Shown: positions 1-64,000 of the stretch, piece after piece | Layout of the letters: every line of letters begins with the position of its first letter | Position numbering within the stretch: the stretch's first letter is position 1 | Assembly (NCBI GenBank): GCA_009991965.1 | Contig: JAACWQ010000003.1 | Location: 15,274 to 79,273 of the forward strand | Direction of reading: 5' to 3' | Length of the DNA stretch: 64,000 nucleotides | From: Minisyncoccota bacterium | GTDB lineage: Bacteria > Patescibacteriota > Microgenomatia > UBA1400 > PJMF01 | The notes under the pieces: model-generated | Databases searched by the model: none | The model's input: the letters and a program-made list of their open reading frames with translations, nothing else | Told to the model about the DNA's origin: nothing | Translations under genes and position numbers: made by a program

Positions 1-1
1 C

Positions 2-799
2 TATCTCAACTTTGGCCTGTTGTACAACTTTAAGTACGCGGGATCCTGGCAGCTCTCATTCACCAGTCCAGTAGTATTATTCTTCTTTACACTCCAGGGT
101 AAGGCGCTCGTACTTGGCGGTATGTTACTGCTCTTGCTTGGTCTTAATCGAAAACTGTCGCCAGTAACGCAATTTTCGCTCGCTTGGTTTTGGCTTGCAT
201 TGTTTGCCAGCTTACTTTCTAACCGACCATACCCGCACTATTTTCTACAAGTTATTCCACCCGCAGCCATACTAGTCGCACTCTTTTTTACTCGAGAGCG
301 AGGACTAGCTCTAATTAGTGGTAGTTTGACAGTTTTACTAGCTGTACTTGTCTTACTCCACGTAGGTTTATATAGTACTGGCGCATACTACAAAAATTGG
401 CTGAAATATCTCACCAAACAATATACCCGACAAGAGTATTTTCAAACGTTTGACTCACTCATGAACGATAACTACGCAGCAGCGAAACTTATCACAACGA
501 CGAGTAGCAAACCAAGTCTTTTCATTTGGGGAACAGATCCAATGCTATATGCGCTCACCAAAGCAGTGCCACCAACGCGCTTTACCGTCTCATTTCATAT
601 TGCGGATCTCAACGTCTACGAACAGACAATGAAAGATGTCAATGCTGCTCGGCCCGAATATATTGTGGTCATGAATGACGAGACTCGAGAGCTACCAGGT
701 CTAAATCAGCTGCTCTTTGACGAGTACACAATAAATACACAGTACGATAAATTCGCGCTTTGGAAACGTCTACCAAACGCGGCCGGCCTGCTATACTAG
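2..799 (+). CDS. Polytopic membrane protein with a C-terminal soluble domain, probably the C-terminal part of a GT-C/GT39-like glycosyltransferase; the frame is open to the window edge, so it may be 5'-truncated (the alternative start is TTG at 20)
   Basis: The ORF has no stop upstream of position 20. It has several hydrophobic helices followed by a roughly 130 aa hydrophilic C-terminal domain. The context is a glycosylation cluster with a paralogous GT39-like gene at 3189-4457. Confidence 0.4.
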   Translation, partial: YLNFGLLYNFKYAGSWQLSFTSPVVLFFFTLQGKALVLGGMLLLLLGLNRKLSPVTQFSLAWFWLALFASLLSNRPYPHYFLQVIPPAAILVALFFTRERGLALISGSLTVLLAVLVLLHVGLYSTGAYYKNWLKYLTKQYTRQEYFQTFDSLMNDNYAAAKLITTTSSKPSLFIWGTDPMLYALTKAVPPTRFTVSFHIADLNVYEQTMKDVNAARPEYIVVMNDETRELPGLNQLLFDEYTINTQYDKFALWKRLPNAAGLLY

Positions 800-802
800 G
801 CT

Positions 803-1159
803 ATGGCAGATTCTCAGTTGTCTATTGCGGATGTTTTTAAGCAATTTCGCGCACCGTTCATTGGTAATATTTTGATCATTTTGCTCCAAGTTAGCATTGC
901 TGTAGTCGCGATCAATATACTTCAGCCTGTCGTGCCTCTGTTTAATAATCAACTACTCGCAACTAACACCCTGATGCCAAAAATTTGGCTCGCACTCCTA
1001 CCAGCTCTATCGCTCATCTTTAGTCTCTTCAGCCTGCTGTTGATGTTATTCTCCCGCTCACTTGGCTCCACAATTCTCAATATTTTTGCTTGGAGCAGCA
1101 CAACGATCAACGGCATTCTATTACTCTCACTAGTACGAATAGTTCTTTTGGTAAAATAA
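803..1159 (+). CDS. Small 3-4 TM membrane protein; possibly a GtrA-like lipid-linked sugar translocase (weak)
   Basis: It is 118 aa and almost entirely hydrophobic helices. It lies between glycosyltransferase genes with 3 nt spacing. Confidence 0.3.
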   Translation: MADSQLSIADVFKQFRAPFIGNILIILLQVSIAVVAINILQPVVPLFNNQLLATNTLMPKIWLALLPALSLIFSLFSLLLMLFSRSLGSTILNIFAWSSTTINGILLLSLVRIVLLVK

Positions 1160-1161
1160 CT

Positions 1162-2217
1162 ATGCTTTTTTTTCTCAGTTTTTTGCTGGCATTCTTAATC
1201 ACACCAATGGTGATTAAATTGTATAAAAAACATGGCTGGCTTGATGATCCAAAAAAACAAGTACATGCCAAAAAAACACATAAGATAGCGGTGCCGCGCG
1301 GTGGTGGGATTGTCGTGTTCTTTGCTATTCTCGTGTGTAGTCTTTTATTTTTACAATTTGATCAATACTTGCTTGCTATCTTGGCTGGTGCTGGCATTTT
1401 GGCGATAGTTGGTTTTCTTGATGATATCTACGATTTGCACCCCTTCCCCCGCCTACTTGCAAACGGTTTTGCCGCACTACTCGTTGTGGGATCTGGAATT
1501 GGTATCGCGTACGTCAGCAACCCGTTTGGTCCTGGCGTGATACATCTTGATCAGCCACAAATATCCTTTGCTTTTTTTGGTGAGATACGGAATATCTGGC
1601 TGCTTGCCGATCTGTTTGCAGTGCTGTTTATTATCTGGAACATAAACATTGTGAATTGGTCAAAAGGAGTTGATGGACAATTGCCAGGTTTTGCGGCCGC
1701 GGCGCTTGTATTTATTGGTTTGCTTTCAAGCAAGTTTGTTGGCGACCCCACCTCATTTAACACCGCACAACTCGCATTTATTGTGGCAGGCGCTTTCACC
1801 GGTCTCTTACTCTGGAACTGGTACCCGCAACGGATTATGCCGGGCTATGGGGCAGGATCACTAGCCGGTTTTTTCTTGGGTGTACTTGCTATTCTATCTG
1901 GCGCAAAACTAGCAACGACTCTGATGGTTCTCGCTATCCCAACTGCCGACGCAATTTTTACCATAGGCAGAAGGTTGTATGCAGGAAAATCACCATTCTG
2001 GGGTGACCGCGGTCACTTACATCATAAATTATTTGACACATTTGGATGGAGCAGACAAAAAATTGCAATCTTTTATAGTTTCTCGAGTATCGCGCTTGGT
2101 ACGCTCTCTCTCTATTTGAACACTATCGGAAAATTGCTTACAATTGCGATAACCATGAGCCTCGTGTTTGGTGTATTATTCTGGGTAAAGATCAAAAAAA
2201 GTACTCAAAAAAAATGA
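1162..2217 (+). CDS. Glycosyltransferase family 4 polyprenyl-phosphate N-acetylhexosamine-1-phosphate transferase (WecA/MraY superfamily)
   Basis: The DDxxD-like motif 'LDDIYDLHP' is present, the protein has multiple TM helices, and the conserved His is near the C-terminus (HLHHKL). The ATG at 1162 immediately follows the upstream stop. Confidence 0.75.
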   Translation: MLFFLSFLLAFLITPMVIKLYKKHGWLDDPKKQVHAKKTHKIAVPRGGGIVVFFAILVCSLLFLQFDQYLLAILAGAGILAIVGFLDDIYDLHPFPRLLANGFAALLVVGSGIGIAYVSNPFGPGVIHLDQPQISFAFFGEIRNIWLLADLFAVLFIIWNINIVNWSKGVDGQLPGFAAAALVFIGLLSSKFVGDPTSFNTAQLAFIVAGAFTGLLLWNWYPQRIMPGYGAGSLAGFFLGVLAILSGAKLATTLMVLAIPTADAIFTIGRRLYAGKSPFWGDRGHLHHKLFDTFGWSRQKIAIFYSFSSIALGTLSLYLNTIGKLLTIAITMSLVFGVLFWVKIKKSTQKK

Positions 2218-3185
2218 TGAAGAAATCCCCACTAATTCTGCTTTTTTTACTCATAAAATCTGCTCGTCCAAGACAATGGGTCAAAAATTTCTCGCTCTTT
2301 GCCGCACTCGTGTTTTCTGGCTTTTTGTTTTATGACCCAATTGACGCTCCTTCATATTTTTGGACGGTAACGCTTGCTGCTATCACTTTCACACTGGTTA
2401 CCTCTGCAATTTACATTGCCAACGATATTATTGACAAGGATGCCGATGCACAACATCCGTTTAAGAATAAACGACCAATTGCTTCTGGAGCACTTCCAGT
2501 TTCTTTGGCCAAAATAGCAGTCGTCGCACTGCTTGCCATTGCGGGATTTTTTACCCTCTACTTCTCACTCTTCTTTAAGCTGCTTATTTTGCTCTACGTT
2601 GTGTTGCAAATTGCCTACTCGAAAAAACTCAAACATATCCCCATTCTGGATGTTGCATCAATCGCACTTGGGTTTTTGATTCGTATTTATGCTGGATCCG
2701 TAGTTGTTGATTTGCACATGAGTGTTTGGTTCTTACTCACGGTGATATCCGCATCACTCTTTCTTGCGGTTGGGAAACGGCAGAGCGAGCGAACACTGCT
2801 GCTAGGAAATCCCGATGTCTCTGTAGGCTCCACTCGCAAAATTCTCAAACGATACAGCGAGCGTTTGCTTGACCAATATACTGCCATGTTTGCTACCGCT
2901 ACCTGGCTGACGTATGCAATTTTCACCTTCCAGAATGAAGTCGTTGTCCCGCAATCTGAATTTGCAACGCTCTTTCAACTTTTGCCAAAAACCCTGCATA
3001 CCCAAAAGTGGCTGATGATCTCAGTGCCGTTTGTGATTTTTGGAGTCATGAGATATTTGCAGTTAGTCTATGAGAAAAATCAGGGAGAATCACCAGAGCG
3101 CGTATTATTTAATGATAAGCCGTTATTGATTACACTCTTTCTCTTTGGCGTCAGCGTCATCTTTATCCTCTACCTACTCGCATAA
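2214..3185 (+). CDS. UbiA-family prenyltransferase, decaprenyl-phosphate 5-phosphoribosyltransferase (DPPR synthase)-like
   Basis: The N-terminal 'ARPRQWVKN' motif, the UbiA motif 'NDIIDKDADAQHP' and polytopic membrane topology are present. Its ATGA start overlaps the stop of the upstream gene. Confidence 0.65.
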   Translation: MMKKSPLILLFLLIKSARPRQWVKNFSLFAALVFSGFLFYDPIDAPSYFWTVTLAAITFTLVTSAIYIANDIIDKDADAQHPFKNKRPIASGALPVSLAKIAVVALLAIAGFFTLYFSLFFKLLILLYVVLQIAYSKKLKHIPILDVASIALGFLIRIYAGSVVVDLHMSVWFLLTVISASLFLAVGKRQSERTLLLGNPDVSVGSTRKILKRYSERLLDQYTAMFATATWLTYAIFTFQNEVVVPQSEFATLFQLLPKTLHTQKWLMISVPFVIFGVMRYLQLVYEKNQGESPERVLFNDKPLLITLFLFGVSVIFILYLLA

Positions 3186-3188
3186 CTT

Positions 3189-4457
3189 ATGCAGCGATTT
3201 GTAGAACGTTACTACAGCCCACTACTTGTATTGCTCATTGCTATTGCTTTTTTTTCGCGCCTCTACCGCGTACATATTCCAGAGAAATATATGTTTGATG
3301 AGGTATATCACGCCTCTACAGCAAAGTTGATTGCCCACAATGATCCACGAGCTTACGAGTGGAACGCCAAGTCTGATGAGAAGGATACCGCCATAGATTG
3401 GCTACATCCCCCTGGAGCTAAATTACTACAGGCAGGTAGTATGTTTTTGCTTGGAGAAACAAGCTTCGCATGGCGACTGAGCTCGGTGGTATTTGGCACA
3501 CTTGTCATACTAACGACTGTGTGGCTTGCGCAAGCGTTGTTTGAGGACAAACGCCTCTCACTGCTGGCTGGCGTGTTTGCTGCAAGCGATGGTTTGTTAC
3601 TCGTACAGTCGCGTATTGCGATGAATGATATTCATGTAACTTTTTTTATTTTGCAGACGCTCTTGTGGTATTGGTTATATCGCAAGAAAAAACTTCGTAA
3701 ATACTTTGTGGCAGCTGCAGTCATGGCTGGCTGCGCAATTGCGAGTAAATGGTCTGGAGTGTTCGCAATTGGTGTGGTTGGTTTGTTTGAAGTTGCTAGC
3801 GTGCAAATTACACAACATCGAATCAAAAACCTACGGCGAATTTTGCCCAACCTTGGTTTGTTGCTTTTGATTCCAGCAGCTCTATACCTAGCGAGCTACG
3901 GTCAAATGTGGCTGCAAGGTAAGCCATTGAGTCATTTTGTCGAACTACACAAACAAATCTGGGCCTATCAAACTACGCTAACTGCAACTCATCCCTATCA
4001 ATCGACCGCTCTGCAATGGTTTTTTAACATACGGCCAGTTTGGGTTGCAGTTGAATATGGAGTTGGCACGAGAGCAGACATATACGCTTTTGGTAATCCA
4101 GCACTGTTTGTTTGGGGAGCTATCGCGGTTATTTTGACAGCTGGAGTACTTGTATGGAAATTTAAAAAATCATCGCCCGCACTTCTGTTTCTGTTTGTTA
4201 GCTATCTTGTTGTTTGGGCACCCTGGGCATTCTCACCCAGAGTAATGTTTTTTTACCACTACGCACCAGCTGTTCCACTCCTCAGTATTATCCTGGCCTA
4301 TTGGGTGATGAAGCTAAAAAAGAAACGTGTTGTTATCAGCTGTATCAGCGGGAGCATCATACTTGCTGCTGTAGTTTGGTACCCGCACTGGACATTATTG
4401 CCTGTCTCAAATGCATTTGCAGACCAAGTGTACTTTCACTTTACAACGTGGAAGTAG
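3189..4457 (+). CDS. GT-C fold membrane glycosyltransferase, family 39 (PMT/ArnT-like)
   Basis: The N-terminal loop motif 'FDEVYHA' is present. The protein has 10 or more TM helices and a short C-terminal periplasmic region. Confidence 0.7.
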   Translation: MQRFVERYYSPLLVLLIAIAFFSRLYRVHIPEKYMFDEVYHASTAKLIAHNDPRAYEWNAKSDEKDTAIDWLHPPGAKLLQAGSMFLLGETSFAWRLSSVVFGTLVILTTVWLAQALFEDKRLSLLAGVFAASDGLLLVQSRIAMNDIHVTFFILQTLLWYWLYRKKKLRKYFVAAAVMAGCAIASKWSGVFAIGVVGLFEVASVQITQHRIKNLRRILPNLGLLLLIPAALYLASYGQMWLQGKPLSHFVELHKQIWAYQTTLTATHPYQSTALQWFFNIRPVWVAVEYGVGTRADIYAFGNPALFVWGAIAVILTAGVLVWKFKKSSPALLFLFVSYLVVWAPWAFSPRVMFFYHYAPAVPLLSIILAYWVMKLKKKRVVISCISGSIILAAVVWYPHWTLLPVSNAFADQVYFHFTTWK

Positions 4458-7454
4458 TTACAACTCCAAAAATTGCAAATTACGAATTTCTGCCATAACA
4501 GTTTTGATTAATTCTGAAAGATCTGCGACAGCAGAATCAGTCAGCTCAAAAGAGCGGGTAACAATTTTGCCACTCTCACGATGAGGTTCGACAAACTCAA
4601 ACACACCTTCTGTAACGACAGGTCGAAAGGAAGGATCTAGATCGGCTAGTAATTTGTAAAATAATAACTGTCTTTTGTACGGTCCGCGAATACTTTCGGG
4701 TAACGCCTGTTCTCGCTCAGAAAGTCCAGCTGCCTGTGTTGTACCCTCAATATCTCCGATGCTCCGCTGTCTACCAGTTTTATAGTCAATAACACGAACA
4801 AGTTTTTCTTTCTTATCAATCCAATCCACTCGATCAATACGCCCACTTAGTGCAATATCATCGAGCATGGTGGTAGAAAAGCCTGAGCCAAAAAATCGCT
4901 CAATAAAAACTGGCTCAGCCACAAATCTTTCAGGCTCCTGGTAGTAAGCTGCTAGGAGCCTCTCTCCAGAAGCAACTCTACGCTCCAACTCATCTGTAAT
5001 CAACAATTCTCTTTGCAGCGCTTCGACGAATACTTGTTGTGCTGCCGCAAGACTCGGCTGCGTTCCACTGTCAGATATTTCTCGAAAGACAAACTCCAGT
5101 GCTTTGTGTACTGCAGAGCCAAACGCCATCGGAGCAGGCTTTGCTTGTGGCAAACGTAGCAGTACGTCTTGAATAAAGTCCTTTGGATCGTGCAAGTACT
5201 TATTGAGCGACGTAACAGAGAGTCGAAAATCTGTGAGCAGTGAAGAAAGATACTCTTTCTCTGTCGGAGAATAAGTGCTCGATAATTTTGGCAAAACAGA
5301 AGACTCAAGAAACTTTTCCTTCTCAGCTTCATCAAGCTCGACTTTCACTTCTGTTTCGGAAAGTGCATTCATCTCTGCCAAAAACTGTGTTGGTATGGCG
5401 GCTTTTTCTTTACCAGACTGCAAAATAGTTTTCGAGTATGTTGCTGTAAACTGTTTTTTTGCTCTAGTGAGTGCTACATAAAACAACCTACGATCTTCTG
5501 CTAATCGCTCTGTGCTATCACCCACGCTGGTGAACCGGAGTACTGAGTCAGGCAGTGTCAATAATTGTGGTTTGCGCGCATTGCCCCAAACCCCGTCTAG
5601 GCTGTGTACTAAAAATACATACTCCCATTCACGACCCTTGGCCTTATGCCCAGTTGTAACTTCAATTGCTTGTGTTTCTGTTTGCAAGTACGCTGCCTCA
5701 AGACGAATAGTGCGCTCTTGCATGATTGATACCGCACGTACAAACTCTCGCAGGCCAAATGTATGGTCGCTATAACTGAGTTGTTTTGCAGTCTCACTCA
5801 GCGCTTGAATTTCTGCCAAATAGGTATATTTCTCTGGTTGTTTGAGCAGCCAATCGAGATATCCTGTATCAGTGAGAAGAGTAGTGAACCAATCGGGAAA
5901 TGAGAGTTGGCGCTCTGTCACGCCGAGCTCTTTCAACTTAGAAAGTGCTGCAAGAATAGGTTCTGACACCGAATTTTCTGACTTAGAAAGCAGCTCAAAA
6001 AGAGTGATGCCTTCTTTGCCAGCTTGGCGAGCGAGCGTCCAAAGCTCCACACGCGATAAGTCAAGCCACGGAGCACTCAATACAGTAAAGAGCTCGTGTC
6101 CATCACCTCCCGATCGTAACTCTAAAATAGTTTGCAAAAAAGCCAAAACACCAAGAATATGTGTTTTTTCTAACACGCTCGTACCACCAGAAACACTACA
6201 CATAATACCTTGTGCCAGCAACACTTCGGCCACCGCATGAACTTCGCTATTTTTGCGACACAAAACGACTATTTCTTCCGGTAGAACTCCTTGTGAAAGC
6301 AACTCTCGTAATCGCTTTGCTAGGAAAATGTGCTCCAACTGCTGGGTATCTGCAACGACCGTCTGCGCTCCGTCTTTTTCTTTTGAAACTGCTAGCAATT
6401 GCGTACTCAGACCTTCGCGTAAATGCGCTGGCAATGACTCCGGCAAACTCGTATGCGTTGTCAACGAAAATGCAGCGTCGTACAAAAATTGTGGACAACG
6501 ATATCCTGTCTTGAGCGTGACCAACGTAGCAGCGGGGTACAGTTCCAGAAACCTGTAGGTATTTTCGAGTGACGCACCTTGAAAACGATAGATAGCTTGG
6601 TGCGGATCACCCACTACAAACACATTTGCATCTGCTCCCCAAAACGCCGCCAATTGCTCCACAAGCGAGTTTTGGGCCGTATTCGTATCCTGATATTCAT
6701 CGACCATAACGTACAAAAATCGCTCCTGACAAATCGTCAAAAAGTCAGGAAATTCTGCAAATGCACGTAGCACAAATAGAATCATGTCTTCAAAATCAAA
6801 ACGAAGTTTTTCTCGCAAGGCCAATTCATAAGCAGTGAAAACTTTGAGCAACTCCTGATTCTTCTCTTTGTTGCGTGCGAATTTGATCTTACCCGCCTTT
6901 GTTGTTGGCTCGGCATCTGGCGCAAATGATCGATCGATAATTTCTGCAAATGCAGCTGGTTCAATACCTTCTCGCTTGAGATCGCTAATTGCCTTCATTG
7001 CAGACGGCACATACAACATTGACTGATTAAGCGGTTTGAGAATATCGAGTGGCAACGTCTCAAACAATGAGTGCAAAATTTCTGAACGCTCAAGTTCAGT
7101 CAGCGGCTCACTTTCTTTTGCAATCGGGAAATACTCGGGATACTCTTTGATGAGTGCTGTGCAGAAGGCATGAAAGGTCGTAATGGGCACACCATATCCA
7201 GCTGCGCCAATCAGTGAAATTAATCTAGTACGCATCTCGGTGGCTGCTGCGTCAGTAAATGTCAGCGCCAAAATACTCGACGGAGGTGTATCCGTTTGTT
7301 CCAAGATCCGCGCAATTCTAAGCGAAAGCACCTGCGTCTTGCCCGTACCTGGACCAGCCAGAACCATAACTGGGCCGTCAATCGTATCGACTGCAAGTTT
7401 TTGGTCTTCGTTTAGTTGCTGGTAGGCGGTGGAAAAGGATTGCGGTGCGGACAC
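4458..7454 (-). CDS. UvrD/PcrA/AddA-type SF1 helicase with a C-terminal RecB-family PD-(D/E)xK nuclease domain
   Basis: Motifs present: Walker A 'AGPGTGKTQVL', 'VDEYQDTN', 'VGDPHQAIYRFQGA', and helicase motif VI 'TGHKAKGREWEYVFLV'. The C-terminal nuclease has 'RIDRVDW...VIDYKTGR' and 'QLLFY'. There are no Cys-rich Fe-S motifs. The start codon is GTG. Confidence 0.8.
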   Translation of the reverse strand: MSAPQSFSTAYQQLNEDQKLAVDTIDGPVMVLAGPGTGKTQVLSLRIARILEQTDTPPSSILALTFTDAAATEMRTRLISLIGAAGYGVPITTFHAFCTALIKEYPEYFPIAKESEPLTELERSEILHSLFETLPLDILKPLNQSMLYVPSAMKAISDLKREGIEPAAFAEIIDRSFAPDAEPTTKAGKIKFARNKEKNQELLKVFTAYELALREKLRFDFEDMILFVLRAFAEFPDFLTICQERFLYVMVDEYQDTNTAQNSLVEQLAAFWGADANVFVVGDPHQAIYRFQGASLENTYRFLELYPAATLVTLKTGYRCPQFLYDAAFSLTTHTSLPESLPAHLREGLSTQLLAVSKEKDGAQTVVADTQQLEHIFLAKRLRELLSQGVLPEEIVVLCRKNSEVHAVAEVLLAQGIMCSVSGGTSVLEKTHILGVLAFLQTILELRSGGDGHELFTVLSAPWLDLSRVELWTLARQAGKEGITLFELLSKSENSVSEPILAALSKLKELGVTERQLSFPDWFTTLLTDTGYLDWLLKQPEKYTYLAEIQALSETAKQLSYSDHTFGLREFVRAVSIMQERTIRLEAAYLQTETQAIEVTTGHKAKGREWEYVFLVHSLDGVWGNARKPQLLTLPDSVLRFTSVGDSTERLAEDRRLFYVALTRAKKQFTATYSKTILQSGKEKAAIPTQFLAEMNALSETEVKVELDEAEKEKFLESSVLPKLSSTYSPTEKEYLSSLLTDFRLSVTSLNKYLHDPKDFIQDVLLRLPQAKPAPMAFGSAVHKALEFVFREISDSGTQPSLAAAQQVFVEALQRELLITDELERRVASGERLLAAYYQEPERFVAEPVFIERFFGSGFSTTMLDDIALSGRIDRVDWIDKKEKLVRVIDYKTGRQRSIGDIEGTTQAAGLSEREQALPESIRGPYKRQLLFYKLLADLDPSFRPVVTEGVFEFVEPHRESGKIVTRSFELTDSAVADLSELIKTVMAEIRNLQFLEL

Positions 7455-7466
7455 GTTTGTATGATA

Positions 7467-8501
7467 TCAGACTGTAAAACCCATCGTTTTCATCAGAGAA
7501 ATAAGAGCAGCTTTCTCACCTTGCTGTGATACAAAATTTTCGACTGTTTCTCTCATTGATTGTGCGCGAACCATACTCGCACGAATATTGTTCTCAAACT
7601 GACAAAAATGTAGACGCATTTTATCTATTTCAGACTGACTAAGTTCGTTTTTCTCATTAAGTCGGTACATAAGTTTTTCAAATCGTAACGCTTGCCAAGC
7701 TACAAAACCTGGTTGGCCATCTAACCAATTCAACAACATATTTTTTACTTTAATACACTCAATTTCACTAATTGTTTCCAATCGCTTGGGATCCCGAAGA
7801 TTCTCATGTAATTCTCGACACTCCGCATCTCCTTCATTAAAAAAATCGCTTGCACTCTCCATCCCAGAAGTTGCTAGATCAGCTACTGCCATAATCAATG
7901 CGGGGCGAGGTATTTTATTTTCAGCTTCCAAAGCTTCATCAAAATGCGGTTGGGTAATGTACAACTCATCTCTGGTGCCACCTTCCCTCATTTCTCCGAT
8001 AGCTGCAATGAGTTTGGGATTATTTTCAAGTGCCTGTGCATAATATGGATAATCTGCAAACTTTGCCAACTTAAATTCTGGAAAAGTGAACTCAATCGCC
8101 AAAGTCACTACTCGTATGTCATCTTCTGTAAAGATTTCTACTTGTTTGTTGGCGTCACGCATGTGTTGTGCGACTGCCCGAGCACTTTGAGCCTCACTTC
8201 CTTCACTACCACTTGGCAAATCACTTGCTCGTGCCCCGCGGAAACGAGAAATTTGTTCTAATAATTCGCCTGAACTGGCATGCTGATACGACAACACTTT
8301 GTCGTGCCAAGCGATTGCAATCAAAGTCAAATATTGATCCTTGGACGAAACATCAATCGCTATAAGGATTTTCTCCATATGATGCACCACAGTGTCGAGA
8401 TGCAATGATTCATGATACTGTTTCGGATCTATTCCTCCCTCATCATGCTCCTCGCCGTGAATTTTAAATCCCGCCGCAATGATTCCTTCCGCTGTTGTCA
8501 T
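7467..8501 (-). CDS. Acidic hypothetical protein with a possible N-terminal HD-domain (H...HD) phosphohydrolase signature
   Basis: 'HLDTVVHHMEKIL' followed by '...IAIAWHDKV' fits the H / HD spacing of HD domains. It lies 12 nt upstream of the helicase-nuclease gene on the same strand. Confidence 0.3.
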   Translation of the reverse strand: MTTAEGIIAAGFKIHGEEHDEGGIDPKQYHESLHLDTVVHHMEKILIAIDVSSKDQYLTLIAIAWHDKVLSYQHASSGELLEQISRFRGARASDLPSGSEGSEAQSARAVAQHMRDANKQVEIFTEDDIRVVTLAIEFTFPEFKLAKFADYPYYAQALENNPKLIAAIGEMREGGTRDELYITQPHFDEALEAENKIPRPALIMAVADLATSGMESASDFFNEGDAECRELHENLRDPKRLETISEIECIKVKNMLLNWLDGQPGFVAWQALRFEKLMYRLNEKNELSQSEIDKMRLHFCQFENNIRASMVRAQSMRETVENFVSQQGEKAALISLMKTMGFTV

Positions 8502-8615
8502 AAACAGATTGGAAACTGCTTTATTCTCAGGTGCTAATAATTCAGTGATTGGTTCAGGCGTAGTAGGTATCCTTTATCAAAAGTATTGATTAGTCAATTA
8601 TTATCATAGCGGGAA

Positions 8616-8822
8616 TTATCGCCCTGATTTTATCTCTTGTTGCAAACGATCAATCTGCCGAGCTGCTCGCTCGCCGTCTTGTTTAAATCTGCTAGACAAT
8701 GGATCGGCACTGGCAAACTCTGCACGAGCCAATTGGCGGCGCTTGGCAATGGCGGATTTGAGGCGGGCTTCAAGGGCTTCTGCGCGGTGTTGGCCAAAGG
8801 TAGTGGGAGTAGAATCTGACAT
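8616..8822 (-). CDS. Small helical/coiled-coil hypothetical protein, GC-rich
   Basis: This is a 68 aa ORF starting at the internal Met (MSDSTPTT...). It lies immediately downstream of the HicA-like gene. Its composition is distinct from the AT-rich islet. Confidence 0.3.
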   Translation of the reverse strand: MSDSTPTTFGQHRAEALEARLKSAIAKRRQLARAEFASADPLSSRFKQDGERAARQIDRLQQEIKSGR

Positions 8823-8823
8823 T

Positions 8824-9078
8824 TCAACAACAATCTTTAATCTCTTTTTTACTAAAACCAAAACACATCAGCTCTCTCTCAATAATTTGATGCAAATTTC
8901 CATGTTCAAAATCATGGCGAGGAACCATAATAAATGGTCTCTGATTATCTACAATCGGCACTCTGCTTGGATGCCGATATTTATAATGACCACCCCGACC
9001 AGTCCCCACATCTAAAACAAAACCAAGACACTCAAGCACAGCCAATATCTTCTTTCTTTTTCTGGGAAGATTGCCCAT
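8824..9078 (-). CDS. HicA-family (YcfA-like) mRNA interferase toxin-like protein
   Basis: The pattern 'KILAVLECLGF...GRGGHYKYRHPS...IMVPRHD...GNLHQII' matches the HicA consensus (GSHH..HP...VPxH...GTL..I). It is 84 aa. Confidence 0.55.
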   Translation of the reverse strand: MGNLPRKRKKILAVLECLGFVLDVGTGRGGHYKYRHPSRVPIVDNQRPFIMVPRHDFEHGNLHQIIERELMCFGFSKKEIKDCC

Positions 9079-9084
9079 GAGATT

Positions 9085-9435
9085 CTAGGCGAAAGCCAAT
9101 CCTTTGGGATACACAAACTGTGTTTTTTTGCCTGGCTTCATGTTTCTTGGAAAAAAATGGTTTTCTGTATTCTTCGCTATATACCTCGGCACATCAAAAT
9201 AGGTGAAAATTGCGTCATTTACCAAATCTATAGTTGTCTGTTCATCATTAAGCGGAGCTATAACATATAAACCAGGATATTCTGCGGAGTTTATTAAAAA
9301 AGTTTTATTTTTTTTATCAATTTTTGTATCAAAATCTATACTACGCGGTAAAGGAAAGCTATATTTGGCACGCAAAATCTTGTACTGAATGTATTGCACA
9401 AATTCTGCTAGGTGTTCTTGAATTAAAATTAGCAT
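9085..9435 (-). CDS. Hypothetical cytoplasmic protein (islet gene)
   Basis: This is a 116 aa low-GC ORF with no recognisable motif. It lies 6 nt upstream of the HicA-like gene. Confidence 0.35.
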   Translation of the reverse strand: MLILIQEHLAEFVQYIQYKILRAKYSFPLPRSIDFDTKIDKKNKTFLINSAEYPGLYVIAPLNDEQTTIDLVNDAIFTYFDVPRYIAKNTENHFFPRNMKPGKKTQFVYPKGLAFA

Positions 9436-9512
9436 AAGTGGATTGTAACAAAATATTGGTTGTTTTAATACAAAGCAGAAGATTAGAGGCTGGGTGCTTA
9501 ATAAATAGAATT

Positions 9513-10109
9513 CTAGCGACCTCTGATATAGAGAATTATCCGCACAATAGTGCCAGAGATTTGCTCGTCACCAGCTTGTATCTGCAGTTTTTCTTGTGGA
9601 ATTTGGAAGGCATCGATCGCATATTTTCTAGAATCAGTATCAACAGCGGACCAATTCATGCCTCTACCTACTAAGCTATAGTCTCTGTTCGTATCATTAT
9701 ATTTTTGACCATTTACCACAAGCCTTCCCTGAGTATATTGGCCAAGTATCAGATATAAACTATACCAGTCATTTGAAAACTCATACTCAATTTTTGCTTG
9801 GTCACTTGGCCAGTTTGCTCGTAATTCATCAATCGTTCTGTTACTTTGAAAAACAGTTACGATCCCACAACGGGCATTGAACCACTCCCAACATTCTATA
9901 TTTTCGCCAGTGCCATATATTTTTTTTGACCCCAATGCTTCACGCAACAATATAACTTTTTGCTGCTCAGCTGTATGAAAGTTCATCCATAACTTACTTG
10001 GATTAGCAGGATAAGCAAATATATATACGCCTGCAACAAAAACCGCAAATAAAATTGCGGCTAAACAGCTAATACCTAGTATCAGTGTTACTTTTGATAG
10101 TAATTTCAT
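9513..10109 (-). CDS. Membrane-anchored (N-terminal TM) extracytoplasmic hypothetical protein
   Basis: It starts at 'MKLLSKVTLILGISCLAAILFAVFV', has a single N-terminal TM helix, then a Trp/Tyr-rich domain of about 170 aa. The gene is low GC. The ORF extends to 10154. Confidence 0.4.
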   Translation of the reverse strand: MKLLSKVTLILGISCLAAILFAVFVAGVYIFAYPANPSKLWMNFHTAEQQKVILLREALGSKKIYGTGENIECWEWFNARCGIVTVFQSNRTIDELRANWPSDQAKIEYEFSNDWYSLYLILGQYTQGRLVVNGQKYNDTNRDYSLVGRGMNWSAVDTDSRKYAIDAFQIPQEKLQIQAGDEQISGTIVRIILYIRGR

Positions 10110-10446
10110 TTGTCGGTGTTGTGAAATGAAATCATAACTGATATTCAGATACAAAAGCCTATAGCTTTAGACAGTGCTGATATAACCAAATTTAGTTTAA
10201 CTTAATTTTGAAAAATTGGAATAGTTAGTAAAATCCAATTGTTACCAAAATAGTCTTTAAAACCAAGTATCTAAATCAAAACGCTACTAACCTCAACTGA
10301 TATGTGAGCTTTTGACCTCCTTTTTTACTTTTTTTATACATTGTCTGTTCTGATAAAATTATTGACTTGATTTTCTATTTCTATAACTGTGCAAATGTAA
10401 GTATCCCAAAATTCTAAGTGCAAAACAAGTTGAATAATAAGCCTTG

Positions 10447-10520
10447 TCGGGGTGACAGGACTCGAACCTGCGATCTCGCGACCCCCAGCCGCGCATTCTA
10501 GCCATCTGAACTACACCCCG
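10447..10520 (-). tRNA. tRNA-Pro (anticodon GGG)
   Basis: Manual fold of the reverse complement: acceptor CGGGGUG/CACCCCG, D-arm GUUC..GAAU, anticodon stem CGCGG/UCGCG with loop CUGGGGG, T-arm GCAGG-UUCGAGU-CCUGU, discriminator A. CCA is not encoded. Confidence 0.85.
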
Positions 10521-10564
10521 TTTTGACCCGTTGCACAATTCTACACTTTACGTAAGAGTTGGAA

Positions 10565-10585
10565 TGTACTATACATCCTAGTACA
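10565..10585 (+). promoter_or_regulatory. Perfect inverted repeat TGTAC-N11-GTACA in the recA upstream region (candidate operator overlapping putative promoter elements)
   Basis: It sits about 55-75 nt upstream of the recA ATG, with a TATACA/TATAGT -10-like hexamer nearby. There is a GGAAC Shine-Dalgarno sequence before the ATG. Confidence 0.3.
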
Positions 10586-10640
10586 AAGTAATTATAGTAA
10601 AAAAACCCAAAAGTCACGCCTGCCAAGCAAAGGAACTATT

Positions 10641-11687
10641 ATGACAAAACTACCAATCAAAAAAGAAACTGTAGAAGCACCTGTAAGCGACGAACAGGCC
10701 GCAAAAAGACAGGCCGTTTCTATCGCTATGCAGCAAATTGAGAAAGAGTTTGGCAAAGGCTCGATTATGAAAATGGGCGACTCTCTCAAACACATGGCAA
10801 CCATGCCAGTGATCTCTTCTGGCTCCTTAGCACTCAACTTGGCCTTGGGTGTTGGTGGCTATCCCAAAGGCAGAATTATTGAAGTATATGGTCCAGAGGC
10901 ATCGGGCAAAACCACACTTTGTCTGCATGCAATTGCAGCTGTGCAAAAGCAAGGTGGCACCGCAGCCTTTGTAGACGTAGAGCACGCGCTTGATCCACAG
11001 CGCGCAAGAAGGATTGGCGTCAATCTTGATGAATTATTGATTTCACAACCAGACTATGGAGAACAAGCACTCGAGATTGCTGAGACGTTAATTCGCTCTG
11101 GAGGTGTGGATATTGTTGTTATCGACTCTGTCGCAGCCCTGGTGCCAAAATCAGAGATTGAGGGAGAAATGGGCGATGCCCAAATGGGCGTGCAAGCGCG
11201 ACTTATGTCTCAGGCTATGCGTAAATTGACCGCTGCTATCAGCAGAACCAATACACTGGTGATGTTTACCAATCAAATTCGGATGAAAATTGGTGTCATG
11301 TTTGGCAGTCCAGAAACAACCACTGGTGGTAATGCACTCAAATTTTATGCCACACAACGATTAGACATTCGCAAAATCGGCAACATCCAAGAAGGTGAAA
11401 AAGTCGTCGGCAGTCGTCACCGTGTTCGAGTTAAGAAAAATAAGGTTGCACCGCCATTCCAAGTGGCCGAGTTTGACATGGACGAAAATGGTATTTCCAT
11501 GACCGGAGATACAGTAGACATCGGTGCGCTAGAAAATGTTATAGAAAAGAGTGGCAGTTTCTATAAGTATGGTGGCGAGGTGCTTGCGCAAGGTCGTGAA
11601 GCGACCAAAGCATACCTGGCTGAACACCCAGATTTACTCAAGAAAATACAAAAAGAAATCTGGCAAAAAATTAAGCAGTCTGATTGA
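10641..11687 (+). CDS. recA: Recombinase RecA
   Basis: Walker A '[10 protein letters not shown]', '[10 protein letters not shown]' and '[21 protein letters not shown]' match RecA over its full length. Confidence 0.95.
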
Positions 11688-11896
11688 CTCGCTGCCACTT
11701 TGGCAGTACAATCGGAGGCACATTCCTACAAGAACGTAGAGAAAGTAAAAGTAAAAATTGTCCTTATGAATCAATACTTTGTGCCTATTCAACCCGCGCT
11801 AACCAAGTAACGTTCAGTCGTACTGCGCATTGATTCTCAATCTACTTTTATTTTTTCCTCTTGAGGTTTGTTATAGAAACACAGACAAGGAGTCTT

Positions 11897-13429
11897 ATGT
11901 CATTATTTAGTAATCTCTCGTCCCTCTTCGGGCCTCAGACGCAGCAGCAGCAAAATTTGAAAAAGCCAGCGGTGTCGGTGCCCCCAGTAACACCACTTGC
12001 ACGAAAGAAACAACAGCCAGCCCCCCAAGTAGACCGCAATTCACAAGATAAAGCTCGTGAGATCATCGTCGAAGCCAAAGCAGAAGCACTCGCTATTCGT
12101 AGCAAAGCTGAGCGCGATACACAAGAAAGTGCCAGAAATCTCGAAGATCAACAACGACAACTCAATCAGAAACTAGACCGCATTGACGAACGTCTCTCCA
12201 GTATGGACAAGCGAGAGCGTGATCTCGAAAAAAGTCGAGCGGATTTAGACACAGCGGCGCAGGATCTGAAACTCGAGCGCGATAAACTCACAAAAAAATT
12301 GGAGAGCGTTGCAGAATTAACCAGAGAAGAAGCACGTAAGTCGCTCTTCGCTGATCTCGATGAGCAGCTCAGCAAAGAGAAAGCTCGTTTTGTTCGACAA
12401 AAAGAAGAAGAGGCCAAAGAAGAAGCAGAAGGAAAGGTGCAAGAGATTTTGATCGATGCCATGAAACATGGCGCTACCGATTATGTGCCAGAGTACACCA
12501 TCTCCGTTGTCCAACTACCTTCCGAAGAAATCAAAGGCAAGATCATTGGCAAGTCCGGTCGAAACATCAATGCCTTCGAACACGAGACTGGCGTCGATGT
12601 CGACCTCGATACTTCACCAACCGAAGTTCGCCTCTCTTGTTTTGATCCCGTCCGAAGAGAAATTGCGCGCATTACCCTCGAGCGATTAATCAAAGATGGC
12701 CGTATCCAACCGACACGTATCGAAGAAGTGGTTGCAAAAGTACGACAAGAAATCGACAAAGTTACCTTTGAAGCTGGCAAAAAACTTTGCCACGATCTTG
12801 GCGTATATAACTTGCCAGTCGATCTTATGCGCATGTTGGGTAAGTTCAAGTTCCGATTCTCATACGGTCAAAATATGATTGCTCATACACTTGAAGAAAC
12901 AAAAATCGGTGTCAAGCTCGCGAGCGAACTTGGACTCGACGTCAACACCGTCAAACTCGGTTGTTTGCTGCACGACATTGGTAAAGTTTCAGAAGAGTCT
13001 GAAGGTAGTCACGTAGAGCTCGGTGTCAAAATTGCCGAACAATTCAAATTGCCACAGGCAGTGATTGATGGTATTGCGCAACACCATGAAGACGAGCCGT
13101 TCTCTGGTCCAGAGCAAGTACTTGTCTACATCGCTGATGCGATCTCTGGCGCCCGACCAGGCGCTCGCTACGAAAACTACGATGCATACGTCAAACGCTT
13201 ACAGCAGCTTGAGGAAATTGCGACCCAATACCCACAAGTTAAGCAGGCATACGCAATCCAAGCAGGGCGAGAGGTCCGCGTCATACTCATGCCAGAACAA
13301 TCGAAAGATGATGACGTGACTGTTCTGAGTTCAAAAATTCGAGATGAGATCAAGGCTAGCATGACTTATCCAGGTACTGTGACCGTTTCTGTTATCAGAG
13401 AAGTCAGAGGGCAAGCAGTCGCAACCTAA
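11897..13429 (+). CDS. rny: Ribonuclease Y
   Basis: It has an N-terminal TM/coiled-coil region, a KH domain (IIGKSGRNINAFE) and an HD domain (LLHDIGK). The AGGAG RBS before the ATG at 11897 is preferred over the ORF start at 11861. Confidence 0.9.
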   Translation: MSLFSNLSSLFGPQTQQQQNLKKPAVSVPPVTPLARKKQQPAPQVDRNSQDKAREIIVEAKAEALAIRSKAERDTQESARNLEDQQRQLNQKLDRIDERLSSMDKRERDLEKSRADLDTAAQDLKLERDKLTKKLESVAELTREEARKSLFADLDEQLSKEKARFVRQKEEEAKEEAEGKVQEILIDAMKHGATDYVPEYTISVVQLPSEEIKGKIIGKSGRNINAFEHETGVDVDLDTSPTEVRLSCFDPVRREIARITLERLIKDGRIQPTRIEEVVAKVRQEIDKVTFEAGKKLCHDLGVYNLPVDLMRMLGKFKFRFSYGQNMIAHTLEETKIGVKLASELGLDVNTVKLGCLLHDIGKVSEESEGSHVELGVKIAEQFKLPQAVIDGIAQHHEDEPFSGPEQVLVYIADAISGARPGARYENYDAYVKRLQQLEEIATQYPQVKQAYAIQAGREVRVILMPEQSKDDDVTVLSSKIRDEIKASMTYPGTVTVSVIREVRGQAVAT

Positions 13430-13458
13430 GCGTTGTGCGCTATACTAGAAAGTAGGGT

Positions 13459-13677
13459 ATGAAAGAATTTTGGCTCGCACTACAAGTAGTTGTTTCAATC
13501 TTTTTGATTGCAGCAATCCTCTTGCAAGCCCAAGACTCTGGTCTCGGAGCAACTTGGGGTGGCGGTGGTGAAACCTACCATACACGCAGGGGGTTGGAAA
13601 AAGTTCTGTTTTACCTGACAATAGCTGGAGTGGTTCTTTTTATTACCGCAGCCCTCGGGGTTGTATCCACTCGTTAG
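13459..13677 (+). CDS. secG: Preprotein translocase subunit SecG
   Basis: It is 72 aa with two TM helices and the 'LLQAQDSGLGATWGGGG' glycine-rich loop typical of SecG. Confidence 0.7.
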   Translation: MKEFWLALQVVVSIFLIAAILLQAQDSGLGATWGGGGETYHTRRGLEKVLFYLTIAGVVLFITAALGVVSTR

Positions 13678-13683
13678 ACATTT

Positions 13684-15087
13684 ATGCGCAAAGCGTACTG
13701 GTATTTGAGCGCGTACATCCGTAAACGCGGATTAATGGTTGTTGCTTCACTCGCGATAGCTATCGGATTTTTTTCTTTTGTCGTCCCTACCATCGCTACT
13801 CGACTAGAAAAGCGAGAACAATTTTATATTGGCATTATCGGTCAATACACCATTTATTCTTTGCCAGACATAGTAACTGATCAACTGAGTGTAGGACTCA
13901 CCGCCATAACCGGAAATGGTGGCGTGGTTCCCGTTTTAGCTAAACGCTGGGCAGTTGAACAAGGCGGGAAAACATACCGTTTTGTTCTCAAGGATGATCT
14001 CAAGTGGAGTGATGGAAGCAAGATCAAGCCAGAAGAAATTCAATTTAACCTCAAAGATACTACCGTTGCTACGACTGCGAATGATCTTATTTTCCAACTA
14101 CCTGCAGAATTTTCTCCCTTTCCTAGCCTGGTCGCGAAACCATTGCTGAAAATGTCGGAACAAAAAGTACCGTTTGCACGCAACAGACCACTCCCCGTTG
14201 GCATCGGCTCATATCGAATAAGTGATTACCATACACACAATAATCAACTCAAAGAGCTCGTCATTGATAGTGAAAAAGAACGATACATTTATCGTTTCTA
14301 CCAAACTGAGGAAGACGCAGAGACAGCGTTTAAACAGGGAAAAATTGACCTTTTGTTAGACTTGGTTCGGAAACATGAGATCTACGAGTGGCCAACCACA
14401 ACAACAACCAAGCGATTGAACGATAATCAATATGTTGCGCTCTTTTTTAATATGCAAGATCCACTGATGGCAAAAAATACTCGCCAAGTACTATCGTATA
14501 TAACAAGCAAACCAAGCGATGCTTCTCGAGCAATTGGGCCCATCAGTTCTAATTCTTGGGCATATCTATCGGGAGGAAAAGATTACGAAAAAGATTGGGA
14601 TCGAGCAGTCGAACGTTTGTTTGATGACGCCCCACAACTACCACTTATTTTTACCCTTACGACCACACAAACCTTTGCCGAACGAGCCGAGAGTATAAAA
14701 ACAGAATGGGAAGAATTTGGCGTCTACGCAGAGGAACAATGTGCGTCGGCAAAAGCAATAGAAAACAAAGACTTGTGCGCAAATATGCGCATCAAAGTAA
14801 CGCTAAAAATTTCTAACTTTCCCGACACCAATGACTTCCAACTGCTCCTCATCGGCCAAGAATCTCCTCCCGACCCTGACCAATATCATCTGTGGCACTC
14901 TGACCAAAACACCAACTTTACCCACTATAAAAATACGCGCATCGACAACTTGCTGGAAAAAGGCCGACAAACTTTTGAAGAGTCAGAGAGAAAACAAATC
15001 TATCAAGAATTTCAACAATTTATTCTCGAAGATCCTCCGGCAATTTTCTTGGAGCACTTGCTTACCTACGACGTCAGTCGTAAATAA
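13684..15087 (+). CDS. ABC transporter substrate-binding protein, family 5 (Opp/Dpp-like), membrane-anchored
   Basis: It has an N-terminal TM anchor. The family-5 SBP pattern 'GLTAITGNGGVVPVLAKRWAVEQGGKTYRFVLKDDLKWSDG' is present. Confidence 0.6.
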   Translation: MRKAYWYLSAYIRKRGLMVVASLAIAIGFFSFVVPTIATRLEKREQFYIGIIGQYTIYSLPDIVTDQLSVGLTAITGNGGVVPVLAKRWAVEQGGKTYRFVLKDDLKWSDGSKIKPEEIQFNLKDTTVATTANDLIFQLPAEFSPFPSLVAKPLLKMSEQKVPFARNRPLPVGIGSYRISDYHTHNNQLKELVIDSEKERYIYRFYQTEEDAETAFKQGKIDLLLDLVRKHEIYEWPTTTTTKRLNDNQYVALFFNMQDPLMAKNTRQVLSYITSKPSDASRAIGPISSNSWAYLSGGKDYEKDWDRAVERLFDDAPQLPLIFTLTTTQTFAERAESIKTEWEEFGVYAEEQCASAKAIENKDLCANMRIKVTLKISNFPDTNDFQLLLIGQESPPDPDQYHLWHSDQNTNFTHYKNTRIDNLLEKGRQTFEESERKQIYQEFQQFILEDPPAIFLEHLLTYDVSRK

Positions 15088-17340
15088 TCAGAGATGTCTG
15101 CGCCATTTGCGGAAAAGCTCAAACGCACGCGTCATCCAATACCATTGTGTCAGCGGAATATCTTGTGCTTCTAGGTACTGTACTTCTCTGCCCCCAAATC
15201 CGCGCTTGAAGAGCGATACGCCTGCAAAACGATGCGCATCCATACCTGGAGGCGCCACGCCCCACAGATTGTAACTCGTACAACCAGCTTGTTGTGCTTC
15301 AGCAATCACGCGCCACTGTACTGCGTACGCACCAGGCAACTTGCCATTTTCTGGTGTCGAAATACCATAGTGGTACACCGCCTGCTTGTGATACGTCAGC
15401 ACAAATGCGGTCGCCAACAATTGTGTGCCCTGATATGCAGAAACCAAGAAGGCCTGATTTTCTTGTGCAAAAATCTGGAACTGTTCAAATAAAAATTTGT
15501 AACTAAACGGCACAAAGTGATGTCGCTCTGCCACCAATCGCTGTTGTTCATAAAAATTTTGAATGTCCTTGGGATCGCGCGAAACTTCTGTTCGAATACC
15601 TTCGCCCTCCGTCTTTCTAATTGCTGAGCGAGTATTTTTCCGCATGCCTGCCAGAAGCTGCTCCTCACTTTGAGTAATATCTATTTCAATTGTCCGATCA
15701 GCCGTTACATGCATAGCTGCTTTGAGCGTGCCGAGCCGCGCGACTTCTGCGCGAGCTATTTCGTCGTCTACCAGCTGTGGACGAAAACGAATAAATGAGC
15801 AGTGTTGCTGCCGGACAATAGTTTTTATCTCAGAAAACATTGCTGCTACTGCCCGAGGTTCATCCCAATCGAGCACCGGACCACCAGGAAAGCTGCAGTA
15901 CGAGCCACGCCGAGCACGCTCAAAAATGCCGAGTGCTACTCCAGTCAACGATCCATTTCGATATAACCCAAGGCGAATAATTTTATTCCCCAGCCGTTCT
16001 TGAAATACCCCCCAATGCCAAGATTGTAGAAAGTTTGCCTCTGGACGATCAGCAATCCAGTTCTCCCAGATCTCTTTGTCGATAACTTCTTGAACCATGT
16101 ATTCAGGTGCTTTCTCGAGCAATTGCAGAATAGTTGTGGCCAATCGAACCGCGGTTGCCACACTCACTTGCGCATGAGTTGGAAGGGTGAAAACTGAGCG
16201 AGCAAGTTTCTCTGCTTGTGAACACGAACCAGAGTGATAGGCAGAATCCCAAACCACACTCCCACTATCAACTGCTGCGCGATACCAGCGGTCAGTGAGA
16301 TAAAAGTTGCTCTTTTTCAGATCAGCCGCTAATTGATCTGGATCTTGGACCACCAGCGGAACACGCAGAAGTGAATAAGGGCTTGTTTGCAAATCTGGAG
16401 CGAGTAAGTATTTTTTGAGTAGGCGAGCGTACACCGTCGCAATCAATGTCCGATGGTTCAACTGAGACGGCAAACGCCCCAACTGTTCCAAAACTAATTT
16501 TGCCTGGCCAACTGAGAGCTTTTCCAACACTAGAGTCATGCGGAGCACGGGGGTTGTGATAATACCGAGCTTCTGCGCTCCACGCTGCAGTACTTTACCT
16601 ATACCGAGTGAAAACGTTGCGCGAATAGAAACAGTTAGTAGCGGATACACAGCCTGTCGCCAAGTACTTCGTGAGCGTAATTGTTGCGGAGCTCGTTCAG
16701 TAGCAAGTAAACCCTGACGAAAAAGGCAGCAACCGCCAGCAACCGCATCAATTATTTTGTCTCGCCCAAATGATGTAACTAGTACATGGCCAAAACTTCC
16801 AAGCCGCCCGCCCGACGGCGCTACGCCACCAAACGCTTGCGCCAAATCTTCTATGAGCAGGAGACCGCGTTCGTCACACCAAGTGCGAATTGCTGCGACA
16901 TCAGCGGGATATCCTAACAAATGTTGGACCAAAACGACTTTTGCTTCTGGATTTTTTTCATATGCAGTTTGTAGTGTTGTGACATCTAGGTTGGGCGAAT
17001 GCTCACCGATATCGACAAATGCGGGCAGCATGTTGGCACCAATGATCGCCTCTTCTATTGCTGCACAGCTGAATGCTTGAGTCAGTACTTTCGTTCCTGG
17101 AGTGATCGGCAAGTTCTGCAGTGCAAATTGGATTGCATCTCTCCCCGTTGCAAAAAAATGGGGTTTAGAAAAATCAGGAAAGATCTCTTGTAACTTCTCG
17201 GCTAGCAAAGCTTGTGTTTCGGCACTATTAGGAGGAAATACGTACCACCAGAGTGTCTGACATGCGAACGTAAAAGAGTAGTTGGAGCCAAGACTGCCAA
17301 ACACTGGCTTGTTTTTTTTCATAGTATCTTTACTAGCCAC
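15088..17340 (-). CDS. Bifunctional protein: N-terminal DegT/DnrJ/EryC1-type PLP aminotransferase domain fused to a C-terminal FemAB-family (aminoacyl-tRNA-dependent) transferase domain
   Basis: The N-terminal roughly 330 aa match the DegT pattern (GRDAIQFAL...AFVDIG...LIEDLAQAFGG...VTSFGRDKII, with the Lys). The C-terminal roughly 420 aa match FemAB ('FLQSWHWGVFQE', 'GMRKNTRSAIRK', 'AYAVQWRVIAEAQQAGCTSYNLWGV'). Confidence 0.7.
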   Translation of the reverse strand: MASKDTMKKNKPVFGSLGSNYSFTFACQTLWWYVFPPNSAETQALLAEKLQEIFPDFSKPHFFATGRDAIQFALQNLPITPGTKVLTQAFSCAAIEEAIIGANMLPAFVDIGEHSPNLDVTTLQTAYEKNPEAKVVLVQHLLGYPADVAAIRTWCDERGLLLIEDLAQAFGGVAPSGGRLGSFGHVLVTSFGRDKIIDAVAGGCCLFRQGLLATERAPQQLRSRSTWRQAVYPLLTVSIRATFSLGIGKVLQRGAQKLGIITTPVLRMTLVLEKLSVGQAKLVLEQLGRLPSQLNHRTLIATVYARLLKKYLLAPDLQTSPYSLLRVPLVVQDPDQLAADLKKSNFYLTDRWYRAAVDSGSVVWDSAYHSGSCSQAEKLARSVFTLPTHAQVSVATAVRLATTILQLLEKAPEYMVQEVIDKEIWENWIADRPEANFLQSWHWGVFQERLGNKIIRLGLYRNGSLTGVALGIFERARRGSYCSFPGGPVLDWDEPRAVAAMFSEIKTIVRQQHCSFIRFRPQLVDDEIARAEVARLGTLKAAMHVTADRTIEIDITQSEEQLLAGMRKNTRSAIRKTEGEGIRTEVSRDPKDIQNFYEQQRLVAERHHFVPFSYKFLFEQFQIFAQENQAFLVSAYQGTQLLATAFVLTYHKQAVYHYGISTPENGKLPGAYAVQWRVIAEAQQAGCTSYNLWGVAPPGMDAHRFAGVSLFKRGFGGREVQYLEAQDIPLTQWYWMTRAFELFRKWRRHL

Positions 17341-18728
17341 TGTGGCATCCGCCCTTCAACTAATACTACCGTGTCTGCAGAAAGTGTCTGTATTCGCTGC
17401 AGTATTTCTGCTCTACTCGCAAACAATGTTGTAGCGAATTGTTTTGCAAATGCTTGTTTGCCAGCTTCCCCAAGATACCAAACTTCGCTGACATAGGCCG
17501 TAGCTTCGTGCGCCAGCTTGGTGTGCACTTTTCCTGATTCTGTTCCCAAGTCGATAATACCAGAGGTAAGTAAGATTTTTCTTGGAGCGACTTGCTGTCC
17601 AAGCAACTGCAATGCAGCCGAAAAACCATCTGGATTGCTCGTGCCCCCATCATCGATAATACGTGTGCCCGATTTTGTTGTACGCGTACGGATCCATTTT
17701 TCAGTGGGGACAAATGACTCCAGGCGAGTAGTAATTTGCTTCTCAGACAGGCCAAAATTTTGTGCTACAGCACGTACCGCCCGTATTGTATTTCCATAGT
17801 GATCACCAATGATTGCTGTTGTCACCTTTGGACCCTTGGCCAACCAAGTTTTTTCTACCTGCAGGGAGGCATGATTTTTAACCGCAGCAACAATCTTCAA
17901 AGCAGATTCATTGACACAATATACTTTCGCTTTTTCTGGCAGTGCTTCAAGCAACTCAGCTTTTGCCTGTGCAATTCTTTCTTGTGATCCAAAAAGCTCA
18001 AGATGTTGTTTTCCTAGCCCCGTCAGAATCGCAAGATCTGGTGGCAATACTGCAGTTAATCGAGCAATTTCTCCCGGACAATACGCTGCGTACTCCAAGA
18101 CCAATGTCTTAGCTGTTCCCAAATTTTTTAGTAAATAACGTGCAATTCCCAGTGCGGTATTGACTGATCCAGGCGTCGTACAAACACTCCCTCGCTCAGC
18201 TAAAACATGAGCCAACAATTGTTTGGTTGTTGTTTTACCGAAACTGCCAGTAATTCCAATTATGAAAACTTTTTTTGCGCGCAACAGATCCCGTACGCGA
18301 TGAAGATAATACGTCGTGAGTAACCAAACGACCCCATTCATGGCAATCGCCAAAAACAACAAAACTACCGGTGTGAAGAAATAGAGCAACACAGGTAATA
18401 CAAATAAACGACCTACTACCAAGGCTGGCACCGCAGTCAGCCAAGGGATTAACAGGTAGATGCTCAAAGTAACAAACAATAAACAGGAAACCAGCAGAAG
18501 CTTGACCCGCAGCGTTTTTACCGGACGCTTAAAAGTCATTGGTCGAACGAGGGCTAGAGAAGGCAGCAAATGTAAAATAACTTGACGACCAGAGAGTGAG
18601 TTCAGGTGTGCGTGCAGACGATCAAGTCGATACTCTTTTTGTTGTAGCAAACCAGACCACCATAGTAGCCCTGCGAAAAAATGTATCGACCAGCCAAACA
18701 AATAAAAAAGAAAAATTACGCTAAGCAT
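17319..18728 (-). CDS. MurF-like Mur-ligase (central and C-terminal domains) with an N-terminal polytopic membrane domain in place of the UDP-binding domain
   Basis: 'IIGITGSFGKTTTKQLLA', 'NTALGIA', 'DDGGTSNPDGF' (MurF-type DDSYNAN region) and 'LVEGRM' are present. The first roughly 150 aa contain 4-5 predicted TM helices. Confidence 0.7.
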   Translation of the reverse strand: MLSVIFLFYLFGWSIHFFAGLLWWSGLLQQKEYRLDRLHAHLNSLSGRQVILHLLPSLALVRPMTFKRPVKTLRVKLLLVSCLLFVTLSIYLLIPWLTAVPALVVGRLFVLPVLLYFFTPVVLLFLAIAMNGVVWLLTTYYLHRVRDLLRAKKVFIIGITGSFGKTTTKQLLAHVLAERGSVCTTPGSVNTALGIARYLLKNLGTAKTLVLEYAAYCPGEIARLTAVLPPDLAILTGLGKQHLELFGSQERIAQAKAELLEALPEKAKVYCVNESALKIVAAVKNHASLQVEKTWLAKGPKVTTAIIGDHYGNTIRAVRAVAQNFGLSEKQITTRLESFVPTEKWIRTRTTKSGTRIIDDGGTSNPDGFSAALQLLGQQVAPRKILLTSGIIDLGTESGKVHTKLAHEATAYVSEVWYLGEAGKQAFAKQFATTLFASRAEILQRIQTLSADTVVLVEGRMPQWLVKIL

Positions 18729-19467
18729 GTACTGCCTCTAGGATAAGCGCAGCGACTTTTTCTGGGTGGGTAAATGGCGACCCGTGTCTCGCGCCTGTAA
18801 TTAGTTGCAGCTTAGCATTTGGGATCCCCGCAAGCAGCCGATCGGCAAACTCCATCGGAGTAATGTTGTCATTTTCTCCCCAGATTACGGTGGTCGGAGC
18901 AACAATGTTTTTGAGCTCAGAATCGACCTCATGCTCGATCACTCTACGCATCGTTTCACGCATCATCGTATTTGCTTCTAGGTAATCTCGCTCGCCCGCC
19001 ATTCTATGTAGTAGCTGGCGTAGTGTGCCAGAAGTTGACAGTTTCTTTCCAAGTTTTGCCAAATGATAAAAGCCGTTTCGTTTTAATCGAGCAGAGAGGC
19101 TGTGGGAGCGAAAACCAGCGCTAGAGATTAAAATTAATGTTTGCACTTGCTGAGGAAAACGTGCGGCGTATGTAGTAGCCAGGTGTCCACCAAATGAGTG
19201 ACCAACGAGAACAAAATTTTGCTTGCCAACCAGCTGCTGCAAAAGCCACTGGACATATTCATCAACTCCCCAGGGCTGCTCGAGCGGTAATTCAAAACCA
19301 GGTAGTTTTAAAACAGATGCACGGACACCAGCCTCCTGTAGTAACCGAACTACTGGCTGCCACTTGGCGCTGGGAGCTGCGTCTCTTGACCATCCGTGGA
19401 GAATAATGACTTCTGGCGCTGTACTCGACATACCACCATTATACGCACCTCTAGAGCAAAAACGCAC
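18721..19467 (-). CDS. Alpha/beta-fold hydrolase
   Basis: The nucleophile elbow 'VGHSFGGH' is present. The His is in the C-terminal 'GARHGSP'. It overlaps the MurF-like start by 8 nt. Confidence 0.6.
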   Translation of the reverse strand: MRFCSRGAYNGGMSSTAPEVIILHGWSRDAAPSAKWQPVVRLLQEAGVRASVLKLPGFELPLEQPWGVDEYVQWLLQQLVGKQNFVLVGHSFGGHLATTYAARFPQQVQTLILISSAGFRSHSLSARLKRNGFYHLAKLGKKLSTSGTLRQLLHRMAGERDYLEANTMMRETMRRVIEHEVDSELKNIVAPTTVIWGENDNITPMEFADRLLAGIPNAKLQLITGARHGSPFTHPEKVAALILEAVHA

Positions 19468-19502
19468 CTTGTGTCAACCACAATATTTCGTATACTAGGC
19501 CG

Positions 19503-20171
19503 ATGAAAGCTAAAGTACTTCTGACCATTATAGTAAGCTCTGTTATCTTGTTTTCTGCCTGCACACCACCGGTACCAAGTAAACCGCCAATCAAAATCAA
19601 CACTCCTGCCGATCAAGCTACAAATACTACTAACCAAGCGCCACCGCTTGAAAATCAAAAGGAAACTATGCCACCAAACGGAAAAATAGAAAAGACGCTC
19701 TCAGATTTTGGCGAGATTAACGGAAAAATCGTCACCCTCACTACTACTAAAGGACCGATCGTTATTGAACTCTATCGAGAACAAGCACCGCTCACTACTG
19801 CCAACTTTCTCTCGCTAGTGAATAGTGGTTTTTACAACGGCATCGTCTTTCACCGAGTCATCGCAGATTTTATGGCTCAGGTTGGCGATCCATTGACTAA
19901 AGATCCGGGTAAAGAGTCGATGTGGGGAACTGGTGGTCCTGGTTACACAATTGCAGATGAGTTTGGACCTGGCCTGACACACAGCGGTCCAGGCATAGTT
20001 TCCATGGCAAACTCTGGGCCAAATACTGGCGGCAGTCAATTCTTCATCACGTACGCCGCAACCGATTGGCTCGATGGCAAACATGCTATTTTTGGTCATG
20101 TGACCCAAGGCATGGATGTAGTTAATCAGATTGTGGTTGGTGATTCGATTGTGTCGGTAAAGGTGGAGTAG
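19503..20171 (+). CDS. Peptidyl-prolyl cis-trans isomerase, cyclophilin type, lipoprotein
   Basis: The lipobox is 'LFSAC'. The cyclophilin motifs are 'FHRVIADFMAQVGD' and 'GSQFFITYAATDWLDGKHAIFG'. Confidence 0.85.
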   Translation: MKAKVLLTIIVSSVILFSACTPPVPSKPPIKINTPADQATNTTNQAPPLENQKETMPPNGKIEKTLSDFGEINGKIVTLTTTKGPIVIELYREQAPLTTANFLSLVNSGFYNGIVFHRVIADFMAQVGDPLTKDPGKESMWGTGGPGYTIADEFGPGLTHSGPGIVSMANSGPNTGGSQFFITYAATDWLDGKHAIFGHVTQGMDVVNQIVVGDSIVSVKVE

Positions 20172-20250
20172 TAGCTTACTCCATATCTAAGGAGTCAAAA
20201 AAATTAAATTAACAGAACATTGTGGTGTTCTTGCTACTTGCGGTCCAGAT

Positions 20251-22308
20251 GTGAGTCCAGCAGATTTCGCTGCAGGCTGGTGGCGCTTGCGACATCGTGG
20301 TGATGATGCCTGGGGATTGCTTACAAGGTCTGGTCAAATCACCCAACTTGAGCACGTACAAGCGTCAAATGGTAGCAGTCCCATACACGATCTAAGAAAC
20401 ATCCATACAGCTGCTAACTTGCGCGTCGCTCATGATCGCTACGTGACGAGTGGTCCACGTAGACCAGAAAATGCCCAACCATTTTTCCTTTCCGACGGAG
20501 CATTCACGTTGGGACTGGCACACAATGGAAATCTCCCAGTTGCAGTTGTTCAGCGCCTGCGCGAGCTACTGCACAAACCGTTGCCAGTTATCGCCAGCGA
20601 CTCTTGGGTGATGACCCAGTTTCTTCTCGAGTCGAGACAGAAGTATAAAACGTGGGAGGAGACATTTGTTGCCATGTTGCCACTCTTGCAAGGGGCATTT
20701 TCTTTGGCTTGCTTGACGGATGAAAATGTCATCTACGCCATCCGTGACCCTTGGGAAATCCGCCCACTCTGCCTAGGCAGGAAAAATGAAACTTGGGTCG
20801 TAGCGTCAGAAAGCGTAGCACTTGCCAATATGGGAGCCCAGTACGTTCGTGAGGTAGAACCTGGCGAAATAGTCCGACTAAATCCAGATGGGAGCAGCGG
20901 ATCGACGCTGTATGCCCAAGCCGACGAGCGACGCTGCGTGTTGGAAACAATTTACTTTTCGAAAAATGAGAGTGTTCATGACGGACAGACTATTCGAGAG
21001 CAGCGCAGGCGACTGGGAGAACTAGTCGGAGCTCGATTTAAAGAGAAAAAAATTGCCATTGATTGTGTGATTCCCATCTTAAACTCTGGCAAGCAAATGT
21101 CGATTGGGGTATCACACGCCCTAGAGATGGATAATACAGAAGCCATTAGTATTGCAACAGAGCTACGCTCATTTATTCAAAATACTCCCACCGCAAGAAC
21201 AGAAATAGTCAATCAAAAACATGTCGTTGATGGTGGTTATATCCAAGGCAAACGTATTCTCCTCTGTGACGACTCGCTGGTACGCGGAACCTCGCTAAGC
21301 GCTCTATTGGCAAAAATTCGTGAGCATAATCCAGCAGAGATTCACATTGTGCTTGGATCAGAACCAGTGGTAGACATCTGCGAATGGGGTATTGATTTGC
21401 CAACACGCGAAGAGCTTTTTGTTTTTCAGCTGCTGCAAACAAGACCTGACTGGAACAATACTGAAGAATACGAGGCATGGCTCTCCAAAGTAGAGCATCT
21501 GGTTGCAAAAAAACTCGGAGTAGATTCAGTGACCTACCTTGATAGAACCTCAGTCAATAAAGCACTCAAACGATCGGAAAATCAGCTCTGCCGACACTGC
21601 TTTGGTGGATCAGATCCTATCGAAAATAATCCCCCAACATATCGAGTGGAGCACTTGGAAGCTTTACGCAAGCAAAAAGTGCTGTTTTTTGCATCCGGTA
21701 GTGGCACCAACGTCGAGAATGTTTTGCAGCAGATGCAGGACGGGAAAATTCTTGCCAAACCAATTGGGGTAGTAACCAATAAACGGGACGGCGGAGTGAT
21801 GGATAGGGCCAGAGCATTTGGAGTCGAAACAACAGTTTTTTCTGCCAAGACATACGAACTAGATATTCTTTCATTTATAGTTTCACACCCAGAGGGGATT
21901 CCTGACGTAATCGTGCTAGCCGGATGGATGCGCATACTGTCTGATGAATTTCTCGAAAAGATAGAAAAACTTGGCGTGACAATCGTCAACCTGCATCCAG
22001 CACTCCTCTCTGGAAAAGGAGCGGGTTTTGTTGCTACCGCAGCAGGACGCGTGCCCGAACTACGAGGGGCCGATGTTATAGAACAAGCGCATCAAAAACC
22101 TCTTGCAGAAATGCCAGTTACGGGCGCAACGGTACATCAGGTGCTTCCAGCCCACAAGGTTGATACGGGCAGAGTTATTATCAAAGAGGAAGTAGCACGT
22201 CGTGAGGATGAAACGTTAGCTGAGCTTACGGCTCGAATACACAAGGCTGAGTATCGTATACTGCCAATTGCAATACAACGGATATTGCTAGAACGTTTGA
22301 AAGTATGA
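20251..22308 (+). CDS. Fusion of amidophosphoribosyltransferase (PurF: Ntn glutaminase + PRTase) with phosphoribosylglycinamide formyltransferase (PurN-like). The annotated GTG start is probably downstream of the true N-terminus.
   Basis: PurF motifs: 'LRHRGDDAWGL', 'QPFFLSDGAFTLGLAHNGNL', 'WVVASESVAL', 'LLCDDSLVRGTS'. PurN motifs: 'VLFFASGSGTNVENVL', 'VIVLAGWMRILS', 'NLHPALL'. The in-frame upstream extension encodes 'HCGVLATCG', which matches the PurF N-terminal catalytic Cys. Confidence 0.75.
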   Translation: MSPADFAAGWWRLRHRGDDAWGLLTRSGQITQLEHVQASNGSSPIHDLRNIHTAANLRVAHDRYVTSGPRRPENAQPFFLSDGAFTLGLAHNGNLPVAVVQRLRELLHKPLPVIASDSWVMTQFLLESRQKYKTWEETFVAMLPLLQGAFSLACLTDENVIYAIRDPWEIRPLCLGRKNETWVVASESVALANMGAQYVREVEPGEIVRLNPDGSSGSTLYAQADERRCVLETIYFSKNESVHDGQTIREQRRRLGELVGARFKEKKIAIDCVIPILNSGKQMSIGVSHALEMDNTEAISIATELRSFIQNTPTARTEIVNQKHVVDGGYIQGKRILLCDDSLVRGTSLSALLAKIREHNPAEIHIVLGSEPVVDICEWGIDLPTREELFVFQLLQTRPDWNNTEEYEAWLSKVEHLVAKKLGVDSVTYLDRTSVNKALKRSENQLCRHCFGGSDPIENNPPTYRVEHLEALRKQKVLFFASGSGTNVENVLQQMQDGKILAKPIGVVTNKRDGGVMDRARAFGVETTVFSAKTYELDILSFIVSHPEGIPDVIVLAGWMRILSDEFLEKIEKLGVTIVNLHPALLSGKGAGFVATAAGRVPELRGADVIEQAHQKPLAEMPVTGATVHQVLPAHKVDTGRVIIKEEVARREDETLAELTARIHKAEYRILPIAIQRILLERLKV

Positions 22309-23885
22309 CAAAACACCAAAAACTCAGCCTTCTTTTTGCAGCCATCGGCCTCCTCTGCCTCACCTTCGCCTTTGGCATTTTGCTGAGCGCCAATGCCTAT
22401 CACCTTTTGCGTAGTGGTAAGTATGAGCAGTCGCTCAAAAACGCACGCCAAGCGTTGCCAATTGCGAGATTGGTGAATAAAACATGGGTAAGCGGCCTAA
22501 AAACAATTGTAGCTGCAAACACAACCCTGCTTTCACTGCAAAAAATTCAAGAGAATGTTGATAACGGCGAAACACCAAACATCACAGAATTTGCGGGTAA
22601 TTTAAAAGAGCTTGAAGTCAGCGCGCAAGCCGTATCTGTGAATATTGAAAATTCGAAATTTCTCACTCGTTTACTCGGCTCAAAACTAGGCAAACTAGAT
22701 ACAGCAATAGAAACGCTAACTCACGTTGTGCCGCTTGCACAGTACTTTACCGAAGGAGAGAAAACGCTCCTTGTTCTCTTGCAAAACTCCGATGAGTTGC
22801 GTGCAACTGGCGGTTTCATGGGCTCGTATGCATTGCTGCATTTCAATTCAGGTAGTTTGAGCGAGATCCTAGTTGAAGATATTTACGACGCAGATGGACA
22901 AGTTCAGGAATACTTTGAACCACCAAAAGGTGTAGCTGAGTTCTTGAGCGGAGGCAAGGGTTGGCGTCTGCCCGATGCCAATTGGAATCCTGACTTTGCG
23001 CTGAGTTCACAAGATACCCTGCGCTTTTTTGCTCTGGCCAGTCGCAATCATATTGATGGTGTTGTGGCGATCAATTTACCAGTCGTCCAATCTCTGCTTG
23101 CTATCACTGGCCCTATCACACTTTCTGACCAAGATATTGTTTTGAGTGAAACGAATGTCGATCAAGTACTTAGAGCAGACAGAGACGCGTTTTTTGCTGG
23201 AAGTACTGCGAAAAAAGACATTATAGCGCTGGCCACTACACAACTAAAATTGGCGGTGGCGAAACTAAACACCGAAGAAAAAAAACAAATCATAGAACAA
23301 TTTCGACAACAGATTTTGCGTGGGAATGTACTAGTCTATTTCCCCAATCAAGAATTGGAAAAGCAAGCCCAAGCACTTGGCCTGTCTGGTTCGCTCGGTC
23401 CTCAAACACTACAGTCCAATACACTTTTTTATTATCCACTTGAATCAAACGTAGGCATCAACAAAGTAAATGCGGCTGTCACCCGTGAGTTTGTCATGAC
23501 GACCTCGGACACCCTGACAGAACTTGGCATCAGTTTGCACAACAACAGCACGCAGGATGGATATGTGAATTATCAGCGACTGCTCTTTAGCCCCGGCCAA
23601 GACATAGAACAAATTGTTGTCAACGGTGAACAGGTATCGGAGTTTGATCGAGAAACAGTCACCAGCAGCACTGGCCAGCAATATGACCAGATTGGGTTTC
23701 TTGTCACCACCCTGCCAAATAATATAACGCGCATTGCTCTTACCTTGACTCACTCTGCGGATTTTTTAAACATACTGCTGCAAAAACAACCAGGAACTGC
23801 CGACACAACACTCACGAGCATCACGCAAAATGGTGCCAAAACACACCAGCTCGATCAATCTTTTCTCGAGTACATGATAGAATGA
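22305..23885 (+). CDS. Membrane-anchored extracytoplasmic protein, DUF4012-like (family assignment tentative)
   Basis: It has an N-terminal TM helix. '[20 protein letters not shown]' resembles the conserved core of DUF4012 proteins that are common next to cell-wall genes in CPR genomes. It overlaps the purFN stop by 4 nt. Confidence 0.4.
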
Positions 23886-24967
23886 TCGATATGTCAGACA
23901 TTAAAAAAGCAAGTGCTCTCCTCGAAGAATTAGGGATTTCGACGCTACAGGCGAATCATCAAGCACTCGAAGCGAAAACGCTCACGCCTGAATTCTGGCA
24001 GCAGGCAGACGCACAAGAAATCCTCAGCCAACTCAATTTTGCACAAGAACAATTGAACATGGCAACTGAGTTGGAGGCTGCGCTGACAGACATGGAGTTA
24101 TTACAAACTTTACTTGCATCTGCGACCGAAGGCAGCGATGACTATCTAGACCTCGAGCAACAGTTGGCAAACAGCAATAAGAAACTGGACAAACTTGTTC
24201 GCAAAGTCACTCTACGACAGTACTTAAGCGGATCGTATGACAGTTTTGGCGCCATTATTTCCATTCACTCCGGACAAGGCGGCACCGAAGCAATGGATTG
24301 GGCTGATATGTTGCGACGCATGTATGTGCGTTACTTTGAGCGAAAAAACTGGAAATTTGAGTTGCTCAGCGAATCTCGAGGGGAAGAAGCAGGCATCAAA
24401 AGTGCAGAGTACGAAGTCCATGGACCGTTTGTGTACGGCTATCTCAAGCATGAACGTGGCACACACCGACTTGTACGTCAGAGTCCGTTTAATGCCGATG
24501 GTTTGCGCCAAACTTCGTTTGCCCTACTCTCTGTCTTACCACTTATTCCAGAAAGTGAAAAATCTGTGGTTATCGAAGATGGAGATCTGGAGTGGCAATT
24601 CTCACGTGCTGGTGGTGCTGGCGGACAAAATGTTAACAAGGTAAGTAGCGCGGTAGAACTCACACACAAACCAACCGGCATTGTCGTTCGTTGCAGAGAA
24701 GAACGCTCTCAGGTGCAAAACAAAGAGCGTGCAATGCAAAAGCTTCGGGCCGAGCTTGCGTTCCGCGAAGAAACTGCCCGAGAAGAATCACTGGCAAAAG
24801 AAAAAGGTGCGCACACTCATGCCAGCTGGGGTAACCAAATCCGCAACTACGTCTTGCATCCGTACAAGCAAATCAAAGATGTGCGAACAGCAGTCGTACG
24901 CACCGATGTACAGGCTGTGCTCGATGGCGACCTGGATGAGTTTGTGGAAGCGGAACTCAGCCTCTAG
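23882..24967 (+). CDS. prfB: Peptide chain release factor 2
   Basis: The 'SPF' motif (RQSPFNADG), the GGQ motif ([12 protein letters not shown]) and 'SGQGGTEA' are present. It is a single continuous ORF with no +1 frameshift. Confidence 0.9.
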
Positions 24968-25014
24968 CCTATGCTCAAGCCCATCTGCTATACTAAATTT
25001 CTATCAAAAAACCC

Positions 25015-25608
25015 ATGCACAAGCTAGATCTCACCGCGCCACAAACACCTATTATAGAATCTACCGAAACTGCAGTTGACGAACTTCCACCCGCAAGCAA
25101 TAATCGAGACTTCACGCCAGAACGTACTAGCGCACAAATAACAAACAAAAACTCCATGAAGAAGAAAAATGTTGTACTAGGATTCTGTGTAGCAGCTATT
25201 TTGGCTGGAACCGCTACTGGATACGGTAGCTACCGCTTATACGCGGGCAACACCAAATCTGCCGACTCGAACACCGAATCAGCAGCAGTTATGTCTAAGA
25301 TTGCAGGCGACAATGTCAAAGCTGGCGATGTTTTTGGCAGCTCAGATACCGCAGCCTTCAATGACCCCGCTACTGGCTACCTCGAAGCTGGCGGCATCAA
25401 TGGCGAAGGTTCACACAAGCTACTCCGTCCAGGTGGCGATTCGCAAACGGTCTACCTCACTTCGTCCGTAACTGACCTCGATAAATTGACCGGTATGGAA
25501 GTCAAAGTCTGGGGCGAAACCTTCAAGGCACAACGAGCAGGTTGGTTGATGGATGTCGGCAGAGTCGAAGTTATCGATGTCGATGGCCAAGCACCCGTTG
25601 CCAAGTAA
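25015..25608 (+). CDS. Hypothetical membrane-anchored protein (the alternative start is Met at 25156)
   Basis: A TM helix 'VVLGFCVAAILAGTATGY' is followed by a Gly/Asp-rich extracytoplasmic domain of about 130 aa. No catalytic motifs were recognised. Confidence 0.35.
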   Translation: MHKLDLTAPQTPIIESTETAVDELPPASNNRDFTPERTSAQITNKNSMKKKNVVLGFCVAAILAGTATGYGSYRLYAGNTKSADSNTESAAVMSKIAGDNVKAGDVFGSSDTAAFNDPATGYLEAGGINGEGSHKLLRPGGDSQTVYLTSSVTDLDKLTGMEVKVWGETFKAQRAGWLMDVGRVEVIDVDGQAPVAK

Positions 25609-25631
25609 CTCCCTTTTCTCTACACTAAGCA

Positions 25632-26561
25632 GTGTTTATGATTCGATTTCAAGACGTCTCGAAAGAGTTCTCGCCTAACAAGTTTGGTGTCAAGCAAATT
25701 AGCTTCGCTGTCGACAATGGTGAGTTTGTTTTTATTACTGGAACATCGGGTAGTGGCAAAACTACGCTCATGCGTCTCATCATCCGTGAGTACGCGCCTA
25801 CCTCTGGAGAGGTATCACTGTTCAATGAGCAGTTGGCAACAATGTCACAAAAAAAAGTGTCAGAACTACGTCGTAAAATTGGTGTGGTATTTCAAGATTA
25901 CAAATTGCTGCCAGAATTAAACGTCTGGGAAAACATCGCACTTCCCCTCGAAATTGTTGGACAACCGCAGGCAGAAATTGAAAGCCGCGTAACCGATTTA
26001 CTAAAGCTGATTGGTTTGATTGAAAAACCCTACCTCTTCCCTTCTCAACTTTCTGGCGGCGAAGCGCAACGAGTTGGTATTGCTCGAGCGCTTGCACTTG
26101 GACCTGAGCTTATTTTTGCTGATGAGCCAACAGGCAACCTTGACGCCGAAAACACCCAGGCTATTGTCGATTTATTAAAGAAAATAAATCAGCTGGGCAC
26201 CACAGTTTTGTTTGCTACACACGACCTGAGTTTAACCAAAGCAGGACAAATCAGAATCCTTAATCTTGATGCCGGCTCGCTCATCCACGACTCAAAACCA
26301 AAAAGCACGGCTACTCCAGCCGTCAAAAAAGTTGTCACGCCACCAGAAAGTAAACCCACGATTACAGCTAAAAAGAAAAGTTGGCTTGGAAAGCTCTTTA
26401 CAAAACCGGAACAAACAACAAAAAAACCAGTTGAGAATCCAGTCGAAAAACCAGAAAACCAACCAAGGAAAAAGAAGGAAGAGAAAAAATCAAAAAAAGA
26501 AAAAGCCACGAGTAAAAAAGTCACCAAACAAGTAGTAACTTCACAGGAAGCCCTGGAGTAA
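25632..26561 (+). CDS. ftsE: Cell-division ABC ATPase FtsE with a roughly 90 aa Lys/Pro/Glu-rich C-terminal tail
   Basis: Walker A '[11 protein letters not shown]', signature '[15 protein letters not shown]' and Walker B '[11 protein letters not shown]' are present. It is immediately followed by ftsX. Confidence 0.85.
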
Positions 26562-26564
26562 CCT

Positions 26565-27437
26565 ATGCAATCTTTTGCCAATGCCCTTACCACCATGCGA
26601 CGGACACCCTACCAGTCGCTCGCGGCCTTATTGATGGTCTCAGTTACTTTTTTTGTCGGATACCGCCTCTCGTTCGTTCTGTCTGGTGCGCATCTTGTGC
26701 TGTCGCATTTTGAATCATCCCCACAGGTGATCGCTTTTTTTAAACTCGATACTGACAAACAAGCAATGGAAACGCTCTCAAAATCTCTCACGAGCACAGA
26801 AAATGTCAGCGACGTACGTCTGATTACCCAAGAGCAAGCGTTGAAAGATTATGCAAAAGAGTATGACGACTCACCACTCTTGCTAGAGCTCGTAACGGCA
26901 GACATTTTGCCTGCAAGTGTCGAAGTCTCAGCAAGTAACGTAGAAACGCTCACCAAACTTGCAGAAGATCTCAAGAAAGAAAAAATCATCGAAGATGTTG
27001 TGTTTCAACAAGATATTGTCGAACAACTGAGCAACTGGACCAAAGCCTTACGAATTGCCGGTCTTGTCGACGTTGGCATTCTCAGTTTTGCATCATTTTT
27101 AACCATCACCATTATCATTACGCTCAAAGCCGCAAACAAAAAATATTCTGTCACTATCATGCGTCTTATCGGCGCCTCCAACTGGTATATCAACAAACCA
27201 TTTATAGTCGAAGGTATTCTCTATGGGGCACTCGGCGCATTGCTCGGTTGGATTGCGATCACGGTCATTCTGCTCTATCTCACACCAACGCTGACCACCT
27301 TTTTCTCGGGCATCATTGCATTTCCTATCCCGCTCGAGTTCTTGCTCCTACAACTGGGAGCGGGCATGCTTGTCGGCGCTCTCCTCGGGGGGTTTGCGAG
27401 CTTTGTCGCTACCAACAGATTTGCAGCGCGTGCGTAA
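26565..27437 (+). CDS. ftsX: Cell-division permease-like protein FtsX
   Basis: It has 4 TM helices with a large first extracytoplasmic loop. It lies 3 nt after ftsE, and its N-terminal 'ALTTMRRTPYQSLAALLMV' is FtsX-like. Confidence 0.8.
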   Translation: MQSFANALTTMRRTPYQSLAALLMVSVTFFVGYRLSFVLSGAHLVLSHFESSPQVIAFFKLDTDKQAMETLSKSLTSTENVSDVRLITQEQALKDYAKEYDDSPLLLELVTADILPASVEVSASNVETLTKLAEDLKKEKIIEDVVFQQDIVEQLSNWTKALRIAGLVDVGILSFASFLTITIIITLKAANKKYSVTIMRLIGASNWYINKPFIVEGILYGALGALLGWIAITVILLYLTPTLTTFFSGIIAFPIPLEFLLLQLGAGMLVGALLGGFASFVATNRFAARA

Positions 27438-27447
27438 GTTTTTAGCT

Positions 27448-28626
27448 ATGAAATTTTTCTTTCTAACCTGGCTACTCTGGTTCGCTTTTGGCACGACGCC
27501 TGTGTATGCACTCAGTTGCGAAGAGTTTGTTTGTAGTGACACAAATGATGTTGATTGCTTAAAGGACAAGCGGAGTTGTCTGGAATCCAAACTCAACGAA
27601 ACAAAAGATCAACGCGTAACACTTACCAACACGATTAGCATCATCAATGGCAAAGTTCAAATTCAAGAAGTTCAGATCCAGCAAACAGAGGCAGAACTTT
27701 CATTGCTTGAAGCACAAATTGGTGATCTCAGCCAGCGGATTGGCGGACTCAACTTATCACTGGACCGCTTGACCACTCTCTTGGTTGAACGGATTCAAGC
27801 AGAGTACAAACAAACACGAATTAATTCGAATCTACTCTTTTTAAAAACAAGCTCTGCCACAAACTTCTTTTCTCAATTGCAATATCTCAAAGAAGCCAGA
27901 CTGCAAACAGCGGTCGCAATGCAGCGCGCAGAAGCTCAACGACTTGAATTTGATCAGCAAAAATCTACCAAGGAAGAGAAACAAAAAGAAATTGAAGTCG
28001 TCCAAACACGACTTGAGCGCGAACAAAATGTTTTAGCAAAACAACGAAACGAACAACAGTACTTGCTCAAAGAAACCAAAAGCAATGAGACTGCATATCA
28101 GGCAGAGCTCGCAAAAACACTTGCTGAACTTTCTGCCATCCAATCGATTATCGCTGGTAAAGGAAGCGAGACTGAGGTTGGTTCGGTAAATACTGGAGAT
28201 ACTATTGCAAGCATTATCAGTGGCGCGAGCGTCTGCTCGACTGGTAGCCATTTGCACTTCGAGGTTGCCAAAGATGGTGTAACACGTGACCCAGCGTCAT
28301 ACCTCAGCTCAATTTCTCCTGTTTGGAATAACGAACCAGATAGTCCATTTGGGTTTGGTGGCAACTGGGACTGGCCGGTTTTCAACGCCGCTCGCATTAC
28401 CCAAGGTTTTGGCATGACCTACTACGCACGCGTGCGACGAGCGTACGGTGGATCTCCGCATACTGGCATCGACATGCTCAGCACGTCTAGAGACTCGCGT
28501 GTCCGCGCAGTGCAACCAGGCAAACTCTATCGTGGCAGCATTGCCTGCGGTGGTGGCAACCTACGCTATGTTCGAGTTGAGCAGAGTGATGGGATTAGCA
28601 CGTATTATTTGCATGTGAATTATTAG
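27448..28626 (+). CDS. EnvC-like coiled-coil protein with a non-canonical/permuted peptidase M23 (LytM) region
   Basis: It has a signal/TM N-terminus, a long coiled coil, then 'GSHLHFEV' (the M23 HxH half) upstream of 'SPHTGIDM' (the HxxxD half). The Met at 27448 is preferred over the ORF start at 27316 because of the overlap with ftsX. Confidence 0.6.
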   Translation: MKFFFLTWLLWFAFGTTPVYALSCEEFVCSDTNDVDCLKDKRSCLESKLNETKDQRVTLTNTISIINGKVQIQEVQIQQTEAELSLLEAQIGDLSQRIGGLNLSLDRLTTLLVERIQAEYKQTRINSNLLFLKTSSATNFFSQLQYLKEARLQTAVAMQRAEAQRLEFDQQKSTKEEKQKEIEVVQTRLEREQNVLAKQRNEQQYLLKETKSNETAYQAELAKTLAELSAIQSIIAGKGSETEVGSVNTGDTIASIISGASVCSTGSHLHFEVAKDGVTRDPASYLSSISPVWNNEPDSPFGFGGNWDWPVFNAARITQGFGMTYYARVRRAYGGSPHTGIDMLSTSRDSRVRAVQPGKLYRGSIACGGGNLRYVRVEQSDGISTYYLHVNY

Positions 28627-28674
28627 ATTTATCTCGCTACACTTCCCGTCATCTTCGGCACATAAACTCAATGT

Positions 28675-29814
28675 GTGCGAAGGATTTTTATACAAATCAC
28701 ATTTCTAGTACTATTGAGCTTGTCGCCCGTTGAAATTCTGGCGCAAACAAATGTTGTTGTCTCCGAAGTCTTTCCAGCTCCAGACACAGGGGGAAATGAA
28801 TGGGTAGAGATATATAACCAGGCCTCTAGTTCTGCCTACCTCAGCAACTGGACCCTTTCAGACACACTGAGTTCGCCCAGTATCTTGCACCAATTTGTTG
28901 ATTTTGTTTTGGGTCCCTATGAAGTTTTTGTGCTCAACCTCAGTGGCAGCAAACTAAATAATACTGGCGACACTGTTGTTCTGAGTGACCCGAGCGCGAC
29001 TTATTCCGCGACCCTCACCTACCCAAATGCTACCAAAGGATTGTCTTGGCATCTCAACCTCACCACAAACGAAGTATATGAAGCAACGCCAAGCGCAGGA
29101 GTAGTGGCCACGGTTAGTGCGGTTGTTGCTCCAACACCAACTCCTTCTCCTACAGTCACGCCAATTCCAACGCCGACCGCTACTCCAGCAACCATCCTCA
29201 CAAAGCCAGAAGTGAGTCTCTCTGAGATTATGGCCTGCCCAATCTCAGGTCAACCAGAATGGATCAAGTTGTTCAACTCTGGTGAAGCTCTAGAGATTAT
29301 AAATTGGGTTGCAACAGATAGTACAGGCAACACACGCAGATTCTCTGGTGTACTACCCAAGGATAATTACACAATTTTTAGCTGGACAAGTAGTATGCTC
29401 AATAACACAGGGGATAGTATAAAAATCACCACAGATTCCGGCATAGTTGTCGATCAGGCAAGTTACAGCGAGTGCGTTAGTGGCAAAAGCCTCAGTCTCC
29501 TCGGGGAAGTCTGGCAGCCACCACAGCCAACCCCGACTCCAGGAGTTGCTAGCGTTTTATCTACTCTGAACACAACGGCAACACCTGCAGAAACTGGAGA
29601 AGTATTGGGCAGCACAACACGACAAACACCATATCCATACTCGCTCAGAGAATTTGCAATTAGTCATACAGCATCAAGCGCTGGATTACCAACAAAGCAA
29701 TATACTCGAATAACAACTCCACCGAAACAAATACCTTCTTCCTCCAGTGGTATACTGGGAGGTCTACTTTTAATCATAAGCAGTTTGTATGCCCGAGGAA
29801 AATCTTTCATCTAA
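28675..29814 (+). CDS. Cell-surface protein with two lamin-tail-domain (LTD)-like repeats, a Pro/Thr-rich linker and a C-terminal TM anchor
   Basis: It has a GTG start and the signal peptide 'MRRIFIQITFLVLLSLSPVEILA'. The LTD motifs 'NEWVEIYN...NNTGDTVVLSD' and 'PEWIKLFN...NNTGDSIKITTD' are present, plus the 'PTPTPSPTVTPIPTPTATP' linker and a terminal hydrophobic segment. Confidence 0.55.
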   Translation: MRRIFIQITFLVLLSLSPVEILAQTNVVVSEVFPAPDTGGNEWVEIYNQASSSAYLSNWTLSDTLSSPSILHQFVDFVLGPYEVFVLNLSGSKLNNTGDTVVLSDPSATYSATLTYPNATKGLSWHLNLTTNEVYEATPSAGVVATVSAVVAPTPTPSPTVTPIPTPTATPATILTKPEVSLSEIMACPISGQPEWIKLFNSGEALEIINWVATDSTGNTRRFSGVLPKDNYTIFSWTSSMLNNTGDSIKITTDSGIVVDQASYSECVSGKSLSLLGEVWQPPQPTPTPGVASVLSTLNTTATPAETGEVLGSTTRQTPYPYSLREFAISHTASSAGLPTKQYTRITTPPKQIPSSSSGILGGLLLIISSLYARGKSFI

Positions 29815-30190
29815 TATCCGCTTAGCCCTACTTTTACGCGCGTATCTCCCCGTGGTATTTTGGGCTGGATTCATTTTCTATCTCTCGAGCCAACCTATTT
29901 TGCCAGGTTTCTCTGTAGATACCTACGATTTTATTTTCAAAAAAATGGCTCATATCACCGTATATGCGATACTCTATTTCCTGTTCTATAGATCCCAAAA
30001 AATAACAAGTACTGCAGCCGCAGCGGACAAGAGAATTTGGCTGCTGCCATTTTTACTTGTACTCCTCTATGCCGTCAGCGACGAATTACACCAACAGTTT
30101 GTGATGGGTAGATTCGGCACAGCACGCGATGTTGGCTTTGATTTTCTTGGCGCTGGCCTGGCATTTTTAAAACTATACCGATACATCTAG
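29789..30190 (+). CDS. VanZ-family membrane protein
   Basis: It has 4 TM helices with 'SDELHQQFVMGRFGTARDVGFDFLG', which is typical of VanZ-like proteins. It overlaps the LTD gene by 26 nt. Confidence 0.55.
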   Translation: MPEENLSSNIRLALLLRAYLPVVFWAGFIFYLSSQPILPGFSVDTYDFIFKKMAHITVYAILYFLFYRSQKITSTAAAADKRIWLLPFLLVLLYAVSDELHQQFVMGRFGTARDVGFDFLGAGLAFLKLYRYI

Positions 30191-30291
30191 CAAATTGTTT
30201 ACCTACTTGACTTGCCACTTGCTTCCAGTACACTTGGCTTTGTAAGGCTGCTTGTAGTAAATCATGTGCTGAAAATGAAAGGAAGTATCCT

Positions 30292-30567
30292 ATGACAAAA
30301 TCACAGATCATTGCGATTGTTGCCAAAAAGGCACATCTTACTAAAAAAGCATCTTCCGATGCAATTGAAGCGCTATTCGATGAGGTCACACGCTCTCTCA
30401 AAAAGGGTGAGAAGGTTGTTATTTCAGGATTCGGCACTATCTACGTCAGTACAGTAAATGATAAGCAAGTTGTTCCATTTGGCAATGAAGCAAAACGTCA
30501 GACCATCAAATCACATCGTGTGGTAAACCTCAAAGTAGGTAAGCCGCTCAAAAAAGCTGTTTGGTAA
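30292..30567 (+). CDS. hup: Nucleoid DNA-binding protein HU
   Basis: 'ISGFGTIYV' (GFGxF arm) and 'NLKVGKPLKKAV' are present in a 91 aa protein. There is a GGAAG RBS. Confidence 0.85.
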   Translation: MTKSQIIAIVAKKAHLTKKASSDAIEALFDEVTRSLKKGEKVVISGFGTIYVSTVNDKQVVPFGNEAKRQTIKSHRVVNLKVGKPLKKAVW

Positions 30568-30594
30568 ACGACAGATTAAGATTGAACAAAAAAA

Positions 30595-30619
30595 ACACCC
30601 TTGAAAAAGGGTGTTTTTG
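30595..30619 (+). terminator. Rho-independent terminator after hup
   Basis: The stem is ACACCCTT/AAGGGTGT with a GAAA loop, followed by TTTTT. Confidence 0.6.
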
Positions 30620-30631
30620 GTTATACAAAAA

Positions 30632-31447
30632 ATGAATCGCATCGCACAACAATCTAACTTTTACTCTAAAGTTATTCGCTTCAAGTTTATTAAAGCACTT
30701 CAGTGGCGAACTGAAATGATCCTCTGGATTTTGCTCGACATTTTCCCATTTATTATTTTGCTTTTCATTTGGCAATCAGTACTATCACTTTCTGCCTCGC
30801 CAAGTATTTCCCTTCCAGAGCTAACGGTCTTTTACTACTTAGTCATTCTTGTTCAAGGTTTTACTGTCACGCACTTCGAGGAGTATAGGCCAGAAGAAAT
30901 TCGAATGGGGAAAATTGACTTTTTTTTAATCAAACCATATAGCTTCATCCAAGAAATTATTCTCAATGATATCGCCGGCAAACTACTCTACATTCTGATG
31001 ATCTCGCCCTTTCTTGCTCTTCTCGGTTATATCCTGTGGCATCTCGGACTCTTTGCCATACCAGCATTAACCACAATTCATGTTTTGGTTTTTGTCTGTC
31101 TACTCTTGCTTGCGTACATATTACAGTTCTGTCTTTCGTTACTCATAACGATGACAGCATTTTGGTTTGAAGAAGCGCAAGGTCTATCAAACCTGAAAAT
31201 ACTCGTCATTTCTTTATTTAGCGGCACACTCATCCCCTTTGCACTTTTACCAGAGTGGCTACAGAAAGTTACCAACGCACAACCACTCAAGTTTTTGTTT
31301 GCCGTTCCCATTCGTCTCATTCAAGAACAGGCGTTACCTACTGCACAGGACTGGAGCATGTTGTTTGGCACCCTAGCTTTCTTGATTGGGACAATCTTTC
31401 TTTTGTGGCAACGAGGTATTCAGAAATATAGTTCGGCAGGAGGGTAG
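30632..31447 (+). CDS. ABC-2 family transporter permease (type A)
   Basis: It has 6 TM helices and is paralogous to 33255-34046. The start was moved to the ATG at 30632 because the ORF start at 30611 lies inside the hup terminator. Confidence 0.55.
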   Translation: MNRIAQQSNFYSKVIRFKFIKALQWRTEMILWILLDIFPFIILLFIWQSVLSLSASPSISLPELTVFYYLVILVQGFTVTHFEEYRPEEIRMGKIDFFLIKPYSFIQEIILNDIAGKLLYILMISPFLALLGYILWHLGLFAIPALTTIHVLVFVCLLLLAYILQFCLSLLITMTAFWFEEAQGLSNLKILVISLFSGTLIPFALLPEWLQKVTNAQPLKFLFAVPIRLIQEQALPTAQDWSMLFGTLAFLIGTIFLLWQRGIQKYSSAGG

Positions 31448-32244
31448 TGCAAGCGTTTAAAAAATACTGGAAGATATTCTGGCGTTTCCGCAAACTTGAG
31501 TTGATGCGAATGATGGAGTACCGTGGCGACTTTTTGTTTTGGGCGCTTGTTTCTATATTATGGACCGGATTTAATTTCTTCTTTTTTTCACTTATTCTCC
31601 GAGTGTCAGATACCGTGGCAGGCTGGACAGCAGATGAAATGTATCTGCTGCTCGGCACGTTTACCCTACTTGACGCATTTACCTGGACATTCTTCTACCA
31701 AAACATGCAACGATATACCAGACATGTATTTACTGGCAGCCTCACTATGCTGCTCACCAAACCCATCAGCACAATCTTTCTATTAACTACAAGCTCAAAT
31801 AGTTTTAATAATATTTTCCGCTTCTTGATTGGCTGTGCAGCCATCGTTATTTCACTTCATCGAATGGAAATCACGCCATCGATTAGCAGCGTAGTGCTCT
31901 ATTTCTTCGCGCTCATGGCTGCGGCTCTCTTTATTTACGCCATTTGGTTTATGGCTTCGACACTCTCATTTTGGATTGAAAAATTAGACAACATTAATGA
32001 GATCATTCCAGGACTTCGTCGAGTTATGCAGGTTCCTCGAGGCGTGTTTGCTGGAGCTGCGTCAGTGCTCTTTACTGTACTCCTTCCAATCTCATTGGTA
32101 GCGAGTGTACCGAGTGAAATCCTCTTACAAAAAGCAGAGACAAAATGGGTAGTCTGGCTGTTTGTCAGTAGTTTTCTCTCACTCTTGCTTGCTCGAAAAT
32201 TCTTTTACTTCGCAATCAAAAGGTATAGTAGTGTCGGCAACTAA
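31447..32244 (+). CDS. ABC-2 family transporter permease (type B)
   Basis: It has a GTG start overlapping the upstream stop, and 6 TM helices. It is homologous to the fragments at 34043-34442. Confidence 0.55.
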   Translation: MQAFKKYWKIFWRFRKLELMRMMEYRGDFLFWALVSILWTGFNFFFFSLILRVSDTVAGWTADEMYLLLGTFTLLDAFTWTFFYQNMQRYTRHVFTGSLTMLLTKPISTIFLLTTSSNSFNNIFRFLIGCAAIVISLHRMEITPSISSVVLYFFALMAAALFIYAIWFMASTLSFWIEKLDNINEIIPGLRRVMQVPRGVFAGAASVLFTVLLPISLVASVPSEILLQKAETKWVVWLFVSSFLSLLLARKFFYFAIKRYSSVGN

Positions 32245-32265
32245 GCCAGGTATAATAAGGAATCT

Positions 32266-33258
32266 ATGTCACAACCAGTCATCACTGTCTCAAATCTAAA
32301 AAAGCATTTTACTGTCTATAAAAAGCAACCTGGACTACTCGGATCAATCCGATCGCTCTGGCATCGTGAGTACGAAACTGTTGCGGCGGTAGATGATATT
32401 TCGTTCACTATCAATCAAGGTGAAATCGTCGGTTTCATTGGACAAAATGGTGCAGGCAAAACCACGACACTCAAGATGTTATCGGGGCTTCTGTATCCTA
32501 CCAGCGGTTCGGTCTCAGTCCTTGGATACAATCCCTGGAATCGCAAGAGCGCATTTCAAAAACAATTCTCTCTTGTGCTTGGGCAAAAAAATCAGCTGTG
32601 GTGGGATCTTCCAGCCATAGAAACATTCTTACTCAACCAAGCAATCTATGATATTCCCGAGGCACAATTTCGCAAAACGCTCAACAAATTAGTGAACCTT
32701 CTTGATGTCAAAGACAGTATTCAAATCCAAGTGAGAAAACTATCACTCGGCCAACGCATGAAGTGTGAGTTGATTGCGGCGCTCCTTCACAATCCAAAAG
32801 TACTCTTCTTAGATGAGCCGACAATTGGACTCGACGTTGTCATGCAAAAGACACTCAGGGATTTTATTTCTGAGTACAATCGTGAGTTTGGGGCCACTGT
32901 TATTTTGACTAGTCACTACATGGACGATGTCAAAGAACTTTGTAAACGAGTCATCATGATCGACCACGGTAAGAAAATTTATGATGGTCTCCTCAGTAAT
33001 ATCATTAGTAAATACGCGCGAAACAAAACACTTTCGCTCGTATTTAGTGAATCTGTCACAAAGAAATCACTCACTGAGTTTGGCACGGTCAAAAATTGGA
33101 ATGGATCTTCTGCCACACTCCTTGTTTCGCGCAAAGAAGCAACTAAAATTGCTGCTCGCTTACTAGAGTCACTCCCCGTACAAGATCTCAACATTGAAGA
33201 AGCACCACTTGAAGCAATTATTAGAGAAGTGTTTGGCAACAAAGCAAAATCAGCGTGA
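32266..33258 (+). CDS. ABC transporter ATP-binding protein
   Basis: Walker A 'GQNGAGKTTTL', signature 'LSLGQRMKCELIAAL' and Walker B 'LFLDEPTIGLD' are present. Confidence 0.9.
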   Translation: MSQPVITVSNLKKHFTVYKKQPGLLGSIRSLWHREYETVAAVDDISFTINQGEIVGFIGQNGAGKTTTLKMLSGLLYPTSGSVSVLGYNPWNRKSAFQKQFSLVLGQKNQLWWDLPAIETFLLNQAIYDIPEAQFRKTLNKLVNLLDVKDSIQIQVRKLSLGQRMKCELIAALLHNPKVLFLDEPTIGLDVVMQKTLRDFISEYNREFGATVILTSHYMDDVKELCKRVIMIDHGKKIYDGLLSNIISKYARNKTLSLVFSESVTKKSLTEFGTVKNWNGSSATLLVSRKEATKIAARLLESLPVQDLNIEEAPLEAIIREVFGNKAKSA

Positions 33259-34046
33259 ACTCATACTTGAGACTCCTGTCTCTCTCCTGGCAAAATGGGC
33301 TCGTTTATAGAGCGAACCTACTTATGTGGCGGTTCCGTCAGTTTTTGGGCAGCGTCATGTCACTTTCTGTTTGGAGTGTACTCTTTACAAGCCAAACTGA
33401 CCTCTTTGGTTATAACCGATCAGAAATGATTAGCTATATTTTCGTCGCAGCACTTTTGCAGGGTCTCATCCTTGCCTCAGCCCTGCACGGCTTGGCCCAA
33501 AGAATTTATTCTGGGGAAATTAGTACTCTGCTTCTAAAACCAATATCTCTTTTTTCATATTTCGCGGTAGAAGAAATTGCAGACAAAGCGCGAAATGTAT
33601 TCTTTACGATTATTGAAAGTGGCATACTCATCGTGTTGTTTCAGCCTCAAATCATCCTGCCCCCGTCCGAAGTATTCGCCCTCTTTCTTTTATGGGCGCT
33701 CGGTGGAGTGCTTCTCAACTTTTTATTTTCGCTGCTCTTTGGCACACTTGGTTTTTGGAGCCCAGAAACTTGGGGGCCCAAGTTCTTATTTTTTATTTTT
33801 GTTGATTTCTCTGCTGGCAAATTATTTCCACTTAATATTCTTCCGGACTGGCTGCAAAGTATCTTGTTTTTTACGCCGTTTCCCTACCTTACGTTTATGC
33901 AAACACAATTATTTCTGGGCAAGATTCCAGTAGATGAGATTGCTTTTCACTCTACCATCCTACTCATTTGGATTATTTTATTCACTATTGCAAATAAATA
34001 TTTATGGCAAAAGGGCTTGCGTAGCTACGCGGCACAAGGACAATGA
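33255..34046 (+). CDS. ABC-2 family transporter permease (type A paralog)
   Basis: It has a GTG start overlapping the ATPase stop. Its length and TM pattern are similar to 30632-31447. Confidence 0.55.
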   Translation: MNSYLRLLSLSWQNGLVYRANLLMWRFRQFLGSVMSLSVWSVLFTSQTDLFGYNRSEMISYIFVAALLQGLILASALHGLAQRIYSGEISTLLLKPISLFSYFAVEEIADKARNVFFTIIESGILIVLFQPQIILPPSEVFALFLLWALGGVLLNFLFSLLFGTLGFWSPETWGPKFLFFIFVDFSAGKLFPLNILPDWLQSILFFTPFPYLTFMQTQLFLGKIPVDEIAFHSTILLIWIILFTIANKYLWQKGLRSYAAQGQ

Positions 34047-34442
34047 CGCGATTTGCAACCTACTGGCGCGTTTGGCGGCTAACTGCAGCCAACGCACTAC
34101 AAATTGCCTTTGTAAATAGAGGAACAAACCTCTTCTTTCTGCTTGGCAAAGCATTTCGTTTTTTCATGGGTTTGCTCTTTTTATTATTGATCAAGCGAAC
34201 AGTCTCAACGGTCGGCGGCTACTCAAGCGATGAGAGTGACGATCTATAATGAATCAGTACGACTTGTGCTCTTTTTTCTACTTCCCATTGGACTCATGCT
34301 CACTGTGCCCGCTCAGGTATTACTCAACACAGAAGTCAGCGTAACCCTACCTGTCGTATTTGCAATAACTACGACACTGCTGTTCTTGAGTCTAAAATTG
34401 TGGAGATACAGCCTGAAAAAATATTCCAGCGCCAGTAGCTAA
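34043..34442 (+). pseudogene. Remnant of a type-B ABC-2 permease: N-terminal 68 aa and C-terminal 70 aa in different frames, with about 130 codons deleted
   Basis: ORF 34043-34249 aligns to residues 1-60 of the 31447-32244 product (YW..W..., TVGGYSSDE vs TVAGWTADE). ORF 34230-34442 aligns to its last 70 residues (LLPIGL...KKYSSASS vs LLPISL...KRYSSVGN). The frames differ. Confidence 0.6.
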
Positions 34443-34951
34443 CGACGTGGCGATTGGCGAGAACGACGGGCTTTTCCACCCATGCCAATTTTTCTGGTTT
34501 CTTTCATACGATCATCTCGTGTGAGCAAACCAGCTTGCTTTAACAATGTGTGAAATTCGGAATTTTGTTTGTCGATTGCGCGTGACAAACCATGCACTAC
34601 TGCGTCCAATTGTGCTCTGATGCCTGAACCAGAAACTCTGGCCGAAACAGCTATTGCTGCATCTGTGCCTGTGACAGTGAGAGGAAGAGAGAATAATTTT
34701 ACTGCGTGTGCGATGGAAGCAAAGTAGTCTTTTGCCAAAATACCATTGACAGTGAAGTCACCTGCTTTAGAAAAAAGTCGTACTCGAGCAGTTGCTACTT
34801 TTCTTCGACCAATACCTTCGACATACACACCAGTTGGTGCTGGGATAACTGTTTTTTCGGTAACACCGCCAACAGTCTTTTTTTTCTGAGGAATAATACG
34901 CTTCACTACCCGCTGTGCTTGACCTTTTTTCTTTGCTAAACGTAATGCCAT
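34439..34951 (-). CDS. rpsI: 30S ribosomal protein S9 with an N-terminal extension of about 40 aa
   Basis: 'GIGRRKVATARVRL' and the C-terminal 'GGKARRSRQSPRR' are present. Confidence 0.85.
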   Translation of the reverse strand: MALRLAKKKGQAQRVVKRIIPQKKKTVGGVTEKTVIPAPTGVYVEGIGRRKVATARVRLFSKAGDFTVNGILAKDYFASIAHAVKLFSLPLTVTGTDAAIAVSARVSGSGIRAQLDAVVHGLSRAIDKQNSEFHTLLKQAGLLTRDDRMKETRKIGMGGKARRSRQSPRR

Positions 34952-34954
34952 GAC

Positions 34955-35380
34955 TTACTCCTTTGTTGCCAATTGACTCTGATGCGTGTGCTCTGCACCT
35001 GCAAAAATTTTGAGTCGCTTCATTCTCATACTACGTAATTTATTTTTTGGTAACATATTGAAAACTGCTTTTTCAATAATTCGCTCAGGAAACTTGGCCT
35101 GTAGATCTGCAAATTTGATGCTACGGAATCCACCCGGATAGTTAGAGTGAGTGTAATACATCTTCTGTTGTGCTTTATTGCGAGTAACTACGACTTCTGC
35201 AGCGTTGGTCACAACGACAAAGTCGCCCATATCTACATTTGGTGTGTACTCTTTCTTTTGCTTGCCGACCAACAGTTTTGCAATCTGAGTTGCGGATCGA
35301 CCAAGCACAGTTTTGGAAACATCAACAATATGCCACGCACGCGTGACATCTTCTGATTTGGTGATAAATGATTTTTGCAT
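34955..35380 (-). CDS. rplM: 50S ribosomal protein L13
   Basis: 'WHIVDVSKTVLGR' and 'PERIIEKAVFNMLPKNKL' are present. Confidence 0.9.
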   Translation of the reverse strand: MQKSFITKSEDVTRAWHIVDVSKTVLGRSATQIAKLLVGKQKKEYTPNVDMGDFVVVTNAAEVVVTRNKAQQKMYYTHSNYPGGFRSIKFADLQAKFPERIIEKAVFNMLPKNKLRSMRMKRLKIFAGAEHTHQSQLATKE

Positions 35381-35381
35381 A

Positions 35382-35810
35382 CTACTTCTTTACTGTCTTT
35401 TTTACAGGCGCAATCTTTTTTGGTACCTCTGGTTTAAACGTACCTAATCGCTCACGTTGCTCCATCAGACTTACTTTGAATAGAGGTGTTGCGTCTCCAC
35501 GACGAATACCTACTGGCTCAATTGTCGTAAAACCTGAATCACGTTTTGTAAACGTAGGAGCGATCGCGTCAACTAAAGTGTTTACCACATCGTGTTTACC
35601 AAAGGTTTTGTGCAACTCTCTTCTGCTCGCAACTGTGTTCGTTTTTGATTTGATCACGATAGAATCAACTTGACGTTTCAGCTCTTTTGCTTTTGCCTGA
35701 GTGGTTGTGATTGCACCATGCAGAAACAATTGACGCAACAAGTTCTTAAGGAGCGCTTCCCTATGCTTGGTATCTCGATTCAGCTTGCGTTTTGCTACTC
35801 TATGTCTCAT
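35382..35810 (-). CDS. rplQ: 50S ribosomal protein L17
   Basis: The N-terminus 'MRHRVAKRKLNRDTKHREALLKNL' matches L17. Confidence 0.9.
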   Translation of the reverse strand: MRHRVAKRKLNRDTKHREALLKNLLRQLFLHGAITTTQAKAKELKRQVDSIVIKSKTNTVASRRELHKTFGKHDVVNTLVDAIAPTFTKRDSGFTTIEPVGIRRGDATPLFKVSLMEQRERLGTFKPEVPKKIAPVKKTVKK

Positions 35811-35813
35811 GAA

Positions 35814-36788
35814 TTACTCGCCTAAACTGACGCCCTTTTTGATTAATGCCCCATCAACTACAACGACACTCTTTTCGCCGAGGTTTTTGACCTTAGCGAT
35901 AATGTTTTTTGACGTTCCAACTAAGTCACCAACAGTGGCAAATCCACCTTTGCGTAATGCATTTGCGATACGAGTTGGCAAGTCGAGCTCTTCTACGGTC
36001 AGGCGAAGTACTTCTGCTTCTTCTGGACTGAGCATAGTTTCTGGCTCTACAACAGCCTGAGCAGTTGGATTGGTGATTTGTGTAAACTGACGAGAAAGAA
36101 TCTGTGCCGCTTGTTTGACTGCATCAAGAGGGGCAATCGAACCATCGGTGGCAACAGTCATGATTAGTTTATCAAAATCTGTTCTGCGACCGACACGTGT
36201 TGCTTCCACTTTGTATGAAACACTGACAACTGGGGAAAAAAGTGCATCAAGCATAACGTCTCCAACACCAGTACTCTGTGTTTCATCGGAAACCTGATAA
36301 CCAGTGCCAGTACTTGCAGTCATTTCCAAATCGACTGATCCAGTAGCGGCAATTGTCATGATATGTTGATCACCATTTGCAATAGAGAAACCTGCTTCGC
36401 AATCAATATCTTTTGCAGTAACTACTTTTGGACCCTTGGCTGAAAGTCTGAGCACGCCGGTTCCACTGTTTTCTGCAATTACTCGAACGAGCTTGAGGTT
36501 AAGACCAATCTCGAGCACATCTTCGGTAACACCGGGAATAGCACTAAATTGATGATCTACACCTTGTACGCGCAATTGTGTGATGGCTGCACCTGGCAAA
36601 GAGGAAAGGAGTACTCGTCGCATTGCGTTGCCGAGTGTGTGACCATATCCCTGCTCTAAAGGATCGATCGTAATAACCGAAAGTTGGTCATTCTCAGCTA
36701 CTTCACTCAACTCAAAAGTTGGGTTCATCACTGGGTATTGTGTAACATCTTGTAACATAGGTCTCCTTTTCGTTTCTTCTCCTCTCAT
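35814..36788 (-). CDS. rpoA: DNA-directed RNA polymerase subunit alpha
   Basis: The N-terminal domain and the C-terminal 'RLTVEELDLPTRIANALRKGG' (alpha-CTD) are present. Confidence 0.95.
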   Translation of the reverse strand: MRGEETKRRPMLQDVTQYPVMNPTFELSEVAENDQLSVITIDPLEQGYGHTLGNAMRRVLLSSLPGAAITQLRVQGVDHQFSAIPGVTEDVLEIGLNLKLVRVIAENSGTGVLRLSAKGPKVVTAKDIDCEAGFSIANGDQHIMTIAATGSVDLEMTASTGTGYQVSDETQSTGVGDVMLDALFSPVVSVSYKVEATRVGRRTDFDKLIMTVATDGSIAPLDAVKQAAQILSRQFTQITNPTAQAVVEPETMLSPEEAEVLRLTVEELDLPTRIANALRKGGFATVGDLVGTSKNIIAKVKNLGEKSVVVVDGALIKKGVSLGE

Positions 36789-36823
36789 TTGAGAGAATCC
36801 GTTTCTTGAATTTATACTTTTAC

Positions 36824-37429
36824 TTATCTACTGTAGTACTCCACTACCAACTGTTCTTCTACTGGCTCAATTACGTCGGTGCGAACTGGTAAGCGGGTTA
36901 CTTTTGCAGCAATCTGCTTTTTCTCCAACCATTCTGGCTGAGTAGCTTCAGACTCCAGCATATCTTTGATAGCTGGGATCTTGGTTGCTTTTGCGCCCAA
37001 TACAAAGGTGTCGTTTGTTTGTACTTGGTACGAAGAAATATTGTGTCGTTTGCCATTCAGTAAAACGTGATAATGACCCACGAGTTGTCGAGCTGCTGCT
37101 CGTGTTGGTGCCCAACCCAAGCGGAAGACAACATTATCCAATCTGCGTTCGAGCAAAGAGATTAACGTCGAACCAGTAGCCAATTGGCTTGCAGTAGCTT
37201 GTTGATAAAGCTTGCGCAGTTGTTTCTCGGTGATGCCGTAAATATAACGAATCTTTTGCTTTTCTCGCAATTGAATACCAAAATCTGAAAGCTTGCGACG
37301 TCGTTTTGCACCGTGTTGACCTGGACGAATGTTTATCCGTTTTCCAACCTTCAGTGCATTGGATTTAAGAGATAAATCTTCACCAATTTGGCGTGCTAGT
37401 TTGTTTCGTGGGCCGATATGTCTTGACAT
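36824..37429 (-). CDS. rpsD: 30S ribosomal protein S4
   Basis: 'RLDNVVFRLGWAPTRAAARQLVGHYHVLLNGKR' is present. Confidence 0.95.
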   Translation of the reverse strand: MSRHIGPRNKLARQIGEDLSLKSNALKVGKRINIRPGQHGAKRRRKLSDFGIQLREKQKIRYIYGITEKQLRKLYQQATASQLATGSTLISLLERRLDNVVFRLGWAPTRAAARQLVGHYHVLLNGKRHNISSYQVQTNDTFVLGAKATKIPAIKDMLESEATQPEWLEKKQIAAKVTRLPVRTDVIEPVEEQLVVEYYSR

Positions 37430-37431
37430 AA

Positions 37432-37827
37432 TTATTTGTTGTGTTTCGCTTTCCGTGGTCGAGTACCATTGTGTGGAGACGGTGTCATATCTGCAATCAG
37501 ACTAATCCGGATACCTTGTGCTTTCAATACGCGCAATGCAACATCTCTACCTGGACCTGGACCTTTGATAAACAAGTCCATGTTTTGCATGCCAAAAGCG
37601 CGAGCTTTATTGACGGCATTTTCTAGGGTAATCGTTGCAGCGTATGGGGTTGATTTGCGGGAACCAGTGAAACCTGCTTCTCCAGCTGATGACCAACAAA
37701 GTACATTGCCTTGCTCGTCGGTGATGCTCACAAGGGTAGTGTTGAATGTCGCAGTAACATACATGCGACCACTCGAAACCAATCGCGCTTTTTTCTTACT
37801 TACTGATGATTTTGTTGTAGTTGCCAT
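37432..37827 (-). CDS. rpsK: 30S ribosomal protein S11
   Basis: 'FNNTLVSITDEQGNVLCWSSAG...FTGSRKSTPYAA' is present. Confidence 0.95.
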   Translation of the reverse strand: MATTTKSSVSKKKARLVSSGRMYVTATFNTTLVSITDEQGNVLCWSSAGEAGFTGSRKSTPYAATITLENAVNKARAFGMQNMDLFIKGPGPGRDVALRVLKAQGIRISLIADMTPSPHNGTRPRKAKHNK

Positions 37828-37830
37828 ACG

Positions 37831-38238
37831 TTATTTTTTTGAAGTATCTTCTAGTTTCGCTACCATTTCTTTGCTCAGTGAGCCAACAGTCTTTCGCTTA
37901 CCACCGCCACGAGCACTTCGTGAGTTAGTGCGTGTTCGTTGACCACGTACTGGTAAGTGTGCAATATGACGCAATCCACGGTATGCGCGGGTGCGTTTCA
38001 ACCGATCGATATTATCGTTGATCTCTCTTCGCAAATTTCCTTCAGTCTGATATCTATCGAGAGCTCGCTGAATTCTATTTACTTCATCGGTAGTAAGATC
38101 TCTGGTTCGTTTGTTTTCATCGACATGGGCTTCTGCCAAAATGCTCTGGGAACGATTGTCTCCGATTCCAAAAATGCTACGCAATGCATAGCGTATTTTT
38201 TTGTGTTCTGGTAGATCGATTCCAACAATACGAATCAT
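37831..38238 (-). CDS. rpsM: 30S ribosomal protein S13
   Basis: 'MIRIVGIDLPEHKKIRYALRSIFGIG' is present. Confidence 0.95.
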   Translation of the reverse strand: MIRIVGIDLPEHKKIRYALRSIFGIGDNRSQSILAEAHVDENKRTRDLTTDEVNRIQRALDRYQTEGNLRREINDNIDRLKRTRAYRGLRHIAHLPVRGQRTRTNSRSARGGGKRKTVGSLSKEMVAKLEDTSKK

Positions 38239-38241
38239 AAA

Positions 38242-38358
38242 TTAGCTCTGTCTTTGCTTATGCTTTGCATTTGTCTTACACACTACTCGTACTACACCCT
38301 TACGACGAATAAACGTGCATCCGCTGCAGATTTTTTTTAGTGATGTACGTACTTTCAT
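38242..38358 (-). CDS. rpmJ: 50S ribosomal protein L36
   Basis: This gene is not in the supplied ORF track. The reverse-strand translation is [38 protein letters not shown], which matches the L36 consensus. Confidence 0.85.
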
Positions 38359-38412
38359 CTTTGTTCCTCAAGAGAGGTGAACTATACCAGGTGTGCTCTC
38401 ATTTGAAAAGGC

Positions 38413-38742
38413 TTAAATTGACTGCGTGTCCTTTTGTGTTGATCTAAAGGTAATTTTCATCTTTTTGAGGTCATATTTTGATACGTATCCCTTAACTAAA
38501 TCTCCAGGCAGAACGCGAATTCTAAAAAGTCGCATCTTTCCTACTAAAGTACCAAGAAGTGTTCGACCAATCATCTGTGGGTACTGAGACTGAGTAATCG
38601 AGACATAAAACATAGTATTTGGCAAACATTGAGCAACTTCACCCTCGACTTCAAACCGATCGATCGCAGCAGATTTCTGTCGCGTTGGATCGACCTGTCG
38701 TTTTCCTTTTGCTGATCGCTTGTGATCTTGTACTTTTCCCAT
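38413..38742 (-). CDS. infA: Translation initiation factor IF-1 with a basic N-terminal extension
   Basis: The S1-like core 'EVEGEVAQCLPNTMFYV...GKMRLFRIRVLPGDLV...YDL' is present. Confidence 0.8.
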   Translation of the reverse strand: MGKVQDHKRSAKGKRQVDPTRQKSAAIDRFEVEGEVAQCLPNTMFYVSITQSQYPQMIGRTLLGTLVGKMRLFRIRVLPGDLVKGYVSKYDLKKMKITFRSTQKDTQSI

Positions 38743-38763
38743 AGAACCCTTGATTGTACCAAA

Positions 38764-39519
38764 TTATAGGCTTTTTGTCAGGACTTCATGCCCGGTATCT
38801 GTTACAAGCACGGTTTCTTCAAACATTCCAGCAAGTGAGCCATCTTTTGTTCTGTAAGTCCATTCATCGGAGTCAACCATAAGCTCTGGGTTGCCAGCAG
38901 TGTACATGACCTCAATAGCCACAGTTTGGCCTGCTGAAAGTAAAATTCGCTTATCAGCTTTGTCTGCCGCAACTGGGATACTTGGATCCATATGCAGCTG
39001 CACACCAATCCCGTGACCAGTCAATTGATACACCACACCAAAGCCGTGCGCATCCAAAACCTTCTCCATAGCTTTACTTATCGTATAGACCGAAACACCT
39101 GGCTTGACCTTAGCAATAGCTGCTTGCAGGCTTTTTTTACCGATTGCCAAGAACTCTCTCACTTTGGCTGTAGCATCGCCGACTGCAAAGCTAACCGTCG
39201 TATCAAGATGATATCCATCGGAAAGCAAACCTACGTCAATAGTGACAAGATCGCCGTTGCTCACTACACCATTTTGGGGAATACCGTGACAGAGTGCATC
39301 ATTGAGCATAATGCAGGTTGCCCAGCTATAGCCAGGAACAGTCGAAAAACTGGCTGAAACATGATGTTCGCGGAGCAACTTTTGTGCCCAAGATTCGATC
39401 TCCTCAAAGGTAGTGCCGACAACAGTACGACGCGCCAGTTCATCCCGGATTTGGGCCAAAATACGACCACCTCGACGCATTGCTGTGATCTTAAGCTTCG
39501 ATGGCTGCGATGATTGCAT
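38764..39519 (-). CDS. map: Methionine aminopeptidase type I
   Basis: 'ITAMRRGGRILAQI' and the metal-ligand regions 'DLVTIDVG', 'HGIGVQLH' and 'EVMYT' are present. Confidence 0.9.
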   Translation of the reverse strand: MQSSQPSKLKITAMRRGGRILAQIRDELARRTVVGTTFEEIESWAQKLLREHHVSASFSTVPGYSWATCIMLNDALCHGIPQNGVVSNGDLVTIDVGLLSDGYHLDTTVSFAVGDATAKVREFLAIGKKSLQAAIAKVKPGVSVYTISKAMEKVLDAHGFGVVYQLTGHGIGVQLHMDPSIPVAADKADKRILLSAGQTVAIEVMYTAGNPELMVDSDEWTYRTKDGSLAGMFEETVLVTDTGHEVLTKSL

Positions 39520-40027
39520 CTGATACTTTTTCTATTGAAACCTCACCATCGACAGATCGCAACTTACCTTTTTGGCGATAGTACTCGATCACCGGGGTAG
39601 TTACACCATGAAATAATGAAATTCTCTTCCGAATTGCTGACAGAGTTTCATCTTCTCGCTCAGCAACTCGACCAGAAATTCTCCAAAGTGCTTCTTTGTC
39701 TGAGACATCAATATATATAACATGATCGATTGAACCATTGAATGCTTCTGCCTGCGCTACTGTGCGAGGAAAACCATCTAGTACGAAACCATCCTTGTAC
39801 TCAGGCTTTTTCAGGTAGGTAAGCACTACTTCGAGCGTCGTGTCATCTGGAACAAGCGCTCCGGAGTTGAGTAGTTCTTTGAGCCAACGACCGAGCTTCG
39901 TCTTCTCTTTTGCCATTTCTCTAAAAATATGTCCTGAAGAAAGGTAAGGAATATTGTACTTCTCTGAGAGCATGCTACCCTGTGTCGATTTGCCTGCGCC
40001 TTGAATGCCGATGAGAACTATTTTCAT
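39491..40027 (-). CDS. adk: Adenylate kinase
   Basis: The P-loop 'GIQGAGKSTQG' and 'DGFPRTVAQAEA' are present. Confidence 0.9.
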   Translation of the reverse strand: MKIVLIGIQGAGKSTQGSMLSEKYNIPYLSSGHIFREMAKEKTKLGRWLKELLNSGALVPDDTTLEVVLTYLKKPEYKDGFVLDGFPRTVAQAEAFNGSIDHVIYIDVSDKEALWRISGRVAEREDETLSAIRKRISLFHGVTTPVIEYYRQKGKLRSVDGEVSIEKVSDAIIAAIEA

Positions 40028-40054
40028 AGTTTGCCTTTATATGCTATTACTGCT

Positions 40055-41338
40055 TTATGTGTAGCGTTCGTAGTTTTGCTCTACCACCATACTTTCTGCT
40101 TGCTTGGTAGTTTCTAAGATAACTGAAACGACAATAAGCACTCCAGTACCACCGATTGCAAGTGATTGTATATTTGTTAGTAACTGTGCGAGTGAAGGCA
40201 ATATGGCGATAAAGCCAAGAAATAATGCACCAGCGAAAGTGATGCGAGAAACAACAAATTCAAGATATTTTTTGGTAGGAGTACCAGGTCGAATTCCAGG
40301 TAAAAATGCACCGCTCTTTTTTAGTTCAGATGAAATATCTTCGGCATTAAAGAAAATAAGTGCAGAGAAAAAAGTGAAAATCAAAACGATCACGAAGTAC
40401 ACAATCATGTAAATGTAAGAGGTTTGTGCAAACCAAATGCTAATATTTTGCCCCAATGCAACCCATTGTTCTTTGCCAGAAGAAGTGAGAATTCCAGCTA
40501 AAAATGATGGTACGAGCATAAGTGAAACAGCAAAAATAATTGGCAACACACCGGTGACATTTACTCGAATAGGTAAGTGAGTGGTTTGACCACCATATAC
40601 TTTGCTCCCGCGCGTTCGTTTTGCATACTGGATTTGTACCTTACGAACGGCCTCATTCATGTAAACAATCAGAGCGATAACCAAGAGAAAAAGTGTGACA
40701 AAGATCGCAACGGTCATCAGTTGATCAGCAGTGGTGAGTGACCAGACCTGTGCAATAGCAGTCGGCAATTGACTGATGATGCCAGCAAACAAGATCATAG
40801 AAATACCATTGCCCAGACCGTACAGTGTAATGAGTTCACCCAGCCACATGACAATCAGAGAGCCAGTGATAAGCGAGAGAATTATTGCGCCCAAGATGAC
40901 TGGATCAGATGCGAGCAACAAATCTTGCGAACGAAGCAAGGCAAGCACAGAAATACTCTGGACGATACCGAGCGGAACTGACAGCAATCGAGTATATTGA
41001 TTAACTTTTTCTCGACCACTTTCACCCTCTTTTTGCATTTCCTTGAGTTTTGGAATGACCATACCTGCAAGCTGCATCACAATCGAAGCGGTGATATAGG
41101 GATTGATTCCAACTGCTGCAATCGAAAACCGAGCGAGCGTACCACCAGAAAAAACATTGAGTAAACTCAAAAATTGACTGCCATTAAATAACTGCTCTAA
41201 GCGAGTGATATCTACACCAGGGAGTGGTATATGGGCCAAAACACGAAACACCAAAAAGACTCCTGCAGTGAAGAGGAGCTTTTTTCTCAGTTGTGGGGCG
41301 GACGCTATTTTTTGGAAGAGGGTTAAAAATCTCTGCAC
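40055..41338 (-). CDS. secY: Preprotein translocase subunit SecY
   Basis: It has 10 TM helices. '[10 protein letters not shown]' and its position between rplO and adk support the call. Confidence 0.95.
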
Positions 41339-41346
41339 GATGTAGG

Positions 41347-41796
41347 TTATGTACTCTGCGTAATACTACCACCTGCTGCTACAATTTTTTTCTGGGCACC
41401 TGGAGTTACTACCAAACCAATCAGTGTTAATTTCTTGGTAATTTCTCCCGTACTAATGACTTTTACACCCTGTGCTCGTGAGCCAATGATCTTTTCTAAT
41501 TTCAATGTTTGGAGCGTTACTTCGGTCGCTGTTATTCTGTTTAACTCAGTCAGTGTGAGCTCAACTCGCTTGCCAAAAGAAACAAACTTACCCTTACCAC
41601 GCAGCATTGGCATACGCTTGATAAGCGGAAGCTGTCCGCCTTCAAACCACAATGGAACCGTGCTACCCGATCGAGATTTTTGTCCTTTTTGTCCTCTACC
41701 AACAGTGTGACCACCTACTCCAGATCCATAACCACGACCAAGACGCTTGCGTTGTTTGGCTGAAGTTGCGAGTAATTTAGAGAGTAAACTTGGCAT
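41347..41796 (-). CDS. rplO: 50S ribosomal protein L15
   Basis: '[27 protein letters not shown]' is present. Confidence 0.9.
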
Positions 41797-41801
41797 GGAA
41801 C

Positions 41802-42443
41802 TTATTTTTTCTTAGCTGGTTTTTTTGCTACAATCACTTTTTTCTTTTTTGCAACCGGCTTTACTTCTTTTTTGACTTCTACCGCTGTTTCTTTCTTTAC
41901 TTCGCTCAATCGTTTTTGCTCTTCTTTTACCTTAACAACTTCTTCTGATTCTACTTGAGCGATAGATTTGAGGGTGATGCCCTTCAATTTCACTATCTGT
42001 GAAATCTGTGTCAATGCAGCAAAAGTTGTGTACACATTTGAGGCTTGGTTTTGTGTTCCCAAAATTTTACTCGAAATGTCTCGAATACCAGCTGCTTCGA
42101 CTACGGCACGAACTGGACCACCAGCAATAACTCCTGATCCCTTTGGCGCTGGTTTCAGCAAGACTTGGCCTGCACCTTTTTTCATAACAATTCGGAATGG
42201 AATAGTGGTGCCATCGATAGGAACAGTGATCATATGTTTCTTGGCTTTTTTGATGCCTTTTTGAATAGCGGTAACCACATCTTTTGCTTTACCAAGACCG
42301 ACGCCGACTTTGCCTTTTCGATCACCAACAACCATGAGTACGGAAAAGCCTACCTTACTGCCACCCTTTGTCTTTTTTGAAACACGGGAAATCTGGATAA
42401 CCTTCTCATCGAACTCTGATACTTGATTGTACTGATCTGCCAT
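41802..42443 (-). CDS. rpsE: 30S ribosomal protein S5 with a Lys-rich C-terminal tail
   Basis: '[34 protein letters not shown]' is present. The Met at 42443 is preferred over the ORF start at 42488 to avoid overlap with rplR. Confidence 0.9.
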
Positions 42444-42450
42444 AAGAATC

Positions 42451-42813
42451 CTATATTGTAATGCCTTCTGTACGTAATGTCTGGACAAACTCGCGGATTC
42501 TGCCTAAATAAGGATATTGGCCGCGATCAAAAATTGCTGCTGGAATTTTTCGATTCTTCAGCTCTGCAGCAACTGCTACCGCAAGCTTGTTGGAAAGCTG
42601 GGTTTTTGTCGCTGGCTCTTTTGCAGAGCGTTGTGTTTTTGAGTGCAAGCCAAACAATGTTTTTTGTGCTTCATCGTCGATCACCTGTACCTGAAAATTC
42701 TTGTTTGAGCGAAGAACAGAAATACGAGGTCTACCTGCAGTACCGCATAATTTGGCGCGAACTCTGCGTTGGCGAATTTGATTTCTAGTAAGTTGGTGAA
42801 ATGCTTGCGTCAT
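42451..42813 (-). CDS. rplR: 50S ribosomal protein L18
   Basis: 'RPRISVLRSNKNFQVQVIDD' and 'FDRGQYPYLGRIREF' are present. Confidence 0.9.
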   Translation of the reverse strand: MTQAFHQLTRNQIRQRRVRAKLCGTAGRPRISVLRSNKNFQVQVIDDEAQKTLFGLHSKTQRSAKEPATKTQLSNKLAVAVAAELKNRKIPAAIFDRGQYPYLGRIREFVQTLRTEGITI

Positions 42814-42830
42814 GATTGTTCTTGCAGCTT

Positions 42831-43370
42831 TTATGCAGCAGCAGCTTTACCTTGTTTACGTTTGACTACTTCTCCCTCATATCGCACACCCTTGCCTTTA
42901 TATGGCTCTGGTGGTCTCATGGCTCTGATTTCTGCAGCGATTTGGCCCACTCGTTGTTTGTCGATTCCAGTGATGATGATTGTTTCTGTATCTGGTACTG
43001 AGAATGTAATTCCAGTAACTGCTGGCTGGATGATCGGGTGCGAATAACCAAGTGCGAGCGAAATTCCTGATCCTTTTGCCTGAGCTCTATATCCTGTACC
43101 AACCAATTTTAATGTTTTTGTGAATCCTGCGCTTACGCCAACAGTTGCATTCTGTAGCAAACTGCGGATAAGTCCGTGATTCGCCTTGCTCTGTCGAGTA
43201 TCGTTGGATCGAGTTACACTAACTTCCTCCGCTGTTTGAGTAAAAGAAATACCGTTGAGCAATGTAACGGATAGTTCTCCCTTCGAACCCTTCACGACAG
43301 CCACTCGGCCAGTTTGTGTGAGCGTTACTCCAGATGGAATGCTAATGGGGGTGCGTCCAATTTTTGACAT
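42831..43370 (-). CDS. rplF: 50S ribosomal protein L6
   Basis: 'MSKIGRTPISIPSGVT' and two alpha-beta repeats are present. Confidence 0.9.
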   Translation of the reverse strand: MSKIGRTPISIPSGVTLTQTGRVAVVKGSKGELSVTLLNGISFTQTAEEVSVTRSNDTRQSKANHGLIRSLLQNATVGVSAGFTKTLKLVGTGYRAQAKGSGISLALGYSHPIIQPAVTGITFSVPDTETIIITGIDKQRVGQIAAEIRAMRPPEPYKGKGVRYEGEVVKRKQGKAAAA

Positions 43371-43373
43371 GTG

Positions 43374-43763
43374 TTACCAAATCTGACAAAGGAGCTCTCC
43401 GCCCACTTTGCGCTTTCGCGCTTCTTTATCTGATAATAATCCTTGATTCGTTGACAAGATTGTGATGCCGTAGCCACCGAGTGCTCGAGGAATTTTGTTT
43501 GCAGGTGCATATACTCTGCGGCCTGGTTTTGAGAGTCTCTTGACATCATTTACTACCGATACCCGATTGTTGTACTTCAATTTCACGACTAAGGTTGGAA
43601 ATTGGCCAGTCGTAACTTGCTCAATTTTGGTAATGTAGCCTTCCCGCACTAAAATTTCACCAAGTGAGTGTCGCATCTTTGAGTACGGCAGCTCCACAAT
43701 GTCGTGATGTGCTCGAAGTGCGTTTTTGATTCTGATGATAAAATCTGCTATTGGATCTGTCAT
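43374..43763 (-). CDS. rpsH: 30S ribosomal protein S8
   Basis: 'MTDPIADFIIRIKNA' is present. Confidence 0.9.
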   Translation of the reverse strand: MTDPIADFIIRIKNALRAHHDIVELPYSKMRHSLGEILVREGYITKIEQVTTGQFPTLVVKLKYNNRVSVVNDVKRLSKPGRRVYAPANKIPRALGGYGITILSTNQGLLSDKEARKRKVGGELLCQIW

Positions 43764-43764
43764 G

Positions 43765-43995
43765 TTACTTACTTGCCTTTACGACACCAGGTAATTCGCC
43801 CTTGAGTGCTAATTCTCTAAAGGTTAAGCGACTCAACCCAAAGAAGCGCATATACGCCTTTGGTCGGCCGGTTATTTTACATCGGTTTACTCCTCGAGTC
43901 GAGACTCGATTGTACTTCTTCTCACCAGAGAGACGTAGTGCCTCACGCTTCATGAGCAATTTTGATGATTTAGCGATTTTAGATTTCTTTGCCAT
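43765..43995 (-). CDS. rpsN: 30S ribosomal protein S14
   Basis: '[38 protein letters not shown]' is present. Confidence 0.85.
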
Positions 43996-44001
43996 ACTCC
44001 A

Positions 44002-44571
44002 TTACTTTCTTGTAGTACCTGCTTCTTTGACAAACGGCATTCCGAGTAAAGTGAACAATCGCAATGCGTTCTCATTGTTCTCAGCCGTTGTAACAAACAC
44101 TGCCTGGAAGCTTCTGATTTTCTCTACCATATCATAGCTTACCTCTGGAAAAATGATTTGCTCTTCAATTCCCAAACTGTAATTTCCATTGCCATCGAAA
44201 CCAGTATTTGAGACACCTTGAAAATCTTTTACCCGAGGAAGGGCAACAGTGAGCAACTTTTCGAAGAACTGCCACATTCGTTTGCCACGCAGCGTAACTC
44301 TCACTCCAAGTGGGTCGCCTGCACGTAGTTTAAAGGTAGCAATAGATTTGCGTGCAAGCGTGATATTTGGCTTCTGACCAGTCATTGCCATAAATTGTAG
44401 GGCAATATTTTCGAGCACTGGTTTACGAGCACGAGGATCTTGTGGATCACTCACACCCATATTTACCACGATTTTGAGTAATCTTGGCACTGCAAATGCG
44501 CTCTTCACGCCCATCTCTTTTTTGAGCGCTGGCACGACGGTGTCTTGGTAGTGTTGTTGTAAGGCTGTCAT
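44002..44571 (-). CDS. rplE: 50S ribosomal protein L5
   Basis: 'GIEEQIIFPEV' and 'FVTTAENNENALRLF' are present. Confidence 0.9.
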   Translation of the reverse strand: MTALQQHYQDTVVPALKKEMGVKSAFAVPRLLKIVVNMGVSDPQDPRARKPVLENIALQFMAMTGQKPNITLARKSIATFKLRAGDPLGVRVTLRGKRMWQFFEKLLTVALPRVKDFQGVSNTGFDGNGNYSLGIEEQIIFPEVSYDMVEKIRSFQAVFVTTAENNENALRLFTLLGMPFVKEAGTTRK

Positions 44572-44897
44572 TATTTCTTCTTTGCAACTTTCGCTACTGG
44601 AGCTATTGCGCCAGATTTCTTAAAAATTCTCGTTTTTGTTCCACCTTTGATCTCAAAACCAATTCTATCTTGTTTGCCTTTTTCGTTGAGCACTGCGATC
44701 TTGCTCATAGGTAGTGGCCGTTCAACTTTGCGAATCTCACCAGGTTGACCATCTCTTGGCTTAACGTGACGAGAGTACATATTTGCTCCTGGAACCACGA
44801 CTTTCTGTTCCTTTGGAAAAATCTTAAAGATCTCTCCAGTCATACCTTTATCTCTGCCAGAGGTAACAAGCACTTTATCGCCGACGAATACTTTCAT
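44571..44897 (-). CDS. rplX: 50S ribosomal protein L24
   Basis: The KOW motif 'GDKVLVTSGRDKGMTGEI' is present. Confidence 0.9.
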   Translation of the reverse strand: MKVFVGDKVLVTSGRDKGMTGEIFKIFPKEQKVVVPGANMYSRHVKPRDGQPGEIRKVERPLPMSKIAVLNEKGKQDRIGFEIKGGTKTRIFKKSGAIAPVAKVAKKK

Positions 44898-44899
44898 AG

Positions 44900-45274
44900 T
44901 TATAATACCTCTGGTGCTAAACTCGCGATTTTTGCAAATCCTCTATTCTTTACTTCTCGGGCTACTGGGCCAAAAACACGGGTGCCAACTGGAATTGTGT
45001 TTTTTACAGACTCAATAATAACTGCAGCATTGTCATCAAATCGAATATATGTGCCATTGCTTCTGCGAAGCTCTTTTCTGGTACGCACAATCACAGCTTT
45101 AACTTTGTCACCTTTGCGGATTGCAGATTGAGGATCTGCGGCAAGCACTGATGCTGCCACAATATCACCAATGTGACCAAAGCGTCGTTTCGAGCCACCA
45201 TGCACTTGGATAACTCTTAGGCGTTTTGGGCCACTGTTATCACAGACAGCTAGTACGGTTCTTAGTTGAATCAT
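44900..45274 (-). CDS. rplN: 50S ribosomal protein L14
   Basis: '[24 protein letters not shown]' is present. Confidence 0.95.
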
Positions 45275-45519
45275 GCTACCTTTGTCACTTTCGGTACAAT
45301 CTGGATAACTTTAAATCGTTTTGTTCTACTCATCGGTCGGCAAGATTCGATAATGACCTCATTGCCTTCTTCGAGTTTCAGCTCAGTGTAATGACAAGCA
45401 TATCTCTTAGTTCTCATAACTGACTTGCCGTAAATAGGATGCTTCCACTGTCGAGCAACCGTCACCTGTGCAGTCTGTGGTGTTTTGAGTGTGGTTACGA
45501 TACCTTGTAGCTGTTTCAT
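45271..45519 (-). CDS. rpsQ: 30S ribosomal protein S17
   Basis: '[18 protein letters not shown]...HPIYGK' is present. Confidence 0.9.
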
Positions 45520-45725
45520 GCTGTTGCTGCCTTCATTTTTTCTGTTAGAACCGTCTGTACACGCGCGATATCTTTTGCCAAGTGAGTGACTTGAGCAACG
45601 TTGGCTAACTTGCTTGCAAATTTTTGCATTCTGAGTGAAACAAAAGAAAGTCGCAGTTCTGTGAGCTTTTGCGTCAGCTCTGCTGTTTCTAGTTCATGTA
45701 GTTTGCGAATATCGTTTTGTTTCAT
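45516..45725 (-). CDS. rpmC: 50S ribosomal protein L29
   Basis: It is 69 aa and helical. 'LRKLHELETAELTQKLTELR' is present. Confidence 0.85.
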   Translation of the reverse strand: MKQNDIRKLHELETAELTQKLTELRLSFVSLRMQKFASKLANVAQVTHLAKDIARVQTVLTEKMKAATA

Positions 45726-45727
45726 AT

Positions 45728-46132
45728 TTATTTCTTCAAAAAAGCTGTTTTAACAGATAGCTTATGTCCTGCTTTAGCAAATGCAATTCGTGCCGTTTCT
45801 TCTGTTACTCCTGAGAGTTCAAATAAAACTGAACCTGGTCTCACTACTGCTACATGCTCCTCTATCGCTCCTTTACCCGAACCCATTTTGACTCCAACTG
45901 GCTTTTTGGTAATTGGCTTGTGTGGAAACACACGAATCCAATATTTACCAGCCCGTTTGGTCATAAACGTAATTTTTTTACGTGCTGCCTCAATCTGTCG
46001 ACCAGATACCCAGCCGCTCGTTGTAGCTTGGAGACCAAAATCTCCAAAAGCAACATCGACACCTCTGGTAGCAACACCTCGGCGTTTGCCTCTAAATTGC
46101 TTGCGGAATTTTTCTTTCCTTGGCTGCAGCAT
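45728..46132 (-). CDS. rplP: 50S ribosomal protein L16
   Basis: 'MLQPRKEKFRKQFRGKRRG' is present. Confidence 0.95.
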   Translation of the reverse strand: MLQPRKEKFRKQFRGKRRGVATRGVDVAFGDFGLQATTSGWVSGRQIEAARKKITFMTKRAGKYWIRVFPHKPITKKPVGVKMGSGKGAIEEHVAVVRPGSVLFELSGVTEETARIAFAKAGHKLSVKTAFLKK

Positions 46133-46134
46133 GA

Positions 46135-46785
46135 TTAGAGTACCTCTCCCTTATAGATCCAAACCTTGATGCCGACGAATCCTGAACGAGTTCGCGCGGC
46201 CTCTTCAAAGTAATCTATATTTGCACGCAATGTCTGTGTTGGCACACTACCCTTTGAGTATTTTTCATTGCGGCCAATTTCTGCTCCACCAATTCTTCCC
46301 GAAAGTTCAATCTTTACCCCGAGTGCACCTGCTTGCATCACTCGCTCGATAGCTTGTTGAACAGCTCTGCGATGTGGATATCGCTTGAGAAGTTGATTTT
46401 GAATTCTCTCAACAACTAATTTTGCACTCAGATCTGGTTTATTGACTTCTTCTACGCGTAAATCAATTTTAACTCGATCTTTCTTGAGTTTTGAGACATT
46501 GAGTAAACGCTCGACATCTTTTTTTACTTCTTCAAGATTTGCGCCACCTCGACCGATTACAACGCCTGGTCGGGAGACAAATAAAACAATTTTAATGATC
46601 GTTAAAGAGCGTTCGATATCTACTTGCACCACACCTGCTGTTAGCAACTTCTTCTTCAGGTGCTCACGTAATCGATAATCTTCGATCACGGTGTCGCTAT
46701 ATTCTGCTGGTTCAGCAAACCAGCGCGACTTCCAACCGAAAGTATTGCCGACACGAAAACCAGTTGGATGTACTTTTTGTCCCAT
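46135..46785 (-). CDS. rpsC: 30S ribosomal protein S3
   Basis: 'MGQKVHPTGFRVG' and the KH domain are present. Confidence 0.95.
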   Translation of the reverse strand: MGQKVHPTGFRVGNTFGWKSRWFAEPAEYSDTVIEDYRLREHLKKKLLTAGVVQVDIERSLTIIKIVLFVSRPGVVIGRGGANLEEVKKDVERLLNVSKLKKDRVKIDLRVEEVNKPDLSAKLVVERIQNQLLKRYPHRRAVQQAIERVMQAGALGVKIELSGRIGGAEIGRNEKYSKGSVPTQTLRANIDYFEEAARTRSGFVGIKVWIYKGEVL

Positions 46786-46819
46786 ATTTTTTACCAGAGG
46801 GGTATTGTACTACACTCTC

Positions 46820-47203
46820 CTACTTTTTACTCGGCTTTTTTGTACTTACTACTACTTTTTTTGGCTTTGTTGCAACCTCTTCGAGCTCCAAAATTACATG
46901 ACTCGCCAATTTAACGATGCTGTGGGCTCGTCCTCGACTGACTGCACGAAATCGCTTATAGCGAGCTCCCTCGTTTACTTGAATTGATTTAATCTGTAAT
47001 TGATCTACTGAAAGATTGTGATTGTGTTGCGCATTTGCCAATGCTTGACGAAACACCTTCAGCAACACAAGTGCCGAGCGTCGTTCGATAACGGCAAGCT
47101 GCTTGAGCGCGTTTTCGACCGAAAGACTGCGAACGGCATCAGCCGCAAAGCGAATTTTTCTTGGTGTTTGTCTGGTATTTTTTTGAACTACTCTAATGGT
47201 CAT
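46820..47203 (-). CDS. rplV: 50S ribosomal protein L22
   Basis: 'RKIRFAADAVRSLSVENALKQL' is present. Confidence 0.9.
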   Translation of the reverse strand: MTIRVVQKNTRQTPRKIRFAADAVRSLSVENALKQLAVIERRSALVLLKVFRQALANAQHNHNLSVDQLQIKSIQVNEGARYKRFRAVSRGRAHSIVKLASHVILELEEVATKPKKVVVSTKKPSKK

Positions 47204-47208
47204 ATAGT

Positions 47209-47493
47209 TTAGGTCTTAGTAAGTACTCGCTTTACAATTCTGCCGTGACCGCGGAAGGTTCTGGTTGGAGCAAACTCTCCCAACTTATGACCAACCATGG
47301 CTTCACTAATAAAGACTTCGACAAATACCTTGCCTTGATGGACGAGGAACGTGTGTCCCACAAAATCAGGACTGATCACAGAGTGTCGGCTCCAAGTCTT
47401 GATAGCAGTTTTGTCACCACTCTGCTTCTGCTTCATCACCTTGATGAGCAATTTTGGTTCTACGAATGGTCCTTTTTTACTTGATCTAGACAT
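47209..47493 (-). CDS. rpsS: 30S ribosomal protein S19
   Basis: '[11 protein letters not shown]' and '[16 protein letters not shown]' are present. Confidence 0.95.
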
Positions 47494-47495
47494 GA

Positions 47496-48332
47496 TTATT
47501 TTTTGCTCCGTCTATCACGTACGATAAATTTTTTACTTGTCTTTCGCTTACTACGAGTCTTCGTACCAAATGCATGTTTGCCCCATGGTGTCTTTGGATA
47601 CTTCATACCAACACCACTTCGACCCTCACCACCTCCATGTGGATGACTACCAGGGTGTTGTGCGGTCCCACGAACAGTTGGGCGAATACCGAGTAATCGT
47701 TTTCTGCCAGCTTTACCAAGCTTGCGACCCTTCCACTCTTGATTACCAACCTGGCCGATTGTAGCGATACAATCGAGCTTTAGCAATCGAAGTTCTTTTG
47801 AAGGCAGTAAAACTGTAGCGAACTTACCCTCTTTTGATTGAATAAGCGCTCCTGTACCAGCACCACGAACGATTTGGGCACCCTTGCCTGGAGTAACTTC
47901 TAGGTTGTGAATAATGACGCCAATAGGGATATTTGCCAGTGGTAATGCATTGCCGGGGCGAATCTCAGCAGTTGTACCTGCCATGATTGTATCGTTTGGC
48001 TCCAAACCTTCTGGGCAAAGTTGATAGGTTTTTTCGCCATCTGGATATTGAATGAGTGCAATATGTGCACTGCGCATGGGATCGTACTCAATTCGTTGTA
48101 CAACACCTGCAATATCACGTTTACTACGCTTCCAATCAATTACGCGTAAACGCTTTTTGACGCCGCCGCCGCGATGACGAACAGTGATGTGTCCTCGAAA
48201 ACCCCTTCCCTGTCGTTTTATGTGACCTGAAACGAGAAGTGATTTTTCTGGAGCTCCCTTGTGTAAGAGGGAACGGTCAATTACAACTTGATTTCTTCTA
48301 CCTGCGCTGGTTGGTTTGCGTGCTATTAACAT
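47496..48332 (-). CDS. rplB: 50S ribosomal protein L2
   Basis: '[16 protein letters not shown]'-type '[17 protein letters not shown]' and '[10 protein letters not shown]' are present. Confidence 0.95.
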
Positions 48333-48335
48333 AGT

Positions 48336-48644
48336 TTATGCCGTTTTTTCTTCTGATCCTAAATTGAATAAGTCAATGCTATCGCCTGCCTTTAGTGTGA
48401 CAAGCGCTCGTTTAACTTTTATCTTTTTGGAGAGCAAGCGTTTTTTGCCAACTCTTTTACTATGCGACGCGTACATAAGTGTGCGGACGGCCAAAACAGA
48501 AACAGAGAAGATCGTTTCAATTGCTTCTTTTACCTGATTTTTAGTAGCCGTAGTAGCTACTTCAAAAGTATATGCATTTTCAGTCGAAGCCAAATGGTAC
48601 GTCTTTTCGGTAATGATTGGTTTTTTAATTGCGAATGTTTGCAT
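48336..48644 (-). CDS. rplW: 50S ribosomal protein L23
   Basis: 'IKKPIITEKT' and 'YTFEVATTATKNQVKEAIE' are present. Confidence 0.9.
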   Translation of the reverse strand: MQTFAIKKPIITEKTYHLASTENAYTFEVATTATKNQVKEAIETIFSVSVLAVRTLMYASHSKRVGKKRLLSKKIKVKRALVTLKAGDSIDLFNLGSEEKTA

Positions 48645-49358
48645 TTATGCCTTCTTTGCTTTCGCTTTTGAAGCTGGTGCTTTTTTTGTCACTTTTGCTG
48701 CGGCTGCTTTGGCCACTTTCTTAACTGCTGGTTTTTTAACCACTGGTTTCTTAACCAAAGCTTTTTTAGCTACTGGTTTCAGCTCCAAAACTGGGGCTGG
48801 TTTACCAGCAATGCGAGCATCAACAAGTGCTCGCGAGTTTGCAGTAAATAAAATTGTGTCTGCTTGCACGACGTGGAGTGCATTGAGCTGCGCTGCCAAA
48901 ACTGGAGTTACTCTAGAAATATTTCGCAAGGAACGAAGCTGCATTGGATCCGCTTGCTCCATAACTATGCAAATGTTTTTGGCTGTTGGTGCAACTTTTT
49001 TGAGCAGTTGGTCAGCCATCTTTGTCTTACCAGTTAATGTAGCAATTTCTGGAACAACTGAAATCACCGCAGACTGCATAGTTAGGGCACTCGACAACGC
49101 TTGTCGCTTCATGGCTGGTGGTAATGATCGAGACCAATTGGCATTGCCGTTTGGACCGTGCGCAACTCCACCGCCAACAAAAATTGGTGCTGATTTTGCT
49201 CCATGTCGGGCTCCACCAGTACCTTTTTGCTTGTAGATTTTCTTCTTGGAAAGCGAAACTTCTGCGCGAGTTTTTGTCTTGCTTGTCCCTTGTCGCTTGT
49301 TTGAAAGTGCGATGGCAACCGCCTGGGAAACTAGTTTTTTATTGATGAGTTTTTTCAT
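48645..49358 (-). CDS. rplD: 50S ribosomal protein L4 with a Lys/Ala-rich C-terminal extension
   Basis: 'KGTGGARHGAKSAPIFVGGGVAHGP' is present. The tail is 'KKPVVKKPAVKKVAKAAAAKVTKKAPASKAKAKKA'. Confidence 0.9.
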   Translation of the reverse strand: MKKLINKKLVSQAVAIALSNKRQGTSKTKTRAEVSLSKKKIYKQKGTGGARHGAKSAPIFVGGGVAHGPNGNANWSRSLPPAMKRQALSSALTMQSAVISVVPEIATLTGKTKMADQLLKKVAPTAKNICIVMEQADPMQLRSLRNISRVTPVLAAQLNALHVVQADTILFTANSRALVDARIAGKPAPVLELKPVAKKALVKKPVVKKPAVKKVAKAAAAKVTKKAPASKAKAKKA

Positions 49359-49359
49359 G

Positions 49360-50091
49360 TTATTCTGTCACCTCTGTTGGTTCTGGCTCCACCGTTTCTG
49401 CTGCTGGCTCTTTGATACCAGACGATGCAAAATCGAGTGCTACATCTTTTTGCTTACCCTGTTTGCGGATGCGCAGTGACGAACTGATTGAACCTGGTAC
49501 CGGACCACCAATCCAGATCTCTTGTTCTATAGGATCAACATGTACTATGACGAGTCCCGTGACGGTGACTGTATCGACACCAAAGTGTCCAGGCATTCGC
49601 TTGCCCTTATATACTCTACCTGGAGTCGTACCTGCGCCAATTGAACCGATAGCACGAGTACGATCAGATTGACCATGTGTCTTTGGACCACCTTTGAAAC
49701 CATAGCGTTTCACACCACCAGCAAAACCTCGACCTTTTGATGTGCCTTGCACTTTGACTACATCTCCAACTGAGAGTACATCGAGTGCTGAGACAGTGCT
49801 GCCAACAGCTGGAGCCGTCGTTTCATCAGTTGCGACAAACTTAGTACCGCGTAAAAAACGCGCGCCAACAGCAAAACCGCTCTGAGCAAGCTGAGAGCGG
49901 ACGGGTTTCTTCATGTTTTTGAGGTTTTTTTTGCCATATCCAAGCGTAAGTGCAAAGGTACCTGCAGTATCTGATTCTTTTGAACTTACGACTAAATTCG
50001 GTGCGGTTTTACAACGAGTGACAGCAATACGCTTCCCGGCTGTATTCCAGGCTTGTGTCATGCCAATTTTGGTCACAAATATATCTTGCAT
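49360..50091 (-). CDS. rplC: 50S ribosomal protein L3
   Basis: 'KIGMTQAW' and 'GKGFAGGVKRYGF' are present. Confidence 0.9.
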   Translation of the reverse strand: MQDIFVTKIGMTQAWNTAGKRIAVTRCKTAPNLVVSSKESDTAGTFALTLGYGKKNLKNMKKPVRSQLAQSGFAVGARFLRGTKFVATDETTAPAVGSTVSALDVLSVGDVVKVQGTSKGRGFAGGVKRYGFKGGPKTHGQSDRTRAIGSIGAGTTPGRVYKGKRMPGHFGVDTVTVTGLVIVHVDPIEQEIWIGGPVPGSISSSLRIRKQGKQKDVALDFASSGIKEPAAETVEPEPTEVTE

Positions 50092-50127
50092 ACGTTTTAT
50101 TATCTTTATTTGCCTGGCGCATTCAGC

Positions 50128-50460
50128 TTACATCTTTATTTGAATTGATACTCCGGCTGGTAACTCTAGATGCATTAATGAATCTATAGTCTTACTTGTT
50201 GGGTTAACGATATCGAGCATGCGTTTGTGTGTTCTGATCTCAAAATGCTCTTGGGCATTCTTGTCTGAGTGTGGCGAGGTCAAAACGGTGAATTCGCGAA
50301 TGTTCGTTGGCAAAGGGACTGGGCCTACCACCTGTGCGCCAGTAGAAAGGGTTGTTTCAAGGATTTTCTTACTTGCTTCATCAATTACTCGATGGTCGTA
50401 AGACTTGAGACGGACTCTGATCTTGTTAACTGGTGCCGCTGTTTTATCTTGTTTTGCCAT
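50128..50460 (-). CDS. rpsJ: 30S ribosomal protein S10
   Basis: '[17 protein letters not shown]' is present. Homology favours the start at MAKQDK (50460) over the upstream Met at 50499. Confidence 0.85.
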
Positions 50461-50552
50461 GTATCTTTCTTGACCAAATCGTAGGGTGCGATTATACAAA
50501 CATTTTCTCGAGAAGTAAACCCCGTCACTCGAGATTGAGTTGTATGATCGGC

Positions 50553-50588
50553 AGAAAAAAGAAGCGCCCGAGGTTTCCTCGAGCGCTA
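50553..50588 (-). terminator. Rho-independent terminator downstream of tuf
   Basis: On the minus strand: AGCGCUCGAGG-AAA-CCUCGGGCGCU hairpin (one mismatch) followed by UUUUUU. Confidence 0.55.
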
Positions 50589-50607
50589 CCCAATTCTTTT
50601 CTTTGTT

Positions 50608-51804
50608 TTACTTCAGGATTTTGGTTATTGCTCCTGCACCAATAGTGTGTCCGCCTTCACGAATTGCAAAACGCAATCCCTCGTGTAGAGCTACTGGCAC
50701 TATCAATTTTACAGTCATCTTGGCATTATCGCCAGGAATTACCATTTCTACACCTTCTGGCAAAGAGATCTCGCCAGTTACATCTGTGGTTCTGATGTAG
50801 AACTGTGGTCGGTAACCTGTGAAGAATGGTTTGTGACGACCACCCTCTTCTTTGGTAAGAATGTATACCTCTGCCTCAAAATCGGTGTGTGGCTTTGCTG
50901 TTCCTGGTTTTGCAAGAACTTGTCCGCGCTCAACATCATCTTTGCCGACACCGCGCAAGAGAATTCCGACGTTATCGCCAGCTTCACCTTGATCGAGCAT
51001 CTTTCGGAACATTTCAACACCAGTAACGGTTGTTTTCTGTGCCTTGTGCAAACCGACGATTTCAATTTCTTCGCCAACTTTGACAATACCGGTTGCGATT
51101 CTGCCAGTGACAACAGTGCCTCTTCCTTTGATAGAGAAGACATCTTCGATAGGCATAGAGAATGGTTTGTCAAGTTCTCGAACTGGATCTGGAATATACG
51201 AGTCAACAGTGTCCATGAGCTCCATGATTTTATCTTGAGCCGCTGAATCACCCTCGAGAGCCTTAAGTGCACTAACGCGAACAATCGGAGTCTTGTCACC
51301 ATCATAACCATATTTAGTGAGCAATTCGCGAACTTCCATTTCGACCAAGTCGAGCAACTCTGCGTCGTCAACCATATCACACTTGTTCAGTGCGACCACA
51401 ATTTGTGGAACGTTCACCTGCTTGGCCAAGAGAATGTGCTCTCTTGTTTGTGGCATAGGACCATCGGTAGCTGCGACAACCAAAATTGCACCGTCCATCT
51501 GAGCGGCACCAGTGATCATGTTTTTGATGTAGTCAGCATGTCCTGGAGCATCGATGTGTGCGTAGTGACGCTTTGCTGTTTCGTACTCTATGTGAGAAAT
51601 GTTAATCGTAACACCACGAGCAGCCTCTTCTGGAGCATTGTCAATATCGCCATAACCCATGGCTTTATTAATATCTGAGGGTACTCTTGCAGCTAGCGTT
51701 GTGGTAATTGCTGCTGAGAGTGTTGTTTTACCGTGATCAACGTGACCGATTGTCCCGATGTTTACGTGTTGTTTGTTGCGAACAAATTTTTTTGCGTCTG
51801 CCAT
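50608..51804 (-). CDS. tuf: Elongation factor Tu
   Basis: '[10 protein letters not shown]', 'DAPGHADY', 'NKCD' and full-length EF-Tu similarity support the call. Confidence 0.97.
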
Positions 51805-51837
51805 TGTGCCTCCGTTTTTTATACTTTCAAACTACTA

Positions 51838-53964
51838 CTATTTTTGTCGTTCTGCGATAATTTTTTCTGTAATTGATTGCGGTACGATCTCATAATGACT
51901 TGGAAGCATCACTGAAGACGCTCTACCTTGAGTCATGCTTCTGAGGATTGTAACATAGCCCTGCATCTCTGCCAATGGCGCGAGTGCGGTGATGATGGTT
52001 GTTGCACCTCGAGTTGCGGTGCCTTGAATTTGCGCTCTACGTGAGCCTAAATCTCCGATAACATCTCCCATAAAGTCATCTGGGGTAGAAACCTCAAGTT
52101 TCATGATTGGCTCGAGCAAAACCATACCAGCAGTCTTGACACCTTCGCGCATACCGAGGGATCCGGCCATCTTAAATGACAACTCACTTGAGTCAACGTC
52201 GTGATATGAACCATCGTACAAGGCAACTGCGATATCGGTCATTGGGTAGCCAGCAAGAAATCCGCGCTCGAGTGATTCTTGGATACCCTTGTTTGCAGGT
52301 TCTATGTACTCTCTGGGAACTGAGCCACCAGTAACTTCATTTTTGAATTCGTAACCAGTACCTCTGTCTTTTGGTTCCAGACGAAGTAGTACGTGACCAT
52401 ATTGTCCGCGACCACCGCTCTGCTTAATATATTTACCTTCTGCCTCGACAACTTTGGTAATTGTTTCTTTATATGCAACTTGTGGTTTTCCAACATCGGC
52501 ATCGACACCAAACTCACGCTTCATACGATCGACAATGATTTCAAGATGTAACTCACCCATGCCACCGATGATTGTCTGGCCAGTGTCCACATTTGAACTG
52601 ATTTTGAATGTTGGATCTTCTTCGCCGAGCTTGGCCAAAGCCATACCCATTTTTTCTTGATCAGACTTGGTTCGTGGTTCGATAGCAAGTGAGATAACAG
52701 GTTCGGAGAAGGTGATACCTTCAAGAATGATTGGATTTGCTTCGTCACAGAGTGTGTCGCCCGTCTTAGTTTCTTTGAGACCAACAATTGCAACGATCTC
52801 GCCCGCGCGCGCTTCGGTGATTTCTTCGCGCTGATTTGCATGCATGAGGAGCAAGCGTCCGACACGTTCTTTCTTTTTTCGGGTGGAGTTATAGGTGTAG
52901 GTGCCTGATTGTAAAACACCAGAATACACTCGACAGTAGGTGAGCTTACCAACGTGTGGGTCTGTCTGGATTTTGAACGCCAACAAACTCAATTTTTCTT
53001 CTGGAACAAGCTTGCGTACTACTTCTTCGTCAGTCTTCGGGTTGGTGCCAGTAATGTGATCAATGTCTGTTGGTGATGGCAAGTACTCTACAACTGCATC
53101 AAGTACGGGTTGAACACCGGTATTTTTGAGTGAAGAACCAGCAAAAACAGGAACTAGTTTGTATGCGATAACAGCACGTCGCAGCGCAGCTTTTAACTCT
53201 TCTACAGTTATTTCTTCTTCTGCAAAAAACTTTTCGAGCAATGCGTCGTCAGTCTCAGCAATCGCCTCTACAAGCACTGCGCGCATTTTCTCTACTTCTT
53301 CTTTGTATTTTTCTGGAACTTCTTTGACTTCTGGTTCTGTAGCTGCTGCAGAGTCATGCCAGTACAACGCCTTACGCTCAATCAGTTGGATGACACCTTC
53401 AAAGTCATTTTCTGCACCCATTGGCAAAACCATAACCGCAGGAATAACTCCAAATTTTACTCTGATATCTTCGACTGTAGCCATAAAATCCGCACCAAGT
53501 TTGTCCATTTTATTGACAAAACAAATTCGTGGTACATTGTATTTATCTGCTTGGCGCCAAACGGTTTCGGATTGTGACTGCACGCCCTCACTGGCATCCA
53601 GCACAGTCACGCCGCCATCAAGCACGCGAAGGCTGCGTTCTACTTCAGCAGTAAAATCGACATGCCCTGGGGTGTCAATAATGTTGAGTCGATATGGCGC
53701 TTTGACTAAATTTGTCTCGAGATATGGTGTCCAAAACGTCGTGGTTGCAGCGGAAACAATCGTGATGCCTCGCTCTTGCTCTTGTGCCATCCAGTCCATA
53801 GTTGCAGCACCTTCGTGAACCTCACCAATTTTGTATGTTTTTCCGGTAAAAAATAGAATACGCTCTGTAGTTGTGGTTTTACCTGCATCAATATGAGCAA
53901 TAATGCCGATATTACGAATGCGGGTTAAAGGAACTTGCTGGGATTTTGGAGACGGGGTAGCCAT
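51838..53964 (-). CDS. fusA: Elongation factor G
   Basis: '[15 protein letters not shown]', 'DTPGHVDF' and 'NKMDK' are present. It is 708 aa. Confidence 0.97.
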
Positions 53965-53973
53965 AGGAATCGC

Positions 53974-54450
53974 TTACCAACGGAAATGAGCAAATGCTTT
54001 ATTGGCCTCAGCCATACGGTGCGCTGTCTGCTTGCGATTAATTGTGCCACCAGTGTTATCGAGTGCATCAAGCATTTCTGCGGCCAACTTTTCACCAAAT
54101 GAGTGAAACTGCTTGCTTGGTCGTTTGTTAGATTCTTGCACTAACCAACGCAAAGCAAGTGCCTCACTACGACGAGGTCGTACTGGCATTGGCACCTGAT
54201 ATGCGGCGCCGCCAACACGACGAGAGCGAACTTCCATCTGTGGGGTAACTGCAACCAGGACAGTGTTGAGTAGATCAATTGGTTTCAGCTTAGATTTTGT
54301 GGCGGCGAGTTCGAGTGCGTTGTAGACTTGTTTCTTTGCCACACTCTGTTTGCCGTCTTTCATGACGTAGTTAATCAGACGAGCAACAACGATTGAATCG
54401 TATTTGCCATCTGGAGCAACTGTTCTAACTGGAGGTCGTTTTGATCGCAT
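53974..54450 (-). CDS. rpsG: 30S ribosomal protein S7
   Basis: 'VAVTPQMEVRSRRVGGAAYQVP' is present. Confidence 0.95.
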   Translation of the reverse strand: MRSKRPPVRTVAPDGKYDSIVVARLINYVMKDGKQSVAKKQVYNALELAATKSKLKPIDLLNTVLVAVTPQMEVRSRRVGGAAYQVPMPVRPRRSEALALRWLVQESNKRPSKQFHSFGEKLAAEMLDALDNTGGTINRKQTAHRMAEANKAFAHFRW

Positions 54451-54466
54451 AATTCTTTAACGGGGA

Positions 54467-54874
54467 TTAGCCACGCTTCACACCATATTTACTACGACTG
54501 GTCTTGCGTCCATCTACGCCAGTGGCATCAAACTTACCACGCACGATGTGATACTTCACACCAGGTAAATCTTTGACACGACCACCGCGGACTAGCACAA
54601 TACTATGCTCTGCTAGAGAGTGACCCTCGCCCATGATGTAGGCGGTGACCTCCATCTTGTTGGACAAACGAACACGAGCAACTTTACGCAATGCAGAGTT
54701 AGGTTTCTTTGGCGTCATCGTCTTGACGACAGTACAAACACCACGTTTTTGTGGATTATTTGTCTTGACTGGACGACCCGTATTTGAGTTGAAACTGCGA
54801 CGCAATGCACTTGCTTTAATCGTAGCTGGTTTGCTTCTGCGGCCTTTGCGAACTAGTTGATTTATTGTTGGCAT
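54467..54874 (-). CDS. rpsL: 30S ribosomal protein S12
   Basis: '[12 protein letters not shown]' and '[16 protein letters not shown]' are present. Confidence 0.97.
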
Positions 54875-54937
54875 ATATTTCTCTCTTCGAGATTCATGAT
54901 TTTATCACATCCCCTGCCTGAGTGCAGAGGTAAACCA

Positions 54938-57900
54938 TTAAATTCTTGCTCGCTCCTCACTTGTCGGGATTAAGCGACCAATAATAACGTTCTCTTTGAG
55001 TCCTTGCAGTTCGTCGACAGCTCCAATACTCGCAGCGTCGGTGAGGATGTGTTTCGTATGCTGGAATGATGCAGCAGAGAGCCATGAGTCTGTGTACAAC
55101 GAAGAGCGAGTTATGCCAAGGAATAGTACCTTTGCAGTTGCAGGCTCACCACCAGCAGCGATTGTCTCTTCATTGATCTGACTAAAGCGACTGCGTTGTG
55201 CAATTTCTCCTGCCAAGAATGAGGTGTCGCCTGATGCTTCGATCTGCAATTTGTCGCTCATCTTGCGCACAATCACTTCAAAATGCTTGTCGTGAATTGG
55301 AATACCTTGTGATTCGTATACACGTTGCACTTCTCGAACCAAATGCTGTTGCACCGGCAAGAGTCCCTGCAATTGCAGCATCTCGCGTAGGTTAATCGAA
55401 CCAGCAGTAAGCTGCTGACCGATGTGAACCAAGTCACCGTCTTCGACGATTATTGGTGTGCGAGACGAGATTGTGTACTCGACTTTATCCGTGGTTCCAA
55501 TCGTAATAATTGTTTCATCGTCTTTGGTTTTGATCTTCACCTTACCCGCAACTTCGGCAATTAATGCCTGATTTTTGGGAATACGTGCCTCGAGTAATTC
55601 TTCGACCCGTGGCAAACCCTGAGTAACATCAAGACCGAGAATACCACCTGAGTGCTTCACACGCATAGTCAGCTGTGTACCCGGTTCACCAATAGATTGT
55701 GCTGCGACAATACCGACTGGAACACCGAGTTGCACCATGTCGTGGGTGGAAAAATCCCAACCATAACACTGTGAGCACATACCCTTGATCGCTTGACAAG
55801 CAAGTGGGGATCGAACAAATACTGGACTGATATTTGCATCGGCAATTTCTTGAGACAAAACTGGAGTAATAATTTCTCCCTGTTTGACCAAGGTTTTTTT
55901 GCCAAACTTGATGTCTTGCGCAGCAATGCGACCCATGATTCTGGTGGCATAAATATCTGGTCGATCTGCTTGAACGACTTCGATGCCTTCCGTTGCACCA
56001 CAGTCTTCGAGTCTGATGATAACGTCATGCGCTACATCACACAAACGACGAGTGAGATATCCTGCATCCGCAGTTTTAATAGCAGAGTCAGTCAAACCTT
56101 TTCTCGAACCACGTGCAGAGGTCACATACTCAAAGATAGAAAGGCCTTCGCGGAAATTGGACTTCGTCGGCATTTCCACAATGTTACCTAATGGATCTAC
56201 AACCAAGCCCCGCATAGCAGCGAGCTGTTTGACCTGATCCTTGGAAGCACGAGTACCTCCGGAGTTAATCATAACTTTGACCGCATTGGTCTCTGCATAT
56301 GAATTCCAGGTTTTCTCTGCAACAGTGTCAGTGGTCTTAATCCATACATCGAATGCAAGGCGTTTGCGCTCATCAGCAGAGATGCTTCCCTCAAGGTATT
56401 CCTCTTGGATTGTCTCTACCTGTTTATTTGCTAACTCAACAATGTCATTTTTCTCTGGAATCATGGCGCAGTCAGTCACTGAAACTGAAAGTCCAGAATC
56501 TGTCGCTGCGCGGAATCCGAGATCTTTGATGTCATCGATAAGAGCAGAAACTTCATCGCGTTCGTGCACTTGAATCGCTCGAGTCACAATTTGCTTAATG
56601 CGCTGGGCATTGACTGGCTCATTGATAAACTCGAAGGAGTCTGGCAAAACTGCGTTGAACATCAATCGTCCGACTGTGGTTTCGAGTCGCTCAAACTTAC
56701 CCGCTATTTCCAAACGAACAGTGATCAATTGACGACGAGTGATATGACCTGTCTGGAATGCGAACAAAGCTTCTTGCGTGTTTGCAAATACCTTTGGGAA
56801 TGCTGGCTTATCTTCATTAGCAATGGTGAGGTAGTAAATACCCATAGCCATCTCTTTGTTTGGCACTGTGATAGGTTCACCATTTGCTGGCTTCAACAAA
56901 TTATGTGTTGCAAGCATAAGACTACTTGCCTCGGCTTGTGCCTCAACAGTCAGTGGTACGTGCACAGCCATCTGGTCACCGTCAAAATCAGCGTTATAAC
57001 CTGAACACACACAAGGATGCAGGCGGATCGCATTTCCCTCAATCAAAATTGGGAAAAATGACTGCATACCTAGTTTATGCAAAGTTGGCGCACGGTTCAA
57101 AATAACTGGATGATTGGTGGTGACTTGCTCAAGAATGTCGTACACCATAGGCTCTCGACGCTCAATAAGTTGTCGCGCACTCTTAACGTTTGGCGCAACT
57201 CCTTGCACGATCAACTCGCGCAAAACATATGGCTTAAAGATCTCAAGCGCCATGTCTTTTGGAATACCGCACTCATTGAGTTTTAGTTCTGGACCAACAA
57301 CGATAACTGATCTTCCAGAGTAGTCAACCCGTTTGCCCAACAAATTTTGTCGGAAACGACCTTGTTTGCCACGCAACATTTCACTGAGTGATTTGAGTGG
57401 TCTACGAGTCGCTCTTCGTCGAGATTGACGCGCTTGTGTGCCATCAATCAGCGAGTCTACTGCTTCTTGCAACATACGTTTTTCATTACGCAAAATGATT
57501 TCTGGTGCACCAAGATCAAGCAAGTGCTTCAGACGGTTGTTACGGTTAATTACTCGACGATACAGGTCATTAAGATCTGAAGTAGCAAATCTACCGCCAC
57601 TGAGCTGGACCATAGGTCGCAAATCTGGAGGGATAACTGGCAATATGTTGAGGAACATCCAGGTTGGATCGATCTGAGCCTTCTGCATGCCCTCGATTAC
57701 TCGAAGTCGTTTGGTGGCTTTGATTCGTCTTGCACCCTTACTCTCATTCATTTCTATGCGTAACTTCTCTACCAAGTCGTCGAGCTTCAGTTCTTGTACG
57801 AGCTCGAGCAGACTCTCGGCACCCATACCAACGCGCAAGTGAGAAGCAACGTCGTACTCTTCAATCTTGAGGTACTCATCTTCGGAAAGAATCACACCGA

Positions 57901-58615
57901 GGTTGATTTTCTTTACCATTGACTTCAGCGCTTTGTAAATCTCTTCTGTCTGAACAGTTTGGCTGTCGAGCTGCTTCTTGAGTGAAGCAATCTTATTTTT
58001 TGCTTTAAGCTGTAACTCAGAAACTTTGAGTTGCAATGTCTCTTTGTTGGTGACTTTTTCTTTGAGACTAACGAGATTTGTTTTGAGCGCTTCTGTTACT
58101 TTTTCCATCTCTGTTTTGGCAACATCTTTTAGCTCGTCCACTGCAGCGACCAAGTCGACATCCATTTTTTCGAGATTTTGTACTTTTTCGTCGTTATCTA
58201 TCTCGAGCACAATGTATTTTGAAAAATACACGAGGGCATTAATATTTCTTGGCGAGATATCGAGCAACAATGAAAGCTTAGAAGGAGCTCCTTTGAAAAA
58301 CCAAATGTGTGAAACAGGTGCGGCCAAACTAATGTGGCCCATACGCTCTCGACGAACTTTTGCCTGGGTAACTTCGACACCACACTTATCGCAAATAATA
58401 CCGCGATACCGGATTCGTTTGTACTTACCACAGTAACACTCATAATCCTTCATTGGGCCAAAGATTTTCTCGTCAAAAAGACCATCTTTTTCTGCTCGAA
58501 GCGAGCGGTAGTTGATGGTTTCTGGCTTACGAACCTCGCCGAACGACCAAGACTTAATCACTTCTGGTGAAGCAATTCTAATTTCAAGAGCGGTAAAATC
58601 GATCATGTTTTTCAT
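54938..58615 (-). CDS. rpoC: DNA-directed RNA polymerase subunit beta'
   Basis: The zinc-finger 'CYCGKYKRIRYRGIICDKCGVEV', the catalytic 'NADFDGDQMAVHVP' motif and the 1225 aa length support the call. Confidence 0.97.
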   Translation of the reverse strand: MKNMIDFTALEIRIASPEVIKSWSFGEVRKPETINYRSLRAEKDGLFDEKIFGPMKDYECYCGKYKRIRYRGIICDKCGVEVTQAKVRRERMGHISLAAPVSHIWFFKGAPSKLSLLLDISPRNINALVYFSKYIVLEIDNDEKVQNLEKMDVDLVAAVDELKDVAKTEMEKVTEALKTNLVSLKEKVTNKETLQLKVSELQLKAKNKIASLKKQLDSQTVQTEEIYKALKSMVKKINLGVILSEDEYLKIEEYDVASHLRVGMGAESLLELVQELKLDDLVEKLRIEMNESKGARRIKATKRLRVIEGMQKAQIDPTWMFLNILPVIPPDLRPMVQLSGGRFATSDLNDLYRRVINRNNRLKHLLDLGAPEIILRNEKRMLQEAVDSLIDGTQARQSRRRATRRPLKSLSEMLRGKQGRFRQNLLGKRVDYSGRSVIVVGPELKLNECGIPKDMALEIFKPYVLRELIVQGVAPNVKSARQLIERREPMVYDILEQVTTNHPVILNRAPTLHKLGMQSFFPILIEGNAIRLHPCVCSGYNADFDGDQMAVHVPLTVEAQAEASSLMLATHNLLKPANGEPITVPNKEMAMGIYYLTIANEDKPAFPKVFANTQEALFAFQTGHITRRQLITVRLEIAGKFERLETTVGRLMFNAVLPDSFEFINEPVNAQRIKQIVTRAIQVHERDEVSALIDDIKDLGFRAATDSGLSVSVTDCAMIPEKNDIVELANKQVETIQEEYLEGSISADERKRLAFDVWIKTTDTVAEKTWNSYAETNAVKVMINSGGTRASKDQVKQLAAMRGLVVDPLGNIVEMPTKSNFREGLSIFEYVTSARGSRKGLTDSAIKTADAGYLTRRLCDVAHDVIIRLEDCGATEGIEVVQADRPDIYATRIMGRIAAQDIKFGKKTLVKQGEIITPVLSQEIADANISPVFVRSPLACQAIKGMCSQCYGWDFSTHDMVQLGVPVGIVAAQSIGEPGTQLTMRVKHSGGILGLDVTQGLPRVEELLEARIPKNQALIAEVAGKVKIKTKDDETIITIGTTDKVEYTISSRTPIIVEDGDLVHIGQQLTAGSINLREMLQLQGLLPVQQHLVREVQRVYESQGIPIHDKHFEVIVRKMSDKLQIEASGDTSFLAGEIAQRSRFSQINEETIAAGGEPATAKVLFLGITRSSLYTDSWLSAASFQHTKHILTDAASIGAVDELQGLKENVIIGRLIPTSEERARI

Positions 58616-58623
58616 ATGCTCCT

Positions 58624-61600
58624 TTAGTTTTCTTCAGTCACTACTGCTTCTGTATCATCGTCGTCATCTGTTTTCAACAACTCGTCTTCTGAGACCTCTT
58701 CGTCCTCAGCAGGCTCTTCCTCGTCGCCTGTCTCAGGTTCAGTCTCTTCGACGTCATCAACCATATCTGGCTCATCACTATCGAGTTTCAAAACCACTGT
58801 TTCTTCTTCCACTTCTTCTACACCATGTGGTACGACATCTAATCCAAGTGAGTTAAGCTCTCGCATCAGTACTCGGAATGACTCTGGCACAGTTGGTGCT
58901 GGAATCACTTCGCCCTTGACGATGGCTTCGAATGCTTTGGATCGACCCATGACATCATCTGACTTGATCGTCAACATCTCTTGCAGGGTATGTGCTGCGC
59001 GATGTGCTTCGAGTGCCCAGACTTCCATTTCTCCCAAACGCTGGCCGCCCATTTGTGCTTTACCACCCAAAGGTTGCTGCGTGACGAGTGAGTATGGTCC
59101 TGTCGAACGTGCGTGCATCTTGTCTTCAACCATGTGTGAAAGTTTCAAAATATACCCGATACCGACAGTACTTGGCTCACCATAGGTTTCACCAGTGCGA
59201 CCATCAAACAATTGTGCTTTGCCACTGACTGGCAAACCAGCTCGCTCTAATTCTTTCCAAATTTTGTCTTCTTTGAATCGTTCAAAGGCTGGTACTGCGA
59301 TGGTGTAACCAAGTTTCTTGGCTGCCCAACCTGCATGTGCCTCGAGTAATTGACCCAAGTTCATACGAGCAAGTACTGAGAGCGGGGAAATGATGACATC
59401 AACTGGCGTGCCATCTTCTAGATGTGGCATGTCTGCGGTTGGAACGATCTTCGAGATAACACCTTTGTTACCATGTCGACCGGCGAGTTTGTCACCAACG
59501 GTGATTTTTCGCAGTTGTGCAACACGCACTGTTACTTCTTGTAGCGTACCAGGATCGAGTTCATCGCCAGATTCTGAGTTGAGCACCTGTACATCAATGA
59601 CTGTACCGGACTCACCATGTGGCATACGCAGTGAGGTATCACGTACTTCTCGAGATTTTTCTCCAAAAATTGCACGCAATAATCGCTCTTCTGGGGTTAA
59701 TTCTGTTTCACCTTTTGGCGCAATTTTTCCAACTAAGATATCGCCAGAACTTACCACACTACCAACACGGACAACACCTTCTTCTGTCAGATTACTCAGG
59801 AAAATCTCAGCAACATTTGGAATGTCGCTCGTGAGTTCTTCCGGGCCAAGTTTTGTATCCATTACTTTTGCTTTGAACTCATTGATTTGAATTGAAGTCA
59901 AAACATCCTCACGAACTAATCGCTCAGAGATAACAATGGCGTCTTCGTACCCCAAACCGTCAAATGAGGTGTAGGCAATCACGACATTACTGCCGAGAGC
60001 CAACTCACCATGATCGGAAGCAGGGCCATCAATAATGACGTCGCCAGCGGTAATTTTTTGTCCAACAGTAACAATAGGGGTCTGTGAGTAACAAGTACTC
60101 TGTGACGTACGAACAAATTTTTCTACCAAGTAAGTCTCGATATCACCCTTCAGGAAAGTTGTTTCGTCATTGAGTGAAAGATCAACTTTTGCTGCATCTG
60201 CTTTGGAAAGCTTGATCTGCACCTTGGTACCATCGACACTTGCGACTACGCCGCTGTTTCGAGCTTTGACAGAACGATGCATAGCAGTTGCGACCTCAGT
60301 CTCCATGCCAGTACCAACAATTGGCGCCTGCGGCTTGATCAGCGGAACAGCCTGACACTGCATATGTGTACCCATCAGTGCTCTATTTGCTTCGTCATGT
60401 GCGATAAATGGAATCAGTGAGGCCGAAGTACCGACAACTTGTCGAGGTACAACGTCGATGTACTGAACATCAGTTACTGGACCTTCAATAAAGGTGTTCA
60501 TGTAACGGATAGGCACCCACTCATCGACAATATTGTTATCTTTGTCTAGATCAATACTACGGTGAGTAATCTTGTAATCTTCTTCTTCGTCTGCAGAAAG
60601 GTAAATTATTTCATCTGAAACGTGCATTTTCGAACCAGCTTTTTTCACTGGCTGATACGGAGCTTCGAGAAAGCCGAAATTATTTACTCGAGCGTACAGC
60701 GATAAATAGGTTACCAAACCAATGTTTGGACCTTCAGGTGAACGTACGGGGTCAATTCTCGAGTACTGTGAAGCATTGATATCACGCATCGAAAATGAAG
60801 CGCGCTCACGAGTAACTCCACCAGTGCCCATGACGGACAAACGGCGAAGGTTATCAATTTCAGAAAGTGGATTTGTTTGATCGAGAATAGTCGACAAACG
60901 ATTACGACGGAAAAATTCGGAAATAGTTGCGATGAGTGGACGGGCATTGACCAAACTTGCTGGACTGAGTAATTCATCAGTTTTGGTCAGAGACATCTTC
61001 TCTCGAATAGAGCGCTCAAGGCGAATCAGACCAATGCGGAAGGCTGACTCTTGTACCAGCTCACCAATTTGGCGAACTCGGCGGTTACTTAAGTGATCAA
61101 TATCATCGGTCTTGCCAATACCATTTTGCAGCAAGATCAAGTACTTCACAGCAGAAATAATATCTTCTGGAGTCAAAATAGTTGTGTCTTTGTCAGTTTT
61201 GAGAGACAAACGTCGGTTGAGTTTATAACGACCAACTTTGCCAAGATCATAACGTCTGCGATCGAAGAACAATTGGGTGAGATATTCTTTGGCAGTTTCT
61301 ACAACAGCTGGTTCGCCAGGACGCATTTTTTCATAAATCTCAATGAGTGCCTCTGCTTGTGAGCGCGTAGTATCTTTGGTGAGGGTGGTTTGGACAAGAT
61401 CAAATTCATCTTGACCGATTTCATTACGGAGTAATTCGGTAATTTCTTCGTCTGAACTGTAACCAAGAGCGCGCAAAAGTGTCGTGGCAGGAATTTTTCG
61501 TCTTCGGTCAATTTTGACAGTGATGACATTTTTCTTACCAACAGTCAATTCAAGCCAAGAACCACGCTTTGGACGAAGTTCTGCGGTGAACAATTGCTTG

Positions 61601-62052
61601 CCTGTAACAGGATCTGTTTCGCCAGAGAAAAAGACGCCCGGAGAACGGACGAGTTGGGTAACAACCGCACGCTCAATACCGTTAATAATAAAGGTACCGA
61701 TGTTAGTCATCTTTGGGATATCGCCCAAGAAAACATCTTGTGTTTGCACATCACCCGTGCGTTTGTTGGTCAATTTTGCCGAAACATACAGCGGCATGTC
61801 GTAGGAGACACCCTTCTGTTTTGCCTCTGTAATGGTGTATTTTTGTTTGCCGAAGTAGTGCTCGCCAAAGTTGAGCGACCAGTTTTTGCCAGTGTAATCT
61901 TCTACGCCCTCGTCGGCATAGATCTCTGCGATTGTGTCACGAATACCTGTATCAAGAAAAATGCGATAGCTCTCAATCTGCAAACCAACCAAATCTAATT
62001 TTGGTAAAGTTGTTTGAACAAGACCCCAATTTTGTCGATCAAGTTGTGACAT
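58624..62052 (-). CDS. rpoB: DNA-directed RNA polymerase subunit beta, with an acidic C-terminal tail
   Basis: Full-length beta similarity ('GRHGNKGV', 'NLGQ..E' and related motifs) supports the call. There is an AGGAG RBS. The C-terminal 60 aa are Asp/Glu-rich. Confidence 0.97.
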   Translation of the reverse strand: MSQLDRQNWGLVQTTLPKLDLVGLQIESYRIFLDTGIRDTIAEIYADEGVEDYTGKNWSLNFGEHYFGKQKYTITEAKQKGVSYDMPLYVSAKLTNKRTGDVQTQDVFLGDIPKMTNIGTFIINGIERAVVTQLVRSPGVFFSGETDPVTGKQLFTAELRPKRGSWLELTVGKKNVITVKIDRRRKIPATTLLRALGYSSDEEITELLRNEIGQDEFDLVQTTLTKDTTRSQAEALIEIYEKMRPGEPAVVETAKEYLTQLFFDRRRYDLGKVGRYKLNRRLSLKTDKDTTILTPEDIISAVKYLILLQNGIGKTDDIDHLSNRRVRQIGELVQESAFRIGLIRLERSIREKMSLTKTDELLSPASLVNARPLIATISEFFRRNRLSTILDQTNPLSEIDNLRRLSVMGTGGVTRERASFSMRDINASQYSRIDPVRSPEGPNIGLVTYLSLYARVNNFGFLEAPYQPVKKAGSKMHVSDEIIYLSADEEEDYKITHRSIDLDKDNNIVDEWVPIRYMNTFIEGPVTDVQYIDVVPRQVVGTSASLIPFIAHDEANRALMGTHMQCQAVPLIKPQAPIVGTGMETEVATAMHRSVKARNSGVVASVDGTKVQIKLSKADAAKVDLSLNDETTFLKGDIETYLVEKFVRTSQSTCYSQTPIVTVGQKITAGDVIIDGPASDHGELALGSNVVIAYTSFDGLGYEDAIVISERLVREDVLTSIQINEFKAKVMDTKLGPEELTSDIPNVAEIFLSNLTEEGVVRVGSVVSSGDILVGKIAPKGETELTPEERLLRAIFGEKSREVRDTSLRMPHGESGTVIDVQVLNSESGDELDPGTLQEVTVRVAQLRKITVGDKLAGRHGNKGVISKIVPTADMPHLEDGTPVDVIISPLSVLARMNLGQLLEAHAGWAAKKLGYTIAVPAFERFKEDKIWKELERAGLPVSGKAQLFDGRTGETYGEPSTVGIGYILKLSHMVEDKMHARSTGPYSLVTQQPLGGKAQMGGQRLGEMEVWALEAHRAAHTLQEMLTIKSDDVMGRSKAFEAIVKGEVIPAPTVPESFRVLMRELNSLGLDVVPHGVEEVEEETVVLKLDSDEPDMVDDVEETEPETGDEEEPAEDEEVSEDELLKTDDDDDTEAVVTEEN

Positions 62053-62099
62053 AGTCTCTCCTTTGCGTTAGTAACTCTGGTAGTAGTGATGATGATTGA

Positions 62100-62130
62100 G
62101 CAACAAAAACACAACCACGACGATGTCGTG
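62100..62130 (-). terminator. Possible terminator/attenuator hairpin between mltG and rpoB
   Basis: On the minus strand, the CACGAC-AUC-GUCGUG hairpin is followed by GUUGUGUUUUUGUUG. Confidence 0.3.
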
Positions 62131-62255
62131 TTTGCGTACACTTTACTCACTGACCAAAAAACGATGCGTTGCGGTCTTCAAGAAAATCACCCCTACTTAT
62201 TTGTTTCCTAATATTTCCTAATAGCTGAACTCAGGATTTTAACACGATCAAGATC

Positions 62256-63239
62256 TCACTGCAAGTAGCGTGCTACGTTGACAAGGTGACTTTCGTAGGT
62301 TTCTGCGTAGTAAATCTCACCCGTTGGGGCGTGAAGATAGAAAAAGTCGTCGCTTTCCAGAGGTGTGTGCACTGCTTGCAATGCAGAAAGACCTGGATTC
62401 GCAATTGGGTGTGGTGGTAAACCAGGGTTGCGATACGTATTGAATGGCGATTTCAATTCTTTATCTGCTGCGCGTGGCGGCGCCCACCACTCTCCAGCAA
62501 CATTGCCGCGAACGTACTGCAAAGTTGCATCTATTTCTAGGGCCATGTTAATTTTAAGACGATTCTCAAGAATACCAGCCACATGCCGCATCTGTTCACT
62601 CCCCCGTGCTTCGCGCTCTACCAAGGATGCGAGAATAACCAAACGCTTTGCTTCAGCATCTGTGAAATCACCCACTGTTGCTAACTTTTTTTCGAAAGTT
62701 GTCGTGAAGAGGTTGACAAGTGCGGTCGTCGTAATTTCTTTTGGTACCAAATAGGTATCTGGGAATAAATATCCTTCACTCGTAGCAGTCAGCTCGAGAA
62801 ATTTTGCTTTGTCGAACTCGGACAGATCTATGGTTTCTAAATACTCTGCAATTTCTTCTCTGCGCCAGCCTTCGAGCAGCGTGATCCAGACGTCCTCCGT
62901 ACCCTCGGTTAAAGTCTGCGCTATATCTGGCGTACTTTGGGTCGGGCTGAGCGTGAACGAGCCTGCTTGGATTTTGGTATCGAGCTTATTGAGCTGCACA
63001 TACAAACGAAAAGCGTATTTTGAACGAATGAGCTTGGCTTCTTCTAGCTTGGCGCCGATAGCTGCAATCCCCTGGCCTTTGGAGACAACAAACCGTACTT
63101 CATTGCCAGCATTTGCAGCTGGGGCAAGGAGGTATTTTGCTCCACAATAAATGGTTGCGAGTACCAAAGCTAAAAAGGCTAGGCTGGCTACAATAAGAAT
63201 TCGAGTTTTTTGCACGATTGATAGTATAGCTGTAGTCAA
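62256..63239 (-). CDS. mltG: Endolytic murein transglycosylase MltG (YceG-like)
   Basis: It has an N-terminal TM helix. The YceG core 'LASLVEREARG...AGILENRL' is present. Confidence 0.8.
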   Translation of the reverse strand: MTTAILSIVQKTRILIVASLAFLALVLATIYCGAKYLLAPAANAGNEVRFVVSKGQGIAAIGAKLEEAKLIRSKYAFRLYVQLNKLDTKIQAGSFTLSPTQSTPDIAQTLTEGTEDVWITLLEGWRREEIAEYLETIDLSEFDKAKFLELTATSEGYLFPDTYLVPKEITTTALVNLFTTTFEKKLATVGDFTDAEAKRLVILASLVEREARGSEQMRHVAGILENRLKINMALEIDATLQYVRGNVAGEWWAPPRAADKELKSPFNTYRNPGLPPHPIANPGLSALQAVHTPLESDDFFYLHAPTGEIYYAETYESHLVNVARYLQ

Positions 63240-63605
63240 TTACTCTGTAACTTCCAAAATATTTCCGTCTGGGTCTTTAAAATAAGCAACCGTTTGTCCC
63301 CAAGGCATTTGCTTGGGACCCTCAAAAATATCAATACCTTTGTTCTGCAGTTCTTGACATGCTGTCTCTACATCCGCCACCGGAAACGCAATCACGCACC
63401 CTCCACCAGATTTCATATGGGATTTTGGAAACATTGCCACAGCCTCATCTTTTTGGAAAATCGCCAAAAGTGTCTCACCAAGTTTGAAATCTGTGTAGTT
63501 GGTATCCTGAGAATTGAGCTTGAGATCCAGAGTATCTCTGTAAAAAGCCAACGATTTTTCGTAGTCTTCGACGAGCAGACAAAGAGCGTAGAGTTTGTTA
63601 AACAT
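63240..63605 (-). CDS. VOC/glyoxalase-bleomycin resistance family protein
   Basis: It is 121 aa. 'LYALCLLVEDYEKSLAFYRDTLDL' and 'GNILEVTE' give the beta-alpha-beta-beta-beta VOC pattern. Confidence 0.7.
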   Translation of the reverse strand: MFNKLYALCLLVEDYEKSLAFYRDTLDLKLNSQDTNYTDFKLGETLLAIFQKDEAVAMFPKSHMKSGGGCVIAFPVADVETACQELQNKGIDIFEGPKQMPWGQTVAYFKDPDGNILEVTE

Positions 63606-63629
63606 ATTTTACATTGAGTAATCTCAAAT

Positions 63630-63950
63630 TTACTTTTCTAGTAAATCGAGAACTGCGATCCTCCTCCACTCCAATTCTGAAGTGCCTTTTTCATCTTGTT
63701 CTAATCTAAATTCAATGAGTGCCTCAAGTTGGGCAAGTTGGGTCCTCAATTCTGGCTCTGTCATCTGCTTGAGTTCAGACAAAAATTCTGTTCTTCGCTC
63801 TACATTTTCTCCATCCGTCATGCCCGTAGGTGGAGTTTTCATCTCACTGAGCGAGCGACCCTCTCCCAAAAGTTTTTTACCCTCACGCGCCCTCTCTCTA
63901 TGATTTTTTGCACCTAAAACAGAATTTCTAAATGTGTTTAATTCTGTCAT
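63630..63950 (-). CDS. Hypothetical charged helical protein
   Basis: This is a 106 aa ORF with no recognisable motifs. Confidence 0.3.
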   Translation of the reverse strand: MTELNTFRNSVLGAKNHRERAREGKKLLGEGRSLSEMKTPPTGMTDGENVERRTEFLSELKQMTEPELRTQLAQLEALIEFRLEQDEKGTSELEWRRIAVLDLLEK

Positions 63951-64000
63951 AAAAACTTACTATAAACCACAAAATCTACTTTCAAATAATGTTTTGTCAG

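Follow-up and report, generated by a model that had tools for sequence, protein, structure and literature searches.

A PurF–PurN fusion gene with a probable AUU start codon in a Microgenomatia bacterium

Gene layout and domain assignment

The window, i.e. the whole stretch of 64,000 nucleotides that was analysed (contig JAACWQ010000003.1 of a Minisyncoccota bacterium), carries on its forward strand an open reading frame annotated from 20251 to 22308, which is followed directly by a DUF4012 gene. A fusion of PurF and PurN had been proposed for it in a preliminary description made from the letters alone, and the profile searches agree with this: NCBIfam TIGR01134 (purF) scored 223.5 bits and TIGR00639 (PurN) 110.9 bits, and the Pfam domains GATase_6/7, Pribosyltran and Formyl_trans_N were found on the ORF product. 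Both NCBIfam scores lie below the equivalog cut-offs (350 and 150.1 bits, respectively). For TIGR01134, a relative with a PurF-N-D-L-Q mega-fusion, whose function is evident from its context, reaches only 241.5 bits, so that this cut-off leaves out a whole divergent clade. The coordinates of all features are summarized in Table 1.

Table 1. Features of the fused gene and its upstream region (window positions).
Feature	Position	Strand	Basis or remark
Shine-Dalgarno AGGAG (AAGGAG from 20189)	20190..20194	+	8 nt before ATT; among strongest locally
Proposed true start ATT (AUU)	20203..20205	+	aligns with ATC of sister species (L001, L013, L014, L019)
Propeptide (M/I)KLTEH, 6 residues; removal to expose Cys1 presumed	20203..20220	+	homolog propeptides
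TGT codon, Ntn nucleophile Cys1	20221..20223	+	TIGR01134 position 1; Cys1 of B. subtilis PurF 1AO0/1GPH
PurF part: class-II glutaminase and PRTase domains	20221..21612	+	TIGR01134, PDB phmmer, Foldseek
Annotated GTG start (NCN82563.1 / PIR60199.1), judged a gene-caller artefact	20251..20253	+	no SD; ATA in sister species
Four [4Fe-4S] ligand Cys codons	20935-37, 21379-81, 21589-91, 21598-600	+	invariant in homolog alignment
Linker between PurF and PurN parts (…PPTYRVEHLEALRKQ…)	21613..21675	+	profile limits, homolog alignment
PurN-like GAR transformylase domain	21676..22302	+	Pfam, TIGR00639, PDB, Foldseek
PurN catalytic residues Asn, His, Asp	21988-90, 21994-96, 22162-64	+	conserved, align to PurN structures
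15-residue insert in PurN part	22009-22053	+	predicted beta-hairpin
Stop TGA	22306..22308	+	overlaps ATG (22305) of downstream DUF4012 gene

For the PurF part, the best matches in both sequence and fold were B. subtilis PurF (phmmer against the PDB, 9e-51, at approximately 27% identity) and plant GPRAT2, with Foldseek TM scores of 0.83-0.85 to 1GPH, 1AO0 and 6LBP. As in these enzymes, class-II glutaminase and type-I PRTase motifs are present: RY.TSG, HNGN, SD and DDSxVRG are invariant in the homolog alignment (columns R79/Y80/T82, N108-G109-N110, S132-D133 and D356-D357-S358…R361-G362) and also align to 1AO0. The four cysteines of the [4Fe-4S] site are shared as well, with C245 and C393 aligning to C236 and C382 of B. 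subtilis, while the C463-x-x-C466 pair (CRHCFGG) is invariant in the homologs. PurF enzymes that carry a propeptide and an Fe-S site, and that process themselves autocatalytically, are an established class (PMC7056826). The window protein differs from B. subtilis PurF and GPRAT2 by its C-terminal PurN and by a Glu for the nearly invariant Gly of the RDPxGxRPL motif (RDPWGIRPL), a position that is E or D in the window and its sister species. In both of these, HNRY also reads HDRY. A further difference is a subclade-specific insert of 12 residues (RPDWNNTEEYEAW; RPDW…).

The C-terminal part is predicted to be a GAR transformylase of the 10-formyl-THF type. Formyl_trans_N scored 94.7 bits on it (cut-off 26.1), and PurN was by far the best family, with PurU at 35-38 bits and Fmt at 25 bits. 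All 18 PDB matches were PurN or GART (18/18), the best being 3P9X at 1e-19, and Foldseek gave TM scores of 0.85-0.88 with an rmsd of 2.2-2.5 Å. With the PurN proteins of B. halodurans (3P9X) and E. coli (1CDE) and the C-terminal domain of human GART it shares the Formyl_trans_N fold, the Asn-x-His and Asp residues, the C-terminal AE[HY]R motif and the phosphate-binding loop SGxG[ST]N for GAR (FFASGSGTN vs IFASGSGTN of 3P9X), whereas identity is only 30% and the 15-residue beta-hairpin insert after HPALL sets it apart. An AF2 model of the protein reached a pLDDT of 90 and a pTM of 0.90, with a pLDDT <50 for residues 1-5, and its folds match PurF and PurN.

Upstream region and candidate start codon

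The reading frame remains open upstream of the annotated GTG as far as a TAA at 20188-20190. Read in frame from 20191, the codons encode GVKKIKLTEH-C(20221-20223)GVLATCGPDV before GTG 20251 is reached. What the preliminary description had stated on this stretch, namely the open frame with KIKLTEH-CGV and the AGGAG, is correct throughout, and so is its equation with the PurF N-terminus, with the Cys at 20221 falling exactly on profile position 1 of TIGR01134 and on Cys1 of B. subtilis PurF. The nucleophile indeed lies upstream of every canonical start: zero in-frame ATG, GTG or TTG codons were found between the TAA and the Cys codon, the TTG and GTG near the latter (20220-20227) are out of frame, and the ATT at 20203 is the sole start-like codon at proper spacing. 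An N-terminal nucleophile Cys is encoded in frame, reachable only from this ATT, and its exposure by processing is presumed.

The open frame of 20 codons is unremarkable by itself ((61/64)^20 ~0.4); what goes beyond chance is that the upstream codons are homologous to the PurF N-terminus and evolve like coding sequence. The same holds for AGGAG, which by itself is no evidence of a start, because it occurs 79 times in the window (both strands) and in just 12 cases lies ahead of a canonically started ORF of 60 aa or more. What gives the motif at 20190 its weight is how it is spaced, that it is conserved and that real genes rarely have a strong SD: of the 70 called genes around the window, 65 start with ATG and only 7 carry a 5-mer SD. 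Non-AUG starts such as AUU are weak in model bacteria, and in E. coli infC and pcnB are initiated at AUU, with a good SD and a start that is conserved between related species.

Errors in the DNA sequence would be the simplest way to hide a canonical ATG or to shift the frame, and the run of seven A at 20197-20203, a homopolymer directly before the ATT, is where such a base-call or assembly error might be suspected. However, the upstream sequence is identical across three separately assembled contigs (ENA, NCBI and Logan), which excludes a random assembly error, and the sister species lacks an ATG in four samples as well. Furthermore, a 1-nt indel would create no start, because a scan of all frames from the stop of the upstream gene (20171) to 20219 returned no ATG, GTG or TTG. 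An error, named in the preliminary description as one way to refute it, is thus extremely improbable.

Two other routes to the upstream codons were rejected. Read-through past the stop of the PPIase gene upstream is at odds with the different frames of the two genes in the window and with the TAA at 20188 between them. A frameshift or transcriptional slippage at the A7 run would need an upstream start codon, and there is none in any frame. In one sample of the sister species (L001), the frames of the PPIase gene and purF coincide, a coincidence that the window does not share. In an Rfam search of the sequences preceding the window gene and ten related loci, tRNAs were the only matches, and no riboswitch appeared.

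Comparison with the sister species and selection on the upstream codons

The sister species, which is represented by four samples (L001, L013, L014 and L019), carries a syntenic gene with 69% identity to the window gene. Here, AAGGAG is followed after 8 nt by ATC, and no ATG, GTG or TTG lies ahead of the Cys. The distances from ATY to Cys in the two species are 21 nt apart, i.e. exactly 7 codons, so that the frame is preserved. An in-frame, SD-spaced AUU or AUC with no canonical alternative is therefore found in both orthologs, the support for the ATY start coming from this one other species only, and all relatives more distant than it start with ATG. Possible alternative starts in the sister species are an in-frame CTG at 5929, preceded by GGAG at 6 nt, and a second ATT. 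Its protein ends with …PPTYRIELDI*, 31 nt before the next gene, and has lost the PurN domain entirely.

For the 14 codons 5' of GTG 20251, the comparison with L001 yielded a pS of 0.67 and a pN of 0.13, with 3/1/7 differences at the three codon positions. They fit the pattern of the whole PurF part (dN/dS 0.17 and dS 1.29 across 484 codons), which shows purifying selection on these codons and indicates that they are translated. In every homolog with a correctly called start, the N-terminus reads M-(mostly 8-16 aa, range about 7-23)-E[KH]CG[VI], and Cys1 is nearly invariant in the alignment, missing only from one truncated gene call (P0004). The propeptide of the window protein resembles those of B. 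subtilis PurF and GPRAT2 in placing Cys1 after a short stretch with an acidic residue at -2, although it counts 6 residues compared to 11 in B. subtilis, and the proposed start is ATT, not ATG.

If GTG 20251 were the true start, Cys1 and the first beta-strand would be missing and the glutaminase would be dead, leaving at most a PRPP amidotransferase that depends on ammonia, with PurN attached. In favour of such an enzyme, NCBI and other gene callers chose this GTG, the codon is a canonical start, and PurF is able to use NH3 directly. This GTG, however, has no SD before it, and neither annotated GTG is shared: the sister species reads ATA at the GTG of the window gene, and the window reads GTT at the GTG of the sister gene. 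The changes in the 14 upstream codons, the Cys included, are mostly third-position ones, the remaining glutaminase residues are all conserved, and a strong SD sits further upstream, rightly spaced from ATY in both species. We regard a start at the GTG as very unlikely. The preliminary description had left the choice between an AUU start with a Bacillus-like propeptide and an inactive glutaminase; the former is now favoured and the latter less so, based on the SD-N8-ATY arrangement of the sister species, the 7-codon indel and the purifying selection. Its proposed ortholog check likewise did not refute the upstream start, as none of the orthologs starts at the GTG equivalent and all encode the Cys.

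The fusion in relatives and its genomic context

The fusion itself had been called unusual, but it is no singular case: approximately 25 fused proteins are among the close matches, and at least about 20 fused 50%-identity clusters were found in a search of 1.84 billion representatives. Neither is the lack of a PurD between the two domains an oddity, for relatives encode PurD in the following gene or as a fused part further downstream. Fused homologs head pur operons of the order fusion-purL-B-K-E-C-M, fusion followed by a PurD::PurL fusion, fusion-purD-…-purL-Q-H-B and fusion-purD-purM-purL, and one relative carries, at L016:9989-17332, a single 2,447-aa PurF-PurN-PurD-PurL-PurQ ORF. A search of species-representative genomes with the fusion protein returned two irrelevant loci only, and the searchable literature held nothing specific on a PurF-PurN fusion or on CPR purine gene fusions.

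The window gene stands outside any pur operon, with no other pur gene in the 64-kb window and approximately 7 kb of upstream flank; the 'lone PurF/PurN' of the preliminary description is supported for this range only. It groups with the subclade that carries the 12-residue insert, whose genes lack core pur genes next to them. A 203-aa Xpt-like PRTase follows the gene in three unfused members of this subclade, overlapping it in two, and in the genome of an unfused member (L092) two PurP genes lie at a distance of 8.5 kb from purF. With the PurD domain of the mega-fusion as query and a cluster-name look-up, the 120 best matches contained eight CPR-type PurDs, two of them on contigs of relatives (P0017 and P0028) and none tied to the MAG of the window. 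This absence among the 120 best matches is weak evidence, because the PurD of the P0018 genome, which has a pur operon, is unlisted as well.

These surroundings bear on two further explanations. The first is that the enzyme works outside the canonical pathway in this subclade, perhaps truly alone without PurD, making or formylating another ribosylamine or acting in salvage with the Xpt-like PRTases. The insert, the missing core pur neighbours, the Xpt-like PRTase behind the three unfused genes and the failure to trace a PurD to these contigs would all fit. Against this stand the catalytic and substrate-binding motifs of PurF and PurN, which are all canonical, the nearby PurP genes in the subclade and the little that the PurD search can say, as just outlined for P0018; such a role is improbable.

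The second is early decay: a reduced CPR genome would be losing the pathway, the missing ATG would be the first lesion, and the protein would no longer reach useful levels. In line with this, pur genes are lacking nearby, the PurN domain was lost in the sister species, a conserved motif carries the G-to-E/D substitution, and 93% of Patescibacteria genomes are without de novo nucleotide synthesis (bioRxiv 10.64898/2026.06.21.733656). However, a dN/dS of 0.17 over 484 codons at a dS of approximately 1.3 indicates that, long after diverging with a non-canonical start, the two lineages still had an intact ORF under constraint. SD-N8-ATY is conserved, the indel is in frame, zero frameshifts or internal stops are present, and the catalytic and Fe-S residues are all retained, which makes decay highly improbable.

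Proposed mechanism and significance

With regards to the combined data, the reading that we favour, at a probability of roughly 70%, is that 20203..22308 encodes a bifunctional PurF-PurN that starts at AUU and has its propeptide removed, with PurD as a separate protein. Initiation at AUU 20203 would be driven by the unusually strong AAGGAG 8 nt upstream, and GTG 20251 would not be used. Cutting off the 6-residue propeptide (fMet-KLTEH) would then free Cys1, in the manner of the B. subtilis and plant enzymes. The N-terminal part would act as a Bacillus-type glutamine PRPP amidotransferase (PurF, step 1) with its [4Fe-4S] site, the C-terminal part as a GAR transformylase (PurN, step 3), and PurD (step 2) would be encoded elsewhere. 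From the comparisons above we infer that translation begins at AUU, that the propeptide is processed, that the protein has both activities and that this genome encodes the remaining pathway. Since AUU initiation with propeptide removal is the best reading, the 685-aa "hypothetical protein" of NCBI is probably truncated at its N-terminus and devoid of the catalytic cysteine.

PurF-PurN represents an undescribed architecture of known enzymes, here with a probable non-canonical start. PurN is free in bacteria and stands behind PurD-PurM in animals, whereas it is fused to PurF in the window. Non-consecutive pathway steps on one polypeptide are also known from animal GART (PurD-PurM-PurN) and PAICS (PurC-PurE); unlike these known purine fusions, the window joins step 1 to step 3, and relatives reach PurF-PurN-PurD-PurL-PurQ. 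PurN is a frequent fusion partner, as in the haloarchaeal PurN-PurH1 (PMC3261824).

The proposed start resembles those of infC and pcnB, being a conserved non-canonical AUU/AUC behind a good SD that is missed by callers restricted to ATG, GTG and TTG. In contrast to these genes, its conservation is documented in two species only, and an IF3-dependent autoregulation would be speculative. Beyond the classic infC, it would be one of the rare cases in which an AUU/AUC start is conserved. The public records NCN82563.1 and PIR60199.1 and the 481-aa call of the sister species, all under the name "hypothetical protein", are probably truncated and do not include the catalytic cysteine, because gene callers ignore starts at ATT and ATC. 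Where the metabolism of CPR genomes is reconstructed from such calls, or with equivalog cut-offs that this clade does not reach, the capacity for purine synthesis will be under-counted.

A more far-reaching idea, tentative and in our view rather unlikely, is that the PurF-PurN fusion forms a channelling scaffold for the first purine steps in Microgenomates-type CPR. PurD would dock between the two domains, and the PurF-PurN and PurD-PurL pairs and the 2,447-aa chain of relatives would complete the scaffold, with the AUU/AUC start as a deliberate throttle. If this were true, the labile phosphoribosylamine and GAR would never leave the complex, the 2,447-aa relative would be a 'purinosome on one chain', and, in the lineage of the window, the AUU/AUC start behind a strong SD would throttle entry into the pathway, for example in an IF3-sensitive manner. 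The family itself is one in which purine enzymes have been repeatedly fused and split, with a protein of five domains for steps 1-4 as the extreme, and it offers a natural system for the handover of the unstable phosphoribosylamine from PurF to PurD.

Translation start of the PurF-PurN gene

The gene under study is a mis-annotated bifunctional PurF-PurN gene whose start codon is most likely AUU. The annotated GTG opens the longest canonical ORF (685 aa, identical to NCBI records NCN82563.1 and PIR60199.1), and upstream of it the frame stays open back to a TAA codon, with the translation from 20191 reading GVKKIKLTEH-CGVLATCGPDV. No in-frame ATG, GTG or TTG lies between this TAA and the Cys codon, and the sole codon of the bacterial start list in this frame and interval is an ATT at a spacing of exactly 8 nt from an AGGAG motif. 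The coordinates and the ORF description of the preliminary description, including the open frame, AGGAG, ATT and Cys codon, were correct.

Three lines of evidence, namely family conservation, the sister species and coding-type evolution, indicate that the extension upstream of the annotated GTG is translated. Every homolog with a correctly called start carries a short propeptide, mostly of 8 to 16 residues, ending in E[KH]-CG[VI]. In the family alignment the Cys is nearly invariant; it is missing from one sequence alone, the sister protein P0004, which is another truncated gene call. The sister species, the closest relative, recovered from four samples (metagenome contigs L001, L013, L014 and L019), is 69% identical to the window gene at the amino acid level and shares the gene order FemAB, Mur ligase, PPIase, purF and DUF4012. 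Its DNA carries AAGGAG, 8 nt and ATC, followed by 13 codons ending in …SLTEH-TGC(Cys), with no in-frame ATG, GTG or TTG before the Cys, and the distances from ATT or ATC to the Cys codon differ between the two species by exactly 7 codons (21 nt). In the sister species, translation could instead start at an in-frame CTG that has a GGAG of its own, or at a second ATT. Across the 14 codons upstream of the annotated GTG, the differences between the two species number 3, 1 and 7 at first, second and third codon positions (pS 0.67, pN 0.13), which is the regime in which the PurF part as a whole evolves (484 codons, dS 1.29, dN 0.22, dN/dS 0.17). The comparison across relatives that had been proposed as a check shows that the Cys-encoding frame is conserved between the two species and that neither annotated start is: at the position of the window's GTG the sister reads ATA, and at that of the sister's own annotated GTG the window reads GTT.

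Of the 70 genes called in the window and its surroundings, 65 have ATG as their start codon, four GTG and one TTG; a Shine-Dalgarno (SD) core of at least four nucleotides precedes 21 and a 5-mer precedes seven, and no SD was found before the annotated GTG. AGGAG by itself is weak evidence, because it occurs 79 times on both strands of the window, 12 of these before a canonical start. Weight comes from the full AAGGAG 8 nt before ATT, its retention before the sister's ATC and the rarity of strong SDs in this genome. Judged from these features, AUU at 20203 is the most likely initiation codon. A 6-residue propeptide would then be cut off to expose Cys1, a processing step well documented in the enzymes of B. 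subtilis and of plants (PMC7056826).

A base-call error creating or removing an upstream ATG had been raised against such a start. Three assemblies, a 128-kb ENA contig, a contig of an NCBI MAG and one from Logan, agree in all 90 nt upstream of the GTG. Between the PPIase stop and 20219 all frames are free of start codons, so that no hidden ATG could be uncovered by an indel in the A7 run.

As a separate observation, 49 of the 70 genes lack an SD, and several carry a TATACT or TATAAT-like hexamer 6–12 nt before ATG, a pattern suggestive of mRNAs with no leader or a very short one in this organism.

Coordinates of features in the window and in related contigs
Feature	Location	Remarks
PPIase stop	20171	
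TAA bounding the open frame	20188-20190	
AGGAG	20190-20194	
ATT, proposed start	20203-20205	
TTG and GTG triplets	20220-20227	out of frame
Cys codon TGT	20221-20223	
Annotated GTG to TGA	20251 to 22308	
End of purF profile match	21612	
PurN profile match	21676-22302	
DegT-FemAB fusion	15088-17340 (-)	750-aa ORF, called 744 aa
Release factor 2	23882-24967 (+)	
Genes with hexamer, starts	19503, 13459; L009:7615, L009:1550	
P0018 fusion		heads purL-purB-purK-purE-purC-purM-xpt-like
P0026 fusion	ENA ERZ27296333 (46.7-kb contig)	immediately upstream of 1,420-aa PurD::PurL
L023 fusion		fusion-purD-HAD-purL-purQ-purH-purB
L029 fusion		fusion-purD-purM-purL
2,447-aa ORF	L016:9989-17332; L012:2760-10103	PurF(11-465)-PurN(488-701)-PurD(724-1157)-PurL(1412-2173)-PurQ(2187-2408)
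Hairpin and T-run	L021:~520-552, L024:~115-156, L025:~9940-9980, L027:~1925-1965	ends few nt before ATG, e.g. cgcacccgcataagagcgggtttttttatctATG
Hairpin and T-run	L022:~2879-2900, L028:~1497-1518	abuts upstream in-frame ATG
Sister PurF stop to DUF4012	L001:7447-7478	31 nt; window 21640-22308
Xpt-like PRTase	L011:11527-12138; L092:11470-12081; P0008 neighbour	
Xpt-like gene, P0018 operon end	L010:21322-21942	

Domains and predicted structure

Position 1 of the NCBIfam purF profile (TIGR01134, 223.5 bits) falls exactly on the Cys, and PurN (TIGR00639) matches with 110.9 bits; both scores lie under the equivalog cut-offs of 350 and 150.1 bits, respectively. The Pfam domains are GATase_6/7, Pribosyltran and Formyl_trans_N. 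The closest solved structure to the N-terminal part is B. subtilis PurF (1AO0/1GPH, 9e-51), with Cys1 aligned to Cys1 and the Fe-S ligands C236 and C382 matched; the C-x-x-C pair is CRHCFGG. The C-terminal part matched 18 solved chains, all PurN/GART (best 3P9X, 1e-19), and conserves the catalytic Asn-x-His and Asp as well as the SGxG[ST]N loop; a 15-residue insert follows HPALL. The AlphaFold model, with the family alignment as input, is confident (pLDDT 90.4, pTM 0.90); it leaves residues 1-5 disordered and predicts the insert to be a beta-hairpin. Foldseek matched it to PurF structures at TM 0.83-0.85 and to PurN structures at TM 0.85-0.88, and found no solved chain spanning both parts.

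In the window and sister proteins, the nearly invariant Gly of RDPWGIRPL is Glu or Asp, and HDRY stands in place of HNRY. Both domains are divergent; strong purifying selection argues against decay, and a shifted role of the window and sister enzyme is possible.

Fused relatives and the purine pathway

The finding is real, and the preliminary description interpreted it for the most part correctly; the fusion, which it called unusual, is not unique. Approximately 25 of the top matches are PurF-PurN proteins of 699-757 aa, and exhaustive searching of 1.84 billion representatives at 50% identity gave about 20 or more fused clusters. Their neighbourhoods tie the fused relatives to de novo purine synthesis. 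The PurD::PurL protein beside P0026 comprises GARS_N/A/C, the FGAR-AT linker, AIRS and AIRS_C, so that this locus encodes four steps in two polypeptides. The 2,447-aa ORF, seen on metagenome contigs of 287 kb and 23 kb, places purine steps 1, 3, 2 and 4 on one chain; two purP genes precede it and purK follows. The order PurF then PurN without an intervening PurD was confirmed for the window; this is no puzzle, because in relatives PurD is encoded by an adjacent gene or is fused farther down the same chain. All fused relatives in the table start with ATG. Both the domains and the propeptide mechanism are well known; no description of the PurF-PurN architecture or of its larger relatives turned up in the literature that could be searched.

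Near the start of distant-clade fusion genes, a GC-rich hairpin with a T-run behind it resembles an intrinsic terminator; it may act as an attenuator or serve to terminate the gene upstream, and the hairpins matched no Rfam family.

Genomic neighbourhood

No other pur gene was found in the 64-kb window and approximately 7 kb of upstream flank, where the genes include recA, rny, secG, a DegT-FemAB fusion, a murF-like gene, PPIase, DUF4012, prfB, ftsEX, a ribosomal protein cluster and rpoBC. A PurD search, together with cluster names, gave nothing attributable to the window's MAG. This negative is weak evidence, since the P0018 genome, which bears a pur operon, likewise had no PurD among the matches listed. 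The lone PurF/PurN of the preliminary description is one possibility for this genome. De novo nucleotide synthesis is reported to be missing from most Patescibacteria, its genes being scattered in their distribution (bioRxiv 10.64898/2026.06.21.733656).

The DegT-FemAB ORF combines DegT/DnrJ/EryC1-type aminotransferase and FemAB-family peptidyltransferase domains and adjoins the MurF-like ligase; the sister species has conserved this arrangement. The release factor 2 gene of many bacteria contains a programmed +1 frameshift site; that of the window, with PCRF and RF-1 domains, is a single uninterrupted ORF without one, and its start is called at two positions by different assemblies (361 and 358 aa).

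Gain and loss of the PurN domain

The sister PurF ends in …PPTYRIELDI* shortly before the DUF4012 gene, and the whole PurN domain of approximately 640 bp is cleanly deleted or absent there in otherwise syntenic genomes. In a rough neighbour-joining tree without support values, window and sister lie inside a subclade with a common 12-residue insert whose other members are all unfused (P0008, P0009, P0010, P0012, P0019, P0021 and P0022), and the fused forms sit in two deeper clades. Three unfused members carry a 203-aa Xpt-like PRTase directly after the purF-like gene, overlapping its stop in two (L092 and the P0008 contig) and scoring under the xanthine PRTase cut-offs; in one of these genomes, two purP genes lie at a distance of 8.5 kb. 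A gene resembling this PRTase is the last of the P0018 pur operon.

Standalone PurN proteins 54% identical to the window domain also exist, one on a 346-kb contig with an unfused PurF and PurD. Together with the sister lacking PurN and with the tree, they indicate that fusion and fission happened repeatedly, and the window lineage would have either retained or regained its PurN domain.
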